Sequence record: MT612988.1
Length of the DNA stretch: 64,000 bases
Reading direction: 5' to 3' (one strand)
Shown here: piece by piece, positions 1 to 64,000 of the stretch
Layout of the letters: every line of letters starts with the position of its first letter
Numbering within the stretch: the stretch's first letter is position 1
Made by a program: the position numbers and the translations under genes
The notes under the pieces: model-generated
Databases searched by the model: none
Told to the model about the DNA's origin: nothing
Seen by the model: the letters and a program-made list of their open reading frames with translations, nothing else

Positions 1-1213
1 AACGCTTAACGAATTTCGTGAATTTCAGCTCATCACGCGAAATTTCAGTGCCTTGACCGAAGTTGATACCACCATTTTGATCTTCTGTCGCTGCGCGTGA
101 TGTAGGAATACGCATCGCTTTGTACAACTTACGATTGAAGTACAGAACGTCTTCGATGTCACCAAGTGACTGACCGCCAGGTAGTGTGCTTACTTCTGTA
201 CCCTTCGAACCTTCTCGGCGAGGAAGATAGTAATCTTCAAGCATTGACATTGCGTTAGTCGTATTCTTGACTTTACCTGTTGATGTATCATACACAATGC
301 GGTTTTTAACGTTTTGCATGATGCCGTTTACGTATTGCTGTGCTTTCTGAGTTGGCAAGTTACCTACGTCAACATAAAACACTCGACGTTCAGGTGCACG
401 TGCTAGACGGTATATTACCAATGCGTCTTCTAGCATCTTCAACTGGTTCGCAGGTTTAATTGCGCGATCTAAGTAGCCGATAATATACGGCTCGTCAGCA
501 CATCCCTTCATTAACCCGCTGTGAGCAAATACGATAGCATCTTTCGGAATTCTGAATGATGATTGTGAGCGAGAAGAACCACTCATCCATGACGGCATTT
601 TGTAATCAGATTGCTTGTAAACGTAATACTCAAGCGTGCCCTTTACAACTTCAACACCATCAATAGTCTCTTTTTGAATTTCGCGAACTAGTTCCATTTT
701 TGTCGGGTCTAGCGGGCGCAACTCAATGATATTATCTTCTTTGTCTAGAATTTTGTGAAAGTAGATTCGAGAATCAACGTACCATTTTCGAAACCACTTG
801 TAGCCGTGCTTACGCATCTGTAGTAAGCCAACCACTCGATCAAATTCTTCGTTAATTTTAGTCTTGATATTTTCTGAGAAGTCAGTGTTGTCTAAGTTCA
901 ACCACACAACTTCTTTATCGTTTTCATAAACGATAGCCTCATCGACGATTTCTTGAATAGCATCATCGACTTCGTGATATTCTGCTAGTGCTCGATATCC
1001 CTTTATCAACTCTTTTACGGGTACTGTCCCTTGAGCAGATTGACCGTCAGTCGGGATAAAGTTAGTTCCCATTTGAGGTGCTAATAAGTTAGTATGAATC
1101 TCTTTAGCACCATCTACGTTATCTGGCGCAGAAAACGAACGGACAGGGTTTTTATCGATTTGTTGTATTTCCTGTTCTTCTTCTTTCGCCCAGAATTTCA
1201 TAAACTCTAACAT
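1..1213 (-). CDS. gp20: portal vertex protein (runs off window edge)
   Basis: ATG at 1213 gives MLEFMKFWAKEE...SFSAPDNVDGA (T4 portal APDNxDGA motif). It lies directly downstream of gp19, and no stop is reached before the edge, so it is absent from the ORF track. Confidence 0.93.
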   Translation of the reverse strand, partial: MLEFMKFWAKEEEQEIQQIDKNPVRSFSAPDNVDGAKEIHTNLLAPQMGTNFIPTDGQSAQGTVPVKELIKGYRALAEYHEVDDAIQEIVDEAIVYENDKEVVWLNLDNTDFSENIKTKINEEFDRVVGLLQMRKHGYKWFRKWYVDSRIYFHKILDKEDNIIELRPLDPTKMELVREIQKETIDGVEVVKGTLEYYVYKQSDYKMPSWMSGSSRSQSSFRIPKDAIVFAHSGLMKGCADEPYIIGYLDRAIKPANQLKMLEDALVIYRLARAPERRVFYVDVGNLPTQKAQQYVNGIMQNVKNRIVYDTSTGKVKNTTNAMSMLEDYYLPRREGSKGTEVSTLPGGQSLGDIEDVLYFNRKLYKAMRIPTSRAATEDQNGGINFGQGTEISRDELKFTKFVKR

Positions 1214-1252
1214 ATTTTTACCTCAATAAAGGGGCAATTAAGCCCCTAGTCT

Positions 1253-1753
1253 TTAGTCCATTGTGAAGTAGTCTAGGCTGAATGTTACTTCAAACGTTTC
1301 GATTTCGTTGTTTGAGTCCCAATCAAGCGCAACTTCACCGACCATTGTTGGGAAGATACCGAATACAGTTGCTGAAGTAGTCGGGTCGCCATTACGGTCT
1401 AATTGCGTGATTGTACCAGTACGCTTGTACTGATCTGGCGTCTCACCTGAAATGTCTTTACCTAAGCCTACTGCACGAGCTTGCCATGCCAAGATAGCTT
1501 TACGAATGTCGTGATTCTCATCATTGTAAACCGTAACGTTCCAATCATCGAAAGTACGATCACCTGCGATGTTGTATTTACGGTTCTGATATGAGACCTC
1601 AAGCTTTTCAACGCTGCCCGGTGGCATAGAAGAAGCTCGACATTGGAATTTAAAATTTTGTCCCAGATACGGAATCTCAACTTCGAACAAGTTTGGACGA
1701 GCGAAATCACCGTTACTGAAAGCTCTTTTAATGTTGTCTACATTAAGTGCCAT
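1253..1753 (-). CDS. gp19: tail tube protein
   Basis: GDFARPNLFEVEIP, AGDRTFDDWNVTVYND; T4 gp19 motifs and synteny. Confidence 0.97.
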   Translation of the reverse strand: MALNVDNIKRAFSNGDFARPNLFEVEIPYLGQNFKFQCRASSMPPGSVEKLEVSYQNRKYNIAGDRTFDDWNVTVYNDENHDIRKAILAWQARAVGLGKDISGETPDQYKRTGTITQLDRNGDPTTSATVFGIFPTMVGEVALDWDSNNEIETFEVTFSLDYFTMD

Positions 1754-1804
1754 TTTCTCTTACCTTATTATTTAGAGGGGCTAAAAAGCCCCTCGTGATT
1801 GCTC

Positions 1805-3820
1805 TTAGCCGATGATTTCTGCAAAGTCAGCGTCAGTTGACGTTGCTACGAAGTTCAGCGTAATGTAGTTGATTGACTTAGCAGGTTTCACGTAGATACT
1901 TGCTACAAACTCGTTTCTGTCGATGACAGACCCTGGGTTGTTTGTCTCATCACATACAACACGGAAATCGTAAATACCGCCTAGATCTTGAATGTTAGTC
2001 AAGTAAGCGTCGATTTCTGATTTGAAGCTTGAGCGTGTGAACTCATCGTTCAATTCGAATAGACGATACTTAGCAGCATCTGAGATCGCTTTCTTCAGCA
2101 AGTTGAACAGACGACGCACGTTAATGCGGTCAAATGCACTTGCTTGCTGTGTAGCAGTCTTATCACCGTATAGTACGAAGCCTTGACCTGCAAAGCCCAC
2201 TACAGGGTTAATACCGATTTGATATAGCGCATCACGGTGAGCACGACGTAGATCAACTGCTAGACGGTTTACGCCCTTGATTTGACCACGATTGAAGCCC
2301 GCTGGTGACATCCAAGGTTGAGAAACTTGGTCAGTGTAAGCACATAGACCTGCAATATCACCCGCTAGAGGAACCCAACGATTGCGATCTGAGTACTTGT
2401 CGTACTGATACTTATAGTTACCGTCAACCACTGCATAAGTCGTGCTTACGTTTAGATTGTCAGTTACAGGTTGACCGTTAGTCGGGTCGATACCCGTGCG
2501 CCAGCCTTGAATATTCGCTACTGCAACATGCGCTTGTTTGTTGATTACGTGAACACCCGGTGGCGATACGAAAACAACACAGTCTTGACGTACATTACCA
2601 ACTGAGTCAATCGCGTATTTCTGAACAGTCGATGCAATTGATAGCTCTTCTGCCGCAGCATTACCCGCAATGATCAAGTTTGTGTAAAGCACTTCTGGGT
2701 CAGATAGCATATCTAGACCAAGCATCCAGTCGTCTGCGCCAGCGTTAGCGTCGTAACCACCACCAAGATTGTATGCACCTGAGCCAGTATTCCAACCCTC
2801 TGCTATCGCAGTGATGTACGCAGAACCGCTATTTTCAAAGTACTCGTCGATGAAAATAGATTGACCGTTCACGTCTTTGTCACCTGGGTTCGTAGAAACG
2901 ATGAACGCTTCTTCAACTTCACCAGATACGCGAACAATTACAGCGTATTGGTTGCTGTTTGCAGGGCCGAAAGTGAAGTAACTAGCTAGGTTGATTGAAC
3001 GAGTACCACCATCTGGGTAGATTGGTAGATCGATGTCACCTAGTGTATGACCAGCCGCGAATGCAAATGCAGTCTGATAGTCGGAGTAGTTAATCACTTC
3101 AACAGAAATGTTGTCACCATAGCTACCAACATAACGTGCAGCAATACGAGAGAAACCTTGCTTCTCGATTAGATCAGCGTATTTCAATGCACCGCCTTCA
3201 GTTTCAATCTCTGTTAACGCACCTGTTGACAATTCGATATTAGGGAAGTATACTGAACCAGTATCGATAATTTCAATCGCAGAAAGTGCAATATCACCTT
3301 GAGTTGGTTGTAGTGTAACTGTACCCACGCCCGGGTAGTTCCCGTCAGCTTTAGCAGCCGCAACGATCTCTGCCGAAGGCAAGAAAATCTTAGTTGCTGC
3401 GTTGTTGTTACCCGCATCTACTTCAAGTACTTTACCTTTTTCAGTAAGCGGACCAACACCTGAGTAAGTAATCGTGATTTCATCACCAACAACACAGCCG
3501 TTTGATGCACCTAGCGTGTATTCAACAGCGTTGTATAATGCAGTCGCGTTCTGAGCACTTGACTCATCACAGATACGCACTAGACGTAGATCGTTACCAT
3601 ACTTCAAGAAGTTGTTCGCAGTCATGAATGATGCTGCGGTATAGTCGTTTGGACGACCGAAAATAGTAACCAAGTCGGACTCTGAAGTTACTTGAGTGAT
3701 GCTGTATGCTGGACCCCACTCAAATTTCCCCACCATAGCAGCACGCCCTGTAGACGCACGACCGATAGCACTTGCAAGGTTAATCTCTTTATTTTCGACA
3801 CCCGGAGATAAAAGAGTCAT
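1805..3820 (-). CDS. gp18: tail sheath protein
   Basis: MTLLSPGVENKE, FEWGPA, WMSPAGFNRG, FDRINVRRLF. Confidence 0.98.
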   Translation of the reverse strand: MTLLSPGVENKEINLASAIGRASTGRAAMVGKFEWGPAYSITQVTSESDLVTIFGRPNDYTAASFMTANNFLKYGNDLRLVRICDESSAQNATALYNAVEYTLGASNGCVVGDEITITYSGVGPLTEKGKVLEVDAGNNNAATKIFLPSAEIVAAAKADGNYPGVGTVTLQPTQGDIALSAIEIIDTGSVYFPNIELSTGALTEIETEGGALKYADLIEKQGFSRIAARYVGSYGDNISVEVINYSDYQTAFAFAAGHTLGDIDLPIYPDGGTRSINLASYFTFGPANSNQYAVIVRVSGEVEEAFIVSTNPGDKDVNGQSIFIDEYFENSGSAYITAIAEGWNTGSGAYNLGGGYDANAGADDWMLGLDMLSDPEVLYTNLIIAGNAAAEELSIASTVQKYAIDSVGNVRQDCVVFVSPPGVHVINKQAHVAVANIQGWRTGIDPTNGQPVTDNLNVSTTYAVVDGNYKYQYDKYSDRNRWVPLAGDIAGLCAYTDQVSQPWMSPAGFNRGQIKGVNRLAVDLRRAHRDALYQIGINPVVGFAGQGFVLYGDKTATQQASAFDRINVRRLFNLLKKAISDAAKYRLFELNDEFTRSSFKSEIDAYLTNIQDLGGIYDFRVVCDETNNPGSVIDRNEFVASIYVKPAKSINYITLNFVATSTDADFAEIIG

Positions 3821-3857
3821 TTATTTTTCCTTACCATTAAGTTGTTTGTTCATTTAA

Positions 3858-3865
3858 TATTTATA
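3858..3865 (-). promoter_or_regulatory. T4-type late promoter TATAAATA upstream of gp18
   Basis: + strand tatttata, 38 nt upstream of the gp18 start. Confidence 0.8.
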
Positions 3866-3866
3866 A

Positions 3867-6177
<2,311 letters not shown>

Positions 6178-6287
6178 ACGTTCCTCTCTAAAACGCTCTG
6201 TGAGCGTTTTTCAATAATATGAGTACAAACACTCAATACAATAGACAAACGCTGCGTACGTTAAGCACACAGCGATATAAACAGGCA

Positions 6288-6836
6288 TTAAGCGTCAGTG
6301 TCTCCACGAACAGTAATAGTTGCAGTTTCTAATGCTGCCGCTGCACCTGCATTGATAGTACGCCTAACCCAAATTGCTCGATATTCACCTGCCGCTAAAT
6401 TACCGATATCAAGACCTGATTCGAATGTCGAATGTTCACCGAATACAACCGCTGACAATTCAGTACCTGAATCAACTTCGTCATTTAGAGTGATAAGCGA
6501 ATCAACGCCGTTAAGCGCCACTGGGTCTAGACCTAGCTCGATAGTAGAATCTGCCGATGCTGTATTGGCAGACATATACACCATTGCATCATACAAAGTT
6601 AGCGATGGGTGGTTATTTTTGACGTAAATTAAGCGATACTCAACACGACCTGAAGAAGCTTCAGATGAAGGTACCGCATCGAAAAGATCATGAACTTGAC
6701 CTGAAACTAGCTCGGTAGCACTGATACCACCACCCAGTGAATCAACTTCTTGATCGTTTGTGTTGCCGTTTCCCGGCGAAGCCGCAACTACGTGCAGACT
6801 TTTATTAAATCTTAAATCACCTGTTACGATAGGCAT
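6288..6836 (-). CDS. hypothetical beta-rich protein between gp15 and gp16, probably virion-associated
   Basis: 182-aa ORF with GGAG RBS inside the late operon; no family recognised. Confidence 0.7.
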   Translation of the reverse strand: MPIVTGDLRFNKSLHVVAASPGNGNTNDQEVDSLGGGISATELVSGQVHDLFDAVPSSEASSGRVEYRLIYVKNNHPSLTLYDAMVYMSANTASADSTIELGLDPVALNGVDSLITLNDEVDSGTELSAVVFGEHSTFESGLDIGNLAAGEYRAIWVRRTINAGAAAALETATITVRGDTDA

Positions 6837-6888
6837 GATTTCTCTCCAAAAAGATAAGGACGGTCTTCATATTTAGAAGACCACCATA

Positions 6889-7950
6889 TTAGTTTTCAAT
6901 GTTGTACGTCACGTCAGTAGAGCTAATGACAGCTTCACGAGAATGATCCCAAACTACACCGTACGAGCCGCCCACTTCATCTCTGTTATACCAGTAGATG
7001 TTATAATCGCTATCAATTGTAGATCGAGTAGACCAATCAAATTCACTTGATGCGCTCACTGAACTATATGTCGAATACTCAACATCAATATTACCGCTCG
7101 TGCTGAATCGTCTCGACCAATCAACATCAAGCTCGCTGCTTATATCACTACGTGTATTCCAAACAACATCGTATGATGATTCGATTCTATAACGCCAGCT
7201 AATTGAACTAGCAGCATCGACTTGGGAACGAACGCTCCAATCAATGTCACATGAACTAGAAACAGCTTCACGCTCTGCATGAATGATTGCTTGCTCTTCG
7301 TCTTGGAAGTTCAAGTAGATTGTTCTAATCTCACCGAACTGAGCATTTGTAGGCGGGTATAACCAGCCTTTTAGTCGCAAGTTCAACGTCCATTCGATAT
7401 GTCGCATATCGCCAGCCGCGCCTTCAAATGTGGTTTCAGGTACGGCAGATTCTAAAATGATAGGAATGTCACGTTCATCGACTACTACCTCATTTTCATC
7501 AAGCTCTTTAATCATCGTGTTAAATTGAGGTTGAAAATAGGGTAGTACTTGTTCTATAATCTGATATGCATCATCTTGATGTCGCGTGTAAACACTGACT
7601 TCAAATTCGAAGTCGTAAGGAACAGGGTTGAACAGTTTGTTCGACTTCGGTCGATCTCCTGTGTAATCGCGTGTCAACTTACGGTTTGCAATATTAGTTT
7701 TTCTAGTCGCGTCATATGTACACGACACCATGTCCAAGCCAATTCTTGGTAGTAGCGTAGCTACATTAGCTACACTATTGTCGCCGTTAAGCTCTTGACT
7801 GTTCAAAGACGCAACGAATTGCTCCTTTGATGAAACTGTAATTGGCACCTTTCTATACGCATCCCCGCGAGACACGTATATGTTAGAGAACAAGTTTCCC
7901 ATCAAGAGAACGTATTTGCGTATCGATCTGTGATAGAAATACCCTTTCAC
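6889..7950 (-). CDS. gp15: tail sheath stabiliser/terminator with C-terminal repeat extension
   Basis: YFYHRSIRKYVLLMGNLFS, PVPYDFEFE, QIIEQVLPYFQP; extra ~120 aa of Trp-periodic repeats. Confidence 0.9.
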   Translation of the reverse strand: MKGYFYHRSIRKYVLLMGNLFSNIYVSRGDAYRKVPITVSSKEQFVASLNSQELNGDNSVANVATLLPRIGLDMVSCTYDATRKTNIANRKLTRDYTGDRPKSNKLFNPVPYDFEFEVSVYTRHQDDAYQIIEQVLPYFQPQFNTMIKELDENEVVVDERDIPIILESAVPETTFEGAAGDMRHIEWTLNLRLKGWLYPPTNAQFGEIRTIYLNFQDEEQAIIHAEREAVSSSCDIDWSVRSQVDAASSISWRYRIESSYDVVWNTRSDISSELDVDWSRRFSTSGNIDVEYSTYSSVSASSEFDWSTRSTIDSDYNIYWYNRDEVGGSYGVVWDHSREAVISSTDVTYNIEN

Positions 7951-7959
7951 GATGCCCCC

Positions 7960-8799
7960 TTAAAAACTATCGAATGGATTACTGTTATTTACATTAAACC
8001 CGATTGGTGCTTCTTGACGTGGGTCTGTTGGTTTAACATCACTACCCTGAGGCACAACTTGCTCAGATTCGTAGTATTTTTCAACTTCATCTTCAATTTG
8101 AGTAATTTCATCACCTTGCTCGATGCCGATGTCCCAGCGACCATCAAGTGAATTGATCTTGTCAATATCAATCATTTCGTCAGTATCTTGACCAAAGTTT
8201 AAAATGTCGTCAATCGAGTCAACAACTGCGTCTGGCTTCTCAAGATTGATTTCCTCACCAGAGTATACGAATTTCGTCATTTTCATCTTACGCATAGGCA
8301 AAACACCATTCATATACCACGGGTCTTCTCTTTCAACCCAACTAATCTCAAATAGACTGTTAGCAAGAGGGAAATATATCAAGTCACCCATTAGCGGTTG
8401 ATTGCCATCTCCTTGTTGAGCGAACAGTTTTGGGTTGATACAGACATTCATTTCATCGTTAACTTGAAAGCCGAACTTACTATACCAATCGCCGTCGCCA
8501 TCCCAGCCGTCAAATGATTCAACATACAACGCCATTCTGAAGTTCTTTGTAAATTTACTCAACGGATCTTCGCCGAATACAAGGTCGACGTTTTGCATTT
8601 CACGTCGAATGTAAACACATTCAACGCCACGGTTGATGATAGACTCTGCAACAAGCATGTCTGTTAAATTCTGTTCGTTGGTATGATTTACCCAGTTGAA
8701 ATAAGGGTTGACTAAATGATCATTGTAGATCTTGTCAAACCCTTTTTGACTTTCCAACTTAGCGAACATACCACCTGTATTGTCGTCGTATGCTCCCAT
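7960..8799 (-). CDS. gp14: neck protein
   Basis: NPYFNW, LVAESIINRG, SKFGFQVNDE, GDLIYFPLANSLFEI. Confidence 0.95.
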   Translation of the reverse strand: MGAYDDNTGGMFAKLESQKGFDKIYNDHLVNPYFNWVNHTNEQNLTDMLVAESIINRGVECVYIRREMQNVDLVFGEDPLSKFTKNFRMALYVESFDGWDGDGDWYSKFGFQVNDEMNVCINPKLFAQQGDGNQPLMGDLIYFPLANSLFEISWVEREDPWYMNGVLPMRKMKMTKFVYSGEEINLEKPDAVVDSIDDILNFGQDTDEMIDIDKINSLDGRWDIGIEQGDEITQIEDEVEKYYESEQVVPQGSDVKPTDPRQEAPIGFNVNNSNPFDSF

Positions 8800-8802
8800 A
8801 AA

Positions 8803-9732
8803 TCACCCCATGAATACGCCAAGCGGAACGGTCAGTGACATAAGTTCTTCACGTAAGCGATTCATTTCTTCTTCTGCCTCTGCGTAAATCTCTTTACCGT
8901 CTACTGTAATACCACCTGGTAATTGAAGCCCTTGGTGCTTCTTCAGAATCGTACCGTTAAGCTGTTTAACCATAGCAGTAGCCATGTCTTTAACCCAACG
9001 CACCGAATATGCGTTCTGTTCAGCGAACTGGTTAGGGTTACCGATTGTGTTATTCTGTCTTAGAATCGCATACGGGTCATCCCAACGCTCTTGCGCTGTA
9101 GTGTCTTCATATGAACCAATTGTTGCTGCTTTGTTACCGATGATACCAGTCGCAGATTCAGAAACTAACAATGCACTAGGAACATATGCTTCGACTACAA
9201 CAACTTCATTCGGTTGCAAATTGGCATTGATGCGCAATTGTTTGTTAACACCATTATACCAGTAATCGTGTTCTGGTGACATTAAGTCCATCATCAAACT
9301 TTTGTATGACATCAAGTTCCAATAATCACTTAAACCGCCACCACTACCACCTAACATACCTTGATGATACGAATTGCATGAACCTTGTCCTGCACCGCCC
9401 GCGAGACCTTGTAAAAAGTCGCTGAACCATGAGTATGTCGCAGTCCCGTCCATTGTGAAGAAGCTACTCTCACCGCGCAAAATTTTTGTGATCGCAGTCG
9501 CAGGGATATCAAGATCTATGATACCTGTTTGAGCTTGTTCTTCAGACAATGAAATGATAGAATATGTTTTGTTCACCCCGTCTGGGTGATATTCAATGTA
9601 AAGTTCTAGCGCACGTGAAATGCAGTCGTATATCTGATCTTCAGATACTTCGACATTGACAATAGGCGCACCAAGGCGCCTTAAAATCAAATCTTTCATT
9701 TCACGAGGCGATGTAGCGTTATACGCTTGCAT
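8803..9732 (-). CDS. gp13: neck protein
   Basis: ILRRLGAPIVNVEV, WVKDMATA, LPGGITVDG. Confidence 0.95.
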   Translation of the reverse strand: MQAYNATSPREMKDLILRRLGAPIVNVEVSEDQIYDCISRALELYIEYHPDGVNKTYSIISLSEEQAQTGIIDLDIPATAITKILRGESSFFTMDGTATYSWFSDFLQGLAGGAGQGSCNSYHQGMLGGSGGGLSDYWNLMSYKSLMMDLMSPEHDYWYNGVNKQLRINANLQPNEVVVVEAYVPSALLVSESATGIIGNKAATIGSYEDTTAQERWDDPYAILRQNNTIGNPNQFAEQNAYSVRWVKDMATAMVKQLNGTILKKHQGLQLPGGITVDGKEIYAEAEEEMNRLREELMSLTVPLGVFMG

Positions 9733-9742
9733 AACTTACCCC

Positions 9743-11425
9743 TTATACTTTTAGTACAAATGATTCATGGTCGATAGTAACATTAGCCGCTGTACTAGCC
9801 AATACTCGAATCTCACTCAAGTCATCTAGATTCGCAACGTTAGTGATTGTAACTGGAGTAACTTGGTTTGCACGAAGCGTACGTGTTTTCTCGATTGATG
9901 AGCTTGTGCCGTTATCATGATCGAAATCAATTCGAATCGTGATTGTAGTGTTTACTGGTGAAACAACAACCCAATGAATAGACATCGTTTTGCTCAATGA
10001 TAGACCGTTACGTGTCAATACACCACCTGCATACGTGTAACCACTCACATCTGTCTCAAGATTAAATAAACTGAATACATCTGTAGGTGTAGTTGTCAAA
10101 TCAACTGTACTCGGAGTATCAGAAGACAATAATGCATGATCCAACTGTGCTTCAAGTTCCAGAACACGAGCACGCAATGTACCCACTTCGCTATCACTCT
10201 GACCAACTACAGCCAATAGACCGTCAACGTCTGCCTGAGCAGATTCAACTAAGCCACGGTTTTCTTGAATCGTGTACCATGCAGTGAATTCAACAGGGTT
10301 TGTACGCTCACCTAGACTAGACTCAAGCTGTGACACTCTGTAAGACACTGTGCCAGTTTCTGCGTCAGTAGCCCCTAAACGACCCCACAAGCTATTGATA
10401 TCGTCGTTAAACGTCGATAGACGAGCTTTCATGCTACCCGAGTACACGTCATCTACTGCGTATGAACCGATATCAGTTGACATTTCAATAAATAAATTAG
10501 TAACGGAGCCAATTTGTGACTGATTATCTGCAATTGTAACTTCATTCGCGCTAACGCGATCAAGTAGACCTGTAGTCGGCGTTTCAACTTCCTGTTGTAA
10601 TAATGCAATATCTGATGCGTTGTCTGAAATAGAACTTTCAGCATCATCAAGACGAAGATACACTGGACGACCAGAGTCAGCATCTGCCGTTTCACCTAGT
10701 TCATCACGAATCTGATCAACAGAACCAACTTGCGAGTTTTGTTCTAGTTCGTATAAACGACCGTTGATTGAAAGCGGGATTGCGTTCTCGCCGATTTCAG
10801 CGTTGATCGTAGCTGTTTTGTTGTACAGGTCTTCGATCTGATATTTCATACCAGTCGGGTTTGTACTAGGAGATGGGTTGCCGTTGACATCGTAGTTACG
10901 GTCATTACCAATACGACGCTTGATGAAATATAGATCTTTACGAACTGTATCGTTGTTTTCAACTTCGTTTGGAATATCTAGGCTGTTACGAACACCAATA
11001 TCTGCTTCAACATCTTCGATGCCTTTATGCAGACCTGTTGCAAGTACGTCAACGCTACTCGGTACACCGATGTCATCAATGACGTTAGTCATTTGACCTT
11101 CAAGTACATCAATATCAAACTCGTTTTGTGACACACGAGAACCTAAGTTAGCGTCACCGCCACCTGTCAGTTCGTTAACAGTATCAACAAGTTCTTCAAT
11201 TGCGCTTTGCTGTGCTTTTGTGTTGTAATGAGAGTTTAGAACGTTTTCTTGAATCTGTACTCCTGCGCGGTTTAATACACCGTCTGAAGTCGTGTCACCA
11301 GAAGCACCGTTGATGCTTTCACCGTTCTTAGCCCAATTGATTCGAGTCTGATCGGGACGTTGAGAAGGATCTGGTTGACCATTTACATATCTAAGCTCTT
11401 CAATGATAGGCTTTTGAATTGTCAT
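9743..11425 (-). CDS. wac: fibritin (whisker/collar fibre)
   Basis: LRYVNGQP..Q.RINWAKNGE...GVLNRAGVQIQEN N-terminus, then segmented coiled coil. Start taken at MTIQKP (11425), which follows an AGGG RBS. Confidence 0.88.
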   Translation of the reverse strand: MTIQKPIIEELRYVNGQPDPSQRPDQTRINWAKNGESINGASGDTTSDGVLNRAGVQIQENVLNSHYNTKAQQSAIEELVDTVNELTGGGDANLGSRVSQNEFDIDVLEGQMTNVIDDIGVPSSVDVLATGLHKGIEDVEADIGVRNSLDIPNEVENNDTVRKDLYFIKRRIGNDRNYDVNGNPSPSTNPTGMKYQIEDLYNKTATINAEIGENAIPLSINGRLYELEQNSQVGSVDQIRDELGETADADSGRPVYLRLDDAESSISDNASDIALLQQEVETPTTGLLDRVSANEVTIADNQSQIGSVTNLFIEMSTDIGSYAVDDVYSGSMKARLSTFNDDINSLWGRLGATDAETGTVSYRVSQLESSLGERTNPVEFTAWYTIQENRGLVESAQADVDGLLAVVGQSDSEVGTLRARVLELEAQLDHALLSSDTPSTVDLTTTPTDVFSLFNLETDVSGYTYAGGVLTRNGLSLSKTMSIHWVVVSPVNTTITIRIDFDHDNGTSSSIEKTRTLRANQVTPVTITNVANLDDLSEIRVLASTAANVTIDHESFVLKV

Positions 11426-11465
11426 TTTTTGTTCCCTTGTATTGTAAATGAACATAGCTTACTAC

Positions 11466-11473
11466 TATTTATA
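11466..11473 (-). promoter_or_regulatory. late promoter TATAAATA upstream of wac
   Basis: + strand tatttata. Confidence 0.75.
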
Positions 11474-11555
11474 GCAATACAAAGAAACAGAGAGGGAATG
11501 TCTTTATGTGTTAATAATAGCAAGCATATTCATGGTATTAAACACGTATTTAATA

Positions 11556-11644
11556 CTAATCATACTAATACTTCTAATATCACTAAAACCACTAATACTA
11601 CTAAGATGAGACGGAATTTTTCCGCCTCTTGCCATTTCTTCGCT
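11556..11644 (-). repeat. dispersed intergenic element copy 1 (hairpin plus six TTAG units at 9-nt period)
   Basis: Homologous to 37477-37572 in inverted orientation. Confidence 0.8.
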
Positions 11645-11654
11645 GCGCTAATAC

Positions 11655-11682
11655 AAAAAAGGGTGAGAAATCAATCTCACCC
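11655..11682 (-). terminator. intrinsic terminator after gp12
   Basis: GGGTGAGA/TCTCACCC stem with a T6 tract on the - strand. Confidence 0.8.
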
Positions 11683-11722
11683 GTTTATTAGCATTGACTT
11701 TCAAGCTATAATATGCTTGTCT

Positions 11723-13150
11723 TTATGCAGTTCTTTCCCACATGTAAACAGTATAGTATGGCTGTACGTTATTATGTGGTTGACCACCACCTTCTGGTGA
11801 TGAGTAATACAAGTAGTTGTCGTTATCAGTGCGACCTGAACCTGGGTTGCTTCTACCATATTCGTATGCAACTCCAAACCCTAGTCCGTTGCCACCGTAA
11901 GTCCAACGATCACCCCAACCCGCGTGTTTGTGAGTTGGCATTGTTTCTTCAGTTAAGATAACTTCGTATTCACCACCTGTTTGTCTTACGTTGAATGTTC
12001 TACCACCATGTGTACCTTCAGATACAAGCACGCGACCTTCTGCAATTCTAGACCATGTTCCGCCGAATAGCGTAGCTGGTGATGTAGATTCAAGTGACAT
12101 GTAAATAGCACCAACAGGGTACATATTCAACATAGCTGATGATTCAATCAGACCATTTGTCATTAACTGAGTACCACTTACAGATTGAACATCGTCGATT
12201 TTCAATGTACCAGTTACTGTCCCGCCTGAAACCCCAATCTTTTCATTATTCAACTTATAACCCATTGCCGCACTTAGTGCTTGAGTCGCATCGTTTGTTG
12301 TTAGATTGTTTGCAATTTTCGCAACACCGACACGTGAGCTAGTCGCAGTGAATAAATCTAATGTACCGACTGTGACTGCATGGTCATTAGATGTACGCGC
12401 ATTTGCAACTGTTGAGTTCGGTAGATAGAAACCTGCCTTTCTCGTAGTTGTCGCTGTGCGTTCATTGAATCGATACGGTGAAATTGCTAGATTGTTTTCT
12501 GATGCTGATGTGCTGTTTACTTCAGTTGCATTTGCTAATCGAATCAACCCTTTCGTCGTTTCTGTAGCATCTGATGCGGTAGTATTCGCCCACACGTCAA
12601 GCATTTCTTTAACTCTCTGAGGGGTCATCGCTACGCTATTAGATAATGTACCTGTTGTCGTTGCTTGTGCATATGTCGCTAGCCGTACAGCACCCGGCGA
12701 AGATTCAGTTGCATAGAAACGAGTATTCAACGCGTAGTTCAATGTTTTAAGCGTGAATGCATGTTTCTGTGCTTCTTCTACTGCGGCTGTCGGGTCAATG
12801 TTATCAATCGTGCTGTTTGTAATCAGCTTCACAAAACCGTATTGAAGTTCTGTTGCAGTCGCGTGATTTTCCATCCAATAATTTAATGCAGATGGTGTCA
12901 CCGCGCTTGTGTTATTAAGCTCATCTGCGACTGCTGCATTATCACTTAACAATGTAATACCCGCGACAGATGTTGATGCTATAGGGTAATCGGGTAATGG
13001 TTGAAGTGCATGAGCTTGTACAAGCTCAAGACACGTTTGGAGATCGTTATTACCCCCAGTAAGACCATCAAAGGAAGTACCTTCGACTTCAACTGTAACC
13101 GTACCCGCATCGTCAATCACGTGATTGAAAATTTGAGTTCCTTTGCTCAT
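11723..13150 (-). CDS. gp12: short tail fibre paralogue A
   Basis: gp12-type repeats (ASTSVAGI, ATETTKGLIRLA); C-terminal PTHKHAGWG...PHNNVQPYYTVYMWER. Confidence 0.85.
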   Translation of the reverse strand: MSKGTQIFNHVIDDAGTVTVEVEGTSFDGLTGGNNDLQTCLELVQAHALQPLPDYPIASTSVAGITLLSDNAAVADELNNTSAVTPSALNYWMENHATATELQYGFVKLITNSTIDNIDPTAAVEEAQKHAFTLKTLNYALNTRFYATESSPGAVRLATYAQATTTGTLSNSVAMTPQRVKEMLDVWANTTASDATETTKGLIRLANATEVNSTSASENNLAISPYRFNERTATTTRKAGFYLPNSTVANARTSNDHAVTVGTLDLFTATSSRVGVAKIANNLTTNDATQALSAAMGYKLNNEKIGVSGGTVTGTLKIDDVQSVSGTQLMTNGLIESSAMLNMYPVGAIYMSLESTSPATLFGGTWSRIAEGRVLVSEGTHGGRTFNVRQTGGEYEVILTEETMPTHKHAGWGDRWTYGGNGLGFGVAYEYGRSNPGSGRTDNDNYLYYSSPEGGGQPHNNVQPYYTVYMWERTA

Positions 13151-14685
13151 TTAACTCGTCTCCAAATGTAAACTGGGTAGTATGGCATCATATTCTCATG
13201 CGGCTCATTACCACCAACTGCTTCGTTGTAATACATGTAATTATCACGATCAGTAGATTTCGAACCGGGATTATTACGCGAACCTGTTATACCGAATCTC
13301 CAGTAACTGACAGTATTATATTCATCACACGTATATGTTACACCATACGGGCTTCGATGAGTTTCGTAGCGAATACACCCCTCGCGTGAGCCTGTATATG
13401 CTTCACCCCAACCTGCGTGTTGGTGTTGTGGTAAATTACTCTCGTATAACTGAACACGGTCGATGTCACTGAACGAACCCGCTGCGTAATATCTGCGAGT
13501 GAACCCATCATCACCGATACCCTGCCCCATCATAGTTCGACCTGCTCTCATCTTATACCATACGCCACCGAAAATCTCATTCGGGTCAACTGATGAAGTG
13601 CAGTGAAAAATACTACCCACAGGGCGCCCTTCGAGACCGATCTTCGCGTCTAATTGGTTGTTTGGGAACATTTCTCTCTGCTCTCGCACAGTTGTGTAAT
13701 ATGTTCCACCATAGCTGCTCTGCTTTTGACGAGAAATGATGTTTGTGTAAATGTTGTCGCACTTCAAAACACCAGTAATTGTACCACCGTCTGGTCCCAA
13801 TAGTGTATTCAAATCAACACCAAGTGCAGCACTTGTGGCTTTCGTTGAGTCGTTTACATACGAGCTTGGTAGTTCAAAGAACCCGTGCTTAGTCGGTGTC
13901 GCTATTAGATTGTCAATTGTACCGGGAGTTATAGCATATTCATCTGAATCGCTTGCATTACGGTCATAGTTGTTCTGTGTTAATTTGAATGCACCACGCT
14001 TAGATGTCGTCGCTTTAACGTAATTAAGACCTTTAACTGTAATTGCAATCGAACCGTCTGATTTATACCCGTCTCGTTCTGCTACAGTACGAAGCACGCC
14101 CGTGTATGTTTCTGTCGCTTGAGCCCAAGGGTTTGGTATCTCTGCTTTAATTAAGTTCCACGTTCTAAGTGGGGAAATGAATCGATCAGGGTTATATGCT
14201 AAAGTTTCGCTTAGATTTGCAAACTCAGCAAAACCTTGTGATTCGTTTGTTGTGTCATCTGCTAGTGCATTACGAGTCGTCATCATTTCATTTAGACGGC
14301 GATATGACAGCAAACGACTTGCATCTGATGACGAATATGTTCTTGTCAAATCAGTATTACGCAATTCTTGTAGATTACCTAACTGAGTACTGGTTGCTGG
14401 TGACACGAACTGATCAACCCCGTCTAGTGACGCTGGTGTGATTACAGTTAATAAGTCGTCAAGTGCATTAGCTTCTGTTTGAGTTGCGTACTCAACAATA
14501 CCAGCCTCAGTCGTTGTCGCATACGGAAGTGACGGAAGTGGTGCTAATGCGCTATCGTCAAATAGCTCCATTATACTCTGCACATCACCGCCTGACTCAA
14601 ACGCTGAACCAGGCGATGTGAAGGGCTGTAGGTAAACATATTGCGCTGCATCACTAGCGTGCGTGAATATGTTTGTTCCTGACAT
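13147..14685 (-). CDS. gp12: short tail fibre paralogue B
   Basis: Same architecture as paralogue A (ATTTEAGIVEYAT; PQHQHAGWG...PHENMMPYYPVYIWRR). Confidence 0.75.
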   Translation of the reverse strand: MSGTNIFTHASDAAQYVYLQPFTSPGSAFESGGDVQSIMELFDDSALAPLPSLPYATTTEAGIVEYATQTEANALDDLLTVITPASLDGVDQFVSPATSTQLGNLQELRNTDLTRTYSSSDASRLLSYRRLNEMMTTRNALADDTTNESQGFAEFANLSETLAYNPDRFISPLRTWNLIKAEIPNPWAQATETYTGVLRTVAERDGYKSDGSIAITVKGLNYVKATTSKRGAFKLTQNNYDRNASDSDEYAITPGTIDNLIATPTKHGFFELPSSYVNDSTKATSAALGVDLNTLLGPDGGTITGVLKCDNIYTNIISRQKQSSYGGTYYTTVREQREMFPNNQLDAKIGLEGRPVGSIFHCTSSVDPNEIFGGVWYKMRAGRTMMGQGIGDDGFTRRYYAAGSFSDIDRVQLYESNLPQHQHAGWGEAYTGSREGCIRYETHRSPYGVTYTCDEYNTVSYWRFGITGSRNNPGSKSTDRDNYMYYNEAVGGNEPHENMMPYYPVYIWRRVK

Positions 14686-15371
14686 TATGCAATCCTTCTG
14701 TAATAATACACAGGGTCTGTGAATGTAGTTGAATCAGTGTGATATAATTCCCACTCGCCGTAACCAAGACTCGTCTGACCGTCTGATGTACCCGTGACAA
14801 CGCTTTTCGCTTGAATCCCAGTTGGTGCCCCTAAAGGGTCTAGAATGTCTGCAAACGTCGCTGTGTACGCTGTATTGTGCGGTCTTGAGCTTCGGTGCTT
14901 CAAAAGAAACGTATTTGATGGTGGTACATGATCTGTCGGAACCATGTCAAACAGATCTGATTCTAGTAACGCAGTGAACACTTTCTCTGCAATATCGTTA
15001 TCAGAATCGCCTACTTCTAGTTGAACAGGAACACCGTATAGCGTTATGTATTCAACTCCCGATGTACCGTTGTACGTAATCGTTTCATTAAATTGATTTG
15101 TGTTGAATGGGTTCGAAGCGTCAGTTGAAGCAATGATTGTCCCTACTGGCATAATTGCTGCCATAGCAAGCTGCATAATCGCAGCTTGCACGTTTGGGTC
15201 CCACGCACCGTCTTGAATCTCATCGACTGTCGAATCGCCCAATACCGCACCGCGGAAATTGAAGCGATCACCCGGGAATAATCCCGAGTCGCTAATCGCA
15301 TCTTGATCGAAAACTTTCATGCGTGAGTCATTACTCCACACTTGTGACGCATGTCTTGCTTTAGTCGTCAT
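14685..15371 (-). CDS. gp11: baseplate wedge subunit / tail pin
   Basis: Position between gp10 and gp12; IMPVGTII; GYGEWELY; TAATG coupling to the gp10 stop. Confidence 0.75.
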   Translation of the reverse strand: MTTKARHASQVWSNDSRMKVFDQDAISDSGLFPGDRFNFRGAVLGDSTVDEIQDGAWDPNVQAAIMQLAMAAIMPVGTIIASTDASNPFNTNQFNETITYNGTSGVEYITLYGVPVQLEVGDSDNDIAEKVFTALLESDLFDMVPTDHVPPSNTFLLKHRSSRPHNTAYTATFADILDPLGAPTGIQAKSVVTGTSDGQTSLGYGEWELYHTDSTTFTDPVYYYRRIA

Positions 15372-17617
15372 TATGCAGTCCTTATCCAAGTGTATGCAGT
15401 GATATATGGCTGAGTTACGTCAACCGCCTGAGCCACCTGACCATGATTGACCTTGATTGGCTCTTCTTTGTAGTAAGCTAGTGGCGTAGTGTTTTCAGGG
15501 TCGCCTAAACAACCATTCAAGTTAATGTCACCGCCTGAAGTAGCTGAACGTGCAACTAAGCTGTATTGTTCTGTGATGTTGTTAATATCACGCGAAGAAT
15601 CATTCGCGTAATCTGGGTTTGTTGTACTGATTAGCTCAGGGATATTCTCTTGAGTAAGAGTCACACCAATTGAACCACCCGTACCACCTGCTTGAACGAT
15701 ATTTTCATTGTTATTGTTTCGGTGGAACTTACCGTCGTCATTTGGGTTCCAACCCACGACTGTACGCCCCTCTGCATATCGAACCCATGTACCAAAGCCC
15801 ATATAATCGGCTGGGTTATTCGGGTTGTTTGCATTTGTGTATACCGAACCAATAGGGAAGATACTTTCAAACAGTGATGTCAGCGTACCGCCCGGTGCAA
15901 ACGTCTCAGGGTCTGGCAGAACTTCAGTTACTGCCGATGATGGGTTTTGCGGGTCGGTGTACATGATCTTGTTTGAGCGTCGTACGTCTGCCCAGTCGTC
16001 ACGTGAAACGAAAATCTCACGGGTTCTTTGTTGCAAGTTATCGTCGCCGTCATCCCACGTAAGCAATGTACCTATCACGTTGTCATACCAACGAACTGTT
16101 ACAATGTCGCTATCGATTAACGGGTCAGCGAAAACAATCGTATTCCAACGACCTTCCGAGTCTTGAATATAATCGTAATCATACTCACCGCCTGCTAGAC
16201 TATCACCATTACCTGCTGTATTCGACTTGGTTAACTGAGAACCATTGACTAATACTTCTAGTGTTTCGGTGTTAAACTGCGTATAATCAGGAAGACCGAA
16301 ATCACTCAACGTGATTTGCATGTCAGGTACGAAATCTTTACGTACGATTTGTCCCGGTGATTCGTCTACCGCGTAGTTGTTTTGGTCGATTACTTTAATT
16401 GATTTTAAAACGTAGCTACTACGGAAGCTCGACACGTCACTCAAGTATGTAATAAACGCAATTGGGTCAGCGTCATTTGCAGCCAAACGCAAACGAATCG
16501 TTCTACCGTCAAGCGGAGCTAGATCATCGTTTGTCAACTGTCTCCAACGAGAATCAGCCGTTAGATCTGTATATCCCGATGCTGATGTATGTGAAATCAA
16601 ACATTCAAATGTCTGAGAGTAACCATTGTGGTCTTGAGTTACGATATCACCAACTGCATATGCAGTACTACCCGCGTGGTCTACATACTCTGGGAAATCT
16701 GCGAATTCAGCCCATTTAGACTCTTCCCATGCGCCGATGCTGTTGTGTTCTTCTAGACATTGCCAGATGCGGTCATCACGACCTGTAACAGCGTCACCTC
16801 GTACTAAATCACCAACGTGATATGTTTCTGGGTTGTTTGATACCCATGCTTCAACAGTGTGAAGCGGGATTGAACCATAGTCGCTAAAGTCGCTAAGTTC
16901 GTCACCGAAGTATAACAAGTTACCACGACGATACACTTCTACCGCAGCTTGGTTGTATAACCCACCATTTAATTCAAGTGATACGTTGAAGTCACGCTGA
17001 TCTTGTCGTGCGATGATTGCTCGACGTAGAACACTAGGGATGTCACCGAATGTCAAACCGTTTACGTATTTCTGTGCAACATATTCCCAATGACGTGGTG
17101 GGGTGAATACAAGCTCAAGATCTTGATATGCATTCCCGAATTCCGCGCCAGAACCTAAGTCGTTTTGAGTTGAACCTGCGACACGTTTTATCGAGTCTTT
17201 AGGGTCTGGGTATACTGTTACAAGCTGCTTAGACCATGTGCCTTTAACGTCACGTAAACGAATCGCTTTACCGTAGTCTGCCTCTTCAACACCACTCGGT
17301 AGATATACATCAACTGGACCCAGTGACGTATCGATAGTCCATGATTCACCAAAACTTACGCGCAATTCAGGTCCCTGACCATCGCCGTTCTCGTCGAAAT
17401 ACAGTTCAGCGTTAGCAGGGTTGTACGATGTATCACCGTTTAGATATGTAGATGCAAATTTCCAATTGCGCCAAGCACCGGCAGCATATAATCTGCTACC
17501 GTCGCCTAATTGACTGTATATTTCGTCGAAGTTGTCACGGGTCTTAATGCCACCTACTCTTAGGTAATCACCAGTACCGTCATCAACAATTTGTCCGACG
17601 TTGATCGTCTGTTTCAT
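15371..17617 (-). CDS. gp10: baseplate wedge subunit with two inserted CBM5/12-like modules
   Basis: MKQTINVGQIVDDGTGDYLR, IFPIGSVY, NPADYMGFGTW, QPYITAYTWIRTA. Confidence 0.95.
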   Translation of the reverse strand: MKQTINVGQIVDDGTGDYLRVGGIKTRDNFDEIYSQLGDGSRLYAAGAWRNWKFASTYLNGDTSYNPANAELYFDENGDGQGPELRVSFGESWTIDTSLGPVDVYLPSGVEEADYGKAIRLRDVKGTWSKQLVTVYPDPKDSIKRVAGSTQNDLGSGAEFGNAYQDLELVFTPPRHWEYVAQKYVNGLTFGDIPSVLRRAIIARQDQRDFNVSLELNGGLYNQAAVEVYRRGNLLYFGDELSDFSDYGSIPLHTVEAWVSNNPETYHVGDLVRGDAVTGRDDRIWQCLEEHNSIGAWEESKWAEFADFPEYVDHAGSTAYAVGDIVTQDHNGYSQTFECLISHTSASGYTDLTADSRWRQLTNDDLAPLDGRTIRLRLAANDADPIAFITYLSDVSSFRSSYVLKSIKVIDQNNYAVDESPGQIVRKDFVPDMQITLSDFGLPDYTQFNTETLEVLVNGSQLTKSNTAGNGDSLAGGEYDYDYIQDSEGRWNTIVFADPLIDSDIVTVRWYDNVIGTLLTWDDGDDNLQQRTREIFVSRDDWADVRRSNKIMYTDPQNPSSAVTEVLPDPETFAPGGTLTSLFESIFPIGSVYTNANNPNNPADYMGFGTWVRYAEGRTVVGWNPNDDGKFHRNNNNENIVQAGGTGGSIGVTLTQENIPELISTTNPDYANDSSRDINNITEQYSLVARSATSGGDINLNGCLGDPENTTPLAYYKEEPIKVNHGQVAQAVDVTQPYITAYTWIRTA

Positions 17618-17626
17618 TATTGTCCC

Positions 17627-18595
17627 TTACGATAGTCTGATTGTTTCGATAGATTTGATAGCAATTGAAACATTGTCGTCGTTTGATGTAATATCAAGAA
17701 CGATGTTGCCAGCGTCAACTCGCGGTTCAATCAGAATCAAGTTACCAAAATCTTTGTCTGTATTGATTACTGAGTATTCATCAATATAAACGTCTGTTAT
17801 GTTATTTAGCAGCAACAATTCCGATGACATGCGTCGAGTAACAGCACCACCCTGTAGAGGGTCGCTATTCTCTGCATAAACCATCAATTTACATGCTGCA
17901 TACGATTGAATATCGAATAGCGGCATTGTAACTGTCACCGTGTCTGGAATTGAGTAAATCGTGTCATTAACTGGCGCACCGAAGTCACCTGCAATCGGGT
18001 TGATTTTGACACCCCACTGCGGCGTTCCTGCTAATCCCGTACCATCGTCAATGACAGTGCAGATGATATGACATCGATTTGTACGAACAATTTGAGTTCC
18101 GTTAAGTTCTGGGGCACCTACAATAGCGTCTCCTGATGATGGTGCTAGTACAATCGGGTTTGTATCTAATGTTGCTGTTGTGTTCTGAAACTCTATTCGC
18201 TCACCGCGTTTTGCCATCCCTGCTGTCGTGCCAATCTTCGGTAAATTCAACGTCATCGATGCACCGCCGCCTAATGATGACGTGTCGATGTCATATTTAC
18301 CACCTGTTACGATTGATGTCAGTAAGTTTGTATTGTTCGGACCACCCGAACCGCCCGCAGTAGAACTCGGTGGAATTCTCTGCCAATAACCACCTGCATG
18401 AGGTCTAGGTGCGATGTCATTATATGCAGGGATATAGTTTTCACCTGCATCGGTTAGCTCAAAGTCTGCATTAATATGGTAAAACTCATCTGAGTTATCA
18501 CGCAGCTTATTACCACCATTGTGAATTGTATCACCAGTACCGACCGAACCCGCCGTACCAGTTTCTAATCTATTACGTCCCATTTCTTTCTCCAA
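17627..18595 (-). CDS. gp9: baseplate tail-fibre connector
   Basis: GSVGTGDTIHNGGNKL N-terminus; position between gp8 and gp10. Confidence 0.85.
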   Translation of the reverse strand: MEKEMGRNRLETGTAGSVGTGDTIHNGGNKLRDNSDEFYHINADFELTDAGENYIPAYNDIAPRPHAGGYWQRIPPSSTAGGSGGPNNTNLLTSIVTGGKYDIDTSSLGGGASMTLNLPKIGTTAGMAKRGERIEFQNTTATLDTNPIVLAPSSGDAIVGAPELNGTQIVRTNRCHIICTVIDDGTGLAGTPQWGVKINPIAGDFGAPVNDTIYSIPDTVTVTMPLFDIQSYAACKLMVYAENSDPLQGGAVTRRMSSELLLLNNITDVYIDEYSVINTDKDFGNLILIEPRVDAGNIVLDITSNDDNVSIAIKSIETIRLS

Positions 18596-18636
18596 GAAAG
18601 GCGCATATGCGCCTTATGAGTTATTTACTGTATTTA

Positions 18637-19668
18637 TTAGAAGTTGTAGATCAGATTGAATTCTTCTACCTGGTCTAATGTTTTACGAATCGGCTGACGG
18701 TTTTCCATGTAGATAATTTGACCTGTTCCTGCTTGTATCTCATGCGGGTCGTATCTAACTTCAGTCGCTTTCGTGTCTTCGGTATCGCCTTCTTGACGAA
18801 TCAATAATGGGTTCTGAACAAGTGAAATCTGACGATACCCGTTATTCCCGGGACCGAATAAGTGAATAAAGTCAGAGCCTGCTAATTTAGCTCGGAATCG
18901 TAACTGAACTGCACCTACGTTGAAAATAGTTTCGTCGTAGTTCTCGTTGAATACGATATTCTGATCAAGACCCCACGCAACTCGATTTTCGATGATGTCG
19001 TTAGGGAACGGACAAACGATGTATTCTTTTGTCACGTTCGTTAAGACTTCATTCGGCGGGATAGTGTATAGATATTCCCATACGTAACCGTCACCTGTTT
19101 CAATCGCATTCCCTGTACCATGAGGGATATTCTCTTGGTTACCGGGTGACGACGGTGCATTCCATTCACCGCCAACTGCTACACAGTCATTTTTATTTGT
19201 GACTGTTGATATTGAACATGTACCACGAATGTTTGTGTTATTCGGGTCAGTCTCTGGAATATCGACACATCGATAAACCATATAGCCGTTCAATGCGCTC
19301 GGGTGACTGTTGATTGACATCGTATTAACTGTCACGATATCGCCAAATGTGAAACGAAGTGAATCGTTTAGGTCAGGGTCGCCCCAGTCCTTACGAGGAA
19401 TAACAGGGCGAAGCTGTGATTTTGGAATCTTAATCAGACCTAGCGCACGCGCCCAAACGTCTGCTTTCCCATCTGGGCTATCGTTTGGGTAAGGTGGCGC
19501 GAAGTTTATTTCATCTTCGCGGTCTGACCAAGGCTCGTTACGACCGAACATAAGGTAAATTGTGTTCTTGTCGTCGTCATCACCTACGTTTTCGTAGAAG
19601 TTCATCAAGTTATTAACTCGATACTCTGTTGTGATTGTTGATCTGTAAATTTTTGCCACTTTATTCAC
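18637..19668 (-). CDS. gp8: baseplate wedge subunit
   Basis: YLMFGRNEPW, PRKDWGDP, GDGYVWEYLYTIP, YRQISLVQNP. Confidence 0.95.
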   Translation of the reverse strand: MNKVAKIYRSTITTEYRVNNLMNFYENVGDDDDKNTIYLMFGRNEPWSDREDEINFAPPYPNDSPDGKADVWARALGLIKIPKSQLRPVIPRKDWGDPDLNDSLRFTFGDIVTVNTMSINSHPSALNGYMVYRCVDIPETDPNNTNIRGTCSISTVTNKNDCVAVGGEWNAPSSPGNQENIPHGTGNAIETGDGYVWEYLYTIPPNEVLTNVTKEYIVCPFPNDIIENRVAWGLDQNIVFNENYDETIFNVGAVQLRFRAKLAGSDFIHLFGPGNNGYRQISLVQNPLLIRQEGDTEDTKATEVRYDPHEIQAGTGQIIYMENRQPIRKTLDQVEEFNLIYNF

Positions 19669-22600
19669 CTATTTGTTTTTGAGTCGGCGTTACTGGGTCA
19701 TATGGGTTGCCAACGTTGTCTTTCAATCTGTAATCAGAATCTTCGTACATATCTGAAATACTCGTCGATGCTGCTGACCAGTCAAACATAAATGCAGGAG
19801 TTCGTTCGTATGCTGTCATTCCCCAATATACCGACCCGTTTGCGTCTGCTGATTGAACTTTCGCAGTTGGGTTGTAATTGGGATTCAGAACACGTTTCTT
19901 ACCGCCCCATTCATCGTTGATATCACCCGTGTCTGTTTCTATATATCGTTGCTCGTCGATAGCTGAATACTCATCTAAAGCAATCACACGATCATTAGCC
20001 CAGTAGTTGTTGTAGTCGATGATTGTAATACCCTGTGTATTAGTCAATCGATCTTGAATCGCATGATCAAGCGGGTCTTCTAGTGCTAACGGGTGTGGCT
20101 TCAATTGAAGTTCACCGAACGAGTTGTAAATTCTATCGTCGTTACCATCAAGCAATGAAGTTTCTTCAGTGAAGTTATTCCCTATACCGTTGTCATAGCG
20201 AATCAATCTGTATGAATCTACAATCGTTTCGTGGTGGTTGACTGAGATACCGTGATTGATCAATACTGTCAGCAACGTAATACCTAAGAACCCAAACCCA
20301 ATTGGGTGTACAAATCGAATTACATCATCTTTGTACTGACTAAGCTGAATCTCAGAACGAATCTTCATAACGTAGTATGATTTGCTTCGATCAAGAAATT
20401 CATTTGAATCGTAGTCGATTCGTTCACCTTGTACGCGAGTAATCGCAGTTGCAGTGAATTCCAGACCGTCGATTTCTAACGTGTCGCCGATGTTCAACTC
20501 ACCGATTAAGTTGTTCAAAGTCAATTTCCAGTAACGTTTACCTTCAATGTAATGACGGTCAACATATGTCACGTCTGCGTTGCCTGTCTCTGAATAAATT
20601 CTACGACCTACCACATCATCGGTTACGTCATTTGAGTTAACAACGATTGAATATTCAAACGTGTTAAGCGATTCTATTTCAACTTCAACATCTTCGTTGT
20701 ACAGTAACTTGAACAAGAACTTGTATGAGTCTAAAATACCTTTAGTGCTGTAAAAATCTGCACGTCGTGCCAAGAAAAATTTAACAACTGCATCACGTTT
20801 CTCTGGCTCTAGAATACGATTTCGCTCGTATACTAATTTGTGTAGATACTCAGTGTAATGGTCGTCAAGTGGGTTTTTGCTGTTAAGCAAGTTATACACG
20901 TTATTATAAGCCGTACCATCACCTTTACTGATGAAATCTAAGTAGTGCTTTGCAAAACTCTTGTAAAACCCGTCTGCATCGAGATAATTCTCTGGCATCA
21001 TCTTGTAAATCAATGGTGTCAGAGTCGGGTCGAGCATACTTGTTGGGTCTTCTTCAGGCGGCTCGATAATTACTGGAGAATAATTAGACAAACTAGCCGT
21101 GATTACACGACGCTCAGGCGACCAGCGAATTGGCGCTGTGATATCAACGCGGTATGGAAACTTGTAGTAACCTATTACCTTGTTGTCGTTCGCGCTGTGA
21201 ATGATCGCACCTGCTGCATAACCATTAAACCCGAAAATCGATAGATTAGGAGCTTCCAGTTTGTATTCACCTTCGTCAAATGTCTCTTTCCATTTATATT
21301 CGTCTAGATCTTCAAAATCGCTTCTGAAAATTGACTCTTTCTTGTAGTACATGATTTCATTTGCCCAAGATTTCCAATCACGTGTTTCAGCACGCTGCAT
21401 CCAGTTGAAATGCGCGGATCCGTAATAATCTTGCGGCTTGTAGTACCAATCATCACCGTCTTTCGTCGCGATAATCTGTGTCATCGGCTTAACGTATGTT
21501 GTAAAGAACGGTTTAGTGAACATACGAACAGCTTCGTCAACTTCATCGTTGTCTGAAACTAGATACGGGTCATCTATTGTACCGTAGTTATCACCCGCAG
21601 TTGAGTGGAAATTACCAGGTGCACCGCTAGACTCTTGACGATTGTCGTAAGCTGGGTTGCCTTCTTCACCGTAGTTCTTTGTTAGATCGTGACCTACAAT
21701 CAAATGAGTGTTGTCACGTGAAATAACTGAACGATCGTTTAGAAGTTCGCGTTCTTCTTCAATGTTTCCGTATACACGTTCCCATGTCAAGCCAGTGTAA
21801 CCAATAACGATACCATCTCTCAATGTCGCTGTGCGATTTAGTCGATAAACACCGCGAATCTCATTCGGGTCAGATGTACCGATTCGTTTACCGTTCTCGT
21901 CATGCTCCCACTCACCTATGACTAGCGCGAACATATTTCCGTCTTGATAATCGAGACCTTGCTCTGGGTCGTCGAAGTACTGAATTTTCTTAACACACAC
22001 ATCTGCTGTGTTTTCATCAAAATTAGGTCGACTCGCGTCGTTTTTCACAATCTTATCTTCAAAGTAAACAGGTTCGTTGTTTAATTCGCCCGTTGTTTCG
22101 AAAATACGTTCGCCATATAGTTCTGATAATACGTTATCGAAAATTCGCGGGATTCTGTTGTTATGCCACACGTAGGTGTTTGCGTATGTTACAACGGACA
22201 TTACATCATCAACGCCGAAAGCGTCTGCTTTGTTACGCACTTGTGGTGGTAATATAGCCAAATCTTTGAAACGCTCAACATCGAACCCAAACCCTAAGTC
22301 GAAGTCTAGTTTATCGAACGTCAAATCAACCGATGCATGTGAATATTCAAGCCCATTATCGTGCGAGTAATCAACGTCATTCGATTGTACGCCTTGAATA
22401 AGGTAATCATACCCTAGTAGGTAACTAAATGCGTTAGACTGCTTACAGATGCAATCATAGACTGGGTTCCCTAGTCTTGAGTTCGTTGCTTTATATGTCT
22501 GCCATGTTCTACCGCCGTCGTTAGACACTTTACAAACTTGTTGCCAGCGTTCGAACGCATATATAACATCGTCTATAACAACAGGGATTACGCGATCAAC

Positions 22601-23158
22601 GTTCTGACATACAGTTGGGACTTTGCCATAATTTGCACTAAAACCGGGATTTGTAACAAACCAATATGCCGCTGATTCGACGTTAAACATATTAGGGTCA
22701 AATTCAAAACCTGGTCGCACTAGGGTAGCTTGTAGGTTGTTGCGACTGTTTAGGTATTGGTCGTTGTCGTTATTCAAACGCTCTTCAATGAATGAAGATG
22801 CGGGAATGAATTCGTCTTGAGTCGTGATGTCGTAATCGTTTGTGTCCGACGTATACCCGATATCAGATGTAACCCACTCACTCGGTTCAAAACCCTTGTA
22901 AACAGAACGAATTCTCCATTGATAATAACGAACTGAACTGTTAATATTCGTAAACAACCTCGTTTCGCTAGTAAACGGGTTAGGGTATAACGCTGTGAAA
23001 CTTTGTGTTAGAAGAATTTCTGCACTAACAGCCGAACGAACATGAATCTCGTAGCGAAAGTTTTCACCTACGGTTGACCATGAAAGTTCAGCATAGTTTC
23101 GCGTCAATTTGTCAATAGACACCCCCATAATTGGAGGTGCTTGTAATACGTTTGCCAT
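19661..23158 (-). CDS. gp7: baseplate wedge initiator
   Basis: 1165 aa; FYSTKGILDSYKFLFKLLYNEDV, FVHPIGFGF. Confidence 0.93.
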   Translation of the reverse strand: MANVLQAPPIMGVSIDKLTRNYAELSWSTVGENFRYEIHVRSAVSAEILLTQSFTALYPNPFTSETRLFTNINSSVRYYQWRIRSVYKGFEPSEWVTSDIGYTSDTNDYDITTQDEFIPASSFIEERLNNDNDQYLNSRNNLQATLVRPGFEFDPNMFNVESAAYWFVTNPGFSANYGKVPTVCQNVDRVIPVVIDDVIYAFERWQQVCKVSNDGGRTWQTYKATNSRLGNPVYDCICKQSNAFSYLLGYDYLIQGVQSNDVDYSHDNGLEYSHASVDLTFDKLDFDLGFGFDVERFKDLAILPPQVRNKADAFGVDDVMSVVTYANTYVWHNNRIPRIFDNVLSELYGERIFETTGELNNEPVYFEDKIVKNDASRPNFDENTADVCVKKIQYFDDPEQGLDYQDGNMFALVIGEWEHDENGKRIGTSDPNEIRGVYRLNRTATLRDGIVIGYTGLTWERVYGNIEEERELLNDRSVISRDNTHLIVGHDLTKNYGEEGNPAYDNRQESSGAPGNFHSTAGDNYGTIDDPYLVSDNDEVDEAVRMFTKPFFTTYVKPMTQIIATKDGDDWYYKPQDYYGSAHFNWMQRAETRDWKSWANEIMYYKKESIFRSDFEDLDEYKWKETFDEGEYKLEAPNLSIFGFNGYAAGAIIHSANDNKVIGYYKFPYRVDITAPIRWSPERRVITASLSNYSPVIIEPPEEDPTSMLDPTLTPLIYKMMPENYLDADGFYKSFAKHYLDFISKGDGTAYNNVYNLLNSKNPLDDHYTEYLHKLVYERNRILEPEKRDAVVKFFLARRADFYSTKGILDSYKFLFKLLYNEDVEVEIESLNTFEYSIVVNSNDVTDDVVGRRIYSETGNADVTYVDRHYIEGKRYWKLTLNNLIGELNIGDTLEIDGLEFTATAITRVQGERIDYDSNEFLDRSKSYYVMKIRSEIQLSQYKDDVIRFVHPIGFGFLGITLLTVLINHGISVNHHETIVDSYRLIRYDNGIGNNFTEETSLLDGNDDRIYNSFGELQLKPHPLALEDPLDHAIQDRLTNTQGITIIDYNNYWANDRVIALDEYSAIDEQRYIETDTGDINDEWGGKKRVLNPNYNPTAKVQSADANGSVYWGMTAYERTPAFMFDWSAASTSISDMYEDSDYRLKDNVGNPYDPVTPTQKQIGE

Positions 23159-25116
23159 TAAGAAATACCCTCAAGAACGATATCTGTGTATTGAGGACGA
23201 AGCTCGTTCTCATATACGATCAAGCTACCGTCATCTGTGTATATATTAGATCGAGTAGGCGAAGCTGATACAATCAAATTACCAGTCACATCCCAATCTG
23301 CTGAGTTTATCCCCAAGTTGATGAAATCATAGTCCATCATACCTGATGCGTAGTTGATAGTACCAATTCGGTAGTATAAGCTGCGCGAGCCGATTACTTC
23401 ACGATCAAAGTCGTTATCAGTATAAGCACCCGTAGGCAAGCCAGTTTCTGGGTCTAGCGGGTTTGTAATATCACCGGGTGCAAATGGACCCAATAACATC
23501 GTACCGATATCTTCTTCGGTCGGTGCAGTTCGTGCGGCTGTCGTTCTGATCTGCACGTCATACCCGCCCGGTGTGAACATGATATCTTCTGATTTTACAG
23601 AACGCTCAGTAATCGGGTTTAAGAAACTATAGCCACTCATAGGCGTTTGAGCGAAATTCGCTAATTCACGAATTAAGCTAATGTCACATCTAGAACCTAG
23701 AATTGACGGGTGAGCTTCATCAACATAGCTCAACATCTTAGAAACATGGAACGATGCATTGAAGATCTCAACATCATTGTAGTAATAATCTGAAATCGCA
23801 TTGATGATTTGAGCTTTCAAATAATCAGCACCTTCAGCCAATGAACCTGTACGGTAGTTGATTCTCAGATTATGTTTTACATACAAGTAATCTGGGTCAA
23901 CGACTTTAGGTGTCACTGTAACGATATTGAATTCTTTCAAATATTCTTCGATGTCTTGTCGCGCTACTTGTGGTAGTGTCAACCCGCTCTTCGGCTTAAT
24001 CGAGATAAACACATAACCTGGCTTATCTGAGCTTCCGAACGCCTGAACAGACTGAACGATGTTACCGAACTTCTGAGAAACAAAGGTTTCATAGTCAAGT
24101 TTAGTAACACAACGACGCTGCGACTCTCTAAAAATCGGGGCTAGTTCGCGAATACGCTCTGTGCCTTCCGCATAACCACCACCAATCGAACCGACAAAGT
24201 TTTCATCGTTATTCGGGTTATCGTCGATGTTTTTATCATCTAACTGGAAGTTAGGAATGTCATCTGCCCATGTGAATCGTTTTGAGCCGTTAGCAACTGG
24301 TCCCTGTGTTTTCACATATTGAACACGAATGCGTTGACCTTCGATTGGACGCAGACCGCCGATATAACCCGGGTCGTAAGCACCACCACTTTCTACAAAG
24401 TCAGTTAGTTCGCCTTCACCGAAGTAAACCTCAGTGTAACCATCTACAGTTTCACGCAGATAGAATACGTTTGAACCGCCTGTTACATTGACTATCGATT
24501 TGTCTGTCCAGTTAGTCCATTCCGTGTTATCAACGAACACACGCACATAGTTTCGATCTAAATCTGGGTCTTTGATCGTAATCGATTCGGTTTCACTAAA
24601 TAGCGCCTCATATCGACCTAGAGTGCCTTGAACAAGGTCTATCTGGTCTTGATATACAAGCGGGCTTTGTGGATCTAATGGGTCCTGCTTTGCTCCGATT
24701 AGAATGTGAGGTTCCCACACGATGTAGCTGTAGTAATCAACCCCATCAACGTCAGCACTGAAACGAGTACCCGTACCTAGCGTAATTTCAACTGGGTTTT
24801 CAGCGTGATACGCTTTGATACCGATTGTATGTGTTGCTGCCGATAAAGAACTAGGCGCGTAACCCATATCTTGAGCGTGCTGAACTACACTGCTGTGTTT
24901 TTGAGCAGTGCGAATAAAACTCTCGAACAATGCTGCATTCGAGTAGTGCTGCATGTACATTGTGCTGTATGCAAGCAAATCTGTTAGTACGTTCAGACGA
25001 CTTCCCTTGAAGTCATAATCCTTGAACTCGTCTTGACCTTTCAGATATTGAATAAGATCTTGCTTGATTGTCTCAAACGAGCCAGAACTAACAGGCAAAT
25101 TCGAGTTAGTTGTCAT
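23158..25116 (-). CDS. gp6: baseplate wedge subunit
   Basis: DYDFKGSRLNVLTDLLAY, QRRCVTKLDY, PGYVFISIKP. Confidence 0.96.
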   Translation of the reverse strand: MTTNSNLPVSSGSFETIKQDLIQYLKGQDEFKDYDFKGSRLNVLTDLLAYSTMYMQHYSNAALFESFIRTAQKHSSVVQHAQDMGYAPSSLSAATHTIGIKAYHAENPVEITLGTGTRFSADVDGVDYYSYIVWEPHILIGAKQDPLDPQSPLVYQDQIDLVQGTLGRYEALFSETESITIKDPDLDRNYVRVFVDNTEWTNWTDKSIVNVTGGSNVFYLRETVDGYTEVYFGEGELTDFVESGGAYDPGYIGGLRPIEGQRIRVQYVKTQGPVANGSKRFTWADDIPNFQLDDKNIDDNPNNDENFVGSIGGGYAEGTERIRELAPIFRESQRRCVTKLDYETFVSQKFGNIVQSVQAFGSSDKPGYVFISIKPKSGLTLPQVARQDIEEYLKEFNIVTVTPKVVDPDYLYVKHNLRINYRTGSLAEGADYLKAQIINAISDYYYNDVEIFNASFHVSKMLSYVDEAHPSILGSRCDISLIRELANFAQTPMSGYSFLNPITERSVKSEDIMFTPGGYDVQIRTTAARTAPTEEDIGTMLLGPFAPGDITNPLDPETGLPTGAYTDNDFDREVIGSRSLYYRIGTINYASGMMDYDFINLGINSADWDVTGNLIVSASPTRSNIYTDDGSLIVYENELRPQYTDIVLEGIS

Positions 25117-25170
25117 GTTATTCCCCTGTTGGTAAAATTATGTAAATTTCGTTTCTTATATTTAATATAC

Positions 25171-25196
25171 AAAAAAGCCCACTCAATGAGCGGGCT
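25171..25196 (-). terminator. intrinsic terminator after gp25
   Basis: AGCCC-CTC/GAG-GGGCT hairpin with a T6 tract on the - strand. Confidence 0.6.
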
Positions 25197-25201
25197 ATCG
25201 T

Positions 25202-25621
25202 TTATAGACGATTTACTAGTCTAGTTGACAAGGCAAACAATCTATCGAAGTTAGTTTTTAAGTGATACTGTATAGACACGTCATACGTGTTTTCATCATA
25301 TACAGGGATGACATCAATTCGCTGAATAGCAACACGAGGTTCCCATCTTGAAATCGCATTTTCAATACTATATTTGATTGAGAACGCGCTTGCTGGAGAA
25401 ATATTCTCAAACAATTGATTGTTAATGTCACAGCCGAATTCAGGGTTGAACGGTCGTTCTCCTTTATTCGTACTCACGATACCTACGATAGATTCTTGTA
25501 TTGCTTTTAAGTCATACGATGCGCTCAAGTCATTGTTTACAACACTTTTATTAAAGTTTGCAGGGATGTCACTGAAATAGAAACTCCCTGGCTTTAACGT
25601 GTTCAACTCTGCAATTGCCAT
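25202..25621 (-). CDS. gp25: baseplate wedge subunit
   Basis: TNKGERPFNPEFGCDI, AISRWEPRV. Confidence 0.95.
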   Translation of the reverse strand: MAIAELNTLKPGSFYFSDIPANFNKSVVNNDLSASYDLKAIQESIVGIVSTNKGERPFNPEFGCDINNQLFENISPASAFSIKYSIENAISRWEPRVAIQRIDVIPVYDENTYDVSIQYHLKTNFDRLFALSTRLVNRL

Positions 25622-25644
25622 AGTTTTTTCTCCGATTTTAAATT

Positions 25645-25652
25645 TATTTATA
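25645..25652 (-). promoter_or_regulatory. late promoter TATAAATA upstream of gp25
   Basis: + strand tatttata. Confidence 0.75.
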
Positions 25653-25660
25653 GAAAAGTG

Positions 25661-25689
25661 TTGACAGGCATATCTTATTTACCTATTAT
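25661..25689 (+). promoter_or_regulatory. sigma70/early promoter for the SPFH cassette
   Basis: TTGACA-17 nt-TATTAT. Confidence 0.8.
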
Positions 25690-25763
25690 GTACTCCTCAG
25701 CGCAACGAAGCGCACAAACAAAATAGATTGTGATATTAACTTCATTAACTAAGAGAGCAAAAC

Positions 25764-26639
25764 ATGTTTAAGAAACTTGCAAAACTATTATCAGTATCTG
25801 CGCTAGGTCTAGCACTTGTAGGCTGTGGCACACCTGCTGAAATCCCAACGGGTTTCGTCGGTAAGATTCAAACGCCTAATGGCTTCAATTTAGAAGCAGA
25901 GCCGCGACAACCGTCTAAATTTCGTCTCGATTGGGCATGGCGCTACCCAGATCGTCTAGTACTTCTTGACGTATCTGACAGCTTCTACCAAATGAACTTC
26001 AACACGTTCATGCCAAAAGATGAGCTTATGCTTGCTTACTCAGTCGAAATGACAATGGCGATTGACCCTGCGAAGTACAACTTCGTATTCGCTAAAGTAC
26101 CGTTCCGAGCACAGACAGATCAGCTTGGTGTAATTGATCAGAAAGACGTGTTTAAACGTTATGCGAAAGCTAAACTAAACACGATTGTACCTAGTATTGT
26201 AGCTGAATACAGCATCAAACAGGTTGCGTCTGAACGTCAAAAACTGAACTCGTTCGTTCTTAATCGCTTGAATCAAGAGCTGAAAGATACGCCGTTCGTT
26301 CTTAAAGTCGTGGGTGTTACTAACGTAGATTATCCTAAGACAATCACAGACGCACAAATCAAATCTGCTGAACGTCGTCAAGAAGAAGACACAGTTAAAG
26401 CACAACGTAAGCTAGACTTGCTACAAATCACAACTCGTGAAGAAGTGTCAAAGCGTCAGCGTGAAATCGAACTGTACGAAGCTGAAACTAAAAAGCTAGT
26501 AGCTGACAAGCTGATGAACTCTAACGTTCGATTCATCGAAGAGCAAAAAACTCTACGTGAGCTTGCGAAGTCGAATAACAAAGTGTTCGTACCAACGAAA
26601 ATGCTTGATGATATCGCAGTACAAACACCAATCAAATAA
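25764..26639 (+). CDS. SPFH/band-7 (prohibitin-like) lipoprotein
   Basis: Signal peptide with lipobox LVGC; VVGVTNVDYPKTI followed by an A/E/R-rich coiled coil. Confidence 0.8.
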   Translation: MFKKLAKLLSVSALGLALVGCGTPAEIPTGFVGKIQTPNGFNLEAEPRQPSKFRLDWAWRYPDRLVLLDVSDSFYQMNFNTFMPKDELMLAYSVEMTMAIDPAKYNFVFAKVPFRAQTDQLGVIDQKDVFKRYAKAKLNTIVPSIVAEYSIKQVASERQKLNSFVLNRLNQELKDTPFVLKVVGVTNVDYPKTITDAQIKSAERRQEEDTVKAQRKLDLLQITTREEVSKRQREIELYEAETKKLVADKLMNSNVRFIEEQKTLRELAKSNNKVFVPTKMLDDIAVQTPIK

Positions 26640-26688
26640 TAACCACAAAGGGCAGTGAAACACTGCCCTCTCTTAAAAAGGAAACGTA

Positions 26689-27048
26689 ATGGAATTTCTT
26701 CTACCTGTTTTGCCAATTATTGGCATGTTTGTAATCTTACTTCTAATTCTAGCAGTGTCTTTCTTCATGGCGAAGATTTTCAAGCTAGACATCAAACTAC
26801 CTTACGGTAAAATCATCACTGCTGCGCTTCTACTTACAGTTGCTGCGAGTGGTTTTAAAATTGCAACATCGCCAATTACTCGTCCTACAATGAACGAAGC
26901 AGTCAACGACACAGCCAAGTACAAAGTAGACGAATTTACTGAGCTTGAAGCACCTGTACTTGAAGACAAGTCATTCAAGGCTGAAGATGTTGATGTTACT
27001 ACGCTAGACAGCGAAGAGCGTATCAAAAATCACACTAAGAACTTGTAA
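26689..27048 (+). CDS. membrane protein (2 predicted TM helices)
   Basis: Two hydrophobic stretches; GGA RBS; 3' end overlaps the PAAR gene. Confidence 0.75.
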   Translation: MEFLLPVLPIIGMFVILLLILAVSFFMAKIFKLDIKLPYGKIITAALLLTVAASGFKIATSPITRPTMNEAVNDTAKYKVDEFTELEAPVLEDKSFKAEDVDVTTLDSEERIKNHTKNL

Positions 27049-27331
27049 CCTTCCCTGCGCCTCCTGCAACCGTATCGCCACATGTTAACGTGTCACCGAT
27101 ACGGATTGCATTGCTACCCTCGATAAACACTTTCGGACTGAACGATGCTGCGCTACCTGCGTGGCAATCGTGGTTCGGAACTGTATTACAGTGCGTTACG
27201 TGAATCATGTTATCTTTTGATAATGCAGGTTTACCTTGCACTGTTACTTTCCCACTCCCACCCGTTACTACTGTTGGCGGGTATGTCCCGTGACCTGTTG
27301 TTGGTTCATCTGCACCTGCTAAAGCTGGCAT
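27035..27331 (-). CDS. gp5.4: PAAR-type spike tip protein
   Basis: TTGHGTYPP, H..THC..H, IRIGDTLTCGDTVAGG. Confidence 0.92.
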   Translation of the reverse strand: MPALAGADEPTTGHGTYPPTVVTGGSGKVTVQGKPALSKDNMIHVTHCNTVPNHDCHAGSAASFSPKVFIEGSNAIRIGDTLTCGDTVAGGAGKVTSS

Positions 27332-27816
27332 TAGTTACCTCCTGCTGCTATATAATCTCTAAGTTGCTGCGCCCATGTATCCCACTTACCTTTAACGTTC
27401 TGAGTAAATGTTTCAACGAGCTGCCGCTCTTCAATTACTCCCGGTACAAGCGGGTCTTCGTATTCGTAATCAACTGTAACTGTATATGTGTAGTCAGTTG
27501 ATAACACGCTCGGCGCTTCGAATCTATACACGTGACCATGTTCAGGGTTGTTCGGTAGATCGCTAAATCTACTCACTTCATGATCGCTATTGTCTCGTGT
27601 ATCTCTGTATTTCAGACCACTAGGTCCCAGATCAAACGAATCTTGATACTGACCGTAATATCTTGCGCCTGAGACATTAATACCCGCATTCGCTCGATGA
27701 TCAGTTATTGATATCTGAACAAGTGTCTCACCTTCGTCCATAACCGCGGAGAACGTCACATCGACGTTCTCCGCTTCTGTAATGATCGGTAAAGTGATTG
27801 GTGTAATACTAGCCAT
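27331..27816 (-). CDS. gp5.1-like conserved hypothetical protein
   Basis: Position between gp5 and 5.4; C-terminal W..WAQQLRDYI. Confidence 0.65.
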   Translation of the reverse strand: MASITPITLPIITEAENVDVTFSAVMDEGETLVQISITDHRANAGINVSGARYYGQYQDSFDLGPSGLKYRDTRDNSDHEVSRFSDLPNNPEHGHVYRFEAPSVLSTDYTYTVTVDYEYEDPLVPGVIEERQLVETFTQNVKGKWDTWAQQLRDYIAAGGN

Positions 27817-27820
27817 TCAA

Positions 27821-29038
27821 TTACCCTAGGCTCACTGTTGAACCGTCTAATGCCGCAGCTCCTGCGAGACTAAGCGTTGCGCCACCACCGTCATCACTAA
27901 TTGATGACGCCGAACGTGTATAAGACGAACTAACGCTTTCTGACATCGAGCCACCGACTGTTATTGTGTAATTACCGCTGATATTCTGCGTGTAATCGCC
28001 CGTGACGTTACTTTGAACATTCCCGCCCACAGTTTGATTAACATTCCCGTCAACGTTCTGTGTGACGTTCTGATGCACTGTCTGGCTAACATCTTTATCA
28101 ACTGTTTGAGTAACATTCATTTCAACATGCTGATCAACATTACCCTTAACATGCTGCTTCAAATCACCATCAACTTGCTGCGTGACATTTTGCTGGCAAT
28201 AGAACGTCGCGTCACCAACAACGGTTATATTCAAGTTCCCTTTGATAAAGACATTCTGATCTTTTTGAACAATCTCAAAATCATCACCAACAATCTTTGT
28301 AACTTTACTGCCGTCAGGATGAATTTCTTCAAATGTACCTGTTCGATGATACGTATGTAAACGCTCTGCACCCACAGTGTCATCAACCTCTCTGATGTGC
28401 CCAGATTCAGACTCGTGTACATGATTGAACGGGTACTGCGCTGCGTACGGCGTCTCTTTCTCGTTATAAACGGGACCGTTTTGATTATATCCCGCAATCG
28501 GAATGTCTTTCTCTTCGGCTGCGCGTTTACTAGCGATTATTTCATGTGGTCTATACACATAAGGCGCATCGCCACTATCAAAATCGCTCTGAGATTGATT
28601 TTCATCATACACATCGGGATCTACATCGTTTCGAGCTAAACGGTTTGTATCGGGCTCATTAAGTTTATCAGCTAACGGGTATTTTTCGTTTGGGTCATTA
28701 AACCCCTTACTGCCGTTAGCTAATTCTTCAGGTATACCAGGCAAAACACCCATCGCAATTGCATCTTGATGCAACTTATCTCTGAAAAAGCCGAATACCC
28801 ATGTACCTTCAACTACCCCTATTGGTGTATTACCAATCCCGTTCATCGCAGCGTTATCAAGCGACTGCATAGGGTGAACCCAAAGAAGTTCTTCAGTTCG
28901 AATACCTTGATTTGAACTTTTCTTCTCGGGGTGAAACCCAATCATTCTGACTTTAATTCTACCGAGTTTGAGTGGGTCGTTTGTTCTATCTTCAACAACA
29001 CCAGTCCACCAATCAAACCCATCTAATCCCATAAACAT
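27821..29038 (-). CDS. gp5: baseplate central spike (OB fold plus beta-helix, no lysozyme domain evident)
   Basis: WWTGVVEDR.DPLKLGRIKVR, YPFNHVHESESGH, 8-residue VxGNxxQx repeats. Confidence 0.93.
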   Translation of the reverse strand: MFMGLDGFDWWTGVVEDRTNDPLKLGRIKVRMIGFHPEKKSSNQGIRTEELLWVHPMQSLDNAAMNGIGNTPIGVVEGTWVFGFFRDKLHQDAIAMGVLPGIPEELANGSKGFNDPNEKYPLADKLNEPDTNRLARNDVDPDVYDENQSQSDFDSGDAPYVYRPHEIIASKRAAEEKDIPIAGYNQNGPVYNEKETPYAAQYPFNHVHESESGHIREVDDTVGAERLHTYHRTGTFEEIHPDGSKVTKIVGDDFEIVQKDQNVFIKGNLNITVVGDATFYCQQNVTQQVDGDLKQHVKGNVDQHVEMNVTQTVDKDVSQTVHQNVTQNVDGNVNQTVGGNVQSNVTGDYTQNISGNYTITVGGSMSESVSSSYTRSASSISDDGGGATLSLAGAAALDGSTVSLG

Positions 29039-30309
29039 TATTTCTTGCTCCCCGCAACTGCTACATTCATCGACGAATCACTTGATAATTCAAGCGTAGT
29101 AATGAATGAATTAGGCTCAACGCGATGCTTCAATTCATGAACAATCCATTTCCCTGACACATCAAGACTCGAATGGTTGTCACCAGTTACTGCGTGATAG
29201 TCAAGAAACACAACATCACCAACTGTAATGTTCGTATTACCTGGTATTTCTACAAGTATCTGTTTTGCATTCAAGTACGTTTCTTCCATTAATGAAACGC
29301 CATGAACAGACCCTAGAGGGTGTTTATTGTCATGCTCGTAAAAGCCATCGTTTGATATCAATTGAATGCTATTCAACGGTTGTTCTGTTACTGGAACTTC
29401 ACTAGGAAATTCTGATTCGCTCGTGTACATATGAGCTTTGTCATTTAAAATCCCAACCTTTTCAATATAATCACCACGACGAACATCTTTAGTCGTCAAC
29501 TTTTTGCGAATTAAACTATGAGAATATGTTCTAGAACCGAATAAACCACTAGAAATCTCATGCATATTAGACTGTTCTTTCACCACAACGCGCAATGCTG
29601 TGATTGTTTTACCGCGACCAGATGTCCATTTACCGTCACCTGTATCAGCACCTTTACGAATTATATAATCGTAATCTTTGTTTCTGATCGTACCAAGAGA
29701 CGTGAATTTAACCGAGTCCCGATCTTCGTAAAACATGAACTTACAACTGTTATTCACGTCAGTACTTGCATGGTCTACAAGACTGCTGATGATGTCGTAA
29801 GGTTTACCGATCTGCGTCACGTAATCACGTTGATAAAGAGAAGATTCAATTTCATACACGGGCTTCTCATCACCCAAATTGTCTAAAATCGTTTTGATTA
29901 TGTTCGATATACTAGTTTTCTTGAACACATACGGGCGTTTAACGTAATCATTCAATGTCAATAGATTATTAGTAAAACGAACAATTATAGTTTCGAAACC
30001 ACCAGTCGTTGACGGCATTCTTGATATGCCAGTAGCACGAAACGTTTTTCGATATACCTTATTTGCTTGCTCCCCGACATATGAAGCAAAATCAACATCG
30101 ATAGCTTCAAACCCCGTCATTCGAACAGTGTCTACGATTCCGACTGAATCTGTGAACATGAACATGCCCGAAACTAACCCGTCAAGCGACTCATAAATTT
30201 CCATGTGTGTGATTTCATTTTCAACAGCCGAGGCGAAATCAACACCACGAATGTGAATTTTGCTAACCACAAAGTTCTCAATTGGGTTAGCGGAGCGCAT
30301 TTCAAACAT
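29038..30309 (-). CDS. baseplate hub subunit (gp27-like)
   Basis: IYESLDG..SG...D..G N-terminus; IPGNTNITVGDVV, GKWIVHELKH C-terminus. Confidence 0.7.
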   Translation of the reverse strand: MFEMRSANPIENFVVSKIHIRGVDFASAVENEITHMEIYESLDGLVSGMFMFTDSVGIVDTVRMTGFEAIDVDFASYVGEQANKVYRKTFRATGISRMPSTTGGFETIIVRFTNNLLTLNDYVKRPYVFKKTSISNIIKTILDNLGDEKPVYEIESSLYQRDYVTQIGKPYDIISSLVDHASTDVNNSCKFMFYEDRDSVKFTSLGTIRNKDYDYIIRKGADTGDGKWTSGRGKTITALRVVVKEQSNMHEISSGLFGSRTYSHSLIRKKLTTKDVRRGDYIEKVGILNDKAHMYTSESEFPSEVPVTEQPLNSIQLISNDGFYEHDNKHPLGSVHGVSLMEETYLNAKQILVEIPGNTNITVGDVVFLDYHAVTGDNHSSLDVSGKWIVHELKHRVEPNSFITTLELSSDSSMNVAVAGSKK

Positions 30310-30310
30310 G

Positions 30311-30889
30311 TTATACCCCTGCTAATTTCATAAACGTGCTGATGTATGTACTAATATCGTCACGCGAAAGAATGTTAATCACGCGATTCGTTTCATTCTT
30401 ATTGAACTCAAACTCATCAACTGATACTGGAATCATAACGCCGTGATACAACAGTTCTCGAAAATCTTCCTGACCTTCTTCAGGTACATTATTTTCCCAG
30501 TCGAACTTGTTATACCAATTACGCGGGTTTTCAGGGTCTTCAATCATATCAAACCACCAACGACCTTGTTCATCGACGTGATGATGAACTTGCTCATTCC
30601 CACCAATATACTGATAACGATAAATAGCATTCTCAGCTACAGATTCATTGGGCTGAACCCAATCATAAAACGGGTCAACGCGCTGATTGAGAAGTAATAT
30701 CAACCAATACAACGACGTGTCACCGTACAATTCATATGCAATTTGTTCAGGGCGATAATCACCCCTGATTTTATACTGAATCGTCGTAAACGACGGGATG
30801 ATCTGCTTATGATAATAATTCAAATTCTTGAATATGTCCGCAGTTTCAACCCCTTGATAATCAGTCTTTTCAAATATCGAAAAAATCAT
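30311..30889 (-). CDS. gp53: baseplate wedge subunit (LysM-like)
   Basis: RPEQIAYELYGDTSLYWLILLLN..DPFYDW. Confidence 0.92.
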   Translation of the reverse strand: MIFSIFEKTDYQGVETADIFKNLNYYHKQIIPSFTTIQYKIRGDYRPEQIAYELYGDTSLYWLILLLNQRVDPFYDWVQPNESVAENAIYRYQYIGGNEQVHHHVDEQGRWWFDMIEDPENPRNWYNKFDWENNVPEEGQEDFRELLYHGVMIPVSVDEFEFNKNETNRVINILSRDDISTYISTFMKLAGV

Positions 30890-32022
30890 TTAATCAATCC
30901 CTCAATATCACCAAAGAACGAACCAGAGTTTGTATTACTACCACTAGCCGTTTTCGTTCCACTGTCATAACCTCGAACATTACTGTTAAGGTCGCGTTGA
31001 TACATAGCACGATCAAGTGGGATAAGTTCGCTAAATGTAATCTCAAGCTCAATACCCGCTGGGTCACCAGCCGTACCTCTAAATGTGCGCCAGTACTGAT
31101 CAGGTGTACGATTCAACTTCACAGATGTGATACCAGCTGGCCCGAAAATAAAGCGAGGTGTGTATCGCGTCGCGTCTGTGTCTGACACTTCTTCAATCAT
31201 CCATACAGGCGGAGTTTTCAATAACGTCGCGTATTTCGCAAAACCTGCTGCAAAACCCGAGCCTAAATTTGCTGTCCCTGTATCTAATAACTGCGAATCA
31301 ATCTGACCTTTCACTGGCAACGATAGCCCATAGAACGTCTTTATAATCTCTGCAACTACTTTCAATTCATCTAACGACTTAGGGTGGAATTGATATACCA
31401 TTGTTTGTGTACGCTGCGCTGTACCTTTATACGCAGTTACAGTCACGTTGTCTGTTACGACACTGCTGTTCTTCTCCAACTGTCCTGCTGCATTCGATTG
31501 AATGAATGAACGTTTAATCTGAGCCAGTGTTGCGCCTGCTGCTGTCGCGACTGCTCGTTTACCGCGATCAACACCTTCAGACACTGTATCTGAGCCTGCT
31601 GCTGAAGCTGCACTAGCAAGAAAGTCATTTAACACTGAAGTCGGTGTTTTATCATATTCGTGAGACACTTCTTCAACGATATTAGGCGCGTAAAGTGCAA
31701 GTGTAGCCTTCAGTTCGCTAGGAACTTCACCAGATTGTTCATTTTCAGTTTGCGCGGCAGTAAACGAACTACGCATGTCCGTATAGTGTTGTTTTGTTGT
31801 GTGTGCCAAGTCATACGCTCTAAAAATAAAGAAATTCGGGTGTCCAGACTCAGCCCCTAAATTAAGCGGGTATGTCAATGCTACATTATTCGAGTCACGA
31901 CCGAGTTTAGTAACATCTTCACCTGTCGAAAGCTCTTGTGTAGTACTTTGAACTCCTCCTGATATTGTTTCTACTAGAGTGCTACTTTTTGCAGCGATTG
32001 TACTAGTAAGATTCATTTTCAT
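30886..32022 (-). CDS. gp48: baseplate tail-tube cap
   Basis: YQFHPKSLDE...I.TF, PAGITSVKLN, ELEITFSELIPLDR. Confidence 0.8.
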   Translation of the reverse strand: MKMNLTSTIAAKSSTLVETISGGVQSTTQELSTGEDVTKLGRDSNNVALTYPLNLGAESGHPNFFIFRAYDLAHTTKQHYTDMRSSFTAAQTENEQSGEVPSELKATLALYAPNIVEEVSHEYDKTPTSVLNDFLASAASAAGSDTVSEGVDRGKRAVATAAGATLAQIKRSFIQSNAAGQLEKNSSVVTDNVTVTAYKGTAQRTQTMVYQFHPKSLDELKVVAEIIKTFYGLSLPVKGQIDSQLLDTGTANLGSGFAAGFAKYATLLKTPPVWMIEEVSDTDATRYTPRFIFGPAGITSVKLNRTPDQYWRTFRGTAGDPAGIELEITFSELIPLDRAMYQRDLNSNVRGYDSGTKTASGSNTNSGSFFGDIEGLIK

Positions 32023-32089
32023 GATCTCCTTTTTAAAAATATATATCTGTATTTAGATGCGATACTAAATATATGAAAGGAGGCGCTAC

Positions 32090-32545
32090 ATGGCATATTC
32101 TGGAAAATTTGTTCCGTCGAACAAGTCAAAATACAAAGGCAATTATCAAAAGATTGAGTATAGAAGCTCATGGGAATTGTCGTTTATGCGTTGGTGTGAC
32201 AACAACCCACACGTAGTTCGCTGGAATTCTGAAGAGATTGTAATCCCATATGTTAGTTCGGCTGACGGCGGGAAAAAACGTAGATATTTTATGGACTTTT
32301 ACGTGAAGTTCAGCGATGGGCGCGAATTCATATTTGAAATTAAACCGCACAAAGAAACGATGCCGCCTGAGAAGCCACAGAGGCTTACTGAAAAGGCTAA
32401 GAAACGTCTTTTAAAAGAAGTATATACGTTTCAAGTGAATCAAGATAAATGGGCTGCTGCGATTAAATTCGCAAAGCAGAAAGGTTGGCAATTCAAAGTC
32501 TTGACTGAACACGGACTGAGAAAATTGATAGGACTGAGAGTGTAA
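32090..32545 (+). CDS. gp4: head completion protein (PD-(D/E)xK fold)
   Basis: MAYSGKF.P.N..KY, YRSSWE, RYFMDF, EIKP, NQDKWAAA. Confidence 0.95.
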   Translation: MAYSGKFVPSNKSKYKGNYQKIEYRSSWELSFMRWCDNNPHVVRWNSEEIVIPYVSSADGGKKRRYFMDFYVKFSDGREFIFEIKPHKETMPPEKPQRLTEKAKKRLLKEVYTFQVNQDKWAAAIKFAKQKGWQFKVLTEHGLRKLIGLRV

Positions 32546-32546
32546 T

Positions 32547-33143
32547 ATGGCTAGACCAGAACGAGCAAAGAAGAAAAAGGAAAGTTTGCTTGATAGCTTC
32601 AAAGCTCAAACGCACGAGCTTGGTCGTCAACCAATCGCGAAGAATCAACGCAAATCATTAGCATGGTTCAAAAAGCGTGTTCATGATGCAATACGTAGTC
32701 GAAAAGTACAGCGACCACACAAAGGCAACATGTATGTATTCGCATATGATGCTAAACACAAAGACAAACTTCCGTATTGGGATAAATTCCCGTGTATTAT
32801 CTGTCTCGGGGTCGAAAAGGGATATATGTTAGGCTTGAACTTGCACTACATCCCACCGAAAGATCGCGAGAAGTTTTTAACAATTTTACTACGATACGCA
32901 ACTACAAAAACAGTAAGTAACACAACTCGACTATCGGTTGATTGGGGTCGAGTGAAAAACATCAAGTTCAGTAAACATATGGTTAAATTGTACATTCTAA
33001 AGCGAATTAAAGGTTCACTTGAAGAAGTCAAACCACATGATTGGTACAATGTTATTCACATGCCACTACAGCAATTCGTTGCTAAAAATGGTCGTAACAT
33101 TTCTGCTGTTCGTGCGTACGATGATCGTTATAGAAGGAGATAA
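32547..33143 (+). CDS. gp2: DNA end protector protein
   Basis: YDAKHKDKLPYWDKFP, GLNLHYIPP. Confidence 0.95.
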   Translation: MARPERAKKKKESLLDSFKAQTHELGRQPIAKNQRKSLAWFKKRVHDAIRSRKVQRPHKGNMYVFAYDAKHKDKLPYWDKFPCIICLGVEKGYMLGLNLHYIPPKDREKFLTILLRYATTKTVSNTTRLSVDWGRVKNIKFSKHMVKLYILKRIKGSLEEVKPHDWYNVIHMPLQQFVAKNGRNISAVRAYDDRYRRR

Positions 33144-33146
33144 CGA

Positions 33147-33893
33147 ATGGCAATCGGTATTGACGTTAAAAAGTTCTTATCTCAGATCAATAAGAACGAT
33201 TTAGCAAGACAAAACTTGTATGCGGTGCGTTTTGCATCGCTGCAAGATACAGCAAAGCAGTTAATGAACACTGGTGAAACGTTCTCGAATGCTGCATCGA
33301 CTAGAGTAAACGGTATCGGGGTTAAAGATGCATTAGCCTCGACTGCTGCGTTATTCGGTAGTGGGTTTGAATTCGAGCGAAACATCGGGATGATGGTTAA
33401 ATCAGTAAATATACCTGGGTCATCATACGAAACAGATATTGATAGATCGAGAAGACGTCCGCATCATGTAATCAAAACGAAAACTGATGAAACGGTAACG
33501 ATGTCGCTGTATCTTTCACCCTCACACCCTGAGCGTAAAATGCTATTAGGTTGGTTCAAACAGATTTATTCAAACGATTCTGCGCAAGTCGGGTTCTTCT
33601 CGAATTACGCACGCACTATCGAGATTTACACGTACGACCGCAACGCGAACATGGTTACTATGACCAGTTTAAAAAATGCGTTTCCTATTCGAGTCGGTGG
33701 AGTTCAGTTGGGCTATGAAAATAGCAATGCAGTTGCCGAATTCGAGGTTGAATTTGTTTACGAAAGTGCAACGTACATGACTGAAGATTTATCTAGCACA
33801 ATTGCAGACACGTTAGATATAACACAGAATTTCGAAAAAACATATAACAGCATTTACAATACTGCGGCAGAAACATTCCCAAACTTATTTTAA
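33147..33893 (+). CDS. gp54: baseplate tail-tube initiator
   Basis: gp19-like fold: DLARQNLYAVRF, SVNIPG, AFPIRVGGVQLGYE. Confidence 0.8.
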   Translation: MAIGIDVKKFLSQINKNDLARQNLYAVRFASLQDTAKQLMNTGETFSNAASTRVNGIGVKDALASTAALFGSGFEFERNIGMMVKSVNIPGSSYETDIDRSRRRPHHVIKTKTDETVTMSLYLSPSHPERKMLLGWFKQIYSNDSAQVGFFSNYARTIEIYTYDRNANMVTMTSLKNAFPIRVGGVQLGYENSNAVAEFEVEFVYESATYMTEDLSSTIADTLDITQNFEKTYNSIYNTAAETFPNLF

Positions 33894-33905
33894 GGCAAAA
33901 ATATC

Positions 33906-34754
33906 ATGACAAAACCATTTGATTTGAGCGTACTTGCTGCGCCTCAATATACTGTAAAACTACCATCTACTGGCGAAGAGATCAAGTTACGTGCCATGCT
34001 TGCAAAAGAGCATAAAACACTGTTGATCGCTAACGAATCAGATGAAAAGGTTGATGCAATCGAGCAATGTCTTGAAAACTGTATTGTTTCAGACATCAAG
34101 ATGGAAGACCTAACGGTTGGTGATGCTGAATACTTGTTCATGCACATGTATATGAACAGCAATGGCGTAACTGAAATTCAAGCGGAATACAACTGCTGTG
34201 CAGATAAGCCAGAAGAAGAACTCAAGCAGCTAGACGCACAAGAAGAAGCTGAACTTGAGAAATCTGCCGATGACTTGTTCGCAGAGATTGTTAATCAATC
34301 AAACGAAGAAGCAATCGAAGCGGTATTCGCACCTGAAAAGCGTCTATGCGGTGAACGAATCACGGCAAATATAGACCTAAACGCTGCGTTTGTGCCTGCA
34401 TTCACTGGTGAAGATACAGTTCGTGTTAACAAACAAGTATTAATCAAACTTCAACACCCGAATATTCGCGTGTATGAGAACAACGACCCTAACACACCTG
34501 AAGGTCTGTTCAATATTGCTGTTGAATCAATCAAAGAAGTTCACGTTGGTGATACTGTGTACAGCAAAGAAGAGCTTGCAGCACAAGGTCAGTTGATCAA
34601 TATCATGGGTGAACTAGACACTGCTGCATTCAAGAAAGTTCAAACTTTCGTCGATGCAGTGCCGCGAATCACCACTTATGTTGACGTTAAATGTCCTAAG
34701 TGTGGTAACGCAGAGAAAGTAACTCTACGAGGCATCGAAGATTTTTTCGTATAA
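33906..34754 (+). CDS. gp26: baseplate hub subunit
   Basis: KLPSTGEEIKLRAMLAKE, DAEYLF, KCPKCG..TLRGIEDFF. Confidence 0.9.
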   Translation: MTKPFDLSVLAAPQYTVKLPSTGEEIKLRAMLAKEHKTLLIANESDEKVDAIEQCLENCIVSDIKMEDLTVGDAEYLFMHMYMNSNGVTEIQAEYNCCADKPEEELKQLDAQEEAELEKSADDLFAEIVNQSNEEAIEAVFAPEKRLCGERITANIDLNAAFVPAFTGEDTVRVNKQVLIKLQHPNIRVYENNDPNTPEGLFNIAVESIKEVHVGDTVYSKEELAAQGQLINIMGELDTAAFKKVQTFVDAVPRITTYVDVKCPKCGNAEKVTLRGIEDFFV

Positions 34755-34921
34755 TGCTCGGTAGATACTCACTCGAAGAGTATTACAAAGAAAACTTTGC
34801 CATGATCACTCATGGCAATTTTTCGCTATACGATTTAGAGACAATGGTTCTATTCGAGCGCGAAATCTATGCCGCACAGCTTATACATCACATCAAAGAA
34901 AAGAATAAGGAACAACAATAA
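34754..34921 (+). CDS. gp51: baseplate hub assembly catalyst (55 aa, not in ORF track)
   Basis: MLGRYSLEEYYKENFAMITHGNFSLYDLETMVLFEREIY; TAATG-coupled to both neighbours. Confidence 0.85.
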   Translation: MLGRYSLEEYYKENFAMITHGNFSLYDLETMVLFEREIYAAQLIHHIKEKNKEQQ

Positions 34922-36894
34922 TGGCGGCTGATGAAAAAAAGATGAATGAGATAATCGGAAGATTAGATCATTTGATTCTCCAACAAGAAGACCGACCTGA
35001 AGTTTACACGATGCAGCGTGTGGCTCGTCATATCAACAACATTGATATAACAACGTCAACGATGCTCGAAACAATGCAATCGGTCTTCAAAACTAACGAA
35101 AAGGCAGTTGCACAACAGAAAAATCTATTTCAGCGCGTCATTGAAAACTTCGAACAGACATCAAACAGAGTCCGCGCTTCGATTATATCACTAACTGATA
35201 TCATCAAAACTACTTTAGATTTCAAAGGTCACTTGTCTAGAATTGATCGCGGTATTCAAGAGATGCGATTGACTGCAAAAATGCAGTTTGCTCGTATGCA
35301 GGAGGGGTTTACTCGATGGTTTGAACGACTGATCTTCAGAGTCAATGACATGAAGCGAATAATCGGGCTTCAGAAGACGACTGCCGACGATTTAAATAGT
35401 TTCTTGACGAACGGTGCGGGTAACAACTCTCCGCTTACTGTGGGCTTTATAAGCGCGTTATACAAGAAGATATTTGCATATCAAGTCGTTACTGATACCC
35501 GTGCTCGTAAAACTGAGCAATTTCGTTACAAAGAAAACATGAAAGTGCAACGCAATCAAGCGAGTGATCTACGTCGAATCGCGAATCACCTAACAGGCGA
35601 AAAGCTAGGATGGATTGCCAAGTTGTTTAGACTAGTTGGTGTAGGTCTAGTAATGCTAGGCGGTCAATTAGTAACGTTTTCAACATCTATGGCAGCGGCT
35701 GCATCAACGGCTAGTAAATTTGGTAAACTAGGTCGAATCGCTTCAAGCATTCTCTTAGGGTTTGGTAAGTTTAGCCAAGGGACGGGTAAAATCGTTCAAG
35801 AACTTGCAACTGACATGAGAGGCACGGTCAAAAAATGGATGTGGGCAGTTGTTCGTCAAACATTCTTAGGACTAGGTCGTATGATTTCAATCATGTTAAA
35901 CCCAATCGCATTAGCTGGTATGCTTGCGGGTTATGGCATTTACAAGTTATTTGAAGAAGAAATCGACCGAATCTTCGTTGCATTGAAGAGTATTTTCAGC
36001 GACCCCGAAAAACGGGAAATGTTGTTTAATATAGTGTCGAACTGGTTTAGCGATATGGTTCGAGGTATCGGAGAATGGTTCGGTATTGTCAGTGACAATA
36101 TTCAAGAAGCAGTACCCGAAGGTGCAGTTGATGGAATTGTATCTGGCTTCAATGCAGTGACATCTTTCGTTAAGAAAGCTTTCCGAATGTACGTTAATGC
36201 AATTAACAAAATCATAGCTGGTTGGTTATCAATTCCTGATTCGTTTAGATTGCTTATGTTAGCAATAGATGACTTGATGTTAAACGTTAAATCATTCGTA
36301 GTTGATGCATTAGATGCATTACCAGACTGGATGCGTTCAGAAGGCATGGACAAGTTCATAGCCGATGCTGACATTGAAGGTAAAAGAGCGAAACTAGATG
36401 CTGACAAAGCTGAAGTTCGTGAAAGACTCAATGCGCGTTATCAAACAGACTATCTAGGCAAAGCTGGGGATATGATCGTTGATGGGGCTAAGAATACAGC
36501 ACAAGCGGTTATAGACGGTGCTAAGAACGCTGCTGATGCTATCAAAGACCCTGCTAAGAATTTAGCAACGTCTGCCGAATCTCTTGACAAGTTCTTGCAA
36601 GCTGAAGTCGAGAAGAAGCAAATAGCAGAAGACGCAATTGTAGCGGCTGAACGTCAACGTATGATTAATGAGGGGATCATTAAGCCAATGCAAGAAGTTA
36701 AGCGTTCAATCATCTTAGAAGCTGTCGCAGCGCGAGAAGCAGCATTCCGAGCAGCACAGCAAACGAAAGAGGTTGGAACTAACTTCGTGAACAATGCGGT
36801 CAATTCAGTTCAGAATACAACGAACTTCAATAGACCGTTAAGCGTAAACAGTGAAGCGAAAGTGCCTTCACCAAATAGAAGAACGGTGAATTAA
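34921..36894 (+). CDS. tape-measure-like protein (gp29 position)
   Basis: 657 aa, helical, central hydrophobic segments, located after gp26/gp51. Confidence 0.7.
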   Translation: MAADEKKMNEIIGRLDHLILQQEDRPEVYTMQRVARHINNIDITTSTMLETMQSVFKTNEKAVAQQKNLFQRVIENFEQTSNRVRASIISLTDIIKTTLDFKGHLSRIDRGIQEMRLTAKMQFARMQEGFTRWFERLIFRVNDMKRIIGLQKTTADDLNSFLTNGAGNNSPLTVGFISALYKKIFAYQVVTDTRARKTEQFRYKENMKVQRNQASDLRRIANHLTGEKLGWIAKLFRLVGVGLVMLGGQLVTFSTSMAAAASTASKFGKLGRIASSILLGFGKFSQGTGKIVQELATDMRGTVKKWMWAVVRQTFLGLGRMISIMLNPIALAGMLAGYGIYKLFEEEIDRIFVALKSIFSDPEKREMLFNIVSNWFSDMVRGIGEWFGIVSDNIQEAVPEGAVDGIVSGFNAVTSFVKKAFRMYVNAINKIIAGWLSIPDSFRLLMLAIDDLMLNVKSFVVDALDALPDWMRSEGMDKFIADADIEGKRAKLDADKAEVRERLNARYQTDYLGKAGDMIVDGAKNTAQAVIDGAKNAADAIKDPAKNLATSAESLDKFLQAEVEKKQIAEDAIVAAERQRMINEGIIKPMQEVKRSIILEAVAAREAAFRAAQQTKEVGTNFVNNAVNSVQNTTNFNRPLSVNSEAKVPSPNRRTVN

Positions 36895-37430
36895 TGAAAA
36901 ACTTAACGATGAAGAATAATTTCCGAATCGACATCCCTGATAATAACGCAACTCAAACGTTCCAGTGGCAGATACAAACTGCCACTATCCCGGGTGTTAC
37001 GATGGAAATTGCAAGCATTACTCGTGGTCCGAAGTATGCCAAACTAGCAAATAACCATGTTGCAGGTTCTGGTACATCATATGACGATCTTTCGATTCAA
37101 TTTCTAGTCGATGAAGAAATGCGGACGTATGCCGAGCTGTATAGATGGTTGATCACAATGAATAACCCAACAGGTGCTAGTACAAGTGACGGGATTGTTC
37201 CAGTTACTATGCTTCTACATGTTCTAGACAACAACAAAGATAAAATTGTAGCAACATATCGTTTTGTCAATGCATTTCCAAAGTCACTCAGTGCTGTAGA
37301 ATGGAACTATACTGAATCTGGTGATGTTGAAGTCGTAACTTGTGATGTCGAGTTTGAATATTCATATTTTGAAATGATTCATAAAGTCGATGGCAAAGAA
37401 GAAGTAATAACACCCTATATGGGTTCATAG
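36894..37430 (+). CDS. gp3: tail tube terminator / completion protein
   Basis: QTATIPGV, YDDLSIQFLVDEEMRTY.ELYRW, AFPKSLS. Confidence 0.9.
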   Translation: MKNLTMKNNFRIDIPDNNATQTFQWQIQTATIPGVTMEIASITRGPKYAKLANNHVAGSGTSYDDLSIQFLVDEEMRTYAELYRWLITMNNPTGASTSDGIVPVTMLLHVLDNNKDKIVATYRFVNAFPKSLSAVEWNYTESGDVEVVTCDVEFEYSYFEMIHKVDGKEEVITPYMGS

Positions 37431-37440
37431 AAAGCAATTA

Positions 37441-37462
37441 AGCCCCTTACGGGGCTTTTTTT
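37441..37462 (+). terminator. intrinsic terminator after gp3
   Basis: AGCCCC-ttac-GGGGCT followed by a T tract. Confidence 0.85.
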
Positions 37463-37476
37463 GTATCTGAATCTAG

Positions 37477-37572
37477 AGCGAAGCGGCAGAATTTGGTGTG
37501 AGGCCCAAAAATTGGGCATCATCTTAGTAGTATTAGTAGTTTTAGTGAAGTTAGAGGTATTAGTAATATTAG
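37477..37572 (+). repeat. dispersed intergenic element copy 2 (hairpin plus six TTAG units at 9-nt period)
   Basis: Homologous to 11556-11644. Confidence 0.8.
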
Positions 37573-37660
37573 AGAATAGGCACCTTGTCGCATTGTTTAG
37601 AAATCACCAGATCTGTCGTATAATCGTGAGACGAAACACACTATTAATAGGTAACTCATT

Positions 37661-38305
37661 ATGATTATAGGAATCAATGGACAAAAGCGTTCAGGGAAAG
37701 ATACCCTTGCTGCTGCCATTAAAAAATCTCATAGTGATAGCACTTACATTTACAAATTTGCCGACCCGATTAAAGAAGGGTTGTTCATTGGGTTAAAAGA
37801 ATATGGCTATGATTATGCAGACATAGACGGTCAAACAGATTGTGACCGCGAAGTTCCAGTATTTACGTTAGACGAAGCAATTGAACTTGTATTGAAGTGC
37901 TGTGACTACGCAAACGTAGATGCTGATTATGATTACGTATACTTTACTCTACTTCCACACACTGGTCTTTTTAGTATTCGAGATCTCTTACAAATGACAG
38001 GTACTGATGTTGCACGTTCTCTTAACGATCAGCATTGGATCAATTATGCACGTGATAAATACAATCAGTTAGTGTTTAACAACCCCGACTTGCTCTTTAT
38101 AATTACTGATGTTCGTTTTGAAAACGAAATGAATTTAGTATATGAGCTTGGTGGCACGATGTTACAAGTTAACCGAGAAGGTTCTCTGGCATCTAATCAC
38201 ATTAGCGATACCGAATTGGGTTTTATTGAAGACGCTATTCAAATAGACAATAACGGTTCTCTTGAAGAACTGTATGAACAAATTGATAATTTAAATTTAA
38301 GGTGA
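37661..38305 (+). CDS. gp1: deoxynucleoside monophosphate kinase
   Basis: GINGQKRSGKDT P-loop, FADPIK, LQMTGTD, ITDVRFENE. Confidence 0.95.
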   Translation: MIIGINGQKRSGKDTLAAAIKKSHSDSTYIYKFADPIKEGLFIGLKEYGYDYADIDGQTDCDREVPVFTLDEAIELVLKCCDYANVDADYDYVYFTLLPHTGLFSIRDLLQMTGTDVARSLNDQHWINYARDKYNQLVFNNPDLLFIITDVRFENEMNLVYELGGTMLQVNREGSLASNHISDTELGFIEDAIQIDNNGSLEELYEQIDNLNLR

Positions 38306-38310
38306 AAAAC

Positions 38311-38577
38311 ATGTCACAACAAACTGCTGAACAAGTAATCGAACAGAAAGACGCACAAATCAAAGATCTGAAAGTGCGTACCTTTGACCTACAAGAGACT
38401 CTTCAAGAAGAACGCAACTCTTTTGGTCAGTTCGTGGGTGTACTAGCTCAACTACTCGATTTCGATCAGGCGCAAGCAAGTTCTCTACAGAACTACGTTG
38501 ACGAAATCGCAATTCTAACCGGTAAAGCTGAACGTCCTGCTGAAGGCGACGGCGAACAAGAAAAAGACGCTGAATAA
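38311..38577 (+). CDS. gp57A: tail fibre assembly chaperone
   Basis: Coiled coil with LKVRTFDLQE; position between gp1 and 57B. Confidence 0.8.
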   Translation: MSQQTAEQVIEQKDAQIKDLKVRTFDLQETLQEERNSFGQFVGVLAQLLDFDQAQASSLQNYVDEIAILTGKAERPAEGDGEQEKDAE

Positions 38578-39032
38578 TGAAACTATCTAAGTTCCTTGAA
38601 AGTCAGGGAACTTACGTTGGTATCAGATTAGACGAGGCGAGTAAGCAAGAGTTAGTTCGATTGCAGAAAACGCTTCGTCTAAAAAATCCGTTAGAACCAG
38701 ATAAATTTCACGTGACTGTGCTTTATAGTCGTAAGCAAATTGATGTACCTGTTGTCGATACCACTTTCGTTGCTACTGTTGAACATATCGACTGTTGGAA
38801 AACGCAAGACGGCAAATATGCAGTTGTTGCTAAGATGGTATGTCCAGAACTTGTAGAACGTCACGATGATCTTATCTCTATCGGTGGTACTCACGACTAC
38901 CCTGACTATACCCCTCACGTTACGTTGTCTTATGACGACGCGATCACACCTATGCCCGTCAACGCTGAAGTTCGGCTTGTTGATGAATATCTTGAACCAC
39001 TTGATTTAAATTGGGTTGATAGTAATGACTGA
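38577..39032 (+). CDS. 57B: 2H phosphoesterase, anti-CBASS nuclease Acb1 homologue
   Basis: Two HxT motifs (HVTVLYS, HVTLSY), WKTQDG, GTHDYPDYTPH, EYLEPL.LNW as in T4 gp57B/Acb1. Confidence 0.9.
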   Translation: MKLSKFLESQGTYVGIRLDEASKQELVRLQKTLRLKNPLEPDKFHVTVLYSRKQIDVPVVDTTFVATVEHIDCWKTQDGKYAVVAKMVCPELVERHDDLISIGGTHDYPDYTPHVTLSYDDAITPMPVNAEVRLVDEYLEPLDLNWVDSND

Positions 39033-39279
39033 TTTATCTACTGAAGCAGTATTAAAGAAGTACAATGAAGCTCCCGAAACTCTAACTACTGAAGAGAACG
39101 TTGTATTATTGACGTATATCATCGGTATGCAGACCGATCAGATTGCTTTACTTAAAGAGAACAACAAACTTTACGATAAAGCTATCACTGAGCTTCAACA
39201 AGCTGTATCTCAGCTTCAAATCAAGCACGCTGCGCTTGAACGAGGTGAGACAGAAAGCGGTATCATTCTTTCAGTATAA
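39025..39279 (+). CDS. hypothetical coiled-coil protein
   Basis: ORF overlapping the 57B end; heptad pattern. Confidence 0.7.
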   Translation: MTDLSTEAVLKKYNEAPETLTTEENVVLLTYIIGMQTDQIALLKENNKLYDKAITELQQAVSQLQIKHAALERGETESGIILSV

Positions 39280-39295
39280 AAACTTTCAAAAAGTT

Positions 39296-39324
39296 GTTGA
39301 CTTATTCTGAAAAGCATGTAGAAT
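39296..39324 (+). promoter_or_regulatory. T4-type early promoter P1 of the tRNA island
   Basis: A-tract, GTTGAC-17 nt-TAGAAT. Confidence 0.8.
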
Positions 39325-39388
39325 GTATTTCATCGAGTCGAGAGACAGAACACAAACTTTCAACTCGATGAAATATTTGAAAAAAGTT

Positions 39389-39417
39389 GTTGACTTACAC
39401 TGAAATGATGTTAAGAT
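39389..39417 (+). promoter_or_regulatory. T4-type early promoter P2 of the tRNA island
   Basis: A-tract, GTTGAC-17 nt-TAAGAT with TGn extension. Confidence 0.8.
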
Positions 39418-39425
39418 TAACACAG

Positions 39426-39534
39426 TTGATTAAGCGAGCTAAGTTCATCGTTCTCGCCTCTTATTGAAGATGAACAATATTGATTAAGCAGACTAAACTC
39501 ATCGTTTCTGCCTCTTCTCTGAAGATGAGTAATA
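39426..39534 (+). ncRNA. two tandem 54/55-nt repeats, each an H-type pseudoknot
   Basis: S1 GCGAG/CTCGC vs GCAGA/TCTGC; S2 GTTCATC/GATGAAC vs ACTCATC/GATGAGT; five compensated pairs. Confidence 0.8.
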
Positions 39535-39613
39535 TTTTAAATGTGCGTTAGCCGCAATGAATACATGGAGCCAGTATACGTTCTGGCGTGCAAGTAGCGC
39601 ACATTTAAAATAT
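39532..39613 (+). ncRNA. long-stem RNA with a CCGCAA variant of the helix-CWGCAA module
   Basis: 16-bp perfect IR (39532-47/39598-613) extended inward; CCGCAA at 39552. Confidence 0.5.
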
Positions 39614-39628
39614 CGAGAGTACATTGGT

Positions 39629-39751
39629 CGAGTGTTGGTGTAGTGGCAGCACACGTAGCATACTGTAATCAGACATGATTATATTCAGCAACCAATTTAC
39701 GCATATCATAGGGAGATCGTGGGAACGGTTCGATTCCGTTACACTCGACCA
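39629..39751 (+). ncRNA. tRNA-Pro(AGG)-like RNA with a 49-nt insertion between positions 28 and 29
   Basis: Acceptor CGAGTGT/ACACTCG+ACCA, D arm, CG|ATC-ATAGGGA-GATCG anticodon arm, T arm. The insert 39656-39704 holds a hairpin plus CAGCAA. Confidence 0.8.
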
Positions 39752-39784
39752 ATGTACTCTCACTAACAAAGCGAGGTGGACAAT

Positions 39785-39940
39785 TTGATTGTATATCTTC
39801 TCGCACTAGTATTCATCGTCCTCTTTGCCTTGGACATTGAAGAAGAAAAGGTGCGCATTCATACTTTTGCGCTAATCACATGCGAACGGGTCATTCATCC
39901 CGTAATTAAAGCGCACGATTCCAGATTGTGTTTTGATTAG
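39785..39940 (+). CDS. small membrane protein (TTG start)
   Basis: GAGGTGG RBS; N-terminal hydrophobic helix LIVYLLALVFIVLFAL; 51 aa. Confidence 0.5.
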   Translation: MIVYLLALVFIVLFALDIEEEKVRIHTFALITCERVIHPVIKAHDSRLCFD

Positions 39941-40010
39941 CTAAGGCAAATATAACTAGAGGATTTTTGGTGCTTGTGGTTAATCACAAGCACTCTCAAG
40001 AACATATTGA

Positions 40011-40132
40011 GCAGGGTTGGTGTAGTGGCTAGCACACGTAGCATAAACGCAAGCTGTTAAGTTTGTATTCTGCAATCAATTTAGCATATCATTTCCAAGA
40101 TCGTGACGCAGGTTCGAATCCTGCACCCTGCT
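40011..40132 (+). ncRNA. tRNA-Gly(TCC)-like RNA with a 49-nt insertion between positions 28 and 29
   Basis: GCAGGGT/ACCCTGC with U73; 8-nt loop ATTTCCAA; insert 40039-40087 holds a hairpin plus CTGCAA; no encoded CCA. Confidence 0.8.
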
Positions 40133-40150
40133 CAATATGTTTTTACATTG

Positions 40151-40264
40151 GTGAAGTTAGTTCAGTTGGTTAGAATGCCGGCCAAAAAAAACGAAGTCTG
40201 ATAAGATTTCATTCTGCATTCACATGCACGCCGGAGGTCGCAGGTTCGAGTCCTGCACTTCACC
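40151..40264 (+). ncRNA. tRNA-Asp-like body with ~43 nt inserted in the anticodon loop
   Basis: GTGAAGT/ACTTCAC, Asp-type D arm, CCGGC/GCCGG stem, T arm; insert has GAAGTC-TGATAA-GATTTC hairpin plus CTGCAT. Confidence 0.75.
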
Positions 40265-40274
40265 TTCAAATTCT

Positions 40275-40399
40275 GGAGAGTTAGCTCAGTCTGGTAGAGC
40301 AAAAGAATGTTAAAGAATACTGACAAGCATTCATGCTGCAAACCTTAATAACTAGGTAAATCTTTTTGTCACGCGGTTCAAATCCCGTACTCTCCACCA
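40275..40399 (+). ncRNA. tRNA-like RNA with an expanded anticodon loop
   Basis: GGAGAGT/ACTCTCC+ACCA, D arm, AAAGA/TCTTT stem enclosing GAATAC-TGACAA-GCATTC plus CTGCAA. Confidence 0.75.
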
Positions 40400-40413
40400 A
40401 TTTTCGAGGGTTT

Positions 40414-40782
40414 ATGAATAAGTTTAATGACATAAATGACGAACTTGATTGTATATTGCATCGTTGTGAGATTGTAAAGCGCAATCTTCGAAAATATTGT
40501 ACATTTGCTGTTGAAATGCAGTATAGACTTATGATAAACTTCATTGGCATGGGTTGCTATCAACAAGTTCTGCCGATATTAGACAATCTAAATTATCACC
40601 CTGATACAAGTCAGTTTGATAATATTGAGATTATGCAAACTATAAAAGAATTGATGAAATGTGCAGATAAGCTCGATTTGCTGCATCAACAAGACGCATT
40701 TCATCAAATTAAATCGACTGCTCGTATTACAGAAGAAGCAAACATCTTCGCTGCGAAAGTTGGTCGATTTCTAGAGAAATGA
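40414..40782 (+). CDS. hypothetical protein
   Basis: GAGGG RBS before ATG 40414; the track start overlaps a tRNA-like RNA. Confidence 0.7.
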   Translation: MNKFNDINDELDCILHRCEIVKRNLRKYCTFAVEMQYRLMINFIGMGCYQQVLPILDNLNYHPDTSQFDNIEIMQTIKELMKCADKLDLLHQQDAFHQIKSTARITEEANIFAAKVGRFLEK

Positions 40783-40783
40783 T

Positions 40784-40861
40784 GGCCCTATAGCTCAACA
40801 CGGTTAGAGCAACCGACTCATAATCGGTAGGTTACAGGTTCGAGTCCTGTTGGGGTCACCA
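40784..40861 (+). tRNA. tRNA-CAT (Ile2/lysidine type most likely)
   Basis: Cloverleaf, loop CTCATAA, GGCCC acceptor, CCA. Confidence 0.9.
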
Positions 40862-40881
40862 AAATAAATTGAAAAAAGTTG

Positions 40882-40910
40882 TTGACAGACGTTTCATCAA
40901 CGTGTAGTAT
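40882..40910 (+). promoter_or_regulatory. early/sigma70 promoter
   Basis: TTGACA-17 nt-TAGTAT. Confidence 0.8.
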
Positions 40911-40940
40911 ACACATTATCAACTACACGAGGAAAACATT

Positions 40941-41171
40941 ATGTCACATAAATTGCTAGTTATCACATCAATGCACGGTTGCTACGTCGATTACGATTTC
41001 AGAACTGAAATGTTTGACAGATACATGTGTGATGTTGTGATTCCGAACGACTCTGTTGTTTTGTACTCGGGTACAGTTTCAATAGATGAAATTCAAGCAG
41101 TTGCGAACGAATGTTACGCTGACATCAAGATTGAAGAAGTCAGTGATGATGTTTTTGACAGCTATCTTTAA
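40941..41171 (+). CDS. hypothetical acidic protein
   Basis: GAGG RBS, downstream of a promoter. Confidence 0.75.
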   Translation: MSHKLLVITSMHGCYVDYDFRTEMFDRYMCDVVIPNDSVVLYSGTVSIDEIQAVANECYADIKIEEVSDDVFDSYL

Positions 41172-41175
41172 AAAT

Positions 41176-41415
41176 GCCGCTAACTGGCGTACAATACACA
41201 GTGTATTCCCAACATTAGTGCAGACGTAGGCTCGCAACCTACGTTGGTACCGAATCACTGGGACCGAGTAGAAAGTGCATGTGAGATGTCGAAGTCTTGT
41301 ATGTAGAAATAACGCTCGGCTGCTCTGAAATGCTGATTAGCTCTTACTTCGAAACTCTAATTGGGTGGAAGAGGTGTTGTGTTTGACGTGTGTTCGATTC
41401 ACACGAGCGGCGCCA
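41176..41415 (+). ncRNA. 240-nt RNA with tmRNA-like tRNA termini
   Basis: GCCGCT/AGCGGC acceptor + GCCA, T arm GTGTG-TTCGATT-CACAC preceded by GAC, stemless D loop, helix ACAATAC/GTGTTGT. Confidence 0.7.
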
Positions 41416-41428
41416 AGAGGAAATTATA

Positions 41429-41950
41429 ATGAAACCATTGAAGTTCGTTGAAGCGTTCTCTAAAGAAGAACGTGCTGCTATGACGATTGAAGAACGTAGC
41501 AGACTTCGTAAAATATATAACGAACGCTATCAAGAGTATGTTGATAAGTACATCAATGTATTCACTCGAAAAGACTTTCGAAGAGAGCGTTGCTGGGTTA
41601 TTCTTGCACGATGTAAAAAGACTGGTGAAATCATCGGTCGAATTGAAAATAGTTTTAGTATGGGATGGTCTAAAGAGCGTGTTCGTGTTATTCGACCGTA
41701 TCTAAACGGTAATTTCACGGGCGATGACCGCTTCTCTAAAGCTGAGTACAACAAAGCGTGTGCTGAGTACATAACTCATCATGAGAAACAAGTAAAGTCT
41801 CTCAGAGAAGCTTACAAAGACACTCACGACGTTTTCTTATCTCGTGTGGGTAGTAAGAACTGTCCTGTTTCTATTGATTGGGATACGTATTACAGTAAAA
41901 AAGACAAACGAAACTTTGAATATCGAAATTTGAAATTCAAAGTTAAATAA
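41429..41950 (+). CDS. hypothetical basic protein
   Basis: GAGG RBS before ATG 41429. Confidence 0.75.
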   Translation: MKPLKFVEAFSKEERAAMTIEERSRLRKIYNERYQEYVDKYINVFTRKDFRRERCWVILARCKKTGEIIGRIENSFSMGWSKERVRVIRPYLNGNFTGDDRFSKAEYNKACAEYITHHEKQVKSLREAYKDTHDVFLSRVGSKNCPVSIDWDTYYSKKDKRNFEYRNLKFKVK

Positions 41951-41955
41951 TTCAT

Positions 41956-42071
41956 AGTCGGGTAGCTCAGTGGTAGAGCACGAAGAATGATACTGACAAG
42001 TATCGCTCCAGCACTCCTTCAATTGCCTGTTAAGCACGTGGTCGCTGGTTCGAATCCAGCCCCGACTACCA
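41956..42071 (+). ncRNA. tRNA-Asn(GTT)-like RNA with a 41-nt insertion between positions 28 and 29
   Basis: AGTCGGG/CCCGACT+ACCA; CG|TGC-CTGTTAA-GCACG; insert 41983-42023 has GATAC-TGACAA-GTATC plus CAGCAC. Confidence 0.82.
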
Positions 42072-42097
42072 TTTTTGATAAACTAGTGAGGTATAAC

Positions 42098-42334
42098 ATG
42101 AGCGGAACATTTAATATCAACAAAACGTTACTGACTCCGAAACAATTGCGCAATCTAACAGATGAGCGTCTGAATGAATATCGCAAGTCGTTTCGTAAGC
42201 CTCTTGGGTTTTTGAAGCATCTGAACGATACAAACGAATTGACTTCAGATCAGCACAAGAAATTCGTTGAGCTTAATAAGCACTACAACGACGAAATTCT
42301 TGCTGAAATGAACAAGCGAAAACACTTAGGTTAA
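42098..42334 (+). CDS. hypothetical protein
   Basis: GAGGT RBS before ATG 42098. Confidence 0.7.
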   Translation: MSGTFNINKTLLTPKQLRNLTDERLNEYRKSFRKPLGFLKHLNDTNELTSDQHKKFVELNKHYNDEILAEMNKRKHLG

Positions 42335-42604
42335 TAAAATCGCAGAAAATTGAAAAAAATTATCAATTTTCTGCGAAAATACCGCAAATCGTCAGATTTA
42401 GTGTTATAAGTACTATAAAGAAACAAAACAAATTTTAATTTTTATTTCAAGAGAGCATTCAATGACGCATTCGTTTACACATTCATCTGAGACATTACGC
42501 AGCGATTTTTTGCGCTCAGAATTCGTGTATCTAGCGAATCCGATTGCGAACCAGAAGTGGGATACCCTCTTGTAGTCCGATAGTATAACATAGAAGTATA
42601 CTTG

Positions 42605-42628
42605 AGGACGCAAATAGCGTCCTTTTTT
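42605..42628 (+). terminator. intrinsic terminator
   Basis: AGGACGC/GCGTCCT followed by a T tract. Confidence 0.8.
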
Positions 42629-42705
42629 ATGGGCGTAAGAAAGTTAAGAAATTTTGTTTAACGTACTTTGATTACAGAGTATGATAAACAAAGTTAAAGA
42701 ACAAA

Positions 42706-42779
42706 CGGGACGTGGCGTAAAGGTAGCGTTCATGCTTTGGGAGCATGTGGTAAGAGTTCGAGTCTCTTCGTCCCGACCA
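42706..42779 (+). tRNA. tRNA-Pro(TGG)
   Basis: Cloverleaf, loop TTTGGGA, CCA. Confidence 0.93.
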
Positions 42780-42788
42780 ATTTAAAAT

Positions 42789-42865
42789 CCGTGACTAGCT
42801 CAATCTGGTAGAGTACTCCGTTTGGGGCGGAGAAGTTAAGCGTTCGAATCGCTTGTCACGGACCA
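42789..42865 (+). tRNA. tRNA-Pro(TGG), second copy
   Basis: Cloverleaf, loop TTTGGGG, CCA. Confidence 0.93.
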
Positions 42866-42872
42866 GTTTAAT

Positions 42873-42948
42873 GCCCGATTAGCTCAATTGGAAGAGCAGC
42901 GCCCTACGAAGGCGAAGGTTACAAGTTCGAATCTTGTATTGGGTGCCA
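42873..42948 (+). tRNA. tRNA-Arg(ACG)
   Basis: Cloverleaf, loop CTACGAA, CCA. Confidence 0.93.
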
Positions 42949-43150
42949 GTTAGTGTTGTTTGATTGAAGCTCGCTTTCGCACATTCCCGAAACTGCTTCT
43001 ACGAATTGATACGCTTAGGACCGTATCTCGTTAAGTACTGTCGAGATGATAGAATTTAACGAACTTTTCATAAATTAGTGTTTATGATGTCTTGAGCGAG
43101 TGTTAATATTAACACATAGAAAATGAAAACGTTAAGTTCTTCAAAATAAA

Positions 43151-43283
43151 TTCAAAAAGATGTTTACAACGATATAAACATCGTGTACAATGAAGAAAAG
43201 CGAAACATCATTCAAAATCGAATGAAAAGTTTTTCAAAAAAGATGTTTACAACGATAAAAACATCATGTACAATGAAGAAAAG
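43151..43283 (+). promoter_or_regulatory. duplicated early promoters (two ~50-bp direct repeats)
   Basis: TTTACA-17 nt-TACAAT at 43163-43191 and 43246-43274. Confidence 0.85.
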
Positions 43284-43301
43284 AAGTTTACAAAATTTAA
43301 T

Positions 43302-43378
43302 GCGCAAGTAGCCCAATTGGCAGAGGCACTGGTCTTAGAAACCAGAAGTTAAGAGTTCGAATCTCTTCTTGCGTACCA
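43302..43378 (+). tRNA. tRNA-Leu(TAG), short variable loop
   Basis: Cloverleaf, loop CTTAGAA. Confidence 0.9.
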
Positions 43379-43379
43379 A

Positions 43380-43454
43380 GCACCCTTAGCTTATCAGGAA
43401 AAGCGGCGGATTGAAGTCCCGCAGTGCTCGGTTCGATTCCGAGGGGGTGCACCA
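43380..43454 (+). tRNA. tRNA-Phe(GAA)
   Basis: Cloverleaf, loop TTGAAGT. Confidence 0.88.
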
Positions 43455-43543
43455 TATTATAGCTTGTTTGTAAGAGTTAAATCAAGCAAGGGGTTTTAGT
43501 TTTGGGTTATTTAGCAAACGCTCTTAACGTGAAAATCAAATCT

Positions 43544-43618
43544 GGGTCGTTCGTATAACGGTAGTACATCTGGCTTTTAACCAGAACGGTGAGAGTTCGA
43601 ATCTCTTGCGACCCACCA
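43544..43618 (+). tRNA. tRNA-Lys(TTT)
   Basis: Cloverleaf, loop CTTTTAA. Confidence 0.92.
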
Positions 43619-43629
43619 GATTTTATAAT

Positions 43630-43706
43630 GCGTCGGTAGCTCATCATGGAAGAGCAGGGAGCTTTTAACTCTCAGGTGTCTGGTTCGAGTCCAGGGCGGC
43701 GTACCA
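43630..43706 (+). tRNA. tRNA-Lys(TTT), second copy
   Basis: Cloverleaf, loop CTTTTAA. Confidence 0.9.
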
Positions 43707-43769
43707 AATTAGATACATTGTGTATCGCTTTGCAAGTTAGATAGCTTGCAAATCAATATACAATTTAAT

Positions 43770-43844
43770 TCTCCCGTGGACTAACGGTAGGTCATCACCC
43801 TTTCAAGGTGAAGTGCGCGAGTTCGAATCTCGTCGGGAGAACCA
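43770..43844 (+). tRNA. tRNA-Glu(TTC)
   Basis: Cloverleaf, loop CTTTCAA. Confidence 0.92.
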
Positions 43845-43850
43845 AATTAC

Positions 43851-43936
43851 GGAGCGTACGTCTCAAGGTGAGACAGGGGACTGTAAATCCCTGACCCTTA
43901 ACGGGTAGAGAGGTTCGATTCCTCTACGCTCCACCA
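43851..43936 (+). tRNA. tRNA-Tyr(GTA)
   Basis: Loop CTGTAAA, long variable arm. Confidence 0.92.
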
Positions 43937-43941
43937 GTTTT

Positions 43942-44028
43942 AGCTTGCATACTGCAATTTAACTTAATCTATTGATCGCTCGGCGAACTCAGTTCAGACA
44001 GCGATAAACAGACCAAAGAACGCAAGCT
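43942..44028 (+). ncRNA. free-standing helix-CTGCAA RNA
   Basis: AGCTTGC/GCAAGCT closing helix, ATA-CTGCAA, inner ATCGCT/AGCGAT hairpin. Confidence 0.65.
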
Positions 44029-44038
44029 GTTGAATAAT

Positions 44039-44115
44039 TGCGGGGTAGAGAAGTGGTCATCTCGTCGGTCTCATAAGCCGGAGAACGCTGGTTCGAATCC
44101 AGCCCCACGCAACCA
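44039..44115 (+). tRNA. tRNA-fMet(CAT)-like, bulged acceptor stem
   Basis: TGCGGGG/CCC(A)CGCA-ACCA, loop CTCATAA. Confidence 0.8.
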
Positions 44116-44161
44116 AATTTATTTCGACTAAATATTGTTTTACGCAATAAGGAAAATTACA

Positions 44162-44404
44162 ATGAAAACATTTGATGAATTCATTACCGAGTCGAAAGAT
44201 GTTACTTTCGGAGTTTCTGGCTCACTTTTTAGTGGTGCAATGGATAGAGAGAGACATCGAAACATGATGCAAAAACTTGGCGCTGTTAGAGACACCAAAT
44301 CAAAATCACAAGATAATGTTTGGGTTGTCAGTCAAGCGAATGCTGATGCAGTTGAAGAATATCTTAGTCAGTTTGATAAGCTGATGTGGGGTAGACACAA
44401 ATAA
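44162..44404 (+). CDS. candidate internal head protein (capsid-targeting sequence)
   Basis: MKTFDEFITE|S; late-promoter-like ACTAAATA at 44127. Confidence 0.75.
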   Translation: MKTFDEFITESKDVTFGVSGSLFSGAMDRERHRNMMQKLGAVRDTKSKSQDNVWVVSQANADAVEEYLSQFDKLMWGRHK

Positions 44405-44410
44405 TTAATT

Positions 44411-44509
44411 GGAAGGCTTAGCCGAGAGATTCTGGGTAGCGGCAACGGTCTTGAAAACCGTCGGTCACCGGGAGGTGATGTTAGGGTTCGAATCCCTAGT
44501 CTTCCGCCA
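44411..44509 (+). tRNA. tRNA-Ser(TGA), enlarged D loop
   Basis: Loop CTTGAAA, long variable arm. Confidence 0.88.
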
Positions 44510-44573
44510 ATTAGTTAACCGGTAAGTTTAGTCACTTAACCGATTAACACGAGCACTGAAATGTGCTCACTTT

Positions 44574-44647
44574 AGTCCCTTAGCTCAACGGTAGAGCGTG
44601 CGACCGATAATCGCTTGGTAAGAGTTCGATTCTCTTAGGGACTACCA
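44574..44647 (+). tRNA. tRNA-Ile(GAT)
   Basis: Loop CCGATAA. Confidence 0.9.
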
Positions 44648-44653
44648 AATTTT

Positions 44654-44727
44654 AGGGGCATGATGTAAAGGCAGCATGACGGATTCCAAACCCGTTCGTT
44701 AGAGTTCGAATCTCTATGCCCCTGCCA
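44654..44727 (+). tRNA. tRNA-Trp(CCA)
   Basis: Loop TTCCAAA, G73. Confidence 0.9.
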
Positions 44728-44732
44728 GTTTA

Positions 44733-44790
44733 AGTAATCTTACAGCAAACAATACAAAACTTTTATTTGGAAAAAGCAAAAAGGATTACT
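44733..44790 (+). ncRNA. free-standing helix-CAGCAA RNA
   Basis: AGTAATCT/GGATTACT helix, TA-CAGCAA, inner CTTTT-ATTTGGA-AAAAG anticodon-like hairpin. Confidence 0.65.
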
Positions 44791-44802
44791 GTTTAAATTC
44801 AA

Positions 44803-44877
44803 GGGTGTGTAACTCAGAGGCAGAGTAGCAAGCTGTTAACTTGCAAGTCGAGATTTCGAAATTCTCCACGCCCGCCA
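44803..44877 (+). tRNA. tRNA-Asn(GTT), atypical T stem
   Basis: Loop CTGTTAA. Confidence 0.85.
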
Positions 44878-44878
44878 C

Positions 44879-44954
44879 GCTTCATTAACTCAGTTGGTAG
44901 AGTGTCTGACTGTTAATCAGAGAGTCGTTGGTTCGAGTCCAACATGAAGCGCCA
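44879..44954 (+). tRNA. tRNA-Asn(GTT), second copy
   Basis: Loop CTGTTAA. Confidence 0.93.
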
Positions 44955-45023
44955 AATTCGGAGAGTCACTACCGTTAAGTGTGAACTTGAAAAAACAAAG
45001 CAACTAATTTAAGTTGTCTTTGG

Positions 45024-45099
45024 GGAGCCGAGGTGTAAAAGGTTGCATGTCTCCCTGTCACGGAGAAGGTAGCGGGTTCGAAACCCGTCGGTTCCGCCA
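45024..45099 (+). tRNA. tRNA-Asp(GTC)
   Basis: Loop CTGTCAC. Confidence 0.92.
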
Positions 45100-45118
45100 A
45101 AGATAATTTAAGAACAAT

Positions 45119-45192
45119 TGGGGATTGGTGTAAAGGCAGCATAACGTACTTTGAATGCGTTGGTATCAGTTCGAATCTGTTATCCCCAGCCA
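45119..45192 (+). tRNA. tRNA-Gln(TTG)
   Basis: Loop CTTTGAA, U1-A72. Confidence 0.92.
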
Positions 45193-45201
45193 AATACCAT
45201 A

Positions 45202-45315
45202 GAGTGTTTTCAGCAAACAATTTACTAATATTCTTCTGATGAAAAGAAAAGTTCGAGGTTCGATTCCTCTTCAGTGTCGGTATCACTGGTCTGGACGACG
45301 CTAGTAATAACACTC
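45202..45315 (+). ncRNA. circularly permuted tRNA mimic (YrlA-like topology) with CAGCAA
   Basis: GAGTGTT/AACACTC closing helix; order is CAGCAA, anticodon-like hairpin, T arm, loop-capped stem CAGTG/CACTG, D-like GTC-TGGAC-GAC. Confidence 0.75.
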
Positions 45316-45321
45316 AGTTAC

Positions 45322-45396
45322 GCTCCTGAAGCATTGATGGCGATGCAGCGGTCTTGTAAACCGCAGAATTCGGTTCGATTCCGAACGGGAGCACCA
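45322..45396 (+). tRNA. tRNA-Thr(TGT)
   Basis: Loop CTTGTAA. Confidence 0.92.
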
Positions 45397-45421
45397 TATT
45401 GATTAGAAAGTGTTATCATGA

Positions 45422-45429
45422 TATAAATA
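45422..45429 (+). promoter_or_regulatory. late promoter TATAAATA
   Basis: Exact consensus, 31 nt upstream of the 45460 ORF. Confidence 0.8.
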
Positions 45430-45459
45430 GTCATGTAACTACATTTTAGAGGTAATAAC

Positions 45460-45735
45460 ATGTCTATTAAAACATTTTCTGAATATCTTAACGAAGCAAA
45501 GCATCGTGGGTCTGGCGTAGACACTCATGACGGTAAGATTCCGTATGTATACGCTGACAGTAAAGACGCTGCTGCATTTGCTGATTTCGTATCGTCAATA
45601 GGTATGAAGCTTGATTCGAACGGTGAATTGAAGCTTTCTACACGAGATAAAGTACGAAAGTTCTTCTCAGAGCTTGATCAAGAAGCAACTAATTTCATGC
45701 TTCATGGCAACTTTGATATTATTGAATATATGTAA
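45460..45735 (+). CDS. candidate internal head protein (capsid-targeting sequence)
   Basis: MSIKTFSEYLNE|A; late promoter and GAGG RBS. Confidence 0.78.
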   Translation: MSIKTFSEYLNEAKHRGSGVDTHDGKIPYVYADSKDAAAFADFVSSIGMKLDSNGELKLSTRDKVRKFFSELDQEATNFMLHGNFDIIEYM

Positions 45736-45750
45736 AAATTGGTGATTGTA

Positions 45751-45960
45751 ATGGTATATATTTCTGTATGGTGTGAATATGACATTGGTGGGGATTTCGG
45801 TGGCAACAATAACGAAGATGTTTTTTCCGTTAGTGAAGAATTATCTAATGAAGAAGTTGAAGCAAAAGTTGCTGAATATATTTCTGACATTGTTGGTGAG
45901 CCGATTGAAGAACTTGAAGGTTTATACGGTTGGGAATATATTTCAATCACACAGTTGTAA
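45751..45960 (+). CDS. hypothetical acidic protein
   Basis: GGTG RBS before ATG 45751. Confidence 0.65.
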   Translation: MVYISVWCEYDIGGDFGGNNNEDVFSVSEELSNEEVEAKVAEYISDIVGEPIEELEGLYGWEYISITQL

Positions 45961-45967
45961 AAAATAT

Positions 45968-46042
45968 GGGCCGTTAGCTTAATTGGGAAAGCGCCTCACT
46001 TGCAATGAGGAAGATAGGGTTCGACTCCCTGCGTGTCCACCA
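45968..46042 (+). tRNA. tRNA-Ala(TGC), irregular acceptor stem
   Basis: Loop CTTGCAA, G3-U70. Confidence 0.82.
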
Positions 46043-46116
46043 AATTTCGAACACATGAGCGTAGACTCTCTTTACTACCATCGTCTACACTAGTTCATGG
46101 TTCGAATCTTTTCAAT

Positions 46117-46192
46117 GCGCTGTTAGCTCAATTGGAAGAGCACGTCCCTTCTAAGGATGGGGTTATGAGTTCGAATCTCATACGGCGTGCCA
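46117..46192 (+). tRNA. tRNA-Arg(TCT)
   Basis: Loop CTTCTAA. Confidence 0.93.
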
Positions 46193-46204
46193 TATTAAGC
46201 TCTT

Positions 46205-46715
46205 ATCATGCGACGAATGATACTTTGCTTCGGCATATCACGAGCATGGTGAGAGAGACAATATACAGCAAACAATTGAAATTACTTAAAAGAAGTGATG
46301 ATCTTAACCTGGGCTGATTTTAACCTGAGCTTGCTTAGGCGCAGCTTGAAAGGAAAGATTCTCTCTGTCTAGAAATAGTCAGATAGGCGCGTCGCTGAAA
46401 CAGACGATATTTGCTTGTTGAGAATCAATAAGCTAGTCAACTCCGATTTATGCAAAAGACGAAAAAACACTTCGGTATTGTCTGTACTTAATTCGTCGGA
46501 AACGACACTGTAGCCGAAAGGCAAGATACGCTAACTTAGATGTTAGCAGCGATATAGGATGTATCGCGTGGCATTATTATGAACGTTTCTAGTCATCGTC
46601 ATGTAAAACAATCAAAACTAAGCAGAGGTAACAGTACCCACTATGTGGTTCCTCACTCAGACCATGAATATATGGTGTCAGCCAGTGTGCGATTAAATGA
46701 GTTAATTACTGCAAT
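46205..46715 (+). ncRNA. ~500-nt highly structured non-coding region containing a helix-CAGCAA module (46252-46366)
   Basis: Many stable hairpins (C-UUCG-G and GAAA tetraloops); no RBS-led ORF. Confidence 0.6.
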
Positions 46716-46716
46716 T

Positions 46717-46792
46717 GGTGATGTAGCTCAAGTGGCAGAGCAACGCTTTCATACGGCGTAAGATCCGATTTCGAGTATCGGTGTCACCTCCA
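46717..46792 (+). tRNA. tRNA-Met(CAT), atypical (U73, T stem lacks G53-C61)
   Basis: Cloverleaf, loop TTCATAC. Confidence 0.75.
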
Positions 46793-46812
46793 AATTCAAA
46801 AACAAAGAGGTT

Positions 46813-46977
46813 ACGAAGCATGACTACTTTACACTAAGCAAGGGCAACATACGCGATAAAATTCGATATGTTGAAAAATGTCTCGCGAATGAGACCAACC
46901 CGTTCTTTATAAGAACACTTACTGTAGAGCTTACGAATCTACGTGCAATACGTGATTTGTTCGACGCTTCAGATTAA
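46813..46977 (+). pseudogene. 54-codon open frame beginning ACG after a GAGG RBS
   Basis: KHDYFTLSKGNIRDKIRYVEKCL...; no ATG in frame. Confidence 0.4.
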
Positions 46978-46981
46978 CAAT

Positions 46982-47055
46982 GCGGGTATGATGTAATGGT
47001 AGCATGACGTCCTTCCAAGTCGTTCGTCTCGGTTCGAGTCCGTGTACCCGCTCCA
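46982..47055 (+). tRNA. tRNA-Gly(TCC)
   Basis: Loop CTTCCAA, U73. Confidence 0.9.
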
Positions 47056-47061
47056 AATTTT

Positions 47062-47135
47062 GGTCCCTTAGTATAATGGCAGTACGTCTCTTTTACACAG
47101 AGAAAGAAGTGGCTCGATTCCACTAGGGACTACCA
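47062..47135 (+). tRNA. tRNA-Val(TAC)
   Basis: Loop TTTACAC. Confidence 0.88.
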
Positions 47136-47158
47136 TTCTTTATGATGAGAAATAAATT

Positions 47159-47398
47159 ATGACGCCTGCATTACTTGAAACTCATGAATACGTAAACCAC
47201 AACCAAATCGAAAAGCTACAGCAAATGGACAGACTTATGTTTGATTGTTGGCGTGCTGGGTATAAACGTGGCAAGATTTTAGAGCTTGCATTGTCGATTG
47301 AGTCTTCAACAACCGAAGCAGACATCGAAATTTATTTCAAAAATATGTTTACAAGAGAACTATCGGCTGATAGTATCTACTTAAAGAAAACTGTATGA
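47159..47398 (+). CDS. hypothetical protein
   Basis: 79-aa ORF between tRNAs, GAG RBS. Confidence 0.65.
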   Translation: MTPALLETHEYVNHNQIEKLQQMDRLMFDCWRAGYKRGKILELALSIESSTTEADIEIYFKNMFTRELSADSIYLKKTV

Positions 47399-47550
47399 CG
47401 GAGTAGTGCTCCGACCGAATGACACACGCAAATGAGTCCGGTTGACAAACGTTATATGTCCCAAAGTATTGCAGGTAGCGACGGCGGTGTTGCTAGTAGA
47501 TTTATCTATTTCTCCAAGACATAATGCAAGCTTTTAAAGTGTACTTTGGT

Positions 47551-47627
47551 GTGGCAGTGGGTGAAGTGGAAATACCCCCGGGTTGTGATTCCGGAAGATG
47601 CGGGTTCGATCCCCGTCTGTCACCCCA
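47551..47627 (+). tRNA. tRNA-His(GTG)
   Basis: Loop TTGTGAT, C73. Confidence 0.9.
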
Positions 47628-47639
47628 AAGTACATTTAT

Positions 47640-47713
47640 GCTCGAATCGTATAATGGAAGTATGACGGATTGCAAATCCGCAGGTCAGGGTTCGATTCCC
47701 TGTTCGAGCTCCA
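47640..47713 (+). tRNA. tRNA-Cys(GCA)
   Basis: Loop TTGCAAA, U73. Confidence 0.9.
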
Positions 47714-47715
47714 AT

Positions 47716-47792
47716 GCGCACGTGGTCCAATTGGCAGAGGCATGAGGCTTAAAATCTCAGGGATGGCGGTTCGAATCCGCCCGTGCGTACCA
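47716..47792 (+). tRNA. tRNA-Leu(TAA), short variable loop
   Basis: Loop CTTAAAA. Confidence 0.9.
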
Positions 47793-47908
47793 AATTCTAG
47801 CATAAGCCGCGTTCTATACGAAGCTAGACTACCGCCGTTGAAAAACGGTCTCAGCCGAGCGAAAGCTGACAGGTGTTAGGGATTAAAGAGTCGCGGCAGT
47901 TTATTCAA

Positions 47909-47985
47909 GCCCAACTAGTCCAATTGGCAGAGGCACTAGTTTCAAACACTAGGAGTTCCGAGTTCGAATCTCGGGTTGGGCACCA
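47909..47985 (+). tRNA. tRNA-Leu(CAA), short variable loop
   Basis: Loop TTCAAAC. Confidence 0.9.
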
Positions 47986-48153
47986 AATTCACTTAGCAAC
48001 GCGAATCGAAAGAGAGTGGATAGACCTGCTAAGAGTCCCGCTAGGTCTTTAAATTATCTAAAGTGGATCTGCGAAGCGCGTGGCACACGTCAGCAATAAG
48101 AGCAAATATGTGTCTGAGCATGAGAGCAGCATGCCATTAATTGATGAGACGTT

Positions 48154-48242
48154 GGAAGCATGGTCTAAAGGTATGACAGCACCCTGCTAAGGTGTCGGAC
48201 GTTAATAGCGTTCTCTGGGTTCGATTCCCAGTGCTTCCGCCA
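48154..48242 (+). tRNA. tRNA-Ser(GCT)
   Basis: Loop CTGCTAA, long variable arm. Confidence 0.92.
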
Positions 48243-48247
48243 AATTC

Positions 48248-48507
48248 GCAATAAGACATTGTACAGCAATCATTACAAAATCAAAGCAAACTTTAATAGT
48301 AATGAGGCGCACTAGCTGCTTTCTCAGTGATGACGTGAGCCTGTCGCATTCTCATGGTAGGAAATGACCATTAAGACGGTGTTCGTACTGTCAAACGAAA
48401 TAGGACTCATGCCGAATCATGAGTATTTTTCCGATGAGAAACATCGTTATAGTCAATTGAGATTTAAGGAAAGACGATAAAACATTTCTCGAATGTCTGT
48501 GTATTGC
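48248..48507 (+). ncRNA. ~260-nt helix-CAGCAA RNA at the end of the tRNA operon
   Basis: GCAATA-AGACATT/AATGTCT-TATTGC closing helices, GTA-CAGCAA, multiple internal hairpins, terminator immediately after. Confidence 0.7.
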
Positions 48508-48514
48508 ACATTAG

Positions 48515-48538
48515 AACCTGCCTTGAGCAGGTTTTTTT
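48515..48538 (+). terminator. intrinsic terminator ending the tRNA operon
   Basis: AACCTGC/GCAGGTT followed by a T tract. Confidence 0.85.
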
Positions 48539-48628
48539 GTTTATGGCGTTTGATAATTGATATAGTCTAAAGAAACAGTTAGATATGATTCTAAATACAG
48601 ATGAACTCAAATCAATTGGAGAAATGTC

Positions 48629-48835
48629 ATGAGTGATAAAACATTCGATAAGTTCATGTTAGAACTAGAAGAACAAAAGCCAGAAGATAAAAAGAAAAAG
48701 AAACGTTCAGTAAAAGATCGTGTCAAGTCTGGTGCAAAGAAAGCTGGTAAAGCTGCGAAAACTGGTGCTAAAGTAGCCGCTGGTGCTGCTGCGGTAGGTC
48801 TTGCAACTCAAGTAACAAAGAAATCTAACGAATAA
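48629..48835 (+). CDS. Lys/Ala-rich candidate internal head protein
   Basis: MSDKTFDKFMLELEE; TCTAAATA at 48590; highly basic body. Confidence 0.65.
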   Translation: MSDKTFDKFMLELEEQKPEDKKKKKRSVKDRVKSGAKKAGKAAKTGAKVAAGAAAVGLATQVTKKSNE

Positions 48836-49062
48836 TGAAGAACATTCATCAAAAGTCTCATGCTCGTGAAGGGCGTGGTTCTGGTAATGGGCACAATGAA
48901 AATTGGCGCAATGCACCTCTTTGGAAGAACATTGGTCCCAATGCTGAAAAGATTAAAAAGGAAGCAGAAGCCGCAGAGAAAGACGAAGAGATTGATAAAC
49001 CCAATCTCGATGAGTTATCGCAGCGTGAGCGTATGCGCCGTTTACAAAGCATAGCGCATTAA
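48835..49062 (+). CDS. hypothetical protein
   Basis: TAATG-coupled to the upstream ORF. Confidence 0.65.
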   Translation: MKNIHQKSHAREGRGSGNGHNENWRNAPLWKNIGPNAEKIKKEAEAAEKDEEIDKPNLDELSQRERMRRLQSIAH

Positions 49063-49086
49063 TCTGAATTGGCGTAACTTCTCAGT

Positions 49087-49131
49087 GGGAGATATGTGGT
49101 CAAGGCAATAGGTTCGATTCCTGTGTCTCCC
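49087..49131 (+). ncRNA. 45-nt minimal tRNA-like element (acceptor, D-like loop, T arm; no anticodon arm)
   Basis: GGGAGAT/GTCTCCC, ATAGG-TTCGATT-CCTGT. Confidence 0.5.
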
Positions 49132-49160
49132 GTATTCTATTAACTAAGAGGTGAGCAATC

Positions 49161-49373
49161 ATGGAAATACTTTCTGAAGAAACACTAAAAAGCATGGAAT
49201 TGTCTGAAGTTTGCAAAGTACGCAAAACGCTTAATAAATTTATTGCACGTCTGCGCAAAGATTTTCGAGACTTTCAATGTAACCGAGTTGATGAGAAATA
49301 TTATAAAGAACATCTTATGTACTCCACGATTGTAGATCGAATGATCGAAAAAAAGTTACGCCATTCACACTAA
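49161..49373 (+). CDS. hypothetical protein
   Basis: GAGGTG RBS. Confidence 0.75.
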   Translation: MEILSEETLKSMELSEVCKVRKTLNKFIARLRKDFRDFQCNRVDEKYYKEHLMYSTIVDRMIEKKLRHSH

Positions 49374-49374
49374 C

Positions 49375-49400
49375 AAAAAAGCCCCAATTAAGGGGCTTTT
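49375..49400. terminator. bidirectional terminator
   Basis: A6-GCCCC/GGGGC-T4 between convergent ORFs. Confidence 0.8.
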
Positions 49401-49404
49401 ATTT

Positions 49405-49776
49405 TTATAGCTTATGTTGAATCATTAGCTCATGTAAACCTTCAACTGCAAAATCATTCAGCCTATCTAGCTCGACATCTAACTTGTCCATTGCCATTCT
49501 TAGTTCATCACTAATACCTTTCTTATAGCGTAGCTTATTGATCAGCCTCTTCGCGTCTAACACGTTCATCTTGATGTGTTCGTAATTATATCGCACTGCT
49601 TCATATCGATATTTGTTTTGCTTGGCTTTCTGTTCGATATGCAACAATTTAGTGTGCATCTTGGCTAGTTTCTTAATGCTGCGCGAGTCAGCCCCTGCTT
49701 TGTATCTAGACCATTGTCTTTCAAACCAACCTTCGTTTAGGTACTCTTCAAAAGATTTTATTTTTTCGTCATTCAT
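49405..49776 (-). CDS. candidate internal head protein (capsid-targeting sequence)
   Basis: MNDEKIKSFEEYLNE|G; GATAAATA late-like promoter at 49810-49817 on the - strand. Confidence 0.75.
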   Translation of the reverse strand: MNDEKIKSFEEYLNEGWFERQWSRYKAGADSRSIKKLAKMHTKLLHIEQKAKQNKYRYEAVRYNYEHIKMNVLDAKRLINKLRYKKGISDELRMAMDKLDVELDRLNDFAVEGLHELMIQHKL

Positions 49777-49841
49777 GTGTTGACTTCCTGTTGTTAAACC
49801 TGTATCATGTATTTATCGGAAATAACTAACGAGAATTTACT

Positions 49842-50189
49842 ATGTTTGTAATGATTGATGATATGCGTGATATCGATAAGTTCACTGCGCCTGAAATTTC
49901 CGCAGATCAGAAGCTTGTTTTGCGTACGTATGAAGACGGTATGAAATTCGTCAAACATACGAATCTTACAGATATTACTTTATTCATGGACAATGATCTA
50001 GGCGGTGCTCTTGGTCATGAGGGATATGATATTCTCTCTCATGCAATTGATCATCGTAACTTCCCACGCACAGTTGTTCTAGTAACGAGTAACCCTGTTG
50101 CTCACTCTAAGATGACTATGATGTTGATGGGTACACTTCAATATAAACGTGTGGGTTCTATCTTTATGAGGCAAGATACATGCACTTAA
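49842..50189 (+). CDS. cyclic-phosphate-processing receiver-domain protein
   Basis: IDDMR...FMDNDLG...GYDIL...TSNPV matches the LDDxR/LDHDLG/GYD/SxNPxG signature. Confidence 0.75.
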   Translation: MFVMIDDMRDIDKFTAPEISADQKLVLRTYEDGMKFVKHTNLTDITLFMDNDLGGALGHEGYDILSHAIDHRNFPRTVVLVTSNPVAHSKMTMMLMGTLQYKRVGSIFMRQDTCT

Positions 50190-50545
50190 ACGTAATTTCT
50201 GCTGCTGCAAATGCAATTAGAGTCACTTTACCAAATGGCGAAGAGAGGGATATTGTTGTTGCAGATAGCTGCCATTTTGGTCGAAACATGCAAGGCGTGT
50301 TTAAGCTATTGAAAGAACTTGGCTGTACATATGAACATCGAAGCGAACTTGGTGATCGTGGGCAGGGATTCATCAATTATTGTGGTGAATACTTCAATCG
50401 CGCTGATGCTTATGAACTCGCGAAAGAAAGCGGTCAACCATTCAATGATGGGTACACGCTACCAGATATTGACGGTGATGGTCGTCTGCGTCTCGATAGT
50501 TCATGCATTCGACATTTTTCAAAACCAATTAAGGAATATCTATGA
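50180..50545 (+). CDS. conserved phage hypothetical protein
   Basis: HF..M...QGFINYCGEYFNRADAYELAKESGQ motif. Confidence 0.75.
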   Translation: MHLNVISAAANAIRVTLPNGEERDIVVADSCHFGRNMQGVFKLLKELGCTYEHRSELGDRGQGFINYCGEYFNRADAYELAKESGQPFNDGYTLPDIDGDGRLRLDSSCIRHFSKPIKEYL

Positions 50546-50877
50546 GCAATCTATATGATATTTTAACTCAACGAGTCAAGCAGAATCGTTCAAAACGCGA
50601 AGAATTGTTCGTCGTTGAAATGCGTAAATCAATTGAGCGTAAGATCGGTGGTGTTTCGGGATTTCAGTTCCCGATTACGATTCAAGTTAATCTTGAACGA
50701 AATGAATGTTGTGATGAAATGATGACTCTCATCAAGAGTGTCATGCGACGTGAGGGATTTCACAATTTCGATGCACAGTTCGGTCATTATTCTGGCGACC
50801 CTCGTGATGTGAGAGACTATTCATATTCTTTTGTGAAATTGACAATTCGAGAAAATAAACAAGCGGGGTTTCAATGA
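50542..50877 (+). CDS. hypothetical protein
   Basis: ATGA overlap with upstream ORF. Confidence 0.7.
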   Translation: MSNLYDILTQRVKQNRSKREELFVVEMRKSIERKIGGVSGFQFPITIQVNLERNECCDEMMTLIKSVMRREGFHNFDAQFGHYSGDPRDVRDYSYSFVKLTIRENKQAGFQ

Positions 50878-51188
50878 TGCTTAGTCATGACGAACTTTCA
50901 AAACAAATTAATCAACGAGAGCAAATAGCTCGTAAAGTTCTTAGCGAACATTATAATGGTGAATGTGAAAAAGAATTCACACATGCAGTTGAAAACGGGG
51001 CTTTTTTCCCGATTAAAATCAAAGTACCAATTCACATTAGTGATTGTGATAAGAAAGGTTCTGGTTTCATTCGTGCATTCTTCGAACAGCATGGCTACCG
51101 AAATTTACGCACTTGCTATGAATCTGGTGGTTATGTATCTGTTGAAATATTCAAAAATGGTACGAATATCAGTCGTCATTATCGATAA
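50874..51188 (+). CDS. hypothetical protein, weakly similar to 50542-50877 (FPI.I.V motif)
   Basis: ATGA overlap; similar length and motif. Confidence 0.7.
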   Translation: MMLSHDELSKQINQREQIARKVLSEHYNGECEKEFTHAVENGAFFPIKIKVPIHISDCDKKGSGFIRAFFEQHGYRNLRTCYESGGYVSVEIFKNGTNISRHYR

Positions 51189-51200
51189 ATTAAAAAAAGT

Positions 51201-51229
51201 GTTTACATGCATTAAAATTCGCGTATAAT
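51201..51229 (+). promoter_or_regulatory. T4-type early promoter of the TROVE/vWA gene
   Basis: A-tract, GTTTAC-17 nt-TATAAT. Confidence 0.85.
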
Positions 51230-51241
51230 CACTTCATCAAA

Positions 51242-51282
51242 GACATTTTACAGCAATTAATTATGAGGAAATGAACAATGTC
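51242..51282 (+). promoter_or_regulatory. leader helix-CAGCAA module enclosing the RBS and start codon
   Basis: GACATT (51242-47) pairs with AATGTC (51277-82), which includes ATG 51278; TTA-CAGCAA at 51248-56; RBS GAGG in the loop. Confidence 0.75.
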
Positions 51283-52714
51283 AGTATTTATGAACGCAAT
51301 GCAAACAAACGATTCACGCACAGCAAACGGTGCAGTTACTCACAGCACTTCAGGTAACGAGTGTCTAAACTTGTTCTTCGGTATTGCTGCTATGCGTGGC
51401 AACGATCAGTCTAAAACACTGTTCGGTCGTGCGTTTGCAGAAAACCCAGAACTAGCGACTCGCATTCTTTTGTGGTCTCGTGATGTTCGAGGTGGTGCGG
51501 GTGAACGTGGTACTTTCCGTACTCTATTCACTAAACTTTGTAATGAACAGCCTGACGTAGCTCGTGCTGTAATGTCGAAAATTCCAGAACTAGGTCGTTA
51601 CGATGACTTGATTTCTGCTTTCGGTACACGTCTTGAAAAAGATGCGATTACAATGTGGTCGAACGCAATTGTCAATGACAAGAATGGTCTTGCTGCGAAG
51701 TGGTTCCCACGTGAAAACAGCAAAAACGGTCATGTGTTCAAGCGCACAATCAAGTCTCTTGGCGTAACTGCGAAGCAGTGGCGTAAGATTCTGTCGCTTC
51801 TGTCTGACACTGTTGAGCAGAAGATGTGTGCGCAAAAATGGGATGCAATCGACTTCGGTAAGTTGCCTTCTGTAGCGTCTGCTCGTTATCAACAAGCATT
51901 CGGTCGTAACGCTTCAACACGTTACACAAACTACATCGAGTCACTTCAAAAAGGTGAAGCGAAGATCAACGCTGGCGCATTGTTCCCATACGATGTCGTT
52001 AAGAGCGTTAGTCACGGTAATGCGTCTGTAGCGAACGAGCAATGGAAAGCTCTGCCAAACTACATGGAAGGTTCTGATGAACGCATCATCCCTGTTGTTG
52101 ACGTGTCTGGCTCTATGAGCACGCCAATTAACGCAGGTACAGACCGTTCAGGTGTGACTTGTAAGCAAGTTGCAATGTCTCTTGGGATTTATGTTGCTGA
52201 ACGCAATGAAGGCATCTTCAAAGATCAGTTCATTTCGTTCTCAAGCGACCCGCACTTCCACCAGTTGCGCGGCTCTTCATTGAAAGAGCGTCTTGATAAC
52301 ATGAATCGTTCAGGCGAAGACATGAGCACGAACATCGGTAAGTGCTTTGATGTTCTGTTAGAACGTGCGAAGCGTGCAAATCTTTCACAAGAAGATATGC
52401 CAACCAAGTTGCTTATCATGAGTGACATGGAATTCGATCAAGCAAACACTGGTGGTGGTTGGTACGGTCGCGGTGAACCTGCGAACTTCGATGCAATCAA
52501 AGCCAAGTACGCACGTGCTGGTTATGAAATGCCACAACTGGTCTTCTGGAACATTCGTGGTCGTCTTGGCAACGTTCCGGTTAAAGCTGGTGAAGCGGGT
52601 ACTGCACTGGTATCTGGTTGTAGCCCATCTATCTTGACTTCACTGTTGGGTGGTGAGCTTGAGCCAATCAAGATCATGATGAAAACTGTAGGCGTCGAAC
52701 GCTACAGCTTTTAA
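51278..52714 (+). CDS. TROVE-like + vWA domain protein (Ro60/Rsr-related, DUF2828-like)
   Basis: N-terminal T.NGA..H.TSGN.CL.LFF, RDVRGGAGER, GRYDDL, AAKWFPRE helical region; vWA MIDAS DVSGSMS; SDMEFD; LVFWN. Confidence 0.88.
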   Translation: MSVFMNAMQTNDSRTANGAVTHSTSGNECLNLFFGIAAMRGNDQSKTLFGRAFAENPELATRILLWSRDVRGGAGERGTFRTLFTKLCNEQPDVARAVMSKIPELGRYDDLISAFGTRLEKDAITMWSNAIVNDKNGLAAKWFPRENSKNGHVFKRTIKSLGVTAKQWRKILSLLSDTVEQKMCAQKWDAIDFGKLPSVASARYQQAFGRNASTRYTNYIESLQKGEAKINAGALFPYDVVKSVSHGNASVANEQWKALPNYMEGSDERIIPVVDVSGSMSTPINAGTDRSGVTCKQVAMSLGIYVAERNEGIFKDQFISFSSDPHFHQLRGSSLKERLDNMNRSGEDMSTNIGKCFDVLLERAKRANLSQEDMPTKLLIMSDMEFDQANTGGGWYGRGEPANFDAIKAKYARAGYEMPQLVFWNIRGRLGNVPVKAGEAGTALVSGCSPSILTSLLGGELEPIKIMMKTVGVERYSF

Positions 52715-52723
52715 ATAAGTGAT

Positions 52724-52750
52724 AAGGGCGGCATTGTGCTGCCCTTTTTT
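52724..52750 (+). terminator. intrinsic terminator
   Basis: AAGGGCGGCA/TGCTGCCCTT followed by a T tract. Confidence 0.8.
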
Positions 52751-52757
52751 GTAAGAG

Positions 52758-53288
52758 GTGAAAATGTTCGATTGGGAAGCGATAGAAACAGCTATCAATA
52801 ACAGTCATCCAAATAGCACAATATACGTTGGGTGTGATAGTAAGCGTAAAAGTGACATGATTAGTTACGCGACTGTGATCATAATTCATCTTGAAGGTAG
52901 TAAAGGTGCTCAAGTGTTTAAAGCAGTTGAGACTGAACCTGCATACTTATCATGTAAAGATGGTATCAGAAGTCGATTGATGAATGAAGTATACAAAGCG
53001 GGTGAAACTGCACTAATGGTTAAGCCAATGTGCGGTACTAGAGGCTTTGAAGTTCACGTTGACATCAACCCTGACCCTACACACAAATCTCACGTTGCCT
53101 ATAACGAAGCTAAAGGCACGATCATGGGATATGTTGGTCAAGAGCCCGTGTTCAAACCTGATGCGTTTGCTGCGTCTTGTGCTGCTGATTATGACGCAGT
53201 TCGAAGAGCAGATAAAATCGCTAAACGAAAAGAACTTAGACGGGCTAAACGAAAAGCAAAGAAACAAAAAACAAAAGGGCGCAAATAG
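52758..53288 (+). CDS. RNase H-fold protein (DUF458-like) with basic C-tail
   Basis: IYVGCDS, RLMNEV, EVHVDIN, ASCAAD acidic residues; GTG start with GAGG RBS. Confidence 0.75.
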   Translation: MKMFDWEAIETAINNSHPNSTIYVGCDSKRKSDMISYATVIIIHLEGSKGAQVFKAVETEPAYLSCKDGIRSRLMNEVYKAGETALMVKPMCGTRGFEVHVDINPDPTHKSHVAYNEAKGTIMGYVGQEPVFKPDAFAASCAADYDAVRRADKIAKRKELRRAKRKAKKQKTKGRK

Positions 53289-53299
53289 CGCCCTTTTTT
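53275..53299 (+). terminator. intrinsic terminator
   Basis: AAGGGCGC/GCGCCCTT followed by a T tract. Confidence 0.8.
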
Positions 53300-53355
53300 A
53301 CGGCTATACTAAATACTGTCATATATTCTAATTTCACATACATGGAATAACGCTA

Positions 53356-54894
53356 ATGGCAGAATTAAGATCAACTACCGCAATCGGCGGTAAACTAGTT
53401 TGGCACGGAGGTAATTTACGATTTGACCCACAAGGTGAAACTGTTCTTTACAACGGCTACAAAATTTATACAGAACATGACAAGCCAGACCCGCATACCG
53501 ATTTAACCGAATCTGTTGTTAAGCGTGCTGGTGATTCAATGTCGGGTGAATTGAAAGTTAATGCACTCGGCGAAGTAATGAGATTTGATGGTGGTTACTC
53601 GGATGGTCAAGGTGACAATCTTGGGGGCGCTGACGCATGGATTTATATAGGTAATAATGCATATGCGTGGAATTTGAAATATCGTGGTACTTCATCTGGC
53701 AATGATGGCAACGAATTCATGATTGAATCTGATCAATCAGGTAGATACTGGTCGTTTGATCATCTCGGTAATATGGAATATTACGATGGTTCAACTCATC
53801 GAACTATGCTGCATACCGGGAATCAGTCTTTACTTGACGGTCGATTTATAAATGCGTCTGGTGATTCAATGACGGGTGTTTTCAATACGTTGACTGCGCC
53901 AGAGACTAACGAAGGGTCTAGACAACTTCGTTTCCCTTCATCTAGACCGTGGAACTTTCAGACTCGCGGTATCGGTGCTGGGGCGGTGTTATATCTTTCA
54001 AGTGAAAGTACCGACAAAGCATTCAAAATCGAAGATAGTAGTCAGATAACTGCATTGACAGTTGGTGTTGGTGCAAATTCATATGTGGACGCTGAACGTG
54101 AATTGAGGGAACGAGGTAATCGAGTATTCAGCCCAAATAACAGAAACATCACTGACTCGGTTAGCACAACAAGCTCGACTGTATATGCATCTGCGACTGC
54201 CGCTAAGACAGCAAATGATAACGCGAATACTCGTGTTCTTAAATCAGGTGATACGATGTCTGGGCATTTATTGTTTGATGTGGGATTTGGTATTCGTCGA
54301 ACAAGCGAGTACTTCTTAGATTTCAATAGTACTGATATTCACATGTCATCTATTGGTGACATTACAATTGAAGCTGACTCAAACGACAATGAAACGACTC
54401 GTCATTTGAACTTGATTGCAGGGTTAAACTCGTTGACTATTGATGGTGGTTCTCAGAACAGTGCAAGCGCATTGAAATTCAACGATAACGTTGTACTACA
54501 CACTGGAAACTTCACGACGAATCTAGACGGTCGTTACGTAAACGCCGCAGGTGATTCGATGACGGGTAACTTGACGATGAATGGTAATCTCATCTACGGT
54601 TCATCTACAAGTCGCTATCTGAAGTTAAGTAGTGACACTGAACTTGTTACTCCTGCAAGCGTGTTTGTTTCAGCGGATACCGACTCTAGTAGCACTGTAG
54701 AAGCGGTTAATTTAGAAGCGGGTGTTAACATATTAAAAATCAAGTCAAACGCTGCTGCGACGCATACAGACAATATAACGTATAACGGTAGCGTAGTTCA
54801 GCACGATGGTCGAAGTGAAATGAAATTCGACGACGGTGCAGCGTCGATTGTGTATAACTCAACGAGTGAATCAATCGACTTTATTTTCTCATAA
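53356..54894 (+). CDS. tail fibre-related protein
   Basis: Repeated RYVN..GD.MTG.L fibre motifs; N-terminus shared with the 60196 ORF. Confidence 0.8.
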   Translation: MAELRSTTAIGGKLVWHGGNLRFDPQGETVLYNGYKIYTEHDKPDPHTDLTESVVKRAGDSMSGELKVNALGEVMRFDGGYSDGQGDNLGGADAWIYIGNNAYAWNLKYRGTSSGNDGNEFMIESDQSGRYWSFDHLGNMEYYDGSTHRTMLHTGNQSLLDGRFINASGDSMTGVFNTLTAPETNEGSRQLRFPSSRPWNFQTRGIGAGAVLYLSSESTDKAFKIEDSSQITALTVGVGANSYVDAERELRERGNRVFSPNNRNITDSVSTTSSTVYASATAAKTANDNANTRVLKSGDTMSGHLLFDVGFGIRRTSEYFLDFNSTDIHMSSIGDITIEADSNDNETTRHLNLIAGLNSLTIDGGSQNSASALKFNDNVVLHTGNFTTNLDGRYVNAAGDSMTGNLTMNGNLIYGSSTSRYLKLSSDTELVTPASVFVSADTDSSSTVEAVNLEAGVNILKIKSNAAATHTDNITYNGSVVQHDGRSEMKFDDGAASIVYNSTSESIDFIFS

Positions 54895-54905
54895 GGTGAA
54901 TTTAT

Positions 54906-57900
54906 ATGTCATTAATTGCATGGTACCCTTTACATAAAGATCTTAAAGACTGGAGTGGTAATGAAAACCACTTGAGTCTTTATAACGATAGCGGTGCAAT
55001 CGTAGATAGTCAAGGTAAATTGGGTATGTGTCAAGAGCGCACAGTTTACAATACTACTGACCATCTACGAAGTGAGCGCAAAGTTAATCTAAACAAAGAT
55101 TTCACGTTGGCTGCGTGGATCAGACCAATGGGGAATTATCATCTTTCAACTGCGAATGGTATAGTTACTCTGCATAGCCACTCCGACGACACAGGGCCCG
55201 GGTTGACGCTTAAATGTGATAGTGTCACTTCTGCTTTGTTGAGTTGTAATACAGGTAATGGTACGTCGCGAACATATCACACGTACTACGGTACGACTAA
55301 TATGCACTTGAAATGGCATCACTGTGTTATGAGATATGCTGATGGCGTCGTGACACTATGGGTTGATGGCGTAGTTGAGAGAACTTTCTCGTATGACATG
55401 GCATATCAAGAAGATTACATTGCTCTATTCGCATGGTCTACTACATACCTAGGTGCGAGTAATTATCGACCGACGTGTAAGCTGAATGATGTTCGAGTGT
55501 ATGACCACGCGCTTTCGACTGCTGAAATCAAAGAACTTGCACGTGGTCTTCAGGTGCATTATACATTTGACGATCTAGAACCGGGATTTGAAAACCGTAT
55601 TGTGAATAGCTCATTGTTAGGTGCAGTTCCGTTTGACCCGTTAGTGCATACAAACATCGGCTGGAATCCCGACTTGCATGAAGACGCGCTAATCGTACCG
55701 GGTTGGTCTAGTGGTTGGAACGGTGGCTCAGACCCCGACAATAATCGTATTCATGCACACTTTAAAGAGTTTCAAGGTGAAACTGTCGGGTATGCGAATA
55801 ACATTGATGGTGGTTGGCTTGGGTTAACACACACGACCCTTAATAATGAATTACTAGACCCTGGTTTAGAAACTGACCCGAATGGTTCGCCTAATGATCG
55901 TCGTATCGGTCGTAAGATGATTTTATCACTTGACGTTTATACTGAAGACGTTGGTAGTGGTATTCCGTATTGGGATATCGGATTATATCGACCAGTGATC
56001 GGCGGCAATCGTTCGTTTGCGAAGCGTATGTACGTAAGACCAACTCGCTCCAAAGCATGGGAACGAATTCAAGTTGAATTCGAAATCGACGCTCAATGGG
56101 ACTGGGAATCAAATTCAAGCGCGACTATTTACTTTTACGGGCATTACGGGCCGACAGGACCAAAATACTTCAAGAATGTTCAGCTTGAATTGATGACAGA
56201 TCGTGCAAATGATTATAAGGTATCAAATACTACGGGTCGTTTCATCAATCCTGCTCAGTATGATCTACACGATGCATCTGGGTTGAATCACGACGCTGAG
56301 TATATCATTCACCCCGACGTTGAGGCTAGGGATTACACTTCAGTTTCTTATTCTCATATGTCGATTAATAACACAAAACAGCCAGTAGTTTATAACGTTT
56401 TTGATGAAAGAGATATCAAACCATCTCCCGTAGGTCACACTGTATACTGGGCACCGGGTAGTGACGCAATATGGTATAGTTCTAATGGTTACGATATGAC
56501 TCAAGGCGAACCGGGAGCGTGGGTTGTTGACGGGTACGTTCCGCCAGAAGATAGCTTCACGTGGATGGCATGGATCAATAAACGAAATCAACGCGCTCGC
56601 GATTCAGTTCTAGTATCGTGTGGTGGTGGATGGGATACATCAAGTGGGTTTGAAATCGGCTATGGTTGGGGAGATTCGAACTACGCCGGGATTGCAGGTG
56701 AGCGTGTTGCATCTGGCGGTGCTGCTGGATTTCCTGGGTCTGTTAATGAATGGAGTCACTGTGCTCTAGTGTTCGATGGTGAAACTGGTATCACTAAATG
56801 GTACGTAAATGGCGTTGTGACTAAAACTCATAGCGGATCGCCTCGTGACATCGGTTTCGGTTTTGGATATCTTAAAGTTCTCAATACCGGTGCGTTTAGA
56901 AATTCTATTAGTGATGGGTTCTACGGTGGCGTTGCTGATTATAAGATTTATGCGAAAGCACTTGAACAATCTGAGATTCAAGAGTTAATGAACATCAAAA
57001 CAAGCATCGACAATAAAGGTCAGCTTAATAGCTCGCGTTTAGTCGAGGGTTGGGATGATTCTGCTGAAACTGAGATTCAAATTCGTTCGAGTTCTGAGTC
57101 ATTTGATGACGGTACAGCCACGTTCATTGATGGTGTTAAACAAGGAGCCATGTTATCAAGACGCGGGTTAAATTTCTGTATCTTTGATCATGGTATGAAT
57201 CTGCGTGGGTTTGGTAACCTCGACACTTATGCTGGTACTGTTGTATCTCAGTATTATGAATTTGACGGTGAGGTTTATGTATCAACCGGTGATGATGTAA
57301 CAGACGCACAAGACGCGCATAATTGGGTCAAACACGCCATTGATAAAATGGAAGATGGGTGGTTATTGAGTATTGCACGGTGTGATGCATCTTCAGCGCA
57401 AGATGGTACGCTAGATGAGTACTTCAAAACGTACTTCAGTGCAGATTATGCACCAAGTGAAATCATTACACGTGGTACATGGTCATTGATTGCTTTCAAG
57501 AATGGTCAGAAACTACTCGAAGAAAAGGAAGGTCGTCGATATAACGAACAAGGTGTTCGTATTAATTATACTCGTACGTCGTTTTTGCGTGGTAGCTTCA
57601 ATACTCCAAATGTCAACAAGGATGGTACAACGTATGCAGGTGTGTTTGATGAAGTAGGTAATACAGATTCGCTTTATGCATATCTTGATTTTACTGATGT
57701 AGAACCATTTGAAGACAAATCATTGTCGCGAACTTCGATAACACAGTTCAACAATCCAATGATTGATAAAGGCGGATTGTATACTGACGGTACGTTAGCT
57801 GCGAATGGTGGTGTATTCATCGACAACTCATTAGATGTAACATTCAGTGATGTTAATTGGGATACGAGTGAGTTCACTATGACTGTTTTGTGTACATCGT

Positions 57901-58364
57901 TATCGAATACGCAAGACGCTGAAGCATTGATTATGGCGAGCCGTGGGTTTCATACGGGTATCGTTGCAAACAATGGTCGCTATGACGCTCGCATTTCAGT
58001 ATCAGAAACATCGGGTGATCGATGGTATACGCTTGCAGGTTCTCCTCATACAATGAACGAAATGACTGTCATATCTCTAGTTAAAAAGGCTAAAGAGTTT
58101 AGATTGTATGTGAATGGTTCATTACTAGATACTGCGACACTAGATGATGATTTCATAGAATTTAAATCTGATCATGATATTTCATTCGGGTATAGTTCAT
58201 CAACGAGCGAAGATTTTCGATTTAATGGCGTGACTCATAAAGGCAAATTGCATACAAAGGCATTAAGTAATATTGAAATTGAGCGCGAACACAAGCTGTT
58301 TCTTGAGTCTGCGAGTTTCAATAAAAATGGTGCAGTGTCTGTGGTAGAACTGAGTGAATCATAA
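54906..58364 (+). CDS. large multi-LamG (concanavalin A-like) domain protein, probable tail/receptor-binding component
   Basis: LIAWYPL...D.SGN, FTLAAWI, WHHC...LWVDG, LNDVRVYDHALS; about three LamG repeats. Confidence 0.8.
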   Translation: MSLIAWYPLHKDLKDWSGNENHLSLYNDSGAIVDSQGKLGMCQERTVYNTTDHLRSERKVNLNKDFTLAAWIRPMGNYHLSTANGIVTLHSHSDDTGPGLTLKCDSVTSALLSCNTGNGTSRTYHTYYGTTNMHLKWHHCVMRYADGVVTLWVDGVVERTFSYDMAYQEDYIALFAWSTTYLGASNYRPTCKLNDVRVYDHALSTAEIKELARGLQVHYTFDDLEPGFENRIVNSSLLGAVPFDPLVHTNIGWNPDLHEDALIVPGWSSGWNGGSDPDNNRIHAHFKEFQGETVGYANNIDGGWLGLTHTTLNNELLDPGLETDPNGSPNDRRIGRKMILSLDVYTEDVGSGIPYWDIGLYRPVIGGNRSFAKRMYVRPTRSKAWERIQVEFEIDAQWDWESNSSATIYFYGHYGPTGPKYFKNVQLELMTDRANDYKVSNTTGRFINPAQYDLHDASGLNHDAEYIIHPDVEARDYTSVSYSHMSINNTKQPVVYNVFDERDIKPSPVGHTVYWAPGSDAIWYSSNGYDMTQGEPGAWVVDGYVPPEDSFTWMAWINKRNQRARDSVLVSCGGGWDTSSGFEIGYGWGDSNYAGIAGERVASGGAAGFPGSVNEWSHCALVFDGETGITKWYVNGVVTKTHSGSPRDIGFGFGYLKVLNTGAFRNSISDGFYGGVADYKIYAKALEQSEIQELMNIKTSIDNKGQLNSSRLVEGWDDSAETEIQIRSSSESFDDGTATFIDGVKQGAMLSRRGLNFCIFDHGMNLRGFGNLDTYAGTVVSQYYEFDGEVYVSTGDDVTDAQDAHNWVKHAIDKMEDGWLLSIARCDASSAQDGTLDEYFKTYFSADYAPSEIITRGTWSLIAFKNGQKLLEEKEGRRYNEQGVRINYTRTSFLRGSFNTPNVNKDGTTYAGVFDEVGNTDSLYAYLDFTDVEPFEDKSLSRTSITQFNNPMIDKGGLYTDGTLAANGGVFIDNSLDVTFSDVNWDTSEFTMTVLCTSLSNTQDAEALIMASRGFHTGIVANNGRYDARISVSETSGDRWYTLAGSPHTMNEMTVISLVKKAKEFRLYVNGSLLDTATLDDDFIEFKSDHDISFGYSSSTSEDFRFNGVTHKGKLHTKALSNIEIEREHKLFLESASFNKNGAVSVVELSES

Positions 58365-58394
58365 ATATTATAAAACAACTAATAGGAATATGAA

Positions 58395-60125
58395 ATGGCA
58401 AAATTAGGTCCTACTAACGTTTTCGGTACATTGAATGTATCGTCAACAGCTAAGGTTGGGAGTCTAGTTGTTGATACTGAGCTTTTTGCACAAAACACGC
58501 AAAAGGTGTTTCATGATGCCTATCACCCAAATGCAGATAAATGGACTACCGCTCGTACGTTGAATTTAAGCGGCGACGCGAGTGGTAGCGTCTCTTGGGA
58601 TGGTAGTTCAGATGTTACATTGAATGTCACAGTGGCAGACGACTCACATACACACGAAACGCAATACATTAGTAAAACTCAATCATACAATAATAATATT
58701 CTAGCCGGGGCAATTGGTGGTCAAGACGGAAAACCTTTACTACAAGTTATCGGAAATGATGCGTATTTAGGATCGACTGGGCGAGCGGGATTGCAACTCG
58801 CGTCAAGCGTCAATCCTGAGTGGATTAGCAGTGCTGGTACATATAAGCTATTCAATGACGCTTATCACCCAAATGCAGATAAATGGACTACCGCTCGTAC
58901 GTTGACATTGAGTGGGGATTTGAGTGGGTCAGTTTCTATTGATGGTAGTTCTAACGTAACGTTATCAGCCTCAGTTGCTAATGACTCACATACCCACGAT
59001 GGTAGATATTATACTGAATCTGAAGCAGACTCTAGGTTTGCAAATGTATCAGGTGATACGTTCACTGGCGACGTTTATATAAACGCTGCATTGATGATGA
59101 GGGTAGGTACAACTCCTGCTATACAGCGAGCTGATGCTAGAGTCGATGATACCAATTACTCTAGATTGCATTGGTATGGTCGAAATAATACTGGGGCGAC
59201 TAGCAACTTTCGACATGCTTGGTATGATGGGTCTGATTACATTAATGTCAGTGCATCATCTAGTAGCGTGAACTTCGATAGAGTTAGTGGAACTGCAATC
59301 ATGCGACTTCAAGGGAATCGCGTATTTGCTGACAATTATCATCCAAATGCAGATCGATGGACTACGTCTCGTACACTAACCTTGAATGGCGATGCAAGTG
59401 GATCAGTTTCAATTAACGGTAGTTCTAATGTAACATTAACAGTTGCTGTTGCCAACGATTCTCATACGCATGATGGTCGTTATTACACAGAATCTGAATC
59501 CAATTCGAGATACGTGTATAAATCTGGCGATACGATGACCGGCGAATTGAAACTAAAGGCAGGTTCGCACGCAGGCGCGTCGATTAAAGCATTGGACGGT
59601 GGAGTCAATGGTACGAACTTGATTATAACGTCAGGTGGTAACACCGTAATTGCATCGGGTGAGACGACCGCTGCAAATGCAGTATTGTCGGGAAATACAA
59701 GCGAAGATCTTCATGTTGGTTCCGATGGTACGATATACATGTACACTAATGCTCAATCATGGGGTAGTCGCAAAACGTTCACATTATCTACGGGTGGTAA
59801 TTTCACTGCGCCGGGCAATATCACTGCGTATTCTGATATAAGAATCAAAACTGATATTAAGCGCATTGTTAACCCTCTTGAAAAGATTGACATGCTGAAT
59901 GGTTATACGTATGAGCGTACTGACATAGACACACCGCGTCAAACTGGTGTAATTGCTCAAGAAGTAATTGAAGTTCTACCAGAAGCAGTCGTTGAGCAAA
60001 ACAACATGTATTCTGTTTCATACGGGAACATGGTTGGTTTGTTGATCGAAGGTATCAAGGAAGAGAAGAGAAAACGCGAAGATCTTGAAAAACGACTTGA
60101 AAAACTAGAAAAACTACTTAATTAA
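58395..60125 (+). CDS. tail fibre protein with C-terminal intramolecular chaperone (peptidase S74)
   Basis: YSDIRIKTDI...GVIAQEV..VLPEAV...SVSYGNMVGLLIEGIKE; three YHPNADKWTTART repeats. Confidence 0.9.
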   Translation: MAKLGPTNVFGTLNVSSTAKVGSLVVDTELFAQNTQKVFHDAYHPNADKWTTARTLNLSGDASGSVSWDGSSDVTLNVTVADDSHTHETQYISKTQSYNNNILAGAIGGQDGKPLLQVIGNDAYLGSTGRAGLQLASSVNPEWISSAGTYKLFNDAYHPNADKWTTARTLTLSGDLSGSVSIDGSSNVTLSASVANDSHTHDGRYYTESEADSRFANVSGDTFTGDVYINAALMMRVGTTPAIQRADARVDDTNYSRLHWYGRNNTGATSNFRHAWYDGSDYINVSASSSSVNFDRVSGTAIMRLQGNRVFADNYHPNADRWTTSRTLTLNGDASGSVSINGSSNVTLTVAVANDSHTHDGRYYTESESNSRYVYKSGDTMTGELKLKAGSHAGASIKALDGGVNGTNLIITSGGNTVIASGETTAANAVLSGNTSEDLHVGSDGTIYMYTNAQSWGSRKTFTLSTGGNFTAPGNITAYSDIRIKTDIKRIVNPLEKIDMLNGYTYERTDIDTPRQTGVIAQEVIEVLPEAVVEQNNMYSVSYGNMVGLLIEGIKEEKRKREDLEKRLEKLEKLLN

Positions 60126-60129
60126 AAGG

Positions 60130-60150
60130 GCTCCTTCGGGAGCTTTTTTT
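60130..60150 (+). terminator. intrinsic terminator
   Basis: GCTCC-TTCG-GGAGC followed by T7. Confidence 0.88.
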
Positions 60151-60195
60151 ATACATGATAAATAAATGATAAAACGTACTCAATGAGAGAATAAC

Positions 60196-63100
60196 ATGGC
60201 AGAACTAAGATCAACTACCGCAATTGGTGGTAACATAGTTTGGCACGGAGGGAATCTTCGCTTTGACCCGCAAGGCGAGACAATTCGCTACCAAGGCCAC
60301 AAAATTTATACAGAACATGATACACCACTACCAGGCGAATTAGGTAACGGTGGGCCGACTTCTGCATTCACGAAAGCTGAATCTGATGATCGTTTTGCTC
60401 CGATTGCTGTCGGCGGCTACGTGAAGAAAACCGGCGATACAATGTCAGGTAAATTGACAAACACGGCAAACGAAATTGAGATCAACGGGGCATCGCCACG
60501 TCTGTTGTTGCGCGACAACGACAACTCAAAAAACTGGTACATTATGAACTCGACTGATAGTTTCAGTATTCGAGAAAATGATGTAGTCACTACTCGCTTC
60601 AGAATTGATGCTACTGCTGCCGACTTTTCTGTTGATAGTATTGATATCAACATGAAAACAGCATTGCGTGGGTTTGATGATTGGTTGAGAATCAATGATC
60701 AGAATGAGTTTGCGTCTGGGGTTTATTACGGAAGCTCTCTATTACGTACAGACGGAACGTTGCAAATCGGCAACAATGGTTCAACTCTGAGTGTAAACGG
60801 CTCTGCGTTCACGTATGAAGGTAATAACGTCTTCACTGAAGCATATCACCCAAATGCGGACAAATGGACATCTGCACGCACTCTTACAACGACTCTAACG
60901 GGCGATGTAAGCGGTTCTGCGTCTATGACTATTGATGGATCGGCTAATGCGACCGTGACTGTTACAGCGACTGTAGCGAACGATTCACACACACATGACG
61001 GTAGGTACTACACTGAAGCTGAATCTGATGCGCGATTTGCAAATGTTACAGGCGATACATTTACGGGAAACGTTGCGATCAGCAAAGCAGGTGCGCGTTT
61101 AAGCTTCAACGAGACTCTATATGCAACCGAAAACTCAGGTATTAACTGGATTACGGGTGCGAATCAGAATCTGGAATTAATTCATGAGATTAGTGATGTT
61201 GACATCAACACTGATGGTGGTAACGGTCAAGCGTTGATCATTCGTGATAATGGTTCAACTGCATCGGTTGCAGGTCTTGAAGTACAAGGTGAAATTTTCG
61301 CGAAAGTTAATCAGCGTGTGTTTCACGATGCTTATCACCCAAATGCTGATAAGTGGACTACTGCTCGTACAATCACACTAGGCGGTGATTTAACAGGTTC
61401 GGTTTCAATTGATGGTACTTCAAACGTCACGTTGAATGCATCTGTCCCGTCACTATCAAACTATCCGACATTTGCTGAAGTTGGTATACGCGCAGATCAG
61501 CCGAATTACTTAGCAACTGGTCGAACAATGTCAGGTGTTGATACTACAGTTGATTGGGATACGTTGACACAAGGTGGTTTCTACTACAAGTTATCACAAG
61601 GTACAAATAGACCAAGTGGCTTTACTGGTTACTGGTATGTTCAGAACATGACATATGGTTCAACTTCGAATACTACTCAAGTTGCATACCCTTACGGTCT
61701 AGCTGGAAATACCGGTACAATGGCGATGCGTACTCGTTATAGTGAAGTATGGGAAGACTGGGTATACATGTACCATACAGATTACCACCCATATGCAGAC
61801 AAATGGACAACTGCACGTTCATTATCTCTTGGTAATGAATTGAGTGGTTCGGTGTCTATTGATGGTAGTTCGAATGTTACTCTAAACGCATCGGTTGACC
61901 ATATCGACAACGTATTGAACATCAATCGCGTTGGCGAATCTAACCCGTCTATTCTGTTGAACAATGATACAGGGGAAACTCGTGGTAACATTTACTGGAA
62001 TCGCGTTGATGGATCGTTACAATTCAGACTAAACGGATCTGATGGAACTACGGCTGAAAACATAATATCAATGTACTCAGATCGTACAGTGTTTACTGAT
62101 CAAATTCATACAAGTACATTGTTAAATGATGCAAACACTGAACAAGGATTGTTAATGTTCAGTGGCGGTACTACTCGCTTGGGTGGTAGTGGTGCAAGTG
62201 CTATGTATTTCTGTCCGCTTGGTGTTAATTCAAACGCGTCGAGTGATTTTGCAGCATCGCTCAACACGTCTGGTGTAATGTCATTGAATGCATCATCATC
62301 GACGCCGCTTTCTGTACATCGAGTTGAAGAGTCTTCAGTCCCGAACGTTAATATTCGATTCCAAGGAAAGAGTACTGACGGAAATGCACTAGGTGAGGCG
62401 TGGTATGCAGGTTCGTTCACTAACGGGGCCGGGTTTGGTATTGGTACAAATGCAGACTTATCCACAGCATCGAATCGATTGTTCGAAGTTGGTGGCGCAG
62501 GAGCAGTTGTGCGCAGAGAAGGTTCTGGTGCAACGAGTCTGACAGTTCAAGGTACTGACCCGTTCTTGTTGTTTGACCAAACAGATATTGGCAAATCTGG
62601 TTACATTGGGATGGACGGTTCGGGTGTTGATTCGCTTTATGTTCGTACCCCGGACGATTCTACAAGACGCAGTATTTACCATGAATCGAATAAACCAACT
62701 GCGAATGATGTAGTCAATAACGTAATCAGTCTAGATGGTTTAGATGCTACTAAGTTCTATCCAGTTGTTTTTGATGCAAACAATACTGCTGGTTATACGT
62801 GTGAATTTACACTGTCTGTTGGTTCAGGACAAGGCAGCTCACCATATAACAACAACACTATAACTGGTGTTGCACGTGGCGGCGGTTGGTCAGATCACAA
62901 TGCATATTATGACTTGATTGTGCAGAAGTATGTTGATTCAGAAACAAACATACATTCAATATGGGAAGGGACTCAGGGATTCACGGGTGTTGTTATCTAC
63001 GTTCGCGGTGGTCAGAGTATAAATCTGCGTAGTAACTCTCGCGCTCAAGTGTATACTTCAGACTACTCATTCGGTGGGTCGGTTTTCCCTGCGGGGATTT

Positions 63101-64000
63101 CAAATCCATTGGGTGCTGCAACTAATGCTACTATGTTTGCGTACTTCTCACAGTCTGGTAGATATACATCAAGTTCAGCGACTCGTTACAAGCTGAATAC
63201 AGGGGAGATGAATTTAGCGTCTGGTTCAAATCACGGTTTGTTTAAAATTGAAACTGATGCGAACTACGATTCTATAATTCGAATGTCAGAAGATGGGGCT
63301 GCTCATGGTGGGTTTATTCACTATCTAGGGGCTACGACCAATGAATTTAAAATTGGTACACGTCAGAGTGATGTAGATACTACTGCACTGACAATCCCTC
63401 GTGGTACTTCTAATGTGTTCGTTGGCGGGAATCTGTATGCTAACGGTGGTACAGTTCAGTTGGCATCGAAGATTAACTTGACTTATGATTCGACTAGAGT
63501 GTTAACTGTTTACAACGGTAATAATAGTAAATCTGCATGGTTCGGTTGTCGTAATTCGTCATATGCTCACATGGAGACTAATGCAACTAATGGGTTCTAT
63601 TCATACAGTAAATTCAACTTCGGCTCGGATGTTGATGTATTATTAAACAAAGACCTTCGATTAGGTGGAAAGAGGGCTTTCAGGAACAATGAAGGCGCGT
63701 GGTTGAGATTGAACCCATATGCTGATTTCAGCTCTGGTATTTATTGTGGTAGTTCATTGCTACGTACAGATGGTCAAATCACTTCAGGTTCGTGGTCTGG
63801 CTCGAATAAATCAGCTAGAGTTGCTAGTAACTTTTACGACTCTACGTGGGCGGGTAACGGTACTGCTGCATTCAGTGTAAACAACCCAGATACGGCTGGT
63901 GCTCACTGGGCATTTGCTTCTTTCTACAACGGTAGTAACATTCGTTCGGGTATTCAGATTCTATCGAACTCTGATGGTCGTATGCGATTCTATACTAACC
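60196..64000 (+). CDS. long tail fibre protein (partial, runs off window)
   Basis: ATG 60196 with GAGAG RBS; MAELRSTTAIGG...; frame checked at several points up to the edge; three YHP.ADKWT.AR repeats. Confidence 0.88.
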   Translation, partial: MAELRSTTAIGGNIVWHGGNLRFDPQGETIRYQGHKIYTEHDTPLPGELGNGGPTSAFTKAESDDRFAPIAVGGYVKKTGDTMSGKLTNTANEIEINGASPRLLLRDNDNSKNWYIMNSTDSFSIRENDVVTTRFRIDATAADFSVDSIDINMKTALRGFDDWLRINDQNEFASGVYYGSSLLRTDGTLQIGNNGSTLSVNGSAFTYEGNNVFTEAYHPNADKWTSARTLTTTLTGDVSGSASMTIDGSANATVTVTATVANDSHTHDGRYYTEAESDARFANVTGDTFTGNVAISKAGARLSFNETLYATENSGINWITGANQNLELIHEISDVDINTDGGNGQALIIRDNGSTASVAGLEVQGEIFAKVNQRVFHDAYHPNADKWTTARTITLGGDLTGSVSIDGTSNVTLNASVPSLSNYPTFAEVGIRADQPNYLATGRTMSGVDTTVDWDTLTQGGFYYKLSQGTNRPSGFTGYWYVQNMTYGSTSNTTQVAYPYGLAGNTGTMAMRTRYSEVWEDWVYMYHTDYHPYADKWTTARSLSLGNELSGSVSIDGSSNVTLNASVDHIDNVLNINRVGESNPSILLNNDTGETRGNIYWNRVDGSLQFRLNGSDGTTAENIISMYSDRTVFTDQIHTSTLLNDANTEQGLLMFSGGTTRLGGSGASAMYFCPLGVNSNASSDFAASLNTSGVMSLNASSSTPLSVHRVEESSVPNVNIRFQGKSTDGNALGEAWYAGSFTNGAGFGIGTNADLSTASNRLFEVGGAGAVVRREGSGATSLTVQGTDPFLLFDQTDIGKSGYIGMDGSGVDSLYVRTPDDSTRRSIYHESNKPTANDVVNNVISLDGLDATKFYPVVFDANNTAGYTCEFTLSVGSGQGSSPYNNNTITGVARGGGWSDHNAYYDLIVQKYVDSETNIHSIWEGTQGFTGVVIYVRGGQSINLRSNSRAQVYTSDYSFGGSVFPAGISNPLGAATNATMFAYFSQSGRYTSSSATRYKLNTGEMNLASGSNHGLFKIETDANYDSIIRMSEDGAAHGGFIHYLGATTNEFKIGTRQSDVDTTALTIPRGTSNVFVGGNLYANGGTVQLASKINLTYDSTRVLTVYNGNNSKSAWFGCRNSSYAHMETNATNGFYSYSKFNFGSDVDVLLNKDLRLGGKRAFRNNEGAWLRLNPYADFSSGIYCGSSLLRTDGQITSGSWSGSNKSARVASNFYDSTWAGNGTAAFSVNNPDTAGAHWAFASFYNGSNIRSGIQILSNSDGRMRFYTN

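What the first reader, a model, noticed from the sequence alone, without database searches (positions are those of the whole stretch)
48248..48507. ~260-nt multi-hairpin RNA closed by the helix-CAGCAA module at the operon end
Seen: bounded by tRNA-Ser and a terminator, so both ends are defined. It is closed by AGACATT/AATGTCT plus GCAATA/TATTGC, with internal hairpins ACTCATG/CATGAGT, CGATG/CATCG and GACGGT/ACTGTC, and no ORF. It looks like a long Y-like RNA whose large domain could tether an effector, as Y RNA tethers PNPase.
Basis: partly seen in the sequence, partly recalled or inferred. Interest (0 to 1): 0.66.

Follow-up and report, generated by a model that had tools for sequence, protein, structure and literature searches.

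The report
Large Y-like RNA of KVP40-type vibriophages
The stretch after the last tRNA gene of this KVP40-like Vibrio phage is a real, conserved, roughly 260-base folded RNA gene that matches no catalogued RNA family. It has a sister copy 2 kb upstream, and its closing stem carries the same short signal as the mRNA leader of a nearby Ro60-like protein gene, so it is probably that protein's large RNA partner.

Summary

The window is a KVP40-like Vibrio phage. The RNA (here RNA-B, 48248-48507):
- is 92-100% conserved in about 27 Schizotequatrovirus genomes and 72% in nt-1/CZ01, with shortened versions in D482, F86 and 1.081.O;
- is unannotated in those records;
- matches no Rfam family.

New here: a paralog (RNA-A, 46250-46492) shares the closing module and a ~130-nt 3' domain. 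A covariance model of that domain finds exactly two copies per phage genome. Of its 23 pairs, 18 show compensatory changes (0/500 shuffles reach this).

The closing module is AAG, a 6-7 bp stem, (G)UAC-N-GCAA, then the stem and CUGU. It is repeated, with the same stem sequence, in the leader of ORF 51278-52714. I folded that ORF (DUF2828/DUF7788); its best structural matches are all Ro60.

"Y-like RNA" is therefore a reasonable functional reading, but the RNA is not a YrlA or Y RNA family member. Binding and the role of the large domain are untested, and no expression data could be obtained. Earlier notes of this scan had already flagged the module and the Ro60-like gene on this same window.

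The parts
48154..48242 (+). tRNA-Ser(GCT), last tRNA of the array, with CCA encoded. It defines the upstream boundary of RNA-B.
   Evidence: ARAGORN; Rfam tRNA at 55.5 bits.
48248..48253 (+). P0 5' arm GCAAUA. It pairs with 48502-48507.
   Evidence: Kept with different sequence in 1.081.O (GUAAAU/AUUUAC) and F86 (UGCAA/UUGCA).
48254..48260 (+). P1 5' arm (A)GACAUU, preceded by AA (the 'AAG' start). It pairs with 48492-48498.
   Evidence: Invariant in RNA-B. In RNA-A orthologs the same stem is GACAAUA/UAUUGUC, GAUAAU/AUUAUC (1.081.O) and GGCAAU/AUUGCC (F86), giving three compensatory positions.
48261..48269 (+). Unpaired conserved motif GUACAGCAA. The family consensus is (G/U)UAC-N-GCAA.
   Evidence: CAGCAA, CCGCAA and CUGCAA variants occur in orthologs and paralogs.
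48270..48305 (+). Ha: an AU-rich hairpin, UCAUUAC...GUAAUGA. It varies between lineages.
   Evidence: Replaced or extended in nt-1/CZ01.
48306..48341 (+). Hg (GGCGCAC/GUGAGCC, with a G-A mismatch) encloses Hf (UAGCUG-CUUUCU-CAGUGA) and a 4-nt bulge. This is the most conserved block of the 5' domain.
   Evidence: 93.5% of cells paired against at most 47% when slid. Compensatory changes at C-G/U-A/A-U in Hg and U-A to C-G in Hf.
48354..48371 (+). Hh hairpin AUGGU-AGGAAAUG-ACCAU with an invariant loop. The stem is GAAGU/ACUUC in nt-1 and GAGU/ACUC in 1.081.O.
   Evidence: read directly from the sequences. A possible loop-loop contact with the Hf loop is unproven.
48375..48392 (+). Hc hairpin GACGGUG-UUCG-UACUGUC, the start of the 3' domain shared with RNA-A. 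RNA-A has a GNRA-loop hairpin at this position.
   Evidence: helix 1: 6 of 6 pairs with changes on both sides.
48405..48424 (+). Hd hairpin ACUCAUG-CCGAAU-CAUGAGU.
   Evidence: helix 2: 3 of 4 pairs with changes on both sides. nt-1 has UUGCG/CGCAA.
48432..48446 (+). He hairpin CGAUG-AGAAA-CAUCG.
   Evidence: helix 3: 7 of 8 pairs with changes on both sides. nt-1 has GCUUGU/ACAAGC.
48450..48456 (+). Invariant single-stranded UAGUCAA.
   Evidence: Invariant in all 12 sequences of A5.
48458..48491 (+). P2 hairpin UGAGA/UCUCG, enclosing a 24-nt conserved loop UUUAAGGAAAGACGAUAAAACAUU.
   Evidence: helix 4: the pair at columns 92-122 is A-U x8, C-G x7, U-A x2. Loop invariance.
48492..48507 (+). P1 3' arm AAUGUCU, the CUGU tail (a GUG bulge) and P0 3' arm UAUUGC.
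48513..48541 (+). Intrinsic terminator hairpin plus U-tract, the end of the tRNA operon.
   Evidence: Conserved in orthologs. Homology with several relatives ends just after it.
46250..46492 (+). RNA-A, the paralog of the finding, between tRNA-Arg(TCT) and tRNA-Met. It has the same module and the same 3' domain.
   Evidence: R1: 149.9 bits at 46359-46492 against 113.6 bits at 48375-48507.
51236..51283 (+). Leader of the Ro60-like gene: promoter TTTACA-16-TATAAT, then AAGACAUU-UUACAGCAA...AAUGUC. The 3' arm contains the AUG.
   Evidence: Conserved in nt-1, D525 and 1.081.O.
51278..52714 (+). Ro60-like protein gene (DUF2828 + DUF7788, vWA with MIDAS), the candidate protein partner.
   Evidence: Pfam; phrog_850 'RNA-binding protein'; AF2 model with pTM 0.73; top 13 Foldseek PDB hits all Ro60/TROVE.

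Best explanation
RNA-B (48248-48507, or to about 48541 if the terminator hairpin is kept) is a structured non-coding RNA gene of KVP40-like vibriophages.

- Transcription (inferred): it is the last unit of the tRNA operon. Its 5' side would be freed by tRNA-Ser 3' processing and its 3' side ended by the intrinsic terminator.
- Fold (shown by covariation): the two ends pair (P0 + P1). This places the unpaired motif GUACAGCAA and a 3' UGU bulge next to a 6-7 bp stem. Between the ends lies a multi-helix body. Its 5' block is Hg/Hf/Hh. Its ~130-nt 3' domain (Hc, Hd, He, UAGUCAA, and P2 with a conserved 24-nt loop) is shared with the paralog RNA-A.
- Function (inferred): the closing module is the docking site of the phage's Ro60-like protein, because that protein's mRNA leader mimics exactly this module. 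This is the logic by which autoregulated RNA-binding proteins copy their primary RNA ligand. The large body would then serve as a second binding surface or scaffold, which would make RNA-A and RNA-B the large members of a phage Y-RNA-like set.
For: Real gene:
- More conserved than its flanks. RNA-B alone is 94% identical to KVP40, against about 86% for the 800-bp region containing it.
- Found in 50 phage records.
- No conserved ORF.
- Fold z = -2.67.

Structure:
- 3' domain: 82.9% of cells paired against 64.7% shuffled, 18/23 pairs with double changes, 0/500 shuffles, slid controls at most 43%.
- 5' domain: 93.5% paired against at most 47% slid.
- P1 and P0 show compensatory changes.
- Exactly two copies in the window and in a whole related genome.

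Protein link:
- The ORF at 51278 folds as Ro60: Foldseek E 3e-8, TM 0.5-0.58, full length, top 13 hits.
- The MIDAS DxSxS motif is invariant.
- The leader carries GACAUU-UUACAGCAA-AAUGUC, conserved in four lineages.
- RNA-B lies 2.8 kb upstream on the same strand. That meets the proximity criterion used for bacterial and phage Y RNAs (within 4 kb, same strand; PMC4201824).
- In a distant phage (L077, protein 53% identical), two module-closed RNAs directly follow the homologous gene. One of them is about 245 nt and is followed by a terminator.
Against:
- No binding evidence of any kind.
- The module is unlike the Ro-binding helix of known Y RNAs, and nothing matches Rfam Y RNA families.
- The alignment used was fitted to the model, which favours the structure.
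- Most 5'-domain pairs never vary.
- The 3' domain is missing from RNA-B of 1.081.O and reduced in D482 and F86, so it is dispensable in some lineages.
- Distant phages with the same protein lack this body.
- No partner was found for the conserved P2 loop within the window.
Confidence: 0.55

Rival explanations
1. It is a real structured RNA, but it acts in cis only. On this view it is a 3' trailer that protects the tRNA operon transcript from exonucleases or guides its processing, with no trans-acting role and no link to the Ro60-like protein.
For: It lies between the last tRNA and the terminator. T4 also ends its tRNA cluster with two stable RNAs of unknown role, rnaD and rnaC.
Against: - The paralog RNA-A sits in the middle of the array, followed by about 220 nt and tRNA-Met rather than a terminator.
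- A protective trailer would not need an invariant unpaired motif, or conserved loops shared with an mRNA leader 2.8 kb away.
- T4 rnaC and rnaD share neither the module nor the domain.
Confidence: 0.15
2. It is a riboswitch-like leader. A ligand-sensing aptamer would control read-through of the terminator at 48513 into the small ORFs at 48629-49062.
For: A large conserved structure is followed directly by an intrinsic terminator and same-strand ORFs.
Against: - In ValKK3 and VH1_2019 the next gene is on the opposite strand.
- In VH7D, phi-ST2 and XZ1 the homology stops right after the terminator.
- KVP40 has a different ORF inserted there.
- P0 closes the fold independently of the terminator.
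- RNA-A has no terminator.
- No Rfam riboswitch match.
Confidence: 0.05
3. It is a structured RNA that works independently of the Ro60-like protein. It could be a decoy or antidote against a host RNA-targeting defence, or a scaffold for another phage protein. The shared module would then be a processing or stability signal common to RNAs of the array.
For: - Several other array RNAs carry the same stem-motif-CUGU grammar.
- Phage tRNA arrays are commonly linked to countering host tRNA nucleases (general knowledge).
- The conserved 24-nt P2 loop and UAGUCAA look like recognition surfaces.
Against: The module's exact copy at the 5' end of the Ro60-like mRNA, overlapping its start codon, is hard to explain as a processing signal. 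Module RNAs also sit directly behind the homologous gene in an unrelated phage.
Confidence: 0.2
4. It is a small protein-coding gene, or the remnant of a mobile element or intron.
For: A 38-aa ORF is present in the window and in KVP40. QD01 annotates a CDS here.
Against: The ORF is not conserved. Substitutions are compensatory in stems. There are no intron or ribozyme matches in Rfam.
Confidence: 0.03

Closest known systems
Bacterial and phage Y RNAs (YrlA/Yrn1) bound by Ro60/Rsr
   Same: - The ends pair into a stem next to a conserved element.
- It is encoded within 4 kb of, and on the same strand as, a Ro60-fold protein gene.
- The design is modular: a protein-docking stem plus a variable body.
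- More than one RNA is present per genome.
   Different: - The partner protein belongs to DUF2828/DUF7788 and shows no sequence-level match to TROVE proteins.
- The docking module differs from the Y RNA Ro-binding helix.
- It is 230-300 nt, against 80-130 nt.
- No tRNA-like domain was detected.
- No Rfam Y RNA match.
Dictyostelium Class I RNAs
   Same: The end grammar is the same: a start at AAG, a short 6-bp stem joining the 5' and 3' ends, a conserved unpaired motif directly after the 5' arm ending in C-N-N-CAA (C6, C9, A10 and A11 invariant), and a 3' end CUGU (PMC7919456). RNA-B reads AAG-ACAUU-GUACAGCAA...AAUGU-CUGU.
   Different: - Class I RNAs are 42-65 nt, eukaryotic, and transcribed from their own DUSE promoters.
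- Their only reported direct binder is the RRM protein Rnp1A/CIBP.
- RNA-B is four to five times larger, has an extra outer helix P0, and is cut from a phage tRNA operon.
- Homology was not tested here.
T4 species 1 and species 2 RNAs (rnaC, rnaD)
   Same: They are stable RNAs of unknown function, co-transcribed at the distal end of a T4-type phage tRNA cluster.
   Different: They share no sequence, module or domain with RNA-B, the covariance model R1 finds nothing in them, and rnaC ends in a tRNA-like T-arm.
Autoregulatory mRNA leaders that mimic the protein's RNA ligand (for example ribosomal protein operons, thrS)
   Same: The leader of the Ro60-like gene copies the P1 stem and motif of RNA-B and buries the start codon. 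This argues that the module is the protein's natural ligand.
   Different: This is an analogy of logic only. No repression or binding has been measured.

Membership tests
Y RNA / YrlA (Ro60-associated RNAs) | Matches the curated covariance models (Rfam Y RNA families such as Deinococcus_Y_RNA RF01053) | tested here: not met
   No hit at gathering or at E<=10 on 47780-48620. The only Deinococcus_Y_RNA hit (17 bits) lies on tRNA-Leu.
Y RNA / YrlA (Ro60-associated RNAs) | Encoded within about 4 kb of a Ro60 ortholog, on the same strand | tested here: met
   RNA-B ends at 48507. The Ro60-fold ORF starts at 51278 on the same strand. The criterion is from PMC4201824. The protein is Ro60-like by fold only, not by sequence family.
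Y RNA / YrlA (Ro60-associated RNAs) | Length 80-130 nt, with a long terminal stem and a large internal loop | tested here: not met
   A terminal stem is present (P0 + P1), but the RNA is about 260 nt with at least nine helices.
Y RNA / YrlA (Ro60-associated RNAs) | tRNA-like domain (YrlA class) | tested here: not met
   ARAGORN and the Rfam tRNA model find nothing inside 48243-48512. A distant structural mimic cannot be excluded.
Y RNA / YrlA (Ro60-associated RNAs) | Physically bound by the Ro60 protein | not testable with these tools
   Only indirect evidence: mimicry of the module by the leader.
Dictyostelid Class I RNA | AAG start, about 6-bp terminal stem, 11-nt motif after the 5' arm with C6, C9, A10 and A11 invariant, CUGU end | tested here: met
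   RNA-B has AAG / GACAUU:AAUGUC / uuGUACAGCAA / CUGU, compared with the description in PMC7919456. Motif position 3 is G here, against the invariant U.
Dictyostelid Class I RNA | Size 42-65 nt, own upstream DUSE promoter, dictyostelid genome | tested here: not met
   About 260 nt, inside a phage tRNA operon.
New family: KVP40-type RNA-A/RNA-B (model R1) | 3' domain Hc-AUAGG-Hd-He-UAGUCAA-P2 with the conserved loop, closed by the module | tested here: met
   R1 scores 113.6 bits (E 7e-22) at 48375-48507. Covariation.

The most novel reading that the evidence does not exclude
RNA-A and RNA-B would be the first large 'Y RNAs'. On this reading they are scaffolds of roughly 230-300 nt with their own conserved tertiary fold. 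They would dock a divergent phage Ro60 through a stem-UACNGCAA-CUGU module that also defines the Class I RNAs of social amoebae. Through the conserved P2 loop and UAGUCAA surface they would recruit a second factor (a nuclease, a repair enzyme or a specific RNA) during infection. This would link a phage RNP, bacterial Ro/Y RNA quality control and an orphan eukaryotic RNA class.
Probability: 0.2. Interest if true: 0.85.

Novelty: new variant of a known kind. Interest (0 to 1): 0.62.

Why it matters
KVP40-type phages are well-studied T4 relatives, yet this conserved RNA gene and its paralog are unannotated in the GenBank records examined and absent from Rfam.

If the RNA is the partner of the phage Ro60-like protein, Ro/Y RNA biology extends in three ways:
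- to a very large, uncharacterised protein family (more than 7,000 close homologs);
- to a new docking signal;
- to RNAs with a large autonomous fold.

It also yields a tractable phage-host system in which to ask what Ro-type RNPs do during infection, and a concrete candidate explanation for the conserved ends of Dictyostelium Class I RNAs.

Tried and rejected
- **Rfam:** searched at gathering and at E<=10 on both RNA-B and RNA-A. Nothing beyond tRNAs and noise.
- **IMG/VR pattern scans:** three scans for conserved blocks returned only KVP40 and VH7D plus chance matches. No wider distribution was found. The metagenome scan was not used.
- **T4 rnaC/rnaD:** same genomic position but not related.
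- **Coding reading:** rejected.
- **Riboswitch reading:** rejected because the downstream context is not conserved.
- **K-turn, C/D-box and hammerhead readings:** GUGAUGA and GAAA were considered by eye. The registers do not fit and partner boxes are not conserved, so these were dropped.
- **Target of the P2 loop:** no complement of 10 nt or more in the window.
- **Loop-loop contact (Hf CUUUCU with Hh AGGAAA):** 4-5 bp are possible, but the variable pair is inconsistent across lineages. It stays a candidate only.
- **L077 long RNA:** its interior is unrelated to R1 and its fold z-score is only -0.5. It is a positional parallel, not a homolog.
- **Sequence-level link of the protein to Ro60:** not significant. 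Only the fold comparison shows it.
- **Own assembly:** not held. A 73%-similar virus record, G001, was used instead.

Full report
**What the window is.** The region is 100% identical to Vibrio phages vB_ValM_R10Z, R11Z and Va3, and about 86% identical to KVP40. The window is therefore a KVP40-like T4-type vibriophage (Schizotequatrovirus). It carries 28 ARAGORN tRNAs, or 31 Rfam tRNA hits, on the + strand between 40.1 and 48.2 kb. The finding lies between the last of these, tRNA-Ser(GCT) at 48154-48242, and a terminator-like hairpin with a U-tract at 48513-48535.

**Check of the observation.**
- The minimum-free-energy fold of 48243-48540 contains them, at -78.3 kcal/mol against -64.8 +/- 5.1 for shuffles (z = -2.67, 0/200 as good).
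- ORFs on either strand are short.
- The only notable ORF (38 aa) is altered in nt-1 and absent in VS1, CZ01, 1.081.O, D482 and F86.

**Conservation.**
- The 303-nt stretch matches 50 phage records, all Vibrio phages.
- It is 92-100% identical in about 27 Schizotequatrovirus genomes and 72% in nt-1 and CZ01 (Mylasvirus). Only parts match in 1.081.O, the D482 group and F86.
- It is more conserved than its surroundings: 94% to KVP40, against about 86% for the 800-bp region containing it.
- In nearly all records nothing is annotated under it.
- The downstream context is not conserved. KVP40 has an inserted ORF, ValKK3 and VH1_2019 have a gene on the other strand, and in several relatives homology stops at the terminator. 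This rules out a leader or riboswitch role for a conserved downstream gene.
- Three IMG/VR pattern scans found only KVP40 and VH7D.

**A paralog.** Scanning the array for stem-plus-CNGCAA arrangements turned up a second long RNA, here called RNA-A, at 46250-46492 between tRNA-Arg(TCT) and tRNA-Met. It aligns with the finding (RNA-B) at both ends and over a ~130-nt 3' domain. RNA-A has orthologs in 51 phage records.

A covariance model of the shared 3' domain (R1) gave these results:
- exactly two strong hits in the window: 46359-46492 at 149.9 bits and 48375-48507 at 113.6 bits;
- exactly two hits in a whole related genome (G001);
- no hit in T4's tRNA region;
- no hit in distant phages that carry the same protein family.

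**Structure and covariation.** The common plan, with RNA-B coordinates:
- P0: 48248-53 / 48502-07
- P1: 48254-60 / 48492-98
- Unpaired motif GUACAGCAA: 48261-69
- Ha: 48270-76 / 48299-305
- Hg: 48306-12 / 48335-41, enclosing Hf at 48313-18 / 48325-30
- Hh: 48354-58 / 48367-71, with invariant loop AGGAAAUG
- Hc: 48375-81 / 48386-92, UUCG loop (RNA-A has GNRA loops here)
- AUAGG
- Hd: 48405-11 / 48418-24
- He: 48432-36 / 48442-46
- Invariant UAGUCAA: 48450-56
- P2: 48458-62 / 48487-91, around a 24-nt conserved loop
- P1 3' arm, then CUGU

Support for each part:
- **3' domain** (17 sequences of both paralogs): 82.9% of cells pair, against 64.7% in shuffles. 18 of 23 pairs show changes on both sides, no shuffle in 500 reaches any measure, and sliding the partners drops pairing to 35-43%. 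That alignment was fitted to the model, which favours it, but the slid and shuffled controls are clear.
- **5' domain of RNA-B:** 93.5% paired against at most 47% slid, with two pairs carrying compensatory changes.
- **P1:** compensatory changes at three positions, namely GACAUU, GACAAUA, GAUAAU and GGCAAU, each with its matching 3' arm.
- **P0:** kept with different sequence in 1.081.O and F86.

Lineages differ by whole hairpins. RNA-B is 176 nt in 1.081.O, about 218 nt in D482 and F86, and about 300 nt in nt-1. The body is therefore modular.

**Link to a Ro60-like protein.**
- ORF 51278-52714, same strand and 2.8 kb downstream, is DUF2828 + DUF7788, phrog_850 'RNA-binding protein'.
- Sequence searches do not connect it to Ro60.
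- An AlphaFold2 model from a 30-sequence alignment has pLDDT 76 and pTM 0.73. Its 13 best Foldseek matches in the PDB are all Ro60/TROVE proteins, full length, E 3e-8 to 8e-5, TM 0.46-0.58. They include Xenopus and human Ro60, Deinococcus Rsr and the Ro60 of Thermus phage phiLo. vWA domains follow.
- The MIDAS motif DxSxS is invariant.
- The gene has a near-consensus promoter, TTTACA-16-TATAAT, ending at 51229. Its transcript should begin with AAGACAUU-UUACAGCAA...AAUGUC, whose 3' arm contains the start codon.
- This leader module is conserved in nt-1, D525 and 1.081.O.
- Its stem sequence is identical to P1 of RNA-B, which is itself invariant across lineages.
- In a distant phage (L077, protein 53% identical), two module-closed RNAs follow the homologous gene directly. 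The second is about 245 nt and ends at a terminator, but its interior is unrelated and its fold is not supported statistically.

**Interpretation.**
- *Shown:* a discrete, conserved, covarying, non-coding fold; a paralog; a shared closing module; a Ro60-fold gene nearby whose leader copies that module.
- *Inferred:* the module is the binding site of the Ro60-like protein (by the ligand-mimicry logic of autoregulated RNA-binding proteins), and RNA-A and RNA-B are its large RNA partners.
- *Speculative:* the body tethers an effector, as the Deinococcus Y RNA tethers PNPase (summarised in PMC4201824).

The gene after the Ro60-like gene is an RNase H-like protein (PF04308), both here and in L076. 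It is a candidate companion but was not tested.

**Comparison with known systems.**
- *Known Y RNA families:* RNA-B does not belong to them. There is no Rfam match, it is twice the size, and no tRNA-like domain was detected. It does meet their genomic criterion (within 4 kb, same strand).
- *Dictyostelium Class I RNAs:* the end grammar matches the published description point by point: AAG start, 6-bp stem, motif with C6, C9, A10 and A11, and CUGU end (PMC7919456). Size, host and promoter differ, and homology is untested.
- *T4 rnaC/rnaD:* analogs by position only.

Earlier notes of this scan on the same window had already pointed to the module, the Ro60-like gene and the Class I resemblance. 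I re-derived the fold similarity, the leader conservation and the Class I grammar independently. The paralog relationship, the shared 3' domain and its covariation are new to this report.

**Limits.**
- The window's own assembly is not held.
- Independent lineages are few, about six per paralog.
- No binding test is possible with these tools.

Noticed in passing
window 46250-46492: RNA-A, a ~240-nt paralog of the finding with the same closing module and 3' domain. It accounts for about half of the 'dense 500-nt RNA' noted earlier between tRNA-Arg and tRNA-Met.
   Followed up: yes
window 46493-46716: The ~220 nt after RNA-A and before tRNA-Met is also conserved. In KVP40, nt-1 and VS1 it contains GUCGGAAACGAC-ACUACAG-CCGCAA, possibly another module RNA. 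In this window that motif reads ...GUAGCCGAAAGG.
   Followed up: no
window 43941-44029 and 44733-44790: Two short (58-89 nt) candidates with 8-9 bp terminal stems: UAGCUUGC-AUACUGCAA...GCAAGCUG-UU and AGUAAUCUU-ACAGCAA...AGGAUUACU-GU. They show the same stem-motif-CUGU grammar as RNA-B.
   Followed up: partly
window 52758-53288; L076 11747-12289: An RNase H-like gene (PF04308) follows the Ro60-like gene both here and in a distant phage contig. It is a conserved neighbour and a possible nuclease partner.
   Followed up: no
L077 11444-11800: In a metagenomic phage contig, two module-closed RNAs directly follow the DUF2828 gene: about 65 nt (AGGUUCC-GUUCAGCAA...GGAACCU) and about 245 nt (GGAUCG-GUACAGCAA...CGAUCC) plus a terminator. 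RNA ligase and kinase genes lie about 4 kb downstream.
   Followed up: partly
window 48629-48835: A 68-aa Lys/Ala-rich basic ORF lies just after the terminator. It has no Pfam match, and it is displaced or absent at this position in some relatives.
   Followed up: no
window 48319-48324 and 48359-48366: The invariant loops CUUUCU (Hf) and AGGAAAUG (Hh) could form a 4-5 bp loop-loop contact. D482 shows one compensatory change, but nt-1 and F86 each lose a pair.
   Followed up: partly
window 40151-40264, 40275-40396, 41956-42068: Rfam scores three unusually long (113-122 nt) stretches as tRNA, and ARAGORN does not call them. These are probably the insert-bearing tRNA-like genes noted by others.
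   Followed up: no

What the first reader, a model, noticed from the sequence alone, without database searches (positions are those of the whole stretch)
51236..51283. The Ro60-like gene's own leader is a copy of the RNA module and sequesters RBS and AUG
Seen: just after a GTTTAC/TATAAT promoter, GACATT pairs with AATGTC, which contains the start codon. TTA-CAGCAA follows the 5' strand and the GAGG RBS lies in the loop. The helix (AGACATT/AATGTC) is nearly identical to the one closing the 48254-48498 RNA. Inference: this is translational autorepression, with free protein binding its mRNA once the RNA partners are saturated. It is the strongest internal link between the motif and this protein.
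Basis: partly seen in the sequence, partly recalled or inferred. Interest (0 to 1): 0.88.

Follow-up and report, generated by a model that had tools for sequence, protein, structure and literature searches.

The report
Ro60-like gene leader copies its RNA partner
The mRNA leader of a Ro60-like phage gene carries a short, conserved copy of the stem-plus-UUACAGCAA module that marks small RNAs encoded beside this gene family in many phages and bacteria, so the protein probably throttles its own translation; the same module is the hallmark of the Dictyostelium 'Class I' RNAs, which were thought unique to social amoebae.

Summary
After a near-consensus promoter (51202-51229), the leader reads AGACAUU-UUA-CAGCAA-(20-nt loop holding GAGG)-AAUGUCA. 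The 3' strand contains the AUG at 51278.

The hairpin alone is weak (-4.2 kcal/mol, no better than shuffles). However, a covariance model built only from free-standing ~57-nt modules of distant phages picks the leader as the second-best hit in the window (23 bits, E=0.001).

Stem, motif and AUG strand are invariant in eight KVP40-like phages while the loop varies. More distant relatives (D479 and the L052 clade) keep a leader module with different, compensating stems placed on or just before the Shine-Dalgarno.

The protein has Pfam DUF2828+DUF7788, not Pfam TROVE. Its predicted structure matches Ro60/Rsr.

Across more than 100 phage and bacterial loci the module sits next to this gene on the same strand, sometimes enclosing a tRNA-like (YrlA-like) domain.

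Autorepression by occluding the ribosome-binding site is the best reading, but no binding was tested.

Unexpectedly, the module's best Rfam match, three times independently, is the Dictyostelium Class I RNA family (below threshold).

The parts
51201..51229 (+). Sigma-70/T4-early-type promoter: GTTTAC at 51201-06 and TATAAT at 51224-29. The transcription start is inferred at about 51236-37.
   Evidence: Sequence. Consensus scan scores 11 of 12. The -35 TGTTTA and -10 GTATAAT are invariant in 8 KVP40-like phages. The start site is inferred, not mapped.
51241..51247 (+). 5' strand of the leader stem (AGACAUU). G51242-U51247 pair with 51277-51282.
   Evidence: GACATT is invariant in 8 phages.
51248..51256 (+). 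Conserved single-stranded motif UUA-CAGCAA directly 3' of the stem strand.
   Evidence: ACAGCA is invariant in the KVP40 group. CAGCAA is invariant in 28 free-standing modules.
51257..51276 (+). Variable 20-nt loop containing the Shine-Dalgarno GAGG (51266-69).
   Evidence: Loop sequence and length vary among relatives, while the GG of the Shine-Dalgarno is kept.
51277..51283 (+). 3' strand of the leader stem (AAUGUCA), containing the start codon 51278-80 and followed by the conserved G at 51284.
51278..52714 (+). Gene for the Ro60-like protein: 478 aa, Pfam DUF2828 + DUF7788, with the vWA MIDAS-type motif DVSGSM at residues 275-280.
52724..52746 (+). Intrinsic terminator directly after the gene, so the gene is its own transcription unit.
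44733..44790 (+). Free-standing small module C (58 nt): AGUAAUC-UUA-CAGCAAACAAUAC...GAUUACU, followed by GUU. It lies between tRNA-Trp and tRNA-Asn.
   Evidence: 59.9 bits. Best Rfam match is RF01414 at 31.8 bits. The KVP40 copy has the compensating stem AGCAAUC/GAUUGCU.
45201..45317 (+). Module D (~117 nt): AGAGUGU-UUU-CAGCAAACAAU...ACACUCA-G, with an internal T-arm-like hairpin GAGGUUCGAUUCCUC.
46256..46484 (+). Large module B (~228 nt): AGACAAU-AUA-CAGCAAACAAU...AUUGUCU-G.
48254..48499 (+). Large module A (~245 nt): AGACAUU-GUA-CAGCAAUC...AAUGUCU-G. It sits directly after tRNA-Ser and is followed by a terminator-like hairpin.
   Evidence: Conserved in KVP40 and D525.

Best explanation
The window comes from a KVP40-like T4-type Vibrio phage. 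Gene 51278-52714 encodes a divergent member of the Ro60 superfamily: a HEAT-type ring plus a vWA domain, Pfam DUF2828/DUF7788.

Its likely RNA partners are Y-RNA-like molecules defined by a terminal 6-7-bp stem whose sequence is free. The stem is flanked by (A)AG at the 5' end and CUG(U) at the 3' end, and the single-stranded motif UUACAGCAA lies directly after the 5' strand. The interior of these RNAs ranges from about 35 nt to about 210 nt and in some relatives is a permuted tRNA-like domain.

The gene's own 41-nt leader carries a stripped-down copy of just this stem plus motif. The Shine-Dalgarno lies in the loop and the AUG lies in the 3' strand.

Most likely mechanism: the protein binds this mimic of its RNA partner and blocks 30S binding. 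Synthesis then stops when protein exceeds the free-standing RNAs, which is autogenous translational repression by molecular mimicry.

Shown here: the element, its family membership, its conservation and covariation, its overlap with the ribosome-binding site, the gene-RNA linkage, and the Ro60-like fold.

Inferred: that the protein binds the module, that binding represses translation, and the titration logic.
For: 1. The leader matches the module family. R1, built from 28 free-standing modules only, hits 51238-51286 at 23.0 bits, E=0.001, the second-best hit in the window. It also hits the leaders of L052 (34.5 bits), L062, L058, D525, D479, KVP40 and F86.

2. There is purifying selection. GACATT, ACAGCA and AATGTCAG are invariant in 8 phages, while the loop and the spacer vary.

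3. The stem covaries between lineages: AGAAAUU/GAUUUCU in D479, and AGAAUUA/UAAUUCU, AGAAUUU/AAAUUCU, AGAUUUA/UAAAUCU and AGAGUUA/UAAUUCU in the L052 clade.

4. In every leader case the 3' strand either covers the AUG or ends 4-19 nt before it, with the Shine-Dalgarno inside the loop, overlapping the strand, or following it. In several bacterial loci the last upstream module likewise ends 0-25 nt before the Shine-Dalgarno.

5. Leader copies in the L052 clade have minimal loops of 9-13 nt. Free-standing RNAs have loops of 29 nt or more. This is what an operator that keeps only the binding determinants would look like.

6. The module is linked to the gene.
   - 35 of 63 distant viral loci have a module on the sense strand with E<=0.01. 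Most of these lie about 20-700 nt after the stop codon, and four lie upstream of the gene.
   - 23 of 26 hits in bacterial loci are on the sense strand, mostly upstream.
   - All 12 testable module-type hits of a 17-mer scan have the gene nearby.

7. The predicted structure (pLDDT 78, pTM 0.80) has Ro60, Rsr or TROVE as its top 10 PDB matches, TM 0.46-0.62.

8. Some partner RNAs are YrlA-like. RF02553 is the best Rfam hit at 37 bits in L238 and 20 bits in L044.
Against: - No binding or expression data exist.
- The hairpin alone is not stable.
- Within the KVP40 group the stem never varies, so covariation comes only from comparison with other lineages, where the geometry differs.
- The 3' strand AUGUCA is also coding (Met-Ser).
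- Most distant phage homologues lack a leader module and carry the RNAs downstream.
- The D482 clade lacks the leader stem, with a homing endonuclease gene just upstream, yet keeps the gene.
- In the L052 clade the same position is occupied in some members by a full tRNA-like RNA. The leader element could therefore be the RNA partner itself, or its remnant, rather than an operator.
- Some leaders deviate in the motif: F86 has CAGCAU and 1.081.O has an AAA spacer.
Confidence: 0.5

Rival explanations
1. The leader module is a co-transcribed, reduced Y-like RNA gene or its remnant, not a translational operator. In this gene family the RNA partners are often encoded directly upstream and transcribed with the gene. 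The KVP40-type leader would then be what is left after internal deletion. It might serve in cis to load the new protein, or serve no purpose at all.
For: In the L052 clade the same position holds either a minimal module or a 100-125-nt RNA with a permuted tRNA-like insert. Bacterial loci have tandem full-size modules upstream of the gene. Distant phages have them downstream in the same unit.
Against: In KVP40-like phages the Shine-Dalgarno and AUG lie inside the module, so it cannot be released without destroying the mRNA. Four free-standing modules already exist in the tRNA cluster. Stem and motif are invariant while the loop drifts, which argues for function rather than decay.
Confidence: 0.2
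2. The module, in the leader and in the free RNAs alike, is recognised by a different factor. Candidates are a processing nuclease, an RNA-repair enzyme of the neighbourhood (RNA ligase, cREC, the RNase H-like YkuK-type protein, a metallophosphoesterase) or a host RNA chaperone. The leader copy would then couple the mRNA's processing or stability to that factor.
For: The conserved ends (A)AG...CUG(U) look like processing signals. Neighbouring genes belong to RNA repair and processing. In Dictyostelium the one protein shown to bind a Class I RNA directly is an RRM protein.
Against: The only gene consistently adjacent to the module across phage and bacterial loci is the DUF2828 gene. The neighbours differ from locus to locus. 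The Ro60 fold has an established mode of binding terminal stems of Y RNAs (named knowledge: Ro60-Y RNA structures such as 1YVP, which appears among the hits).
Confidence: 0.15
3. The element is a protein-independent RNA hairpin that dampens translation initiation or protects the 5' end of the mRNA.
For: The helix does include the AUG, and it lies about 5 nt from the predicted 5' end.
Against: The energy is only -4.2 kcal/mol and 165 of 200 shuffles fold as well. This reading does not explain the conserved unpaired UUACAGCAA or the match to the RNA family.
Confidence: 0.05

Closest known systems
Ro60/Rsr with Y RNAs (D. radiodurans Rsr-Yrn1; Salmonella rsr-yrlB-yrlA; Rfam YrlA RF02553)
   Same: - The predicted fold is ring-plus-vWA.
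- The partner RNAs are defined by a stem joining the 5' and 3' ends.
- The RNAs are encoded within a few kb of the gene on the same strand, as reported for YrlA.
- Some partner RNAs contain a tRNA-like domain with the T arm before the D arm.
- The genomic setting is RNA repair.
   Different: - There is no Pfam TROVE match, and no sequence match to Ro60 in the PDB.
- The conserved RNA determinant, UUACAGCAA next to a sequence-free 7-bp stem, is not the Y RNA or YrlA helix.
- YrlA model scores are far below threshold (37 and 20 bits against 69).
- My literature searches found no report of a copy of the RNA's binding module in the rsr mRNA leader.
Dictyostelid Class I RNAs (Rfam RF01414; Kjellin et al. 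2021, PMC7919456)
   Same: - Size is about 42-65 nt.
- A 6-7-bp terminal stem is conserved in structure, not in sequence.
- The motif (C)CUUACAGCAA lies directly after the 5' strand.
- The interior is A/U-rich and variable.
- The ends are conserved, AAG...CUGU.
- RF01414 is the best Rfam match of three independent modules: a Vibrio phage, a distant marine phage and a Bacillota MAG.
   Different: - Scores of 25.8-31.8 bits are below the gathering score of 41.5.
- The spacing between stem and motif is one nt shorter.
- Promoters are bacterial, or the RNA is processed from a tRNA cluster, rather than using the DUSE element.
- The class was reported as unique to Dictyostelia.
- Its known direct binder is an RRM protein.
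- Whether dictyostelids have a DUF2828 protein could not be settled here.
Autogenous translational repression by mimicry (T4 gp32, gp43 and RegA; ribosomal proteins such as L1, S8 and the L10 complex; MS2 coat protein operator). Named from established knowledge.
   Same: A short mRNA element overlapping the Shine-Dalgarno and AUG resembles the protein's main RNA ligand, and it sits in the protein's own leader.
   Different: Repression and binding are untested here. The regulator would be a Ro60-type ring protein, and my literature searches found no report of such feedback for that protein type.

Membership tests
Ro60/TROVE protein family | HEAT-repeat ring followed by a vWA domain with a MIDAS motif | tested here: met
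   The AlphaFold model has pLDDT 78 and pTM 0.80. Its top 10 PDB matches are all Ro60, Rsr or TROVE over the full length, TM 0.46-0.62, E about 1e-7 to 1e-5; the next hits match the vWA domain only. DVSGSM is invariant in homologues.
Ro60/TROVE protein family | Sequence match to Pfam TROVE (PF05731) or to solved Ro60 chains | tested here: not met
   Pfam reports only DUF2828 and DUF7788. phmmer against PDB sequences finds no Ro60.
Ro60/TROVE protein family | Binds a Y RNA through the stem formed by its 5' and 3' ends | not testable with these tools
   Only genomic linkage is available.
YrlA-type bacterial Y RNA (RF02553) | Reaches the Rfam gathering score (69 bits) with a tRNA-like domain closed by a long stem | tested here: not met
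   There is no hit at the window modules. The best Rfam hits in relatives are below threshold: 37 bits in L238 and 20.2 bits in L044.
YrlA-type bacterial Y RNA (RF02553) | Encoded within about 4 kb of the Ro60-type gene on the same strand | tested here: met
   In the window the four free modules lie 2.8-6.5 kb upstream on the same strand.
Dictyostelid Class I RNA (RF01414) | Short stem joining the 5' and 3' ends, with structure but not sequence conserved | tested here: met
   6 of 7 pairs covary in 28 phage modules (those sequences were chosen by a pairing filter). The same holds in 20 bacterial hits found by the model (that alignment is fitted to the model).
Dictyostelid Class I RNA (RF01414) | 11-nt motif CCUUACAGCAA adjacent to the 5' stem strand | tested here: met
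   Module C has UCUUACAGCAA, L020 has UCCUUACAGCAA and the leader has UUUUACAGCAA.
Dictyostelid Class I RNA (RF01414) | Conserved ends AAG...CUGU | tested here: met
   Module C reads UUAAG...CUGUU, modules A and B end CUGU, and the leader reads AAAG...CAGU.
Dictyostelid Class I RNA (RF01414) | Rfam gathering score of 41.5 bits | tested here: not met
   Scores are 31.8, 27.5 and 25.8 bits.
Dictyostelid Class I RNA (RF01414) | DUSE promoter element about 60 nt upstream | not tested
   The window elements lie in a phage tRNA cluster or behind a sigma-70-type promoter, so a eukaryotic element is not expected.
Autogenous translational operator (mimicry type) | The operator resembles the protein's main RNA ligand | tested here: met
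   A model trained on free-standing modules hits the leader at E=0.001. The leader keeps all invariant positions of that family. That the modules are the ligand is itself inferred.
Autogenous translational operator (mimicry type) | The operator overlaps the ribosome-binding site | tested here: met
   The Shine-Dalgarno is in the loop and the AUG is in the 3' strand. Related leaders end 4-19 nt before the AUG.
Autogenous translational operator (mimicry type) | The protein binds the operator and lowers its own translation | not testable with these tools
   This needs binding, reporter and toeprint assays.

The most novel reading that the evidence does not exclude
The stem-plus-UUACAGCAA module marks a cross-kingdom ribonucleoprotein. 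DUF2828 proteins, a Ro60-like branch present in phages, bacteria, plants, fungi, Naegleria and arthropods, and giving its name to mimivirus L728-type proteins, would be its conserved protein partner. On this reading the Dictyostelium Class I RNAs, published as unique to social amoebae and of unknown mechanism, are the eukaryotic members of the same RNA class. The KVP40-type leader would be the first example of a Ro60-type protein regulating its own mRNA through a mimic of its Y-like RNA.
Probability: 0.3. Interest if true: 0.92.

Novelty: new variant of a known kind. Interest (0 to 1): 0.8.

Why it matters
If true, four things follow:

1. It gives a function and a defined RNA ligand to a very large orphan family. 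The DUF2828 profile search found more than 10,000 representatives at 50% identity.

2. It extends the Ro60-Y RNA system to a second protein branch with a different recognition module.

3. It would be the first reported feedback loop for a Ro60-type protein.

4. It contradicts the published view that Class I RNAs exist only in Dictyostelia. It also offers a concrete, testable candidate partner and mechanism for them.

The phage leader is a compact natural handle. Its stem, CAGCAA motif and ribosome-binding site can be mutated in a simple reporter.

Tried and rejected
1. **Hairpin stability as evidence.** The leader folds at -4.2 kcal/mol, no better than shuffles, so structure alone is rejected.

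2. **Naive search for any 6-bp partner within 400 nt of ACAGCA.** Such helices are everywhere on both strands, so this was uninformative. I replaced it with a strict descriptor and then a covariance model.

3. **Rfam at gathering thresholds.** It reports only tRNAs, so no known family claims the modules.

4. **Sequence search against the PDB.** It finds no Ro60, only designed repeat proteins. A fold comparison was needed.

5. **Literature on DUF2828.** Nothing functional turned up, and no paper links Class I RNA with Ro60.

6. **Attempt to learn whether Dictyostelium has a DUF2828 protein, and whether the DdR-21 pull-down protein DDB_G0281243 is one.**
   - The first padded-length search was mis-sized and returned the phage proteins again.
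   - The second reached plants, fungi and Daphnia but not Dictyostelium.
   - A profile search with name look-ups found Naegleria, Willaertia, mites and fungi only.
   - The paper's supplements do not mention the protein, and Avesson et al. 2011 is not held.
   - The question stays unsettled.

7. **17-mer scan of viral contigs.** 23 of 36 hits were coding-sequence coincidences without a stem, so only the module-type hits were used.

8. **MAFFT alignment mixing leaders with free modules.** It mis-registered the 3' strands, so it was not used for counting.

9. **Outgroup candidates in Kjellin's Table S4**, for example an Arabidopsis one at 40 bits. I treat these as a lead only, because most entries look like low-complexity chance matches.
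Full report
**Origin and setting**

The window is 100% identical over the tested stretch to Vibrio phage vB_ValM_R10Z, a KVP40-like T4-type myovirus. Positions 40-48 kb hold 28 tRNA genes interspersed with non-coding stretches.

The gene at 51278-52714 encodes a 478-aa protein with Pfam DUF2828 and DUF7788 and no TROVE match. RefSeq calls the KVP40 orthologue 'RNA-binding protein'. The gene has its own near-consensus promoter (TTTACA-16-TATAAT, 51202-51229) and its own terminator (52724-52746). Neighbouring genes include a cREC receiver-type domain (49842-50189) and an RNase H-like PF04308 protein (52758-53288).

**Checking the observation**

- AGACATT at 51241-47
- TTA at 51248-50
- CAGCAA at 51251-56
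- a 20-nt loop containing GAGG at 51266-69
- AATGTCA at 51277-83, containing the ATG at 51278

Six pairs form. The RNA at 48254-48498 is closed by AGACATT/AATGTCT followed by GTA-CAGCAA.

As a hairpin the leader is unremarkable: -4.2 kcal/mol, z=+0.87. 'Sequesters' is therefore not justified for the RNA alone.

**The module family in the window**

The same architecture occurs four more times on the + strand in the tRNA region. It consists of a 7-nt stem strand, 3 nt, CAGCAA, an interior, the complementary strand, then G.
- C: 44733-44790, stem AGUAAUC/GAUUACU
- D: 45201-45317, stem AGAGUGU/ACACUCA
- B: 46256-46484, stem AGACAAU/AUUGUCU
- A: 48254-48499

Between phages the stems change by compensation. 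One example is C, which is AGCAAUC/GAUUGCU in KVP40; D479 has a small module with the stem UGGAUAC/GUAUCCA.

**Conservation of the leader**

In eight KVP40-like phages with about 76-100% nucleotide identity, several blocks are invariant: the -35 and -10 elements, GACATT, ACAGCA, the GG of the Shine-Dalgarno, and AATGTCAG. The loop and the spacer vary in sequence and length.

The most divergent relative, D479 (71% identity), has a different leader module: AGAAAUU-AUA-CAGCAC-...-GAUUUCU. Its 3' strand overlaps the Shine-Dalgarno and ends 4 nt before the AUG.

In the D482 clade a homing endonuclease gene lies immediately upstream, and the stem is gone although the protein gene persists.

**Distant homologues**

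The protein family is very large. I fetched 80 viral loci with 46-54% protein identity.

Most have no leader module. Instead, a strict descriptor found a roughly 57-nt module immediately after the gene on the sense strand, with many different stems: UGGUUCC/GGAACCA, AGAUUCC/GGAAUCU, GGGUUAU/AUAACCC, AGGAUAG/CUAUCCU, AGGAAGG/CCUUCCU and others.

I aligned 28 of these free-standing modules (A3). Six of seven pairs covary. The paired fraction in that count is circular, because the sequences were chosen by a pairing filter.

I then built model R1 from A3, with no leader sequences in it. Across 620 kb of loci, R1 gave 69 hits at E<=1, all but one on the sense strand of the protein gene. 35 of 63 distant loci had a hit at E<=0.01.

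R1 also hit leaders it had never seen: L052 (34.5 bits), L062, L058, the window, D525, D479, KVP40 and F86. In an unfiltered scan of the window alone the leader scores 23.0 bits, E=0.001. That is second only to module C, and the next three hits are the 5' parts of modules A, D and B.

In several distant loci the small module is followed directly by a large one and then a terminator. The large module has about 210 nt of interior, and its stem covaries between loci: GGAUAG/CUAUCC against GGAUCG/CGAUCC.

**The L052 clade**

The clade around L052 has 72-83% identity among its members. Its leaders are of two kinds:
- Minimal modules with loops of 9-13 nt, whose 3' strand ends 11-16 nt before the AUG and is followed at once by the Shine-Dalgarno.
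- At the same place, 100-125-nt RNAs with the motif variant CCGCAA and an interior that reads T arm, acceptor, D arm.

The best Rfam hit of one such RNA is YrlA, weakly (20.2 bits).

**Bacterial loci**

Eighty genome loci were fetched, mostly Clostridia, Synergistaceae and Chloroflexi MAGs. R1 gave 26 hits, 23 on the sense strand and nearly all upstream of the gene.

The modules occur as tandem arrays of one to four. The last one ends 0-25 nt before the Shine-Dalgarno, for example GCACCUUGUA|AAGGAGG in L251.

In 20 of these hits the stem is fully paired and six of seven pairs covary. That alignment is fitted to the model, which favours pairing.

In L238, the first upstream module's best Rfam hit is the Dictyostelium Class I family (25.8 bits). 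The second, which contains tRNA-like arms, hits YrlA at 37 bits, E=1.2e-6.

**A test that does not start from the gene**

I scanned the viral collection for the 17-mer CTTACAGCAAACAATAC and got 36 places. Thirteen have the module architecture, and all 12 with enough flank have the protein gene nearby on the same strand. The other 23 are coding-sequence coincidences without a stem.

**The protein**

The AlphaFold model from a 24-sequence alignment has pLDDT 78 and pTM 0.80. Its ten best PDB matches are all Ro60-type: Thermus phage phiLo Ro60, Xenopus Ro60 with RNAs, D. radiodurans Rsr and a TROVE domain. They align over the full length with TM 0.46-0.62. All later hits match only the vWA domain. 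The MIDAS-type DVSGSM is invariant.

'Ro60-like' is therefore supported by fold, not by sequence family.

Chen et al. 2014 searched only genomes annotated with TROVE proteins, so this branch was not covered. Iyer et al. [quoted passage not shown]

**The Class I RNA resemblance**

Three independent modules have RF01414 (Dicty_Class_I_RNA) as their best Rfam match: 31.8, 27.5 and 25.8 bits, against a gathering score of 41.5.

The model consensus is GaUcuC-CUUACAGCAA-...-GagAuC-UG. Module C reads GUAAU-CUUACAGCAAACAAUAC...GAUUAC-UG.

Kjellin et al. 2021 define Class I RNAs by the following features:
- length of 42-65 nt
- a short terminal stem conserved in structure, not in sequence
- the 11-nt motif CCUUACAGCAA next to the 5' strand
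- a variable interior
- conserved ends AAG...CUGU

They conclude that the class is unique to Dictyostelia. All of these features are present in the phage and bacterial modules. The differences are a one-nt shorter spacing, the promoters, and the sub-threshold scores.

Their DdR-21 pull-down gave GuaB, NdkC, the RRM protein Rnp1A/CIBP and a protein of unknown function, DDB_G0281243. I could not determine whether that protein, or any dictyostelid protein, belongs to DUF2828. Eukaryotic members do exist in plants, Mortierellales fungi, Daphnia, mites, Naegleria and Willaertia.

**How it most likely works**

Shown:
- a selected copy of the module lies in the leader
- it overlaps the ribosome-binding site
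- the module is linked to the gene family
- the protein has a Ro60-type fold

Inferred:
- the protein binds the stem-plus-motif, by analogy with Ro60 binding the terminal stem of Y RNAs
- on the leader this blocks 30S binding
- the free RNAs compete, so synthesis tracks the amount of unbound RNA

Two different geometries both place the module on the ribosome-binding site: the AUG in the stem in KVP40-like phages, and the Shine-Dalgarno abutting or overlapping the stem in D479 and the L052 clade. In addition, the leader copies keep only the conserved determinants. These are the main arguments for regulation rather than mere co-transcription.

The main rival is that the upstream element is simply the RNA partner or its remnant. 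This is suggested by the full-size tRNA-like RNAs at the same position in close relatives and by the upstream arrays in bacteria.

I put autorepression at about 0.5, the remnant or cis-partner reading at 0.2, another binding factor at 0.15, and an RNA-only hairpin at 0.05.

**Novelty**

Ro60-Y RNA particles and autogenous repression by mimicry are both known kinds. My literature searches found no prior report of three things:
- the RNA module of the DUF2828 branch
- its presence in the gene's own leader
- its identity in architecture and motif with the Class I RNAs

.

Noticed in passing
window 40016-40133, 40151-40264, 40275-40396, 41956-42068: Four tRNA-like genes have 40-50-nt insertions at the anticodon loop. 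Rfam scores three of them at 50-54 bits as tRNA, and KVP40 annotates its counterparts as pseudo-tRNAs. The inserts share short motifs (ACTGACAAG; TTCTGCAATCAATTTAGCATATCA, which is also similar to 39684 TTCAGCAACCAATTTACGCATATCA). These may be short introns or a separate RNA class.
   Followed up: no
window 46256-46484 and 48254-48499; L018 4503-4760; L020 4505-4740: Large versions of the module have structured interiors of about 210 nt and no Rfam match. In distant phages the order is gene, small module, large module, terminator, which recalls rsr-yrlB-yrlA.
   Followed up: partly
window 45259-45273 (inside module D): A T-arm-like hairpin, GAGGTTCGATTCCTC, lies inside a module. This hints at a tRNA-like domain, as in relatives whose upstream RNAs give YrlA as the best Rfam hit (L238 1187-1290 at 37 bits; L044 2883-2986 at 20 bits).
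   Followed up: partly
L003 (Vibrio phage D482) 3364-3954 and 3955-3990: A homing endonuclease gene lies on the opposite strand directly upstream of the Ro60-like gene. The leader stem is lost, the N-terminus changes to MTSLF, and CTTACAGCA now abuts the ATG. This clade is a natural leader knock-out that could be compared with D525.
   Followed up: partly
L213, L235, L238, L246, L279, L285 (bacterial MAG loci), about 600-1460: Tandem arrays of one to four modules lie upstream of bacterial DUF2828 genes, several enclosing tRNA-like T and D arms. The end consensus there is CUUGUA.
   Followed up: partly
L007 (nt-1) about 4028-4043; L001 (KVP40) about 4075-4091: The promoter spacer between -35 and -10 holds a palindrome. 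It is perfect in nt-1 (ACGGGTTTAAACCCGT) and imperfect in KVP40. It could be a site for transcriptional control of the same gene. The window's spacer is not palindromic.
   Followed up: no
L018 1273-2385 and 4836-5549; L090 4716-5531; L052 484-1380; window 49842-50189 and 52758-53288: Genes around the DUF2828 gene differ between lineages but belong to RNA repair or processing: T4 Rnl1-type ligase, metallophosphoesterase, a PolyA_pol-head (CCA-adding-like) enzyme, Band_7, cREC and an RNase H-like protein.
   Followed up: partly
Kjellin et al. 2021, Supplemental Table S4: Their dismissed outgroup list contains an Arabidopsis candidate, TGTTTTC-ATTA-CAGCAA...GAAAAC-TG, with a model score of 40 bits. 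Plants encode DUF2828 proteins. This is a lead only, because most other entries look like chance matches.
   Followed up: no
L068 5125-5333: A group I intron (Rfam 51.5 bits, above threshold) lies about 700 nt downstream of the DUF2828 gene in a 465-kb viral contig.
   Followed up: no
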